From: Nanobdellota archaeon
Lineage (GTDB): Archaea; Nanobdellota; Nanobdellia; Nanobdellales; Nanobdellaceae
NCBI GenBank assembly: GCA_020697515.1
Contig: JAIXNB010000009.1
Span: forward strand, 1-13,321
Length of the DNA: 13,321 nt
Reading direction: 5' to 3'
The notes under the pieces are model-generated. The model worked only from the letters and a program-made list of their open reading frames with translations. It was not told where the DNA came from and did not search any database. Shown here piece by piece: positions 1 to 13,321 of this stretch. Both the position numbers and the translations under genes were made by a program. How positions within the stretch are numbered: position 1 is the first letter of the stretch; every line of letters starts with the position of its first letter.

Positions 1-63
1 GTCTAGCGGTAGGACGCCGGCCTGGCTCGCCGGAGGTCCCGGGTTCGAATCCCGGCGGGTCCA
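1..63 (+). tRNA. tRNA-Ala: tRNA-Ala (anticodon GGC), 5' end truncated by the window edge (window begins at tRNA position 10)
   Basis: D stem GTCT/GGAC with loop AGCGGTA. Anticodon stem CCGGC/GCCGG with loop CTGGCTC. Variable loop AGGTC. T arm CCGGG-TTCGAAT-CCCGG. Acceptor 3' strand CGGGTCC has T at position 70 (Ala G3:U70 signature), followed by discriminator A. No CCA is encoded. Position 37 is a pyrimidine, which is atypical. Confidence 0.8.
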
Positions 64-103
64 ATTACAACTGAAAGCCTCACTCTTCAGGGCGGGGAGA
101 AGG

Positions 104-931
104 TCAGACAAATACCTTCCTATATATTTCTTTAAGCTTTGATGGTACTACATGGGTGTATACTTGTGTTACAGAAAGGGAAGAGTGTCCTAATAACTCT
201 TGTATGTACCTTATATCTACCCCTTTAGACAATAAAGTTGTGGCTAATGAATGCCTGAGTACATGGGGTGTTACCTTTTTTGTAATACCTGCACGATTTG
301 CAGTATATTTAACAATCCTCTCCACTTGCCTAGTAGATAAAGGAAATATATACTCGCTATCTAATTTATCCACATATTCCTTGAGTTTTCTTAATAGAAA
401 TTCTGGGATAGGGACTAGTCTCTCCTTACCACCCTTGCCATACACACGAACAAATCCTTGATCCCACAGAATATTATTCTTTTTTAATGAAACCAGCTCA
501 GAGACACGAACCCCTGTGTAGAACAAAAACTCTATTATTAATTTATCTCTTTTGTTCTTAGCAGCATTTACAAGCTTTTGAAACTCTTCAAATGTTATAA
601 ACTTTGGTAGCCGCTTATTTACTTTAGGAGCCTTTATTTGCTTTGCAAGATCTTCCAAACCTAAAAACTTCAAGAAAGATGTAATTGCCCTGGTATATAA
701 TCTTAAAGAGTTAAGATCAAGTTTTCTTTCTAGTTTACTTTTAGCTAGAAATTTAAATATAATATTTTTATCCATGTACGATTGTAATATAGTTTGATCT
801 AACTCAATCCCAAAATTATAATGTAGAAACTGGAGAAATTTTCTTATTATTCCTGTATATGTTCTTATGGTATTCTTCGATCTTCCTTGAATCTCTAACC
901 ATACTCTATATTCTTCTAGAAGTGTATCCAT
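104..931 (-). CDS. xerA: Tyrosine recombinase XerA (XerC/D family, archaeal chromosome dimer resolution type)
   Basis: The N-terminal SAM-like core-binding region is EEYRVWLEIQGRSKNTIRTYTGIIRKF. The catalytic region has GVRVSEL, GKGGKERLVPIP, HVLRHSLAT and LLGHSSLSVTQVYTHV (R..HxxR..Y). The ~275-aa length matches XerA as I recall the Pyrococcus protein. The track start at 940 is a TTG; the first ATG (MDTLL) is at 931. Confidence 0.9.
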   Translation of the reverse strand: MDTLLEEYRVWLEIQGRSKNTIRTYTGIIRKFLQFLHYNFGIELDQTILQSYMDKNIIFKFLAKSKLERKLDLNSLRLYTRAITSFLKFLGLEDLAKQIKAPKVNKRLPKFITFEEFQKLVNAAKNKRDKLIIEFLFYTGVRVSELVSLKKNNILWDQGFVRVYGKGGKERLVPIPEFLLRKLKEYVDKLDSEYIFPLSTRQVERIVKYTANRAGITKKVTPHVLRHSLATTLLSKGVDIRYIQELLGHSSLSVTQVYTHVVPSKLKEIYRKVFV

Positions 932-1049
932 AATATACAACGCTGTTATTCGAAAATATTAAAGTTTGGTTAATCATCTTGGATCAACGATAACAAGCAT
1001 TTTTATAGATCCTTATCCTAAAAAACTACAGCACCACTTGTATATAGGA

Positions 1050-1060
1050 TTTTAAATTTT
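1050..1060 (+). promoter_or_regulatory. TATA-like box for the H/ACA-containing transcript
   Basis: TTTAAATTTT is centred about 26 nt upstream of 1081, the first base of the GC-rich hairpin. This is the typical archaeal TATA-to-TSS spacing. Confidence 0.5.
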
Positions 1061-1080
1061 AATTGGCTATTTCATTCTAT

Positions 1081-1134
1081 CCCCGCCGGCCATGCACTGG
1101 GGAGTCATGAACCAGTTCCTCCAGGCGGGGAACA
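1081..1134 (+). ncRNA. H/ACA box guide sRNA hairpin (pseudouridylation guide), predicted target in 16S rRNA
   Basis: Lower stem CCCCGCC (1081-1087) pairs with GGCGGGG (1124-1130). Upper stem ACTGG (1096-1100) pairs with CCAGT (1112-1116). The K-loop-type cap GGAGTCATGAA has the form N-GA-N5-GA-N. ACA at 1132-1134 lies 15 nt after the upper stem. Pocket strands are GGCCATG and CCTCC. The region is a GC-rich island in an AT-rich spacer. Confidence 0.7.
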
Positions 1135-1136
1135 AT

Positions 1137-1211
1137 GGGATGAAGATGGTGGCATGATCCTGAGATGTGAGGAAGGAGGTGAGTGCAGATGATGAGATAC
1201 GGCTACGCAGA
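1137..1211 (+). ncRNA. Non-canonical C/D-box-like guide RNA unit(s) with alternating C-like and D-like boxes; structure unresolved
   Basis: Layout: GGGATGA (1137-1143) -16 nt- CTGA (1160-1163) -3 nt- GTGAGGA (1167-1173) -12 nt- CAGA (1186-1189) -0 nt- TGATGA (1190-1195) -12 nt- CAGA (1208-1211). The region is purine- and GC-rich and is contiguous with the H/ACA hairpin. Confidence 0.4.
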
Positions 1212-1219
1212 CCTACAAA

Positions 1220-1224
1220 TTTTT
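1220..1224 (+). terminator. Oligo-T (T5) archaeal termination signal after the GC-rich RNA region
   Basis: TTTTT lies immediately after ACCTACAAA, at the point where GC content drops back to background. Confidence 0.4.
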
Positions 1225-1293
1225 AAACAAAAGTACTATACATAAACAACCTAAAACTCAGAATACACAGCTTAAACAACAATAATTTAGATA

Positions 1294-1341
1294 GTGATGA
1301 CCTGGTTACGGTCTGAGAATGATGAATCCTGCCACTTCTGA
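1294..1341 (+). ncRNA. Canonical archaeal C/D box sRNA (2'-O-methylation guide)
   Basis: C box GTGATGA (1294-1300), 12-nt guide CCTGGTTACGGT, D' box CTGA (1313-1316), 2-nt linker, C' box ATGATGA (1319-1325), 12-nt guide ATCCTGCCACTT, D box CTGA (1338-1341). All four boxes are consensus and both spacers are exactly 12 nt. Confidence 0.85.
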
Positions 1342-1403
1342 GATGATATTGTGATAAAACTAAGATGTATAGCTCAGGAAAATAATAGTAAAAAAGCAAA
1401 GAT

Positions 1404-1631
1404 TTAAGCGCCTACTACCTCTTTCTTTGCTAACCTTATATCTTCTTCCTGTACTGTCTTTCTACCAGCGTGTTTTGCTAACTCTACAGCTCTTTCAGCA
1501 ATTTTCTCAGCAACTTCTACTATTATCTCTACAAATTCTCTTTTTGCTTCCTCAGACACTCTGCTTGCACCCGCCTTCCTCAAGATTTTGTATAAAGGAG
1601 CTACAGGAATGGGAGTTGTTCTCTTTGCCAT
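1404..1631 (-). CDS. Archaeal histone (HMf/HMfB family histone fold)
   Basis: 75 aa. PVAPLYKILRKAGASRVSEEA ... AVELAKHAGRKTVQEEDIRLA matches the archaeal histone-fold signature (RKAGA.RVS, HAGRKTV..EDI). Confidence 0.95.
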   Translation of the reverse strand: MAKRTTPIPVAPLYKILRKAGASRVSEEAKREFVEIIVEVAEKIAERAVELAKHAGRKTVQEEDIRLAKKEVVGA

Positions 1632-1651
1632 GAGTTATAAATTACTGGTTG

Positions 1652-1661
1652 TATATAAAAA
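1652..1661 (-). promoter_or_regulatory. TATA box of the histone gene
   Basis: The minus strand reads TTTTTATATA, centred about 25 nt upstream of the ATG at 1631. This implies a leaderless or very short-leader mRNA. Confidence 0.45.
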
Positions 1662-1717
1662 GTTTTTGGAGATAGTTTACAACGACAAAGCATATGCGTT
1701 ATCGCGACATGTAGACT

Positions 1718-2620
1718 TCAATCTATACTTAATAGGTCGTGTACACCCCCATTAATGTGAAAGGTGGTTTCCCACTGAGACACAATTCCCTTGGACTTTT
1801 CTACTAAGATTGGATATTCGTATAGAATATTATTCTTCTTGAGCAGGTTTATGTATAGATCTATATTATATTTTTCATTAAAATCTCTATATAGCCATCT
1901 TCTAGAGAAAGGTAATGTTTTATATCTTTTAAATATATTATCTACAAATTTTTTTAGGCTAGGGATCCTAATTCCAGTATTTCTTTGAAGAATATATATT
2001 GTAGATGCTGATCCATCCTTAACATATCCTACACCATTTGTAGCAAATGGTTCTATGGCATATATACCCTCTAAAATTGGTATAAGAGAACCATTATTGT
2101 AATTTGGAATATTCATCCCAGCGTGTAAGATATATCTATTTATTTTATGTCCAGACAGATTATATATAGGTTTAAAACCATAGTTTGTAATAACTTCCTC
2201 AATAACTTTACCAATTTCTGATATATATACTCCTTTTTTTAAAATCTTTTTTACGGAATCTAACGCGTCCTTACTAGCATTTATTAATTCTTTATATTTA
2301 TTGTCATTTACTTCTATAGTTATTGCTGCATCTACTATCCATCCATTAATGTGAGTTCCCAGATCTATCTTAACAACGTCCCCTTCTTGTATAATATTCT
2401 TATCATTTACATCTGGGGTGTAATGGGCTGCAACATCGTTTATAGATATATTCACTGGAAATGCCGGGTAACCACCATGATCCATTATATACTGCTCAAC
2501 AGTATCTGCTATCTCTAACAAAGAAACCTCTGGGTTAACCAACCTTTTTGATAGTCTTAGGGCATTTTTAGTAATCTTACCCGCTTTTTTTAATTCTGTA
2601 TTCATTTCTCTGCAGATCAT
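1718..2620 (-). CDS. map: Methionine aminopeptidase, type 2 (archaeal MetAP)
   Basis: Motifs: PAFPVNISINDVAAHYTP, DLGTHINGWIVDAA, SGHKINRYILHAG, AIEPFATNG, VSQWETTFHI. The N terminus of Pyrococcus MetAP, as I recall it, aligns with the internal Met (MNTELKKAG), so the true start may be 2605. Confidence 0.95.
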   Translation of the reverse strand: MICREMNTELKKAGKITKNALRLSKRLVNPEVSLLEIADTVEQYIMDHGGYPAFPVNISINDVAAHYTPDVNDKNIIQEGDVVKIDLGTHINGWIVDAAITIEVNDNKYKELINASKDALDSVKKILKKGVYISEIGKVIEEVITNYGFKPIYNLSGHKINRYILHAGMNIPNYNNGSLIPILEGIYAIEPFATNGVGYVKDGSASTIYILQRNTGIRIPSLKKFVDNIFKRYKTLPFSRRWLYRDFNEKYNIDLYINLLKKNNILYEYPILVEKSKGIVSQWETTFHINGGVHDLLSID

Positions 2621-2624
2621 AAGA

Positions 2625-2939
2625 TCATATTTTCTTTAAAGAAGTCTCGGACTCTACCCAAGATAAATATTCTACATTTGCGTCAATTATATTAATAGCT
2701 ACAATCTTTGGGATTTTGTATAGGTATATTTTCTTTATAAAATCACTGAGATTGTCAAAAATAGCCTTTCTAGTTTTAATTATAAGCAAATCTTCTTCCT
2801 CATAGATAGTATTATTCTCTTTCCAATACATACTCTTGATTGTACTAATACTAACATATGTTGCTAACCTCTTTTCTAATACTCTTTTTGATAGTTCTTC
2901 CCCTTTTCCTTTGGGAGCAGTTACAAGAACTATAATCAT
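2625..2939 (-). CDS. cutA: CutA1-like divalent-cation tolerance protein
   Basis: 104 aa. Pattern: LVTAP..EEL.K..LEKRLA.YVSI...S.Y.W...I.E.E.LLIIKT....F..L..FIKK...Y.IP.I. Divergent from consensus (YKIPKI in place of HPYEVPEI). Ends 4 nt upstream of map. Confidence 0.75.
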   Translation of the reverse strand: MIIVLVTAPKGKGEELSKRVLEKRLATYVSISTIKSMYWKENNTIYEEEDLLIIKTRKAIFDNLSDFIKKIYLYKIPKIVAINIIDANVEYLSWVESETSLKKI

Positions 2940-2960
2940 TAGACTATATTAGGACAATTA

Positions 2961-2979
2961 AAGAAATAAAAATAAAAAC
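2961..2979 (-). terminator. T-rich termination tract directly after tRNA-Thr (also overlaps the expected cutA promoter region)
   Basis: The minus strand reads GTTTTTATTTTTATTTCTT, starting immediately 3' of the tRNA discriminator base. Confidence 0.5.
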
Positions 2980-3051
2980 AGCCGCCGCCGGGATTTGAAC
3001 CCGGGACCTCCGCCTTACCAGGGCGGCGCTCTACCGCTGAGCTACGGCGGC
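2980..3051 (-). tRNA. tRNA-Thr: tRNA-Thr (anticodon GGU)
   Basis: The reverse complement folds as GCCGCCG-TA-GCTC-AGCGGTA-GAGC-G-CCGCC-CTGGTAA-GGCGG-AGGTC-CCGGG-TTCAAAT-CCCGG-CGGCGGC-T. This is a perfect cloverleaf with anticodon GGT and discriminator U. No CCA and no intron. Confidence 0.95.
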
Positions 3052-3073
3052 GTATCTAATCCTTTTAGTACCA

Positions 3074-3088
3074 TAAATTTAAAAATTA
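3074..3088 (-). promoter_or_regulatory. TATA-like box for tRNA-Thr
   Basis: The minus strand reads AATTTTTAAATTTAT, centred about 29 nt upstream of the mature tRNA 5' end at 3051. Confidence 0.4.
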
Positions 3089-3096
3089 ACATACCA

Positions 3097-4056
3097 TCAT
3101 TTTCCAAATTTTTTCATAATAACGGATAAATAAGCAGGGTTTATTGAATAATACACTCTCTTATTCTTTTCCTTCTTTAAAAGAAGACCTTTCTCTACCA
3201 GCCTGGATATTTGCTTGGAAACAGTATTATATGGTAAATTCGTTAATTCCGATAATTGTTTTATTGTTAGTTCATTTCCTAATAGCTTTTCCAAGATCAT
3301 GGCTTGTTGGGGAGATATTTTAATGTTCTCATCAATAATACTATTTTGTGTGCTATCATAACTTTCAATCTTCTTAATTCCAATTAATTCTTTAGTGATT
3401 TTTCCTGATATAGGATGTTCTAGTTCATCCAATATTCTATTGAGTTCTATTAATACGGATCTTACATTCCTGTTATTCATTAAAATAATCTCCCTCAAAA
3501 ACTCTTCATCAAACATTAATTTACCGTCTAATCTTTGGTTTATTATTTCAATTATTGTATCTTCATTAGGAAAGTCTATAGAAATTTTCCTATGTATCCT
3601 ATTAATAAATGAGGGTGTCGCGTTTTGTATGATTTCTGATACCTGTATAAGAAATAGAGAGTGTATTTTTCTAGTGTCATATAATGCCTTAGCTTGTTTA
3701 ATTACACTCTCTGAAAAATTTTGAAGTTCGTCTAAAATTAGTACTATAGGTTTTTTATTTTTTATTTTGAATATTATAAAATCTTTATATAGAGCTCTGT
3801 TTACTTGTTTGATTAAATTTATATTTGGGGTCTCTTCACCATTTATATATAGGATTATAAACTTATTCTCCAGCTTTTTTGAGACAGTCATCGCCAAAGA
3901 AGTTTTCCCACAACCTATTGGACCATATAGTAAAAATATTTCCCCATTTTCTATAGAACGTGTTACCTTTTTTTCTATGTCTCCCAACCCAACGACATTG
4001 TCTGTCGGTCGGATATCTAATGGATTATAATCGAATCCATAGTGTATCCACCACAT
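3097..4056 (-). CDS. AAA+ ATPase with C-terminal winged-helix DNA-binding domain (short Orc1/Cdc6-like or archaeal-ATPase family)
   Basis: Walker A LLYGPIGCGKTSLA. Walker B VLILDELQNF. Arg-finger-like SFINRIH. Sensor-2-like NNRNVRSVLIELNRI (compare Cdc6 GDAR..L.LL). The C-terminal wHTH is LTIKQLSELTNLPYNTVSKQISRLVEKGLLLKKEKNKRVYYSINP. At 319 aa it is shorter than the typical ~400-aa Orc1/Cdc6. Confidence 0.85.
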   Translation of the reverse strand: MWWIHYGFDYNPLDIRPTDNVVGLGDIEKKVTRSIENGEIFLLYGPIGCGKTSLAMTVSKKLENKFIILYINGEETPNINLIKQVNRALYKDFIIFKIKNKKPIVLILDELQNFSESVIKQAKALYDTRKIHSLFLIQVSEIIQNATPSFINRIHRKISIDFPNEDTIIEIINQRLDGKLMFDEEFLREIILMNNRNVRSVLIELNRILDELEHPISGKITKELIGIKKIESYDSTQNSIIDENIKISPQQAMILEKLLGNELTIKQLSELTNLPYNTVSKQISRLVEKGLLLKKEKNKRVYYSINPAYLSVIMKKFGK

Positions 4057-4095
4057 GTCATTTTTGTCACGCTCTGTCTTTTTAAGTTTTGATAT

Positions 4096-4115
4096 TGTCG
4101 TTGGTCAAAACGACA
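4096..4115. promoter_or_regulatory. Perfect palindrome TGTCGTT-N6-AACGACA between two divergent TATA boxes (putative operator)
   Basis: TGTCGTT (4096-4102), spacer GGTCAA, AACGACA (4109-4115). It is centred 20-24 bp from TATA-like CTTTTTAAG (4078-4086, minus gene) and TATATTTATAA (4120-4130, plus gene). An identical 7-6-7 palindrome recurs at 13294-13313. Confidence 0.5.
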
Positions 4116-4155
4116 TATCATATATTTATAACACAGAACAATAATATGTAGAAAA

Positions 4156-4446
4156 ATGGGAAATATATTATTTACTCCAGATGGTCAGAAACTTTATGAT
4201 CTACCTGACCTTCTATTTTGGTTGTTAACTTGCAGCGAGGAAGATTCAAAACTTTTGTTAGGGAGTGTAAAACTATATAAATGGTTGAGAAAACTAGGTT
4301 ATCACGAGCTTGCAGAAAAATCCAAGTATATTGAAGATCCAAAAGAAATGATCTTAGAAATTAAATCATTGATATTTAAAAGACCCGAAGTAGAAAAAGA
4401 AAACTTTTCTGAAGCTTTGGCAGAGTTTATTAGACTATATATATAA
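4156..4446 (+). CDS. Small hypothetical protein (96 aa), first gene of a two-gene operon with the ParA-like ATPase
   Basis: ORF with an ATG about 30 nt downstream of a TATA-like box. Its stop is 1 nt before the start of the next gene. I recognise no motif. Residue usage matches neighbouring genes. Confidence 0.6.
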   Translation: MGNILFTPDGQKLYDLPDLLFWLLTCSEEDSKLLLGSVKLYKWLRKLGYHELAEKSKYIEDPKEMILEIKSLIFKRPEVEKENFSEALAEFIRLYI

Positions 4447-4447
4447 T

Positions 4448-5128
4448 ATGAGAATCGCTGTAGTATCATTAAAAGGAGGGGTAGGGAAAACTTTTGTAGC
4501 AGTTAATCTATCTACATACTTGTATAGATATCATCAAAAAAAAGTGTTGTTGATAGATCTTAACGGAAAAGTTCCAAACACGATATTATTTGCAAAAACA
4601 AAACCCTGTTATTGGGGTGAGAGATTATTTCAGGGAATTATCGTTACTCCTTTCTTTCACCTAAAATTAGCCAATACTATAGAATATTACTACAAAAAAG
4701 ATTTAGAGATTTTAGAAAAAGTCTATGATTTTATTATATTTGATGTCCCACCTAATATAGTTAAAATAAAGAAGATTGAGCAATATGTAGATGTGATACT
4801 ATTAGTTATAAACCCTGATTTCTTATCAATATATACAAACTATAAGGTTTATAGGATTTTGAATCCAGAAAAAGTTAAATTAATCGTAAATAAATATAAT
4901 AAAGAAATAGATCTGGGGATAATAAGTGCAATATTTAAAAAGCCTGTTGGAGCCGTGATTCCATACAGCAACGATGTAATAGAGGCTGAAAAAAGGTTAT
5001 TACCAGTTGTTGTGTATAAAGAAAATTCAAAAGTTACTAAAGCATTCGATGAACTTTGTTATCTATTTACAGGAAAAAGGATAAAGAAGAGTGTTTTAGA
5101 GATAATAAAATCTCTACTTTTTATCTGA
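4448..5128 (+). CDS. ParA/MinD-family P-loop ATPase (deviant Walker A)
   Basis: Deviant Walker A SLKGGVGKTFVAVNLS, LLIDLN, Walker B FIIFDVPP, and the MinD/ParA-type C-terminal region VIPYSNDVIEAEKRLLPVV. The C-terminal tail [14 protein letters not shown] is amphipathic. Confidence 0.9.
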   Translation: MRIAVVSLKGGVGKTFVAVNLSTYLYRYHQKKVLLIDLNGKVPNTILFAKTKPCYWGERLFQGIIVTPFFHLKLANTIEYYYKKDLEILEKVYDFIIFDVPPNIVKIKKIEQYVDVILLVINPDFLSIYTNYKVYRILNPEKVKLIVNKYNKEIDLGIISAIFKKPVGAVIPYSNDVIEAEKRLLPVVVYKENSKVTKAFDELCYLFTGKRIKKSVLEIIKSLLFI

Positions 5129-6061
5129 ACTTCTTTCTTGTTTTGTTTGAATATATTTAAACAAATAATCCTTAGTATATTCTAGAATCAGTGGTCCTAA
5201 AAATATGCCTGGAAACCCCGCAATACTCAGACCCCCAAATATACCGATTAAAGCAATAGCGGGATTTATATTAGCAGTTTTACCAACTACTAGGGGTTTA
5301 AAAGCTATTTCAATTAACACTGTCACTATAAGGAATCCATATAGTAATGAAAATACTACGCCAATCAAATCTCCTTGGGAATATGCATATATAGCAACTG
5401 CTGCCCAAACTGTCCATGGTCCGAGCAATGGTAGAACCCCAAATATAAACACTAGGATTGTCAAAATAATTGCAAATTTTAGACCAAGAAATAGAAAACC
5501 GATGTAACTTAGAGCAGCTTGTAAAAACCAAAGGAAAATGTTTCCTATCACAACTCCATAAAACTTATTGAGTATATATCCTCTATCTTCTTCTGTAAAT
5601 CCTAACTTATAAAAAAAATCTGAAATCATATGAGAATATACTAAAAGATAATATGCAAGAATAGTTGATATGAAATACCCGATGATCTCTTTAGATATAT
5701 TTGATAATGTAGAGTAGGTTATATCAGCAAGATATGATATAAGTGACGGAAGAAACATTTTAATATATTTAGCGTGTGGGAAATCCCTTAATTGTTCAGG
5801 GGGATAATCCACGAGCATATATAACATCTCATAGTAAAAAGTTCCGAGTATATGTACCGTAGTGAGCGAAATCATTAATATGAATAAAGTTATTAGCACT
5901 CCAGCAGAGATATCTTTATTGTTGATAATCTTATTCAACTTAGTATAAAGAGGATACAACATCCCCGCAATGACTCCTGCAAATAATATGTATTTTAGAT
6001 ATGGGAGGATAATATAAAAAGATAGTATTAAAAAGATTAATAGGATGTATTTCCTTTTCAC
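5114..6061 (-). CDS. Polytopic membrane protein, AI-2E/PerM (UPF0118) family transporter-like
   Basis: 315 aa with about 8 hydrophobic segments. The C-terminal half, [21 protein letters not shown] ... [21 protein letters not shown], resembles the conserved AI-2E family core. It has a GTG start overlapping the upstream stop (GTGA). Confidence 0.65.
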
Positions 6062-6828
6062 GATCTAACTACAACAATTTTTCTTCTTCTAATTACTTTA
6101 TCAGGATATACTATGATACCTTTATCTGTTATCTCAAATTCGTGTCTTCTCATGTCGTGCTTTGTTCCACGCATTTTCCATATGATTAAGGACCTTTTTA
6201 ATTCCCCATTTATTTCATCTAGATCTAACCTAATTATACCATCTACAGCGTGCTCAACGCCAGGCCCTCCAAAACCTCTTTCAGTAACTGATACTTGTGA
6301 TACGAAAAATCCTGTTATACCGTAACCAGAAAATACTTTTTTCAATTGCAAAACTATATTCCTAGCGATAGATGGTTTCGTTAAATATAATGCAGTAACA
6401 GAATCTATTACACCTCTTACAGGAGTTTTTCCTGTATTATCTTGTATCCAATGAATAGCTTCTTTAATAACATCGATCAACGTTCTAACATCGGTTGGAT
6501 CTACTACAACGAATCTTTCTCTTTCAGCTGCTCTACCAATACCTCCGGTGAAACCGTCGATTATAGCAAACATTCCTTGTTCTTCATATGGTCTTGTATC
6601 CCATCCAAAGTTGAGCATATTTTCTCTAACAGCCACGGGATGCTCCTCAAGAGTAATATAAATACCTGGCTCTCCCTTCTTCAAACCATAATATATATAT
6701 TGTTGGGAAAATATTGATTTACCAGTACCAGGTCCGCCTGATAATAAAACAATATTTCTCATTGGAATACCGCCATATAAAAGTTCGTCCATACCAGGAA
6801 TACCAGTTTCTATCCTCTTTATAGTCAT
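6058..6828 (-). CDS. KaiC-like / RecA-superfamily single-domain ATPase (COG0467 type)
   Basis: [14 protein letters not shown], Walker [12 protein letters not shown], catalytic ITLEE, Walker B VIDSVTAL, and the C-terminal [21 protein letters not shown] typical of archaeal KaiC/RadA-like paralogs. Confidence 0.9.
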
Positions 6829-6864
6829 AAAAAATAAATGTGTTGAAAATTTTTATTTTATAAT

Positions 6865-7404
6865 ATGGTTAGCTTTGTAGAATTCGCAATAAACTTTCTA
6901 GAGAAAATGGGAGTCTTTTATATATTCTCACTTATACTAGTATTCACGTTAGTGTATATTTCTTCTTACCTGATACTATCTAGTATAAGAGTGGGAGATA
7001 ATCAGTTATTTAAGAGTAGAATTGCTAGTATAATATCCGCACTCCTAGCCATATCAGCAGCGTTCTTAACAGGTTATGTATACAAAGTAACTATTCTAAT
7101 AAGATATTTTGTATCATTATCAATTATAACTTTATTAGTAATATTCTTTATAATACTACTGTTTTCATTTATGAGGGGGTCATATGAGACGCTTCCTGAC
7201 AAATGGAAACAAAATGTTGCAATGGTATTAGTAGGGTTATTAATAATTTTTACTTTTATATCTTTGTATTACTCTTTTCAAGATTTCTTCAAAATGCTGA
7301 ATTTAGAGCAAGCTGTTGAAAATTGGAGACCTGAAGTTTTGATAGTTCTTTTCATATTTATATTTATGGGTATCGTTGTGTGGATTTTAGGAAAAGAAGA
7401 ATAA
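6865..7404 (+). CDS. Hypothetical integral membrane protein (about 5 TM segments)
   Basis: 179-aa ORF with an ATG about 25 nt downstream of an AT-rich TATA-like tract. It has multiple long hydrophobic stretches. No family recognised. Confidence 0.7.
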   Translation: MVSFVEFAINFLEKMGVFYIFSLILVFTLVYISSYLILSSIRVGDNQLFKSRIASIISALLAISAAFLTGYVYKVTILIRYFVSLSIITLLVIFFIILLFSFMRGSYETLPDKWKQNVAMVLVGLLIIFTFISLYYSFQDFFKMLNLEQAVENWRPEVLIVLFIFIFMGIVVWILGKEE

Positions 7405-7418
7405 CTACAAAGTAATAT

Positions 7419-8435
7419 CTATAAGTACAACTCCTTTCTTTTTTTCATGTAACTTATAATAGATGACTTCAAATCCTCATGACTTAAGAAATATTTTTTG
7501 TTAATCTCTTTTGTTATTTTATTAATAACTTTCCAGTGATCCTTTTCAAATAGATCAGTTTTAGAAAAGTACACCCAAATCTCGGTATCGAATTCTTTTT
7601 CAATATTTTTAAGAAGATCTAATTGTTCTTTTATTGTAAAACCACAAGTTTCAGTTATATCTATCACATAGATTATAAGGTGTGCTAGGTACTTTATTGC
7701 TAGCACAGCTTTCTTTTCAATAGGGTTCATAGTATCAAATGGTCTATCGAGCATACCAGGGGTATCTATAACTTGAATCTTGAAATATGGTGTATTAATA
7801 TATCCTACCATAATATCTTTTGTTGTAAATGGATATGGTTGTATACTTGGTTCCGACCCTGTTAGTTTTTTCAGTAAAGTACTCTTACCCACATTCGGGA
7901 GTCCAGCAATAACTACAGTAGGATATGCTTTGAATTTTGGAAGGCTCTCATAGGCTTTATATACATTAAATAACAATTCGAAGTGGTTGGAATTCCTTCT
8001 TAAAAAACTCGCTACTCTTCCATAAAATTCCTTCCTCAGCTGAGACATCCTTGCAGTATCCTTGGTTATTTTTATAGAGTTCTTATATCTCTTGTAAAAA
8101 TCAAGGACGAATCTTTTAACATATTTTATCCTAGTTATAGATTTCTTTATGTTCTTCCATTCGAACATAATATCTAAGAGCGATCTATAAAACTCTTGTA
8201 GGTCTTTCTCTTTTGGGATCTTTATTAAAAGCTTATCTATCTCGGATGTAACAATATTCTTTACAGTCTCTATTCTAACTAGTTCCCTTTTTTTAGCCAA
8301 ATTTATTTTGTTCGTCTCATCTTGTATAGAATTAGCATTCTCTTTTGCCCTCCTAAACGCCTTATTCAAGATATTATCAACTATTTTGTTACGTTGCATA
8401 TTTTGAATTAATGATAAAAAATTATAATTACCCAA
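7419..8435 (-). CDS. Nog1-family GTP-binding protein (archaeal NOG1/DRG-like GTPase)
   Basis: N-terminal NKAFRRA. G1 IAGLPNVGKSTLL. G2 region PFTT. G3 DTPG. G4 SKTD. The NOGCT-less archaeal form, similar to the Pyrococcus Nog1 homolog as I recall it. The track start is TTG (8435); an alternative ATG is at 8399. Confidence 0.9.
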   Translation of the reverse strand: MGNYNFLSLIQNMQRNKIVDNILNKAFRRAKENANSIQDETNKINLAKKRELVRIETVKNIVTSEIDKLLIKIPKEKDLQEFYRSLLDIMFEWKNIKKSITRIKYVKRFVLDFYKRYKNSIKITKDTARMSQLRKEFYGRVASFLRRNSNHFELLFNVYKAYESLPKFKAYPTVVIAGLPNVGKSTLLKKLTGSEPSIQPYPFTTKDIMVGYINTPYFKIQVIDTPGMLDRPFDTMNPIEKKAVLAIKYLAHLIIYVIDITETCGFTIKEQLDLLKNIEKEFDTEIWVYFSKTDLFEKDHWKVINKITKEINKKYFLSHEDLKSSIISYMKKRKELYL

Positions 8436-8511
8436 GTCTAACGTAAGAGTTGATTTAAACAGTAGGACGTTTATTCACATACTACTAAAAACTCACGACA
8501 GACAGATCTAA

Positions 8512-8561
8512 TCCGTGCATCGTTGTGTCATCATAAATCAGGCCGTCGCGGACATCTTCAT
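8512..8561 (-). ncRNA. Candidate C/D box sRNA with non-canonical terminal boxes
   Basis: Minus strand: C ATGAAGA (8561-8555), 13-nt guide TGTCCGCGACGGC, D' CTGA (8541-8538), linker TTT, C' ATGATGA (8534-8528), 12-nt guide CACAACGATGCA, D CGGA (8515-8512). A TATA-like TATTAAATATT lies about 30 nt upstream and T5 (8485-8481) lies downstream. The guides are GC-rich in an AT-rich spacer. Confidence 0.45.
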
Positions 8562-8653
8562 TATTAGGCAAACATTATCTATGTTGTGTTAATATTTAAT
8601 AATAAATAAAAAATATATCGATCCTTACAAGCTTTTATTAGATAACCCCAATA

Positions 8654-9121
8654 TTATTCAACATCCACTTTCTTCCTTCCGGAGGACTCTCCTCTCTTAG
8701 GAATCTCTATTATTAATAATCCATTCTCATATTTTGCTTTTATTTTATCAACATCTGCATCTGTTGGTAGAGTAAATGCTCTTCTAAATCCAGAGTAAGC
8801 TCTCTCTAACCTAATTATTCCTTCCTCCTCTTCTTTCCTTTCGATTTTTCTTTTAGCGATTATCTCAAGTATGTTATCATAGGTATATATCTCTATATCC
8901 TCTTTACGCAATCCTGGAAGCTCTACTTCGATAATATATTTATCGCCCTCATCAAGAATATCTACAAGGGGTACTCTGTATCCCTCAAAGAATTCCTCTG
9001 GCATACCATGCTTTTCAAATATTCTCTTAGTAAATTCTAAACTTCTCCTGACTTGTTCTTCTACTATTTCAAAAATTCTGTCTACATCAAATGGATAAAA
9101 TTTTCTTCTTCTTAACACCAT
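8654..9121 (-). CDS. hsp20: Small heat-shock protein, Hsp20/alpha-crystallin family
   Basis: 155 aa. The alpha-crystallin domain is PLVDILDEGDKYIIEVELPGLRKEDIEI ... FRRAFTLPTDADVDKIKAKYENGLLIIEIPK. Confidence 0.95.
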   Translation of the reverse strand: MVLRRRKFYPFDVDRIFEIVEEQVRRSLEFTKRIFEKHGMPEEFFEGYRVPLVDILDEGDKYIIEVELPGLRKEDIEIYTYDNILEIIAKRKIERKEEEEGIIRLERAYSGFRRAFTLPTDADVDKIKAKYENGLLIIEIPKRGESSGRKKVDVE

Positions 9122-9143
9122 TTAAATAGTATTTCTATTTAAA
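9121..9143. promoter_or_regulatory. Perfect 9-bp inverted repeat over the hsp20 TATA/start region (putative heat-shock operator)
   Basis: TTTAAATAG (9121-9129), spacer TATTT, CTATTTAAA (9135-9143). The left arm includes the T of the hsp20 start codon complement. On the minus strand it reads TTTTAAATTTAAATAGAAATACTATTTAA-ATG. Confidence 0.45.
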
Positions 9144-9322
9144 TTTAAAAATATGTAAAAATATGAATGAATACTCTGTTTTTAGATTTTCTCAATAATT
9201 ATATTTAGAAAGCATGAATATATCTTTAAAATACTCTTATTTTTATATAGAACAATCAAATCGGAGATATATATGTAAAGTTTATATATAGTTAAAAGCT
9301 GAAACAGCTAATATTAGTTTCA

Positions 9323-9928
9323 ATGAGGTACACACTAAAAGATGGGAAAACATTCGTTAGGGCTGCTAGAAAAGCTATAGAATTTTATCTAAAAAAAGGA
9401 AATATCGTTTATCCAGAAGAAATTAAAAAATATAATGAAAAAGTAGGAGTTTTTGTCACGTTAAGAACATATCCAAAAAAAGAATTGAGGGGATGTATAG
9501 GTTTTCCTAGACCAGTATATCCCTTATGGAAATCCTTAGTTCTCTCTGCTATAAGCGCAGCTACAGAAGATCCGAGATTTCCTCCAGTTAAAATAGATGA
9601 AATGAATAAAATAATAATTGAGATAAATATCTTGACAGAACCCCAACTGATAGAGGTAGAAGATCCTAGTGAATATCCTGAAAAGATAAAGATAGGGAAA
9701 GATGGTCTTATTATAGAATATGGCCCGTATTCTGGATTGTTATTACCAGAAGTTCCTGTGGAAGAAAATTGGGATGAAATTACATTCTTGAGCTATACTT
9801 GTTTAAAAGCTGGATTGCCTCCAGATTGTTGGATAAAACTTCCAGTAAAAATATATAAGTTTCAATCTGTTATTTTCAGAGAAAAAGAGCCAAATGGTGA
9901 AGTAGAGATAGTAGATCTAAATAAATGA
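9323..9928 (+). CDS. AMMECR1 domain protein (AmmeMemoRadiSam system protein A type)
   Basis: 201 aa. VFVTLRT....LRGCIGF, and SAATEDPRFPPV and GLLLPEV are hallmark AMMECR1 motifs. Confidence 0.9.
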   Translation: MRYTLKDGKTFVRAARKAIEFYLKKGNIVYPEEIKKYNEKVGVFVTLRTYPKKELRGCIGFPRPVYPLWKSLVLSAISAATEDPRFPPVKIDEMNKIIIEINILTEPQLIEVEDPSEYPEKIKIGKDGLIIEYGPYSGLLLPEVPVEENWDEITFLSYTCLKAGLPPDCWIKLPVKIYKFQSVIFREKEPNGEVEIVDLNK

Positions 9929-10786
9929 AACAATTGAAGCGTACCCCACAATCACATCTTCATCACCCATTACTTCGCCAGAGTTGTAATATTTCAGAAG
10001 CTTCACCCTAGCGTTATACTGTTTAATATACTCTATAAATACAATAATAGGGTATTTACCACATACTGTTCCATTGTAATTTTTTATTAAATCTAGAAAA
10101 CTCCTTGAGTCTTTACTTAAAATTGCTTTGATATATTGCATATCTAATCTTCTTACGTTTCTTATGGGATCTTCTCTAAAAAGAATATATCCATAGGCTT
10201 TTCCATGATGGGTAAAATCGGAAGATATTAAAACAAACACTTTCCTATTTAATTCCTTAGAAGCCTCGAGTATAACTTTTGCAAACTCTTCTGCTTTATG
10301 GATTGATATATCTTTTACTAAAATAGGAACCAACCTAAAGTTATCAGAGATATATTGAAGAAAAGGGAGTTGTACTTCTATAGAATGTTCGTATAAATGT
10401 GGTAGAGGGTCTTCTACAGCTTCAGAATTTTTAATTAAATATTTACCAAACTCTTTATCAGTTTTTACAATACCAAAAGGAGTTAACCAATCATCTGTTA
10501 TATACATAGAAAAGTTTGATCCAAGACCAGAGTGATTTGCTCCTAAAATAACTATGGTATCAAAATCCCAATTCTCATACAACTCTTTATATACCCAGGC
10601 GGCACAGGGACCTGAATAAATATATCCCGCATGAGGTACTATTCCTGCTACAAGGTTCTTATCATATTTCCTATCTTTTGGGATATAACCGGGTCCAAAT
10701 TTTTTATCCAAAAAACAAGACTCTATTAGTTTTTTTAATTCTTTAGGATTACTAGGATAAAAACCAAGTGCTACAGGGTATCTCAT
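9917..10786 (-). CDS. MEMO1-family protein (AmmeMemoRadiSam system protein B type)
   Basis: 289 aa. MRYPVALGFYPSNPKEL, GIVPHAGYIYSGPCAAW, ILGANH, EHSIEVQLPFLQ, SSDFTHHG. This is the extradiol-dioxygenase-like MEMO fold signature. Confidence 0.9.
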   Translation of the reverse strand: MRYPVALGFYPSNPKELKKLIESCFLDKKFGPGYIPKDRKYDKNLVAGIVPHAGYIYSGPCAAWVYKELYENWDFDTIVILGANHSGLGSNFSMYITDDWLTPFGIVKTDKEFGKYLIKNSEAVEDPLPHLYEHSIEVQLPFLQYISDNFRLVPILVKDISIHKAEEFAKVILEASKELNRKVFVLISSDFTHHGKAYGYILFREDPIRNVRRLDMQYIKAILSKDSRSFLDLIKNYNGTVCGKYPIIVFIEYIKQYNARVKLLKYYNSGEVMGDEDVIVGYASIVSFI

Positions 10787-10833
10787 AGTACATTAAGAAA
10801 GCCTCTAGTTAAAAAATTCAAAAAATCTTTTGT

Positions 10834-11214
10834 TTATGTAATAGTTTCTAATTTTATAGGAGAACTCTTACCTGGATATCCTAGCTTTTTGGCTATTTCT
10901 TCCCAGTTTTCTCCAAACTTCTCTTTGTACAAATTAACTATTTCTTGGGACAATATGTTATCTCTCCTTAGTTTCCAATAAGATACCGGTATCCCTGCAT
11001 TCAACATTGCTTTAACTACTTCTTCCGTTGAAGCTCCTGGTTTTATATCTAATTTCTGTTGTAAAGGCTCCAAATGGCTTATATTTACTCTCCTTCTTTT
11101 AACATCTCCATCAACTAGTACAAAGTTTTCATCAATTATATCCACAACTACACATCTTCTCCCAGCTTCTCTACCCCTCAACTTTACACAAACTCTGCCA
11201 ATTTCAATTACCAT
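10834..11214 (-). CDS. rpl14e: 50S ribosomal protein L14e with an unusual C-terminal extension
   Basis: [46 protein letters not shown] (KOW-type L14e core). At 126 aa it is longer than the ~96 aa typical of crenarchaeal L14e. Confidence 0.9.
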
Positions 11215-11215
11215 C

Positions 11216-11488
11216 TTATGTTGTTGAGGAAAATGTCTTTAAAATTTCTTTTCTTATAGTCTCTTTTAGCAGCTTTTCTAGACAACTATGGCATAGATAC
11301 CCACCAAAAATTCTGGACACTCTTTTCTGAGTCTTATTGTACTTCCTTAATTTTCTTGGGTGATCCCTAACAACACCCCGCAAAGGCTTCTTACACACCG
11401 CACATTTTGGAGGATTACCTTTAGCCTTCTTGATAAGCATAGATATTCTCCCTCCAGGAGTTCTTCTAATTATAATTCTTTTACCCAT
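11216..11488 (-). CDS. rpl34e: 50S ribosomal protein L34e
   Basis: RRTPGGR....[18 protein letters not shown]..........K.QKRVSR.FGG.LC..C is the L34e zinc-ribbon pattern. The stop is 1 nt before the L14e start. Confidence 0.95.
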
Positions 11489-11500
11489 TTGCTCTTTCTT

Positions 11501-11899
11501 TTAGAAAACTTTTATATATTTTTTAATAATACCCGCTACAGATGAAATAATAAAATAAAACAGTATATATGTCCCCAAAGGCCCCAGCCAATTCTTGTTC
11601 AATATAGGTATTACAAAGGGAAGAGTTATTATAGGTCCATCCGGAATCAGATGTACAACTATAAAGAGAGCACCAAATAGAACTATAGAAGAGTATATAA
11701 AATACAAGTAGACTTTTTTTTGAATATCCATAAGTTCTTTTAAAGAGCTGTCATCTAACTCTGGATTAGATTTTAGTTTATCTAATATTTCCTTACTTTT
11801 TGTGTTTATTTCTTCCAAATTTATCTTCCTTCGAAGAAGTTCTAAGGATATATAAACAAAAGTTGCTATACAAAAAATTATTATTAGTTCTATCCTCAT
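11501..11899 (-). CDS. DUF106 (COG1422) membrane protein, archaeal YidC/Oxa1/EMC3-like insertase candidate, short form
   Basis: TM1, then a charged coiled segment (EEINTKSKEILDKLKSNPELDDSSLKELMDIQKK), then two further hydrophobic segments ending LGPLGTYILFYFIISSVAGIIKK. It sits directly after secY with an ATGA overlap, which is the position DUF106 occupies in the archaeal ribosomal superoperon. Confidence 0.6.
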   Translation of the reverse strand: MRIELIIIFCIATFVYISLELLRRKINLEEINTKSKEILDKLKSNPELDDSSLKELMDIQKKVYLYFIYSSIVLFGALFIVVHLIPDGPIITLPFVIPILNKNWLGPLGTYILFYFIISSVAGIIKKYIKVF

Positions 11900-13245
11900 C
11901 TTTTAGCTAATAGTTTTCCAATAATTGGAAGCAAATGAGCCACATTGTTTCTTACAAAATCCTCATAGATACTATAGGCTATTACTACAAGCAATAATAA
12001 AGAGGTTCCCGCCAACGCGGATCCTAGTATGTCTGCAATGGAGGCTAAGAACCCTATAAGGATTCCAGATAGAATACTAATAGATCTTATATACTTCTCT
12101 AAAGCTCTCTCAAGGATTCTCGGATCTCTCATGCTTAGTTGTATCATGGGAGAAGCCGCGAGCTGCTGGGCTATTGTACGCGCGTCCATACCTGCAGATA
12201 TAACCCATAAGTAAGACAGTATAGGTGCTCCAATTATATAAATTAAAAAATATACTATAATATGAAGTATGTTCTTTAGATCTAACAGGTAGCTGAGACC
12301 ATAAATAGATAAATTGTATATCAGATTGGGTCTTGTTAATATCCAAGGAATTTGGTTACTACCAGTTATCCACATATAAATATTTTCTATCTGTATAAGT
12401 ATTGCAAATAACAATATTATAGGAATTACTGATGTATATAGCACCCTTATTGGGAACTTCATGATCTTACCACCAATTCTCGCCATTAATAATGGTACCT
12501 CCACACGTGTAGCCTGTAAATATGCAGCTAAAATCAGTATGCTAATAGTTGTTGCAATTATTAAGAATACTCCAATTGCTTCATTTAAATTTCCTTGCAA
12601 CAATAAGTGTATACCTACGAAGAATAAACCGGTTGGAGTTTGCCCCTCGGTTGGTGGAAAAGGATTAAGAAGTCTTATCATAAGAGCCCTAGATATTGAA
12701 GCCAGAATAAATAAGTTAACACCGGCAGTGATTGCATATTTCAATGCATAATCATCCAGAAGTACTATTATTATACCTCCAATAACCAGTTGTAAGAATA
12801 TGATAAGATACATTAACAAAGGAGGTACCCCTAAACTAAAATCCGGCTTTAATGTACCTGAAATAAGTATTACTAGAGCCTCTATTAATATAAAAACAAA
12901 GGTTAGAAACCTTTGATAGTTATCAAATTTCATTCTTCCTTCTTCAGACTGGAGGTTGATGTTAATGATTTCTCCACCAACTAATAATTGAAGAAATATA
13001 CCAGCCATAACAATTGGTCCTATACCAAGAGTTACTAAGGTTCCAAAAGATGAACCAAAAATCCACGCTAACTCTCTAAGCCTCTCCGAAATCTCGGTAG
13101 ATATCCCCCAAAGGGGGATCGTAGCTAATACAAAATATAGGACTAATACTATTAATGTGTGCTTTAATCTCTCATTGAACGATAGAGGATGTGAAGGTCC
13201 TTTAACTATGGGGATGTATTGAGATAAGCGATCTATAATATCCAT
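11896..13245 (-). CDS. secY: Preprotein translocase subunit SecY
   Basis: 449 aa with 10 hydrophobic segments. Motifs: FNERLKHTLIVLVLYFVL, WGI, GTLVTLGIGPIVMAGIFLQLL, and the C-terminal IADILG..ALAGTSLLLLVVIAY typical of archaeal SecY/Sec61alpha. Confidence 0.97.
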   Translation of the reverse strand: MDIIDRLSQYIPIVKGPSHPLSFNERLKHTLIVLVLYFVLATIPLWGISTEISERLRELAWIFGSSFGTLVTLGIGPIVMAGIFLQLLVGGEIININLQSEEGRMKFDNYQRFLTFVFILIEALVILISGTLKPDFSLGVPPLLMYLIIFLQLVIGGIIIVLLDDYALKYAITAGVNLFILASISRALMIRLLNPFPPTEGQTPTGLFFVGIHLLLQGNLNEAIGVFLIIATTISILILAAYLQATRVEVPLLMARIGGKIMKFPIRVLYTSVIPIILLFAILIQIENIYMWITGSNQIPWILTRPNLIYNLSIYGLSYLLDLKNILHIIVYFLIYIIGAPILSYLWVISAGMDARTIAQQLAASPMIQLSMRDPRILERALEKYIRSISILSGILIGFLASIADILGSALAGTSLLLLVVIAYSIYEDFVRNNVAHLLPIIGKLLAKR

Positions 13246-13293
13246 AACTGAGTTCTTTAAAACAAAAGTTTATATTTTAATTTCTATAAAATA

Positions 13294-13313
13294 TGTCGTT
13301 CGTGAGAACGACA
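13294..13313. promoter_or_regulatory. Second copy of the palindrome TGTCGTT-N6-AACGACA, upstream of the secY promoter
   Basis: TGTCGTT (13294-13300), spacer CGTGAG, AACGACA (13307-13313). It is centred about 30 bp upstream of a TATA-like tract (13269-13279, minus strand TAAAATATAAA), which itself lies about 29 nt upstream of the secY ATG. Confidence 0.5.
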
Positions 13314-13321
13314 CTTCTATA

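Follow-up and report, generated by a model that had tools for sequence, protein, structure and literature searches.

In archaeal reconstitutions of box H/ACA particles, Cbf5, Nop10 and a guide RNA suffice for activity, which is further stimulated by L7Ae and Gar1. Guides of this class from Pyrococcus and from N. equitans are the closest points of reference for the locus analysed here.

Pab21/Pf1 (Rfam family RF00065, snoR9) is a composite RNA of Pyrococcus, and forms with and without its C/D part occur in vivo (PMC2377435). Pab19 of P. abyssi (Pfu19/Pho19) targets 16S U1017, the equivalent of E. coli U1052, and is strongly active in vitro on a 16S sequence identical to the one discussed below; in the same study, a reverse-transcriptase pause prevented confirmation of the pseudouridine at this Pyrococcus site in vivo (PMC2377435). 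For N. equitans, Randau (2012; PMC3491384) tabulated a single H/ACA RNA, located at 339 kb, and described a TTTAAA box A that precedes the starts of nanoarchaeal sRNAs and tRNAs by 26 nt. The structural rules set out for such guides include a lower stem of 7-9 bp, an ANA box that follows the pocket-closing pair at a distance of 14-16 nt, and a GA stem of 10 layers, which is argued to be necessary for productive complexes, any deviation being reported as deleterious (PMC4652768). The 10-layer rule is a proposed determinant of activity and lies outside the definition of the H/ACA family.

The window, that is, the whole stretch of 13,321 nucleotides that was analysed, is contig C22 of a 469-kb assembly of a Nanobdellota archaeon, and a first-pass annotation had placed in it an H/ACA hairpin aimed at 16S rRNA. 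This claim is supported by a unique target, by covariation, by the presence of protein genes and by the published target of Pab19. It is highly likely that window positions 1080-1134 encode a single-hairpin archaeal box H/ACA guide for 16S U1015 (E. coli U1052), and the hairpin is very probably a new member of the well-known archaeal H/ACA guide class that forms the 5' half of a composite gene.

Results

Locus and predicted fold

The assembly consists of 55 contigs, is 76% complete and has a GC content of 32%, against which the hairpin region stands out as an island of 67% GC. This region lies in a 463-nt gap without an open reading frame of at least 60 aa, and the gene upstream of the hairpin lies on the opposite strand. 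The window opens with a tRNA truncated at its 5' end (1-63), adjoined by a gene for a 278-aa tyrosine recombinase (XerA-like, Phage_integrase family; 104-940), and a tRNA with the anticodon GGU (Thr) is located at 2980-3051 on the minus strand. A canonical C/D box sRNA (GUGAUGA ... CUGA ... AUGAUGA ... CUGA) lies at about 1290-1343 and is overlapped by an Rfam C/D match below threshold (1315-1375).

At gathering thresholds, the only Rfam matches in the window are two tRNAs. Of the expectation that Rfam models would recognise the hairpin, the part that held concerns the identity of its best match under relaxed settings, which is the Pyrococcus composite snoR9/Pab21 (RF00065; 25.0 bits, model positions 1-71 of 128); this score is far under the cut-off of 90 bits, and membership of RF00065, or of any other Rfam family, was therefore rejected.

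Table 1. Predicted features of the composite locus in window coordinates
Feature	Position	Strand	Remarks
Box A-like TTTAAA, candidate promoter element	1051-1056	+	about 24-29 nt upstream of the hairpin 5' end; from sequence
Lower stem, 5' strand	1080-1087	+	U1080 and CCCCGCC (1081-1087); pairs with 1124-1131
Pocket, 5' strand	1088-1095	+	GGCCAUG (1088-1094), complementary to CAUGGCC at own 16S 1017-1023; unpaired C1095
Upper stem, 5' strand	1096-1100	+	ACUGG; pairs with 1112-1116
K-loop cap	1101-1111	+	11 nt, G-GA-GUCAU-GA-A, GGAGUCAUGAA; GA at 1102-1103 and 1109-1110
Upper stem, 3' strand	1112-1116	+	CCAGU; pairs with 1096-1100; from sequence, fold and alignment
Pocket, 3' strand	1117-1123	+	U-CCUCC-A; CCUCC (1118-1122) complementary to GGAGG at own 16S 1010-1014
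Lower stem, 3' strand	1124-1131	+	GGCGGGG (1124-1130) and A1131; pairs with 1080-1087; pairs vary jointly in relatives
ACA box (ANA)	1132-1134	+	15 nt (1117-1131) past the upper stem; predicted anchor for the Cbf5 PUA domain
C/D box methylation guide, three guide segments	1140-1211	+	sub-threshold Rfam C/D matches; pairing with own 16S
Guide 1 unit	1140-1163	+	C box AUGAAGA 1140-1146, guide 1147-1159, D' box CUGA 1160-1163
Guide 2 unit	1167-1189	+	C' box GUGAGGA 1167-1173, guide 1174-1185, CAGA 1186-1189
Guide 3 unit	1189-1211	+	AUGAUGA 1189-1195, guide 1196-1207, CAGA 1208-1211
T-run, candidate terminator	1221-1225	+	T-runs follow the D box in homologs too

Every base and coordinate that the first-pass annotation had given for the stems, the pocket strands, the cap, the ACA box and the spacing was borne out by the sequence (Table 1). 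The lower stem comprises 7 bp, or 8 bp if U1080-A1131, a covarying pair, is included, and this length as well as the distance to the ANA box fall within the ranges given above. The cap is predicted to be an L7Ae site, in which tandem sheared G.A pairs would be joined by a third G.A pair. The box A-like element would serve as the promoter of the hairpin unit; TTTAAA or TTTTAAA is found at a comparable distance before most of the homologs and before the N. equitans copy.

Both stems were recovered in the minimum-free-energy and in the centroid fold (ViennaRNA). The fold z-score is -1.17, i.e., the energy is not unusual for the composition, and a descriptor for K-loop H/ACA hairpins has one match in the genome, the hairpin itself, compared with 0-4 matches per locally shuffled genome. 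The shape of the hairpin by itself is thus within chance expectation and, because neither fold energy nor descriptor separates it from chance, it was not counted as evidence.

The GA stem is composed of five Watson-Crick pairs, G1101.A1111 and two sheared G.A pairs, and its 8 layers lie within the range of 8-11 bp (Muller 2008); the count is 9 if the C1095.U1117 apposition stacks. All Nanopusillaceae copies share this count of 8 layers (9 if the C.U apposition is included), and the 10 layers of the productive-fold rule are thus reached neither here nor in any of them. A refold with 10 layers, in which G1094-C1118 pairs over the C.U mismatch, was rejected as it would give a target spacer of 4 nt and a distance of 13 nt to the ACA. 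A reading of the minus strand was also rejected: it scores 10-24 bits with the covariance model described below, versus 77-95 bits for the plus strand, and has no GA motifs or ANA box.

The predicted 16S rRNA target

The context GGAGG-U-G-CAUGGCC, which the first-pass annotation had given for archaeal 16S rRNA, proved correct for this genome. A search of the 469-kb assembly with GGAGG-NN-CATGGCC and up to one mismatch returned a single occurrence, GGAGG-TG-CATGGCC at C38:1567-1580, which sits in the single 16S rRNA gene (C38:558-2076). The pocket arms thus have an exact two-arm site with a 2-nt gap beginning with U in the organism's own 16S: 5 + 7 Watson-Crick pairs flank an unpaired U-G (5'-UN-3') in the orientation that an H/ACA pocket requires. 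The target U is position 1015 of this 16S, and its equivalent in an alignment with E. coli rrsH is U1052 of helix 34, in the A-site region, with G1053 and C1054 as the next two bases.

When the 12 arm bases were shuffled at matched composition, 15 of 200,000 pockets matched the 16S equally well (about 7.5e-5). A search of the whole 469-kb assembly revealed no 23S rRNA gene, and the 3.6-kb contig with the 16S rRNA gene (C38) has no 23S adjoining it; the 23S rRNAs of three relatives were used in place of the missing own 23S. In a pairing scan that tolerated G-U pairs and mismatches, the next-best site of the whole assembly scored 10.5 of 12, and those of the three 23S rRNAs scored 9-9.5; all of these carry mismatches within an arm, in contrast to 12 of 12 for the 16S site, and no mismatch-free alternative was present in either set.

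Each of the 14 relatives whose 16S is assembled keeps the target, in the form GGAGG-UG-CAUGGC(C/U). The seventh target pair, made by G1088, is specific to the lineage of the window; in relatives, a U at this position pairs with the opposite base, which results in a longer lower stem and a 6+5 pocket.

Conservation and covariation

BLAST identified homologs at 75-85% identity in 13 relatives, and alignment A2 comprises 14 loci, of which 8 are distinct. In A2, standard pairs occupy 100% of the cells in 13 pairs, compared with 23-62% with slid partners, and pairing of the lower stem amounts to 98.6-100% of cells across the alignments of the relatives. Double-sided changes occur at three lower-stem pairs (C-G to U-A, G-C to A-U, U-A to A-U), and the covariation score of A2 was reached by no shuffle. 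The addition of Nanobdella revealed a fourth compensated pair, so that four of the eight lower-stem pairs exhibit the compensatory changes that had been expected at homologous loci. The upper-stem pair 1099/1113 is G-C here and G-U or A-U in relatives; the copies in G004, G007 and G012 read ACUAG/CUAGU, i.e., a change from G-C to A-U, and the G004 copy has a further lower-stem variant, CCCCACA/UGUGGGG.

Pocket and K-loop are nearly fixed. The sequence GCCAUGC of the pocket 5' arm is invariant in A2 and has one substitution each in Nanobdella and G012, and UUCCUC on the 3' side is nearly invariant (UACCUC in G007). In the K-loop, GGGGA and AUGAA hardly change, in contrast to the cap centre, which differs in both sequence and length among the copies (G-GA-N4-6-U-GA-A). 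One-base departures in the pocket arms or the K-loop motifs are limited to DS8, Nanobdella, G012 and G007. In the ANA box (alignment column 59, window position 1133, for the middle base), the first and third A are invariant, and the middle base differs by genus: ACA is shared by the genus of the window and three others, whereas Nanopusillus and Nanobsidianus have AGA and Nanobdella has AUA. A fixed pocket and fixed K-loop ends around a variable cap centre are the pattern that would be expected of a guide pocket and an L7Ae-binding K-loop.

The copies of Nanobdella aerobiophila (L064:2772-2838) and of Nanopusillus DS.bin.8 (L018/L053) have CCUCA in place of CCUCC, and the former also has UGGCAUG, which generates a G.G mismatch with the target. 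The guide arms are thereby weakened, but the 16S targets of both organisms are unchanged; in these lineages, the guide may be under less constraint or in decay.

Distribution and the N. equitans counterpart

Exact-motif matches occur in Nanopusillus acidilobi, Nanobsidianus stetteri, Nanoclepta minutus, Nanobdella aerobiophila and metagenome-assembled genomes of Nanopusillaceae, by which the organism of the window is classed as a nanoarchaeon of the Nanopusillaceae type. With a covariance model built from alignment A4, the hairpin was found in 17 of the 18 genomes of the family, at 77-95 bits, and also in the sister family; the one family genome that lacks a match is 69% complete. About 108 genomes from other families of the class yielded one marginal match only. 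A literature search for a link between Nanopusillus and pseudouridine guides returned nothing relevant, and the paper collection that it covered contains no report of an H/ACA RNA for Nanopusillaceae.

A weaker match to the covariance model is present in N. equitans Kin4-M (G020) at C1:427,536-427,605 (L081:237-306, plus strand). The identity of this genome is supported by its sequence at 339,411, the first bases of which agree with those of the H/ACA sRNA that Randau (2012) placed at this coordinate. This hairpin is standalone, without a C/D unit, and starts 28 nt after a tRNA-Arg(CCU), with a TTTTTAAA box in between. Its pocket arms, UGCCAUG and CCUCC, are as in the window hairpin, its K-loop reads U-GA...U-GA-A, and the upper stem of 7 bp results in 10 GA-stem layers; the ACA follows at 14 nt, and the fold z-score is -4.2. 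The hairpin is absent from the table of Randau (2012) and is probably a second, apparently unreported, H/ACA RNA of N. equitans. The 159-nt N. equitans H/ACA sRNA at 339 kb has no BLAST match in the genome of the window, and the true N. equitans counterpart of the window hairpin is the hairpin at 427,536-427,605, which is different from the 339-kb locus.

One further genome (G019) contains, next to a Nanopusillaceae-type copy, two additional hairpins at L082:178-243 and L083:163-224, both on the minus strand. One of them is a second copy of the guide in which the upper stem has 8 bp (10 layers), one arm reads UGCCGUG and the ACA is immediately followed by a C box; the third hairpin of this genome has an H/ACA-type K-loop and a different pocket, CGCCG/UCCUG.

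The fused C/D unit

The composite setting of the hairpin is an addition to the first-pass annotation. A C box starts 5 nt past the ACA, and every Nanopusillaceae copy of the hairpin is likewise succeeded by a C/D unit. The unit of the window has three guide segments compared with two in relatives, and two of its D-type boxes are CAGA instead of CUGA. Guide 1 forms 11 contiguous base pairs with the own 16S at 1396-1406, and its target by the N+5 rule would be the equivalent of E. coli A1408. It differs from the guide of relatives at two positions, each of which is matched by a change in the respective 16S, i.e., guide and target covary. Guide 3 forms 9 bp with 16S 1484-1492, in the region before helix 45. 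The T-run at the 3' end is likely to be an archaeal terminator of a composite transcript, and the hairpin is best described as the 5' half of a composite H/ACA-C/D gene.

Protein machinery

The first-pass annotation had tied a functional guide to the presence of Cbf5, Nop10, Gar1 and L7Ae genes. Three of these were found: the genome encodes a Cbf5 of 345 aa with DKCLD, TruB_N, TruB_C_2 and PUA domains, as well as Nop10 and L7Ae. For Gar1, the Pfam model returned no match in the genome of the window, which is 76% complete, or in any of 21 further Nanoarchaeia, complete genomes included; this model misses the Sulfolobus control, too.

Discussion

The mechanism that we propose follows that known for the family. 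By analogy, the locus would be transcribed as one unit that leads from the box-A promoter through the H/ACA module at the 5' end into a three-guide C/D RNA, the latter also being directed at the 3' domain of the 16S rRNA; the H/ACA and C/D halves might later be separated. The hairpin would assemble with Cbf5, Nop10 and L7Ae, L7Ae being bound to the apical K-loop and the PUA domain of Cbf5 to the lower stem and the ACA box. Both strands of the internal loop would then pair with the 16S, one on either side of the U-G dinucleotide (CCUCC with GGAGG, GGCCAUG with CAUGGCC), which would place U1015 in the active site of Cbf5, where it would be isomerised to pseudouridine.

It should be asked whether the same observations could be produced by something other than a functional 16S guide. 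We give almost no credence to the idea that the hairpin is a chance GC-rich structure or another element without guide function, for example, a terminator of the upstream gene: the unremarkable z-score and a descriptor that yields about one match by chance would be compatible with this, but they are countered by the covariation, the order-wide conservation, the unique complementarity to rRNA, the conservation of K-loop and ANA box and the promoter-like box upstream, and the version with a terminator is at odds with the orientation of the upstream gene, which is on the opposite strand. Also highly improbable is a functional guide whose real substrate is another RNA (23S rRNA, tRNA or mRNA), the 16S match being incidental. 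The organism's own 23S is missing from the assembly, and some archaeal pockets guide several sites (PMC2377435), both of which leave room for such a substrate; nevertheless, the best alternatives in the genome and in the 23S of the relatives fall well short of the complete match to the 16S, the probability of which is very low in shuffled pockets, the site is kept in every relative with an assembled 16S, and the same site is a published H/ACA target.

It is improbable, too, that the hairpin is a former guide that has lost catalysis and persists as a 5' module that binds L7Ae and Cbf5 and stabilises or assembles the C/D RNA, or as a folding chaperone for helix 34. Several observations would fit such a role, namely a GA stem of 8-9 layers where 10 are reported as needed (PMC4652768), the failure to detect Gar1 in 22 Nanoarchaeia genomes with a Pfam model that also misses Sulfolobus, the constant fusion to a C/D unit in Nanopusillaceae, and the mismatched arms in Nanobdella and DS8. 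However, the pocket arms hardly differ between genera, a constancy that would be needless for a stabilising hairpin, the ANA box and its 15-nt spacing have been retained, and no C/D unit accompanies the N. equitans ortholog. Furthermore, Pab19, first drawn with a GA stem of 8 bp, is active in vitro, and GA stems of 8-9 bp have been reported in Haloferax guides (PMC4652768).

A catalytically active guide for 16S U1015, our preferred reading, would add a well-supported H/ACA guide for Nanopusillaceae. On the strength of this predicted guide, genomes of about 0.5 Mb would retain RNA-guided pseudouridylation of helix 34 in the 16S A-site. With their conserved short GA stem and the class-wide failure to detect Gar1, these organisms offer natural tests of the 10-layer rule and of whether Gar1 is required. 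It is possible, if doubtful, that the composite RNA acts as one bifunctional RNP, in which one pocket for pseudouridylation and three guides for 2'-O-methylation would all be aimed at the small-subunit decoding centre (U1052 in helix 34, the surroundings of A1408 in helix 44, and the region of helix 45). Such an RNP would be a modification and folding hub in 30S assembly of a minimal-genome symbiont, working with a GA stem 1-2 layers under 10 and possibly without Gar1, and, if this were true, the structural rules currently applied to productive H/ACA RNPs of archaea would have to be revised.

Comparison with described guide RNAs

The 159-nt H/ACA sRNA of N. equitans (339,411-339,574; PMC3491384) shares with the window hairpin the order, the protein machinery and the style of the box-A promoter, but it is a double hairpin with K-turn bulges and has other predicted targets, 16S U234/U796 and 23S U614.

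Pab19 is directed at the same uridine as the window hairpin, and the target string of Pab19/Pfu19/Pho19, GAGAGGAGGUGCAUGGCCGCC (GAGAGGAGG-U-GCAUGGCCGCC), is identical (PMC4652768 supplement). The two guides also have in common the CCUCC 3' arm, an L7Ae motif with three stacked G.A pairs (GGGGGA...AUGAACC in Pab19), the ANA box and a short GA stem, which in Pab19 was 8 bp as originally drawn. The resemblance beyond the target, seen by eye in the CCUCC arm and the GGGGA...AUGAACC motif, may stem from orthology or from convergence. Pab19 differs in that a true K-turn, on which an additional stem-loop sits, takes the place of the K-loop; its 5' guide strand is very long (15 nt) and extends the pairing downstream, the target spacer proposed for it is 3 nt, it possesses a further stem-loop at the 5' end, and a fused C/D unit is lacking, whereas the window hairpin has a compact 7+5 pocket and the canonical 2-nt spacer. 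That Pyrococcus Pab19 uses the same site suggests an important role, and possibly an ancient origin, of this modification among thermophilic archaea.

In architecture, the counterpart of the window locus is Pab21, in which a 5' single K-loop H/ACA hairpin likewise runs directly into a C/D guide, with the C box within a few nucleotides of the ACA. The K-loops are nearly identical (GGGGAAuCGUGAACC against GGGGAGUCAUGAACC), and GGGGA...UGAACC is present in the snoR9 consensus. Pab21 has another pocket and another target, 16S U891, and the three-guide C/D RNA is a feature of the window. The tight fusion of the hairpin to a multi-guide C/D RNA indicates that the composite architecture of the Pab21 type reaches beyond the Thermococcales.

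Follow-up and report, generated by a model that had tools for sequence, protein, structure and literature searches.

A probable composite guide RNA of a nanoarchaeon, with an H/ACA hairpin and three C/D guide modules apparently aimed at the 3' end of 16S rRNA

Our study reports on a stretch of nanoarchaeal DNA of 13,321 nucleotides (the window), which carries what we read, with a probability of about 0.7, as the gene of a composite guide RNA: an H/ACA hairpin fused to a three-module C/D guide, this figure covering the predicted targets and alternative assembly of the C/D part as well. The host is an AT-rich, hyperthermophilic, Nanopusillus-like nanoarchaeon, and a histone identical to its own is listed at NCBI under 'Candidatus Nanopusillus sp.'. 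All three guides seem to target the 3' end region of 16S rRNA, at A1408, C1533 and G1508, and, judged by sequence, the C/D part corresponds to both N. equitans sR13 and the N. acidilobi h44/h45 sRNA, with one box-guide-box module added.

Results

A chain of C/D boxes in a single predicted transcription unit

A first-pass annotation of the window had described a chain of alternating C-like and D-like boxes at 1137-1224, and every motif position and spacer length that it gave is found in the sequence: GGGATGA (1137-1143), CTGA (1160-1163), GTGAGGA (1167-1173), CAGA (1186-1189), TGATGA (1190-1195) and CAGA (1208-1211), then ACA (1215-1217) and T5 (1220-1224), with spacers of 16, 3, 12, 0 and 12 nt when counted from GGGATGA. 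The chain is genuine and lies far above chance: the window holds seven copies of the unit TGANGA-N11-13-CWGA, where 0.55 are expected, three adjacent pairs of such units, where none is expected, and one triple chain, against none in 1000 dinucleotide shuffles. It makes up the 3' two-thirds of a single predicted unit (1080 to about 1222, some 143 nt) and is, in our reading, the C/D portion of a composite guide RNA gene, the elements of which are ordered as box A promoter, H/ACA hairpin, ACA, C/D part and T5. The G+C fraction is 0.48-0.52 across 1051-1200 against about 0.30 in the flanks.

Conservation was followed in a set of eight orthologs, comprising the window, L015 (from a pattern scan of metagenomes) and L016, L017, L019, L024/L025, L026 and L027 (from histone synteny). 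The features of the unit in the window are:

1051-1056, + strand: box A (TATA-like) TTTAAA, a promoter element predicted from sequence, some 24 nt before the base of the hairpin
1080-1131, + strand: H/ACA guide hairpin, with covariation, a conserved pocket and a weak Rfam match
1132-1134, + strand: ACA box, invariant in 8/8 orthologs; 15 nt beyond the pocket top as counted from the sequence
1140-1146, + strand: C box ATGAAGA, a nanoarchaeal variant (U5 to A), invariant in 8/8 orthologs
1147-1159, + strand: guide 1, TGGTGGCATGATC, 13 nt; predicted target 16S A1408 in h44 (N+5)
1160-1163, + strand: D' box CTGA, invariant in 8/8 orthologs
1167-1173, + strand: C' box GTGAGGA, degenerate at position 5; C'-type boxes occupy this place in the orthologs
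1174-1185, + strand: guide 2, AGGAGGTGAGTG, complement of the anti-Shine-Dalgarno UCACCUCCU (16S 1532-1540); N+5 at C1533
1186-1189, + strand: internal D-type box CAGA (D*), abutting the next C-type box without a linker
1190-1195, + strand: third C-type box TGATGA (C''), kept in L015
1196-1207, + strand: guide 3, GATACGGCTACG, complement of 16S GUAGCCGUA in the 5' strand of h45; N+5 at G1508
1208-1211, + strand: terminal D box CAGA, the last box, invariant in 8/8 orthologs
1220-1224, + strand: T5 run, from the sequence a likely archaeal terminator

The promoters of N. equitans sRNAs and tRNAs have the same motif and spacing, with TTTAAA 26 nt before the start, and T-stretch terminators are known for sRNAs of that organism (PMC3491384). 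A/T-rich elements resembling TTTAAA or TTATAAA lie at an equal distance in L015, L017, L019, L024, L026 and L027, and in L015 and L016, too, a T-run comes after the last box.

A covarying H/ACA hairpin

The hairpin consists of a lower stem (1080-1087/1124-1131), two pocket strands (1088-1095 and 1117-1123), an upper stem (1096-1100/1112-1116) and a K-loop (1101-1111, GGA...UGAA). The first-pass annotation had proposed a fusion of the box chain to an H/ACA hairpin and a covariance analysis of homologous loci. The fusion is supported, and the hairpin covaries across the eight orthologs, with 99% of cells paired and both sides changed in 6/13 pairs, a covariation score reached by 0/500 shuffles. 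The intergenic region is 100% identical in contigs L001-L005, which therefore hold no covariation information. Both pocket sequences (CCATGCA and TTCCTCC) and the GGA...UGA of the K-loop are kept across the orthologs, and a covariance model of the hairpin finds exactly one copy per locus. The segment 1080-1134 thus shows the features that define archaeal H/ACA sRNAs: the pocket, the apical K-turn or K-loop, and an ACA that follows the top of the pocket at a distance within the usual 14-16 nt or so. A candidate target is an imperfect, tentative match to 16S h34 (GGAGG-UG-CAUGGCC).

At gathering threshold the Rfam scan of the window returned two tRNAs only, RF00065 being absent, and the sub-threshold matches comprised generic C/D families plus snoR9. 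The latter match (RF00065, snoR9/Pab21) spans 1079-1146 and is weak: it scores 25 bits, where the gathering score is 90, and of the 128 model positions only 1-71 align. One of the closest known systems is Pyrococcus Pab21/Pf1/snoR9, in which one transcript likewise carries a single K-loop H/ACA hairpin, an ACA and then directly a C/D sRNA; the K-loop is similar too (GGGGA..UGAACC). Pab21 differs in having two guides in its C/D part and in targeting 16S U891 in the GGAAUUGGCGGGGG region, whereas the pocket in the window is CCAUGCA/UUCCUCC, so that the pseudouridine target must differ.

The C/D boxes follow the nanoarchaeal dialect

Two points of the first-pass reading of the boxes need correction. 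Its first C box, GGGATGA with a 16-nt spacer, gives way to ATGAAGA at 1140-1146 with a 13-nt spacer. It had further proposed that GTGAGGA and CAGA co-vary so as to form a G.A pair; CAGA is present in 8/8 orthologs and GTGAGGA in the window alone, and the partner of a C' box is D' rather than the D box after its own guide. The C' position is occupied by ATGATGA in L015, L016, L017, L024 and L027, by GTGATGA in L019 and by ATGAAGA in L026. CAGA is instead a regular member of the box dialect of N. equitans, where at least 12 box pairs combine it with xUGAAGA (A.A); the specific pairing of an ATGAAGA C box with a CAGA D box occurs in eight RNA-seq-verified sRNAs (sRNA8, 9, 14, 16, 17, 19, 21 and 23). 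By analogy with this N. equitans rule, the terminal CAGA is the partner of the ATGAAGA C box.

The terminal boxes AUGAAGA (1140-1146) and CAGA (1208-1211) retain the GA dinucleotides of the tandem sheared G.A pairs. The D' and C' boxes are joined by a short linker (CUGA 1160-1163, GAU, GUGAGGA 1167-1173), which measures 2-3 nt in all orthologs. With 13, 12 and 12 nt, the spacers of the window have the length of about 12 nt usual for guides. The first-pass annotation had staked its reading on conservation of box positions and spacing in homologs, and both are conserved: the C, D', C'-type and terminal D boxes are present in the eight orthologs, with spacers of 11-13 nt. Its statement that there is no terminal stem holds only approximately: UGGG (1136-1139) and CCUA (1212-1215), the latter directly after the terminal D box, are able to pair, but this pairing is confined to the window and not conserved. 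Where the window departs from the canonical C-D'-C'-D plan is in the number of guides: it has three C-type boxes, three D-type boxes and three spacers, with D* and C'' contiguous, whereas the plan has exactly two guides, a layout present in six orthologous loci.

Three guides match known guides for the 16S 3' end

The complements expected in 16S rRNA are UCAUGCCACC at 1406-1415 for guide 1, GUAGCCGUA at 1505-1513 for guide 3 and UCACCUCCU at 1532-1540 for guide 2. Targets were read on the 16S rRNAs of N. equitans and Haloarcula marismortui, together with guide homology; the N. equitans 3' end was taken from a hybridisation oligo printed in PMC5389701, and the H. marismortui rRNA operon served as an archaeal proxy. 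The 9-nt perfect complements to the 16S 3' end that had been proposed in the first pass, AGGAGGTGA (1174-1182) and TACGGCTAC (1198-1206), hold on both: guides 2 and 3 each form 9 perfect Watson-Crick pairs with the 3' ends of the two rRNAs, spanning N+5, and the best match of spacer 2 in the entire H. marismortui operon is the anti-Shine-Dalgarno site. In N. equitans, Gm1508 has been shown by MALDI and primer extension and is assigned to sR18, while Am1408 and Am1534 are assigned to sR13 (PMC5389701). The suggestion of a multi-guide or composite RNA directed at the 3' region of 16S rRNA is supported: spacers 2 and 3 correspond to the guides of sR13 D (Am1534) and sR18 D' (Gm1508), and spacer 1, earlier left with no target, matches the sR13 D' guide for Am1408.

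Guide 1 aligns with the sR13 D' guide AGGTGGCTTGACT and keeps GG(T/C)NTGA in all orthologs, changing only where h44 varies. Guide 3 matches the sR18 D' guide CATACGGCTACC, and between the window and L015 it differs only at two positions that do not pair with rRNA. Guide 2 corresponds to the sR13 D guide GAGGAGGTGATA with a 1-nt shift; it is identical in L016, and L015 retains only the core AGGTGAGT, with 6 contiguous anti-Shine-Dalgarno pairs. Pairing of guide 2 is limited to positions 4-12, positions 1-3 (GUG) being mismatched to GGA 1529-1531. Although unpaired, U2 and G3 are kept in all three of the window, L016 and L015, a hint that the real target could differ; an alternative target could be one containing ACUCACCU. 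Two scans of viral contigs, with the sequences predicted for h44 and for 1494-1513, yielded chance matches in coding DNA or none. A search of a plasmid collection with the 16S 3' end returned bacterial matches only, and an archaeal-specific query of the collection returned the H. marismortui operon.

The resemblance to sR13 (Randau 2012; Seistrup et al. 2017) extends to the first two guides in the same order, D' GGTGGCNTGA (16S A1408) and D GGAGGTGA (anti-Shine-Dalgarno), to the nanoarchaeal box dialect and to the proposed bridging of h44 and the 3' tail in a lineage lacking RsmA. In contrast to the window, sR13 stands alone, the 40 nt upstream containing no H/ACA hairpin, and has only two guides; its D guide, offset by 1 nt (Am1534 as against C1533), is paired along its whole length as far as the D box, and its boxes are AUGAUGU and CUGA. 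Guide 3 equals the sR18 D' guide for Gm1508 (ATACGGCTAC followed by CAGA), which in sR18 is partnered with a 23S guide, whereas in the window it forms a third module added to an A1408 plus anti-Shine-Dalgarno unit.

Orthologous loci carry the guides in different sets

ATGAAGA, CTGA, the terminal CAGA and the same H/ACA hairpin are found in 8/8 orthologs, and all eight combine, in one sRNA, the A1408 D' guide with an h45 or anti-Shine-Dalgarno guide. Five loci (L017, L019, L024, L026 and L027) have A1408 plus G1508, a combination shared with the N. acidilobi sRNA, which directs D' to A1408 and D to G1508 (PMC5389701). One locus (L016) has A1408 plus anti-Shine-Dalgarno, and its equivalent of D* is the terminal CAGA, followed by the T-run. 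The architecture with all three guides is present in the window and in the divergent L015, so that the three-module form is represented by two independent sequences. The absence of a linker between CAGA 1186-1189 and TGATGA, noted in the first pass as a difficulty, is shared by L015, in which layout and zero-nt junction recur, with the same junction sequence CAGATGATGA. Read together with A1189, C'' is ATGATGA, overlapping D* by 1 nt, and it matches the C' box of the two-guide A1408 plus G1508 orthologs.

These orthologs show that the guide set has been reshuffled as modules. A rough histone tree groups L015 with L016, which fits a single origin of the anti-Shine-Dalgarno module. In Pyrobaculum, too, guides move as modules by recombination at or near the boxes, giving composite and transposed C/D sRNAs (Lui et al. 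2018); there the products keep two guides, whereas the window has gained a module and holds three in series. In L018 and in L020-L023, the group to which N. acidilobi belongs, searches with a regular expression and a covariance model found no composite RNA next to the histone gene. A search for the Gm1508 guide pattern in contigs of representative genomes, a set from which the window's species is absent, gave N. equitans sR18 and one chance match only, and a literature search for a three-guide C/D sRNA gave nothing relevant.

Discussion

The data suggest a model in which the box A promoter would drive a transcript that begins with the H/ACA pseudouridylation-guide hairpin and its ACA and continues without a break into the C/D methylation guide, in the order C (AUGAAGA), guide 1, D' (CUGA), GAU, C' (GUGAGGA), guide 2, D* (CAGA), C'' (UGAUGA), guide 3 and D (CAGA). 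By the fifth-nucleotide rule, fibrillarin would be directed to 16S A1408 in the decoding site (h44), to C1533 in the anti-Shine-Dalgarno tail and to G1508 in h45. D* and C'' touch, so no K-loop can form between them. We favour two mutually exclusive canonical assemblies, both of which would employ C, guide 1 and D'. In assembly A, a C/D* k-turn and a D'/C' K-loop would put guides 1 and 2 to use and leave a 3' tail; in assembly B, a C/D k-turn and pairing of D' with C'' over a 26-nt loop would put guides 1 and 3 to use. In L015 both assemblies obey the nanoarchaeal box-pair rule (UGAAGA with CAGA, UGAUGA with CUGA). We know of no citable precedent for a K-loop with a 26-nt loop, as assembly B would need.

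These nanoarchaeal lineages are reported to be without RsmA/Dim1, and sRNA pairing in the h44/h45/3'-tail region has been proposed as a substitute checkpoint (Seistrup et al., PMC5389701). By analogy with that proposal, the RNA described here may both modify and chaperone this region. It is possible, at a probability that we put low, that the three-module RNA goes further and is a working or switchable three-site guide. As a single RNP or as two interconverting assemblies, it would hold the h44 decoding strand, the 5' strand of h45 and the anti-Shine-Dalgarno tail of nascent 16S rRNA and release them in order, an RNA-based late checkpoint of the small subunit in place of RsmA/Dim1, with the H/ACA part adding a pseudouridine in the same 3' major/minor domain.

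A less probable account, which we consider doubtful, is that of a transitional and partly dead form, in which two guides work and the third module is a tolerated, unused remnant of exchange between A1408 plus anti-Shine-Dalgarno and A1408 plus G1508 sRNAs. The middle module is the likelier remnant because of its degenerate C' box in the window; in L015, guide 2 has decayed to 6 contiguous pairs. The zero-nt D*/C'' junction is unable to form a K-loop, the closest relative, L016, has only two modules, and modular exchange of guides between sRNA genes is documented in Pyrobaculum (PMC6009581). Against this account stands the pattern of change: both three-module lineages retain six boxes and spacers of 12-13 nt, while linkers, loop and flanks are randomised; the H/ACA stems have gained compensatory changes while boxes and spacers stayed; positions 2-9 of guide 2 are the same in the window, L016 and L015; and guide 3 varies at non-pairing positions only.

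A further alternative, improbable in our estimation, is that the transcript is a polycistronic precursor and not one RNP, cut into a two-guide, sR13-like sRNA (1140-1189) and a half sRNA of one guide (1190-1211), the H/ACA hairpin being retained or not. C/D sRNA genes are known to occur in clusters of two or three and in dicistronic transcripts, and Pab21/snoR9 occurs in vivo with and without its C/D part. Yet there is no spacer between D* and C'', boxes that overlap by 1 nt when A1189 is counted; a lone C-12 nt-D unit without C'/D' has no known stable RNP form in vivo; and CCUA, in the window the sole 3' sequence that can pair with the 5' flank, stands after the last D box and not after D*.

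A protein-coding start has a very small probability. GGAGGTGA would serve as a Shine-Dalgarno sequence for an ATG 7 nt on (1190), opening an 18-codon ORF (MMRYGYADLQIFKQKYYT), and the spacing and the ATG-ATG are present, with ATGATG at the same place in L015. The Shine-Dalgarno appearance of GGAGGTGA is explained by its complementarity to the anti-Shine-Dalgarno. The small ORF was rejected as not conserved: it runs into the T5 terminator, has 10 codons and another end in L015, and lacks an ATG in L016, and what is conserved are the boxes and rRNA-pairing positions, not codons.

Next to no credence attaches to a second H/ACA hairpin ending at ACA 1215-1217. In its favour, the 3' end has an ACA and a T-run, the GA-rich motifs might form k-turns, and a double-hairpin H/ACA sRNA exists in N. 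equitans. That sRNA, however, is another, HgcG/Pab40-like RNA found in L007; 1134-1225 forms no stable hairpin (minimum free energy -12.9 kcal/mol, z = +1.06); and neither L015 nor L016 has the trailing ACA, so that a second H/ACA unit is not present. Thermodynamic folding of 1078-1225 likewise gave no significant structure (z = +0.06), and weak folding is expected of protein-dependent k-turn RNAs.

Archaeal C/D sRNPs are understood as two-fold symmetric, with two k-turn motifs, a Nop5 dimer that acts as a ruler and two guides. The composite guide RNA extends the H/ACA-C/D composite transcript known in Pyrococcus to the Nanopusillus/Nanoclepta lineage. A conserved three-module RNA that has no linker between D* and C'' tests the rule of two-fold symmetry and is a natural substrate for the study of box-pair choice. 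Should the three-site guide prove true, it would represent a C/D RNP architecture beyond the two-guide, two-fold-symmetric rule.

Box chain and genomic setting

The evidence gives good support to reading the RNA as a composite guide, with three guides in its C/D part directed at the h44/h45/anti-SD region. All the motifs listed in the first-pass annotation are present in the sequence at the positions it assigned to them; they are set out here with the genes that flank the RNA region.

Motifs read from the sequence, and flanking genes
1137-1143, GGGATGA
1160-1163, CTGA (D' box)
1167-1173, GTGAGGA (C' box)
1174-1182, AGGAGGTGA, inside one of two 12-nt spacers
1186-1189, CAGA (D* box)
1190-1195, TGATGA (C'' box)
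1198-1206, TACGGCTAC, inside the other 12-nt spacer
1208-1211, CAGA (last D box)
1215-1217, ACA
1220-1224, T5
104-940, minus strand, XerA-like integrase gene
1404-1631, minus strand, archaeal histone gene

The box chain is not a chance product. Set against 1000 dinucleotide-preserving shuffles, the 13.3-kb window holds seven TGANGA-N11-13-CWGA units (0.55 expected) and three adjacent unit pairs (0 expected), and the one triple chain was matched in none of the shuffles. The region also forms a G+C island of 0.48-0.52 in a genome of ~30% G+C, a feature that structured RNA genes typically show in AT-rich hyperthermophiles. Two tRNA genes in the window are very G+C-rich (0.72-0.73): one 5'-truncated at the edge (1-63, plus strand), the other tRNA-Thr(GGU) (2980-3051, minus strand). 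The histone is identical to one named 'Candidatus Nanopusillus sp.' by NCBI. Contigs identical to the window occur in several hydrothermal-vent metagenomes and two MAGs, and provide no comparative information because their intergenic regions match it at 100%.

Box identity

Comparison with the 26 RNA-seq-verified C/D sRNAs of N. equitans (Randau 2012, supplementary table) clarifies the unusual boxes. In that organism CAGA regularly serves as a D or D' box, partnered with xUGAAGA C or C' boxes, as C/D in sRNA8, 9, 14, 16, 17, 19, 21 and 23 and as C'/D' in sRNA1, 5, 7 and 18 (Randau 2012); in these partners an A.A pair replaces the usual U.U. The first C box, initially read as GGGATGA, is instead the overlapping ATGAAGA at 1140-1146, which makes the first spacer 13 nt rather than 16. 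From C to D* the window reads ATGAAGA-TGGTGGCATGATC-CTGA-GAT-GTGAGGA-AGGAGGTGAGTG-CAGA and lines up with Neq sR13, AUGAUGU-AGGTGGCTTGACT-CTGA-TTA-GTGATGA-GAGGAGGTGATA-CTGA (Randau 2012); the following TGATGA-GATACGGCTACG-CAGA finds its match in the first half of Neq sR18, ATGATGA-CATACGGCTACC-CAGA (Randau 2012). The proposed G.A co-variation of GTGAGGA with CAGA was rejected: all the orthologs have CAGA, the window alone has GTGAGGA, and the two boxes are not k-turn partners. Of the first-pass interpretation, the reading as a composite, multi-guide RNA that acts on the 3' end of 16S stands; the box assignment and the co-variation argument do not.

Two other readings were discarded. A second H/ACA hairpin has no stable fold (z = +1.06), and its trailing ACA is missing in the three-guide relative L015 and the ortholog L016; a Shine-Dalgarno sequence with an 18-codon ORF owes its appearance to anti-SD complementarity, and the ORF is not conserved.

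Orthologous loci and module history

One divergent relative (L015) was recovered from a metagenome scan with the Gm1508-guide pattern, and six further distinct orthologous loci were reached through histone homologs and their contigs. All eight loci share, in this order, an A/T-rich box A-like element, the same H/ACA hairpin, ACA, ATGAAGA, a 13-nt A1408 guide and CTGA; a linker of 2-3 nt comes next in each, then a C' box with its guide, and CAGA.

Guide modules by locus
A1408 + G1508: L017, L024/L025, L019 (Nanoclepta minutus), L026, L027
A1408 + anti-SD: L016
A1408 + anti-SD + G1508: window and L015

The three-module form is known from two independent sequences only, the window and L015, in which the junction CAGATGATGA is identical. 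Between them linkers, K-loop loop and flanks vary freely, and boxes and rRNA-pairing guide positions are kept; changes in guide 3 are confined to its two non-pairing ends, and guide 2 retains positions 2-9 (AGGTGAGT). L016 is the closest relative (92% histone identity). In a rough histone tree L015 groups with L016, so this clade probably acquired the anti-SD module a single time, and L016 subsequently lost the last module; deleting the stretch between the two CAGA boxes would suffice. Pyrobaculum sRNAs are documented to exchange guides as modules in this way (PMC6009581).

At the contig end of L016 (2897-2962) the C/D part is found again in inverted orientation (…TGCACTCACCTCCTTCATCATCTATCAGATTCACGCCAACATCTTCATTC), immediately upstream of the H/ACA hairpin; a fold-back artefact of assembly is the probable cause, but a real inverted duplication could also account for it. 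In L017, L019, L024, L026 and L027 a convergent YbaK/tRNA_edit gene lies close to the last D box: the reverse complement of its 3' end (…TTTGGAAC…) follows within a few nucleotides. Several of these loci lack a clear T-run, so that the 3' end of the sRNA abuts or overlaps the protein gene.

Predicted rRNA targets

Counting to N+5, the fifth nucleotide upstream of each D-type box, the predicted targets of guides 1, 2 and 3 (1147-1159, 1174-1185 and 1196-1207) would be A1408, C1533 and G1508. Perfect 9-nt complements to guides 2 and 3 are present in the 16S 3' end printed in PMC5389701 and in H. marismortui 16S, our archaeal proxy for the host rRNA. Modifications of N. equitans 16S were mapped by MALDI-MS, primer extension and RiboMeth-seq (Seistrup et al., PMC5389701); sR13 guides Am1408 and Am1534 and sR18 guides Gm1508, and an N. 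acidilobi sRNA was proposed to address A1408 via D' and G1508 via D (PMC5389701). The anti-SD site is the best match of guide 2 across the whole H. marismortui rRNA operon. Positions 1-3 of guide 2 do not pair, yet are conserved, and in L015 this guide retains only six contiguous anti-SD pairs. Guide 2 might have its true target elsewhere, or its module may be decaying.

A separate canonical C/D sRNA, absent from L015, lies 70 nt downstream (1294-1341, plus strand; GTGATGA-CCTGGTTACGGT-CTGA-GA-ATGATGA-ATCCTGCCACTT-CTGA). For the D' guide of this sRNA the best match is 16S GUCGUAACAAGG (E. coli 1494-1505, N+5 = U1498), directly adjoining the predicted h45 target of guide 3; for the second guide, H. 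marismortui 23S contains a match of 8-9 nt. Another C/D-like sRNA is located within the intergenic gap 8436-8653 (about 8510-8565, minus strand; ATGAAGA-TGTCCGCGACGGC-CTGA-TTT-ATGATGA-CACAACGATGCA, then CGGA as an odd D box). On the related nanoarchaeal contig L020 an unrelated canonical C/D sRNA (about 1000-1069, minus strand; ATGATGA-CACCACCCGTGA-CTGA-AG-ATGATGA-TATGGGCATTTG-CTGA) lies upstream of the MetAP/histone block.

Model of assembly

The objection raised at first pass to a K-loop at the zero-nt CAGA/TGATGA junction is valid, as D* and C'' directly abut and are unable to fold back onto one another. From the boxes we infer two mutually exclusive canonical assemblies with C, guide 1 and D' in common. 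In assembly A, C would pair with D* and D' with C', bringing guides 1 and 2 into use, as in L016 and Neq sR13; in assembly B, the last D would partner C, and C'' would partner D' over a 26-nt loop, bringing guides 1 and 3 into use, which is the arrangement in N. acidilobi and the five two-guide orthologs. Both assemblies obey the nanoarchaeal pairing rule (UGAAGA/CAGA, UGAUGA/CUGA) in L015. The sole 3' sequence in the window that could pair with the 5' flank is CCUA (1212-1215, with UGGG 1136-1139), 3' of the last D box. The RNA may instead form a nested three-k-turn RNP or be processed into separate RNAs.

The fused H/ACA hairpin

Across the eight sequences the stems 1080-1087/1124-1131 and 1096-1100/1112-1116 are 99% paired, with compensatory double changes in 6 of 13 pairs and a score reached by none of 500 shuffles. 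The pocket strands and K-loop are conserved, and 15 nt separate the ACA box from the top of the pocket. Searched with a covariance model of the H/ACA-to-D' segment, each of the eight loci yields exactly one copy, and the N. equitans and N. acidilobi stretches examined yield none. The match to Rfam snoR9 (RF00065) is sub-threshold, at 25 bits where the gathering score is 90. This family comprises Pab21/Pf1 of Pyrococcus, an H/ACA guide occupying the 5' end of a transcript in which a C/D sRNA is also present, with both forms present in vivo. The H/ACA-C/D architecture is the same, but the pocket differs from that of snoR9/Pab21, and thus so do the target and the family. The best candidate target is 16S h34 (GGAGG-UG-CAUGGCC, E. 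coli U1052), an imperfect match. The lone reported N. equitans H/ACA sRNA is a different, HgcG/Pab40-like RNA (42 bits against the Rfam HgcG/Pab40 gathering score of 77); it lies at 3348-3571 (plus strand) of our AE017199 stretch, ~2 kb from the Gm1508-guide sR18.

In the literature searched, PMC5389701 alone discusses a Nanopusillus sRNA, and the three-guide form was not found. The window RNA combines an sR13-type C/D sRNA bridging h44 and h45 with a Pab21-type H/ACA-C/D composite, and is distinguished from these known kinds by its conserved third guide module.
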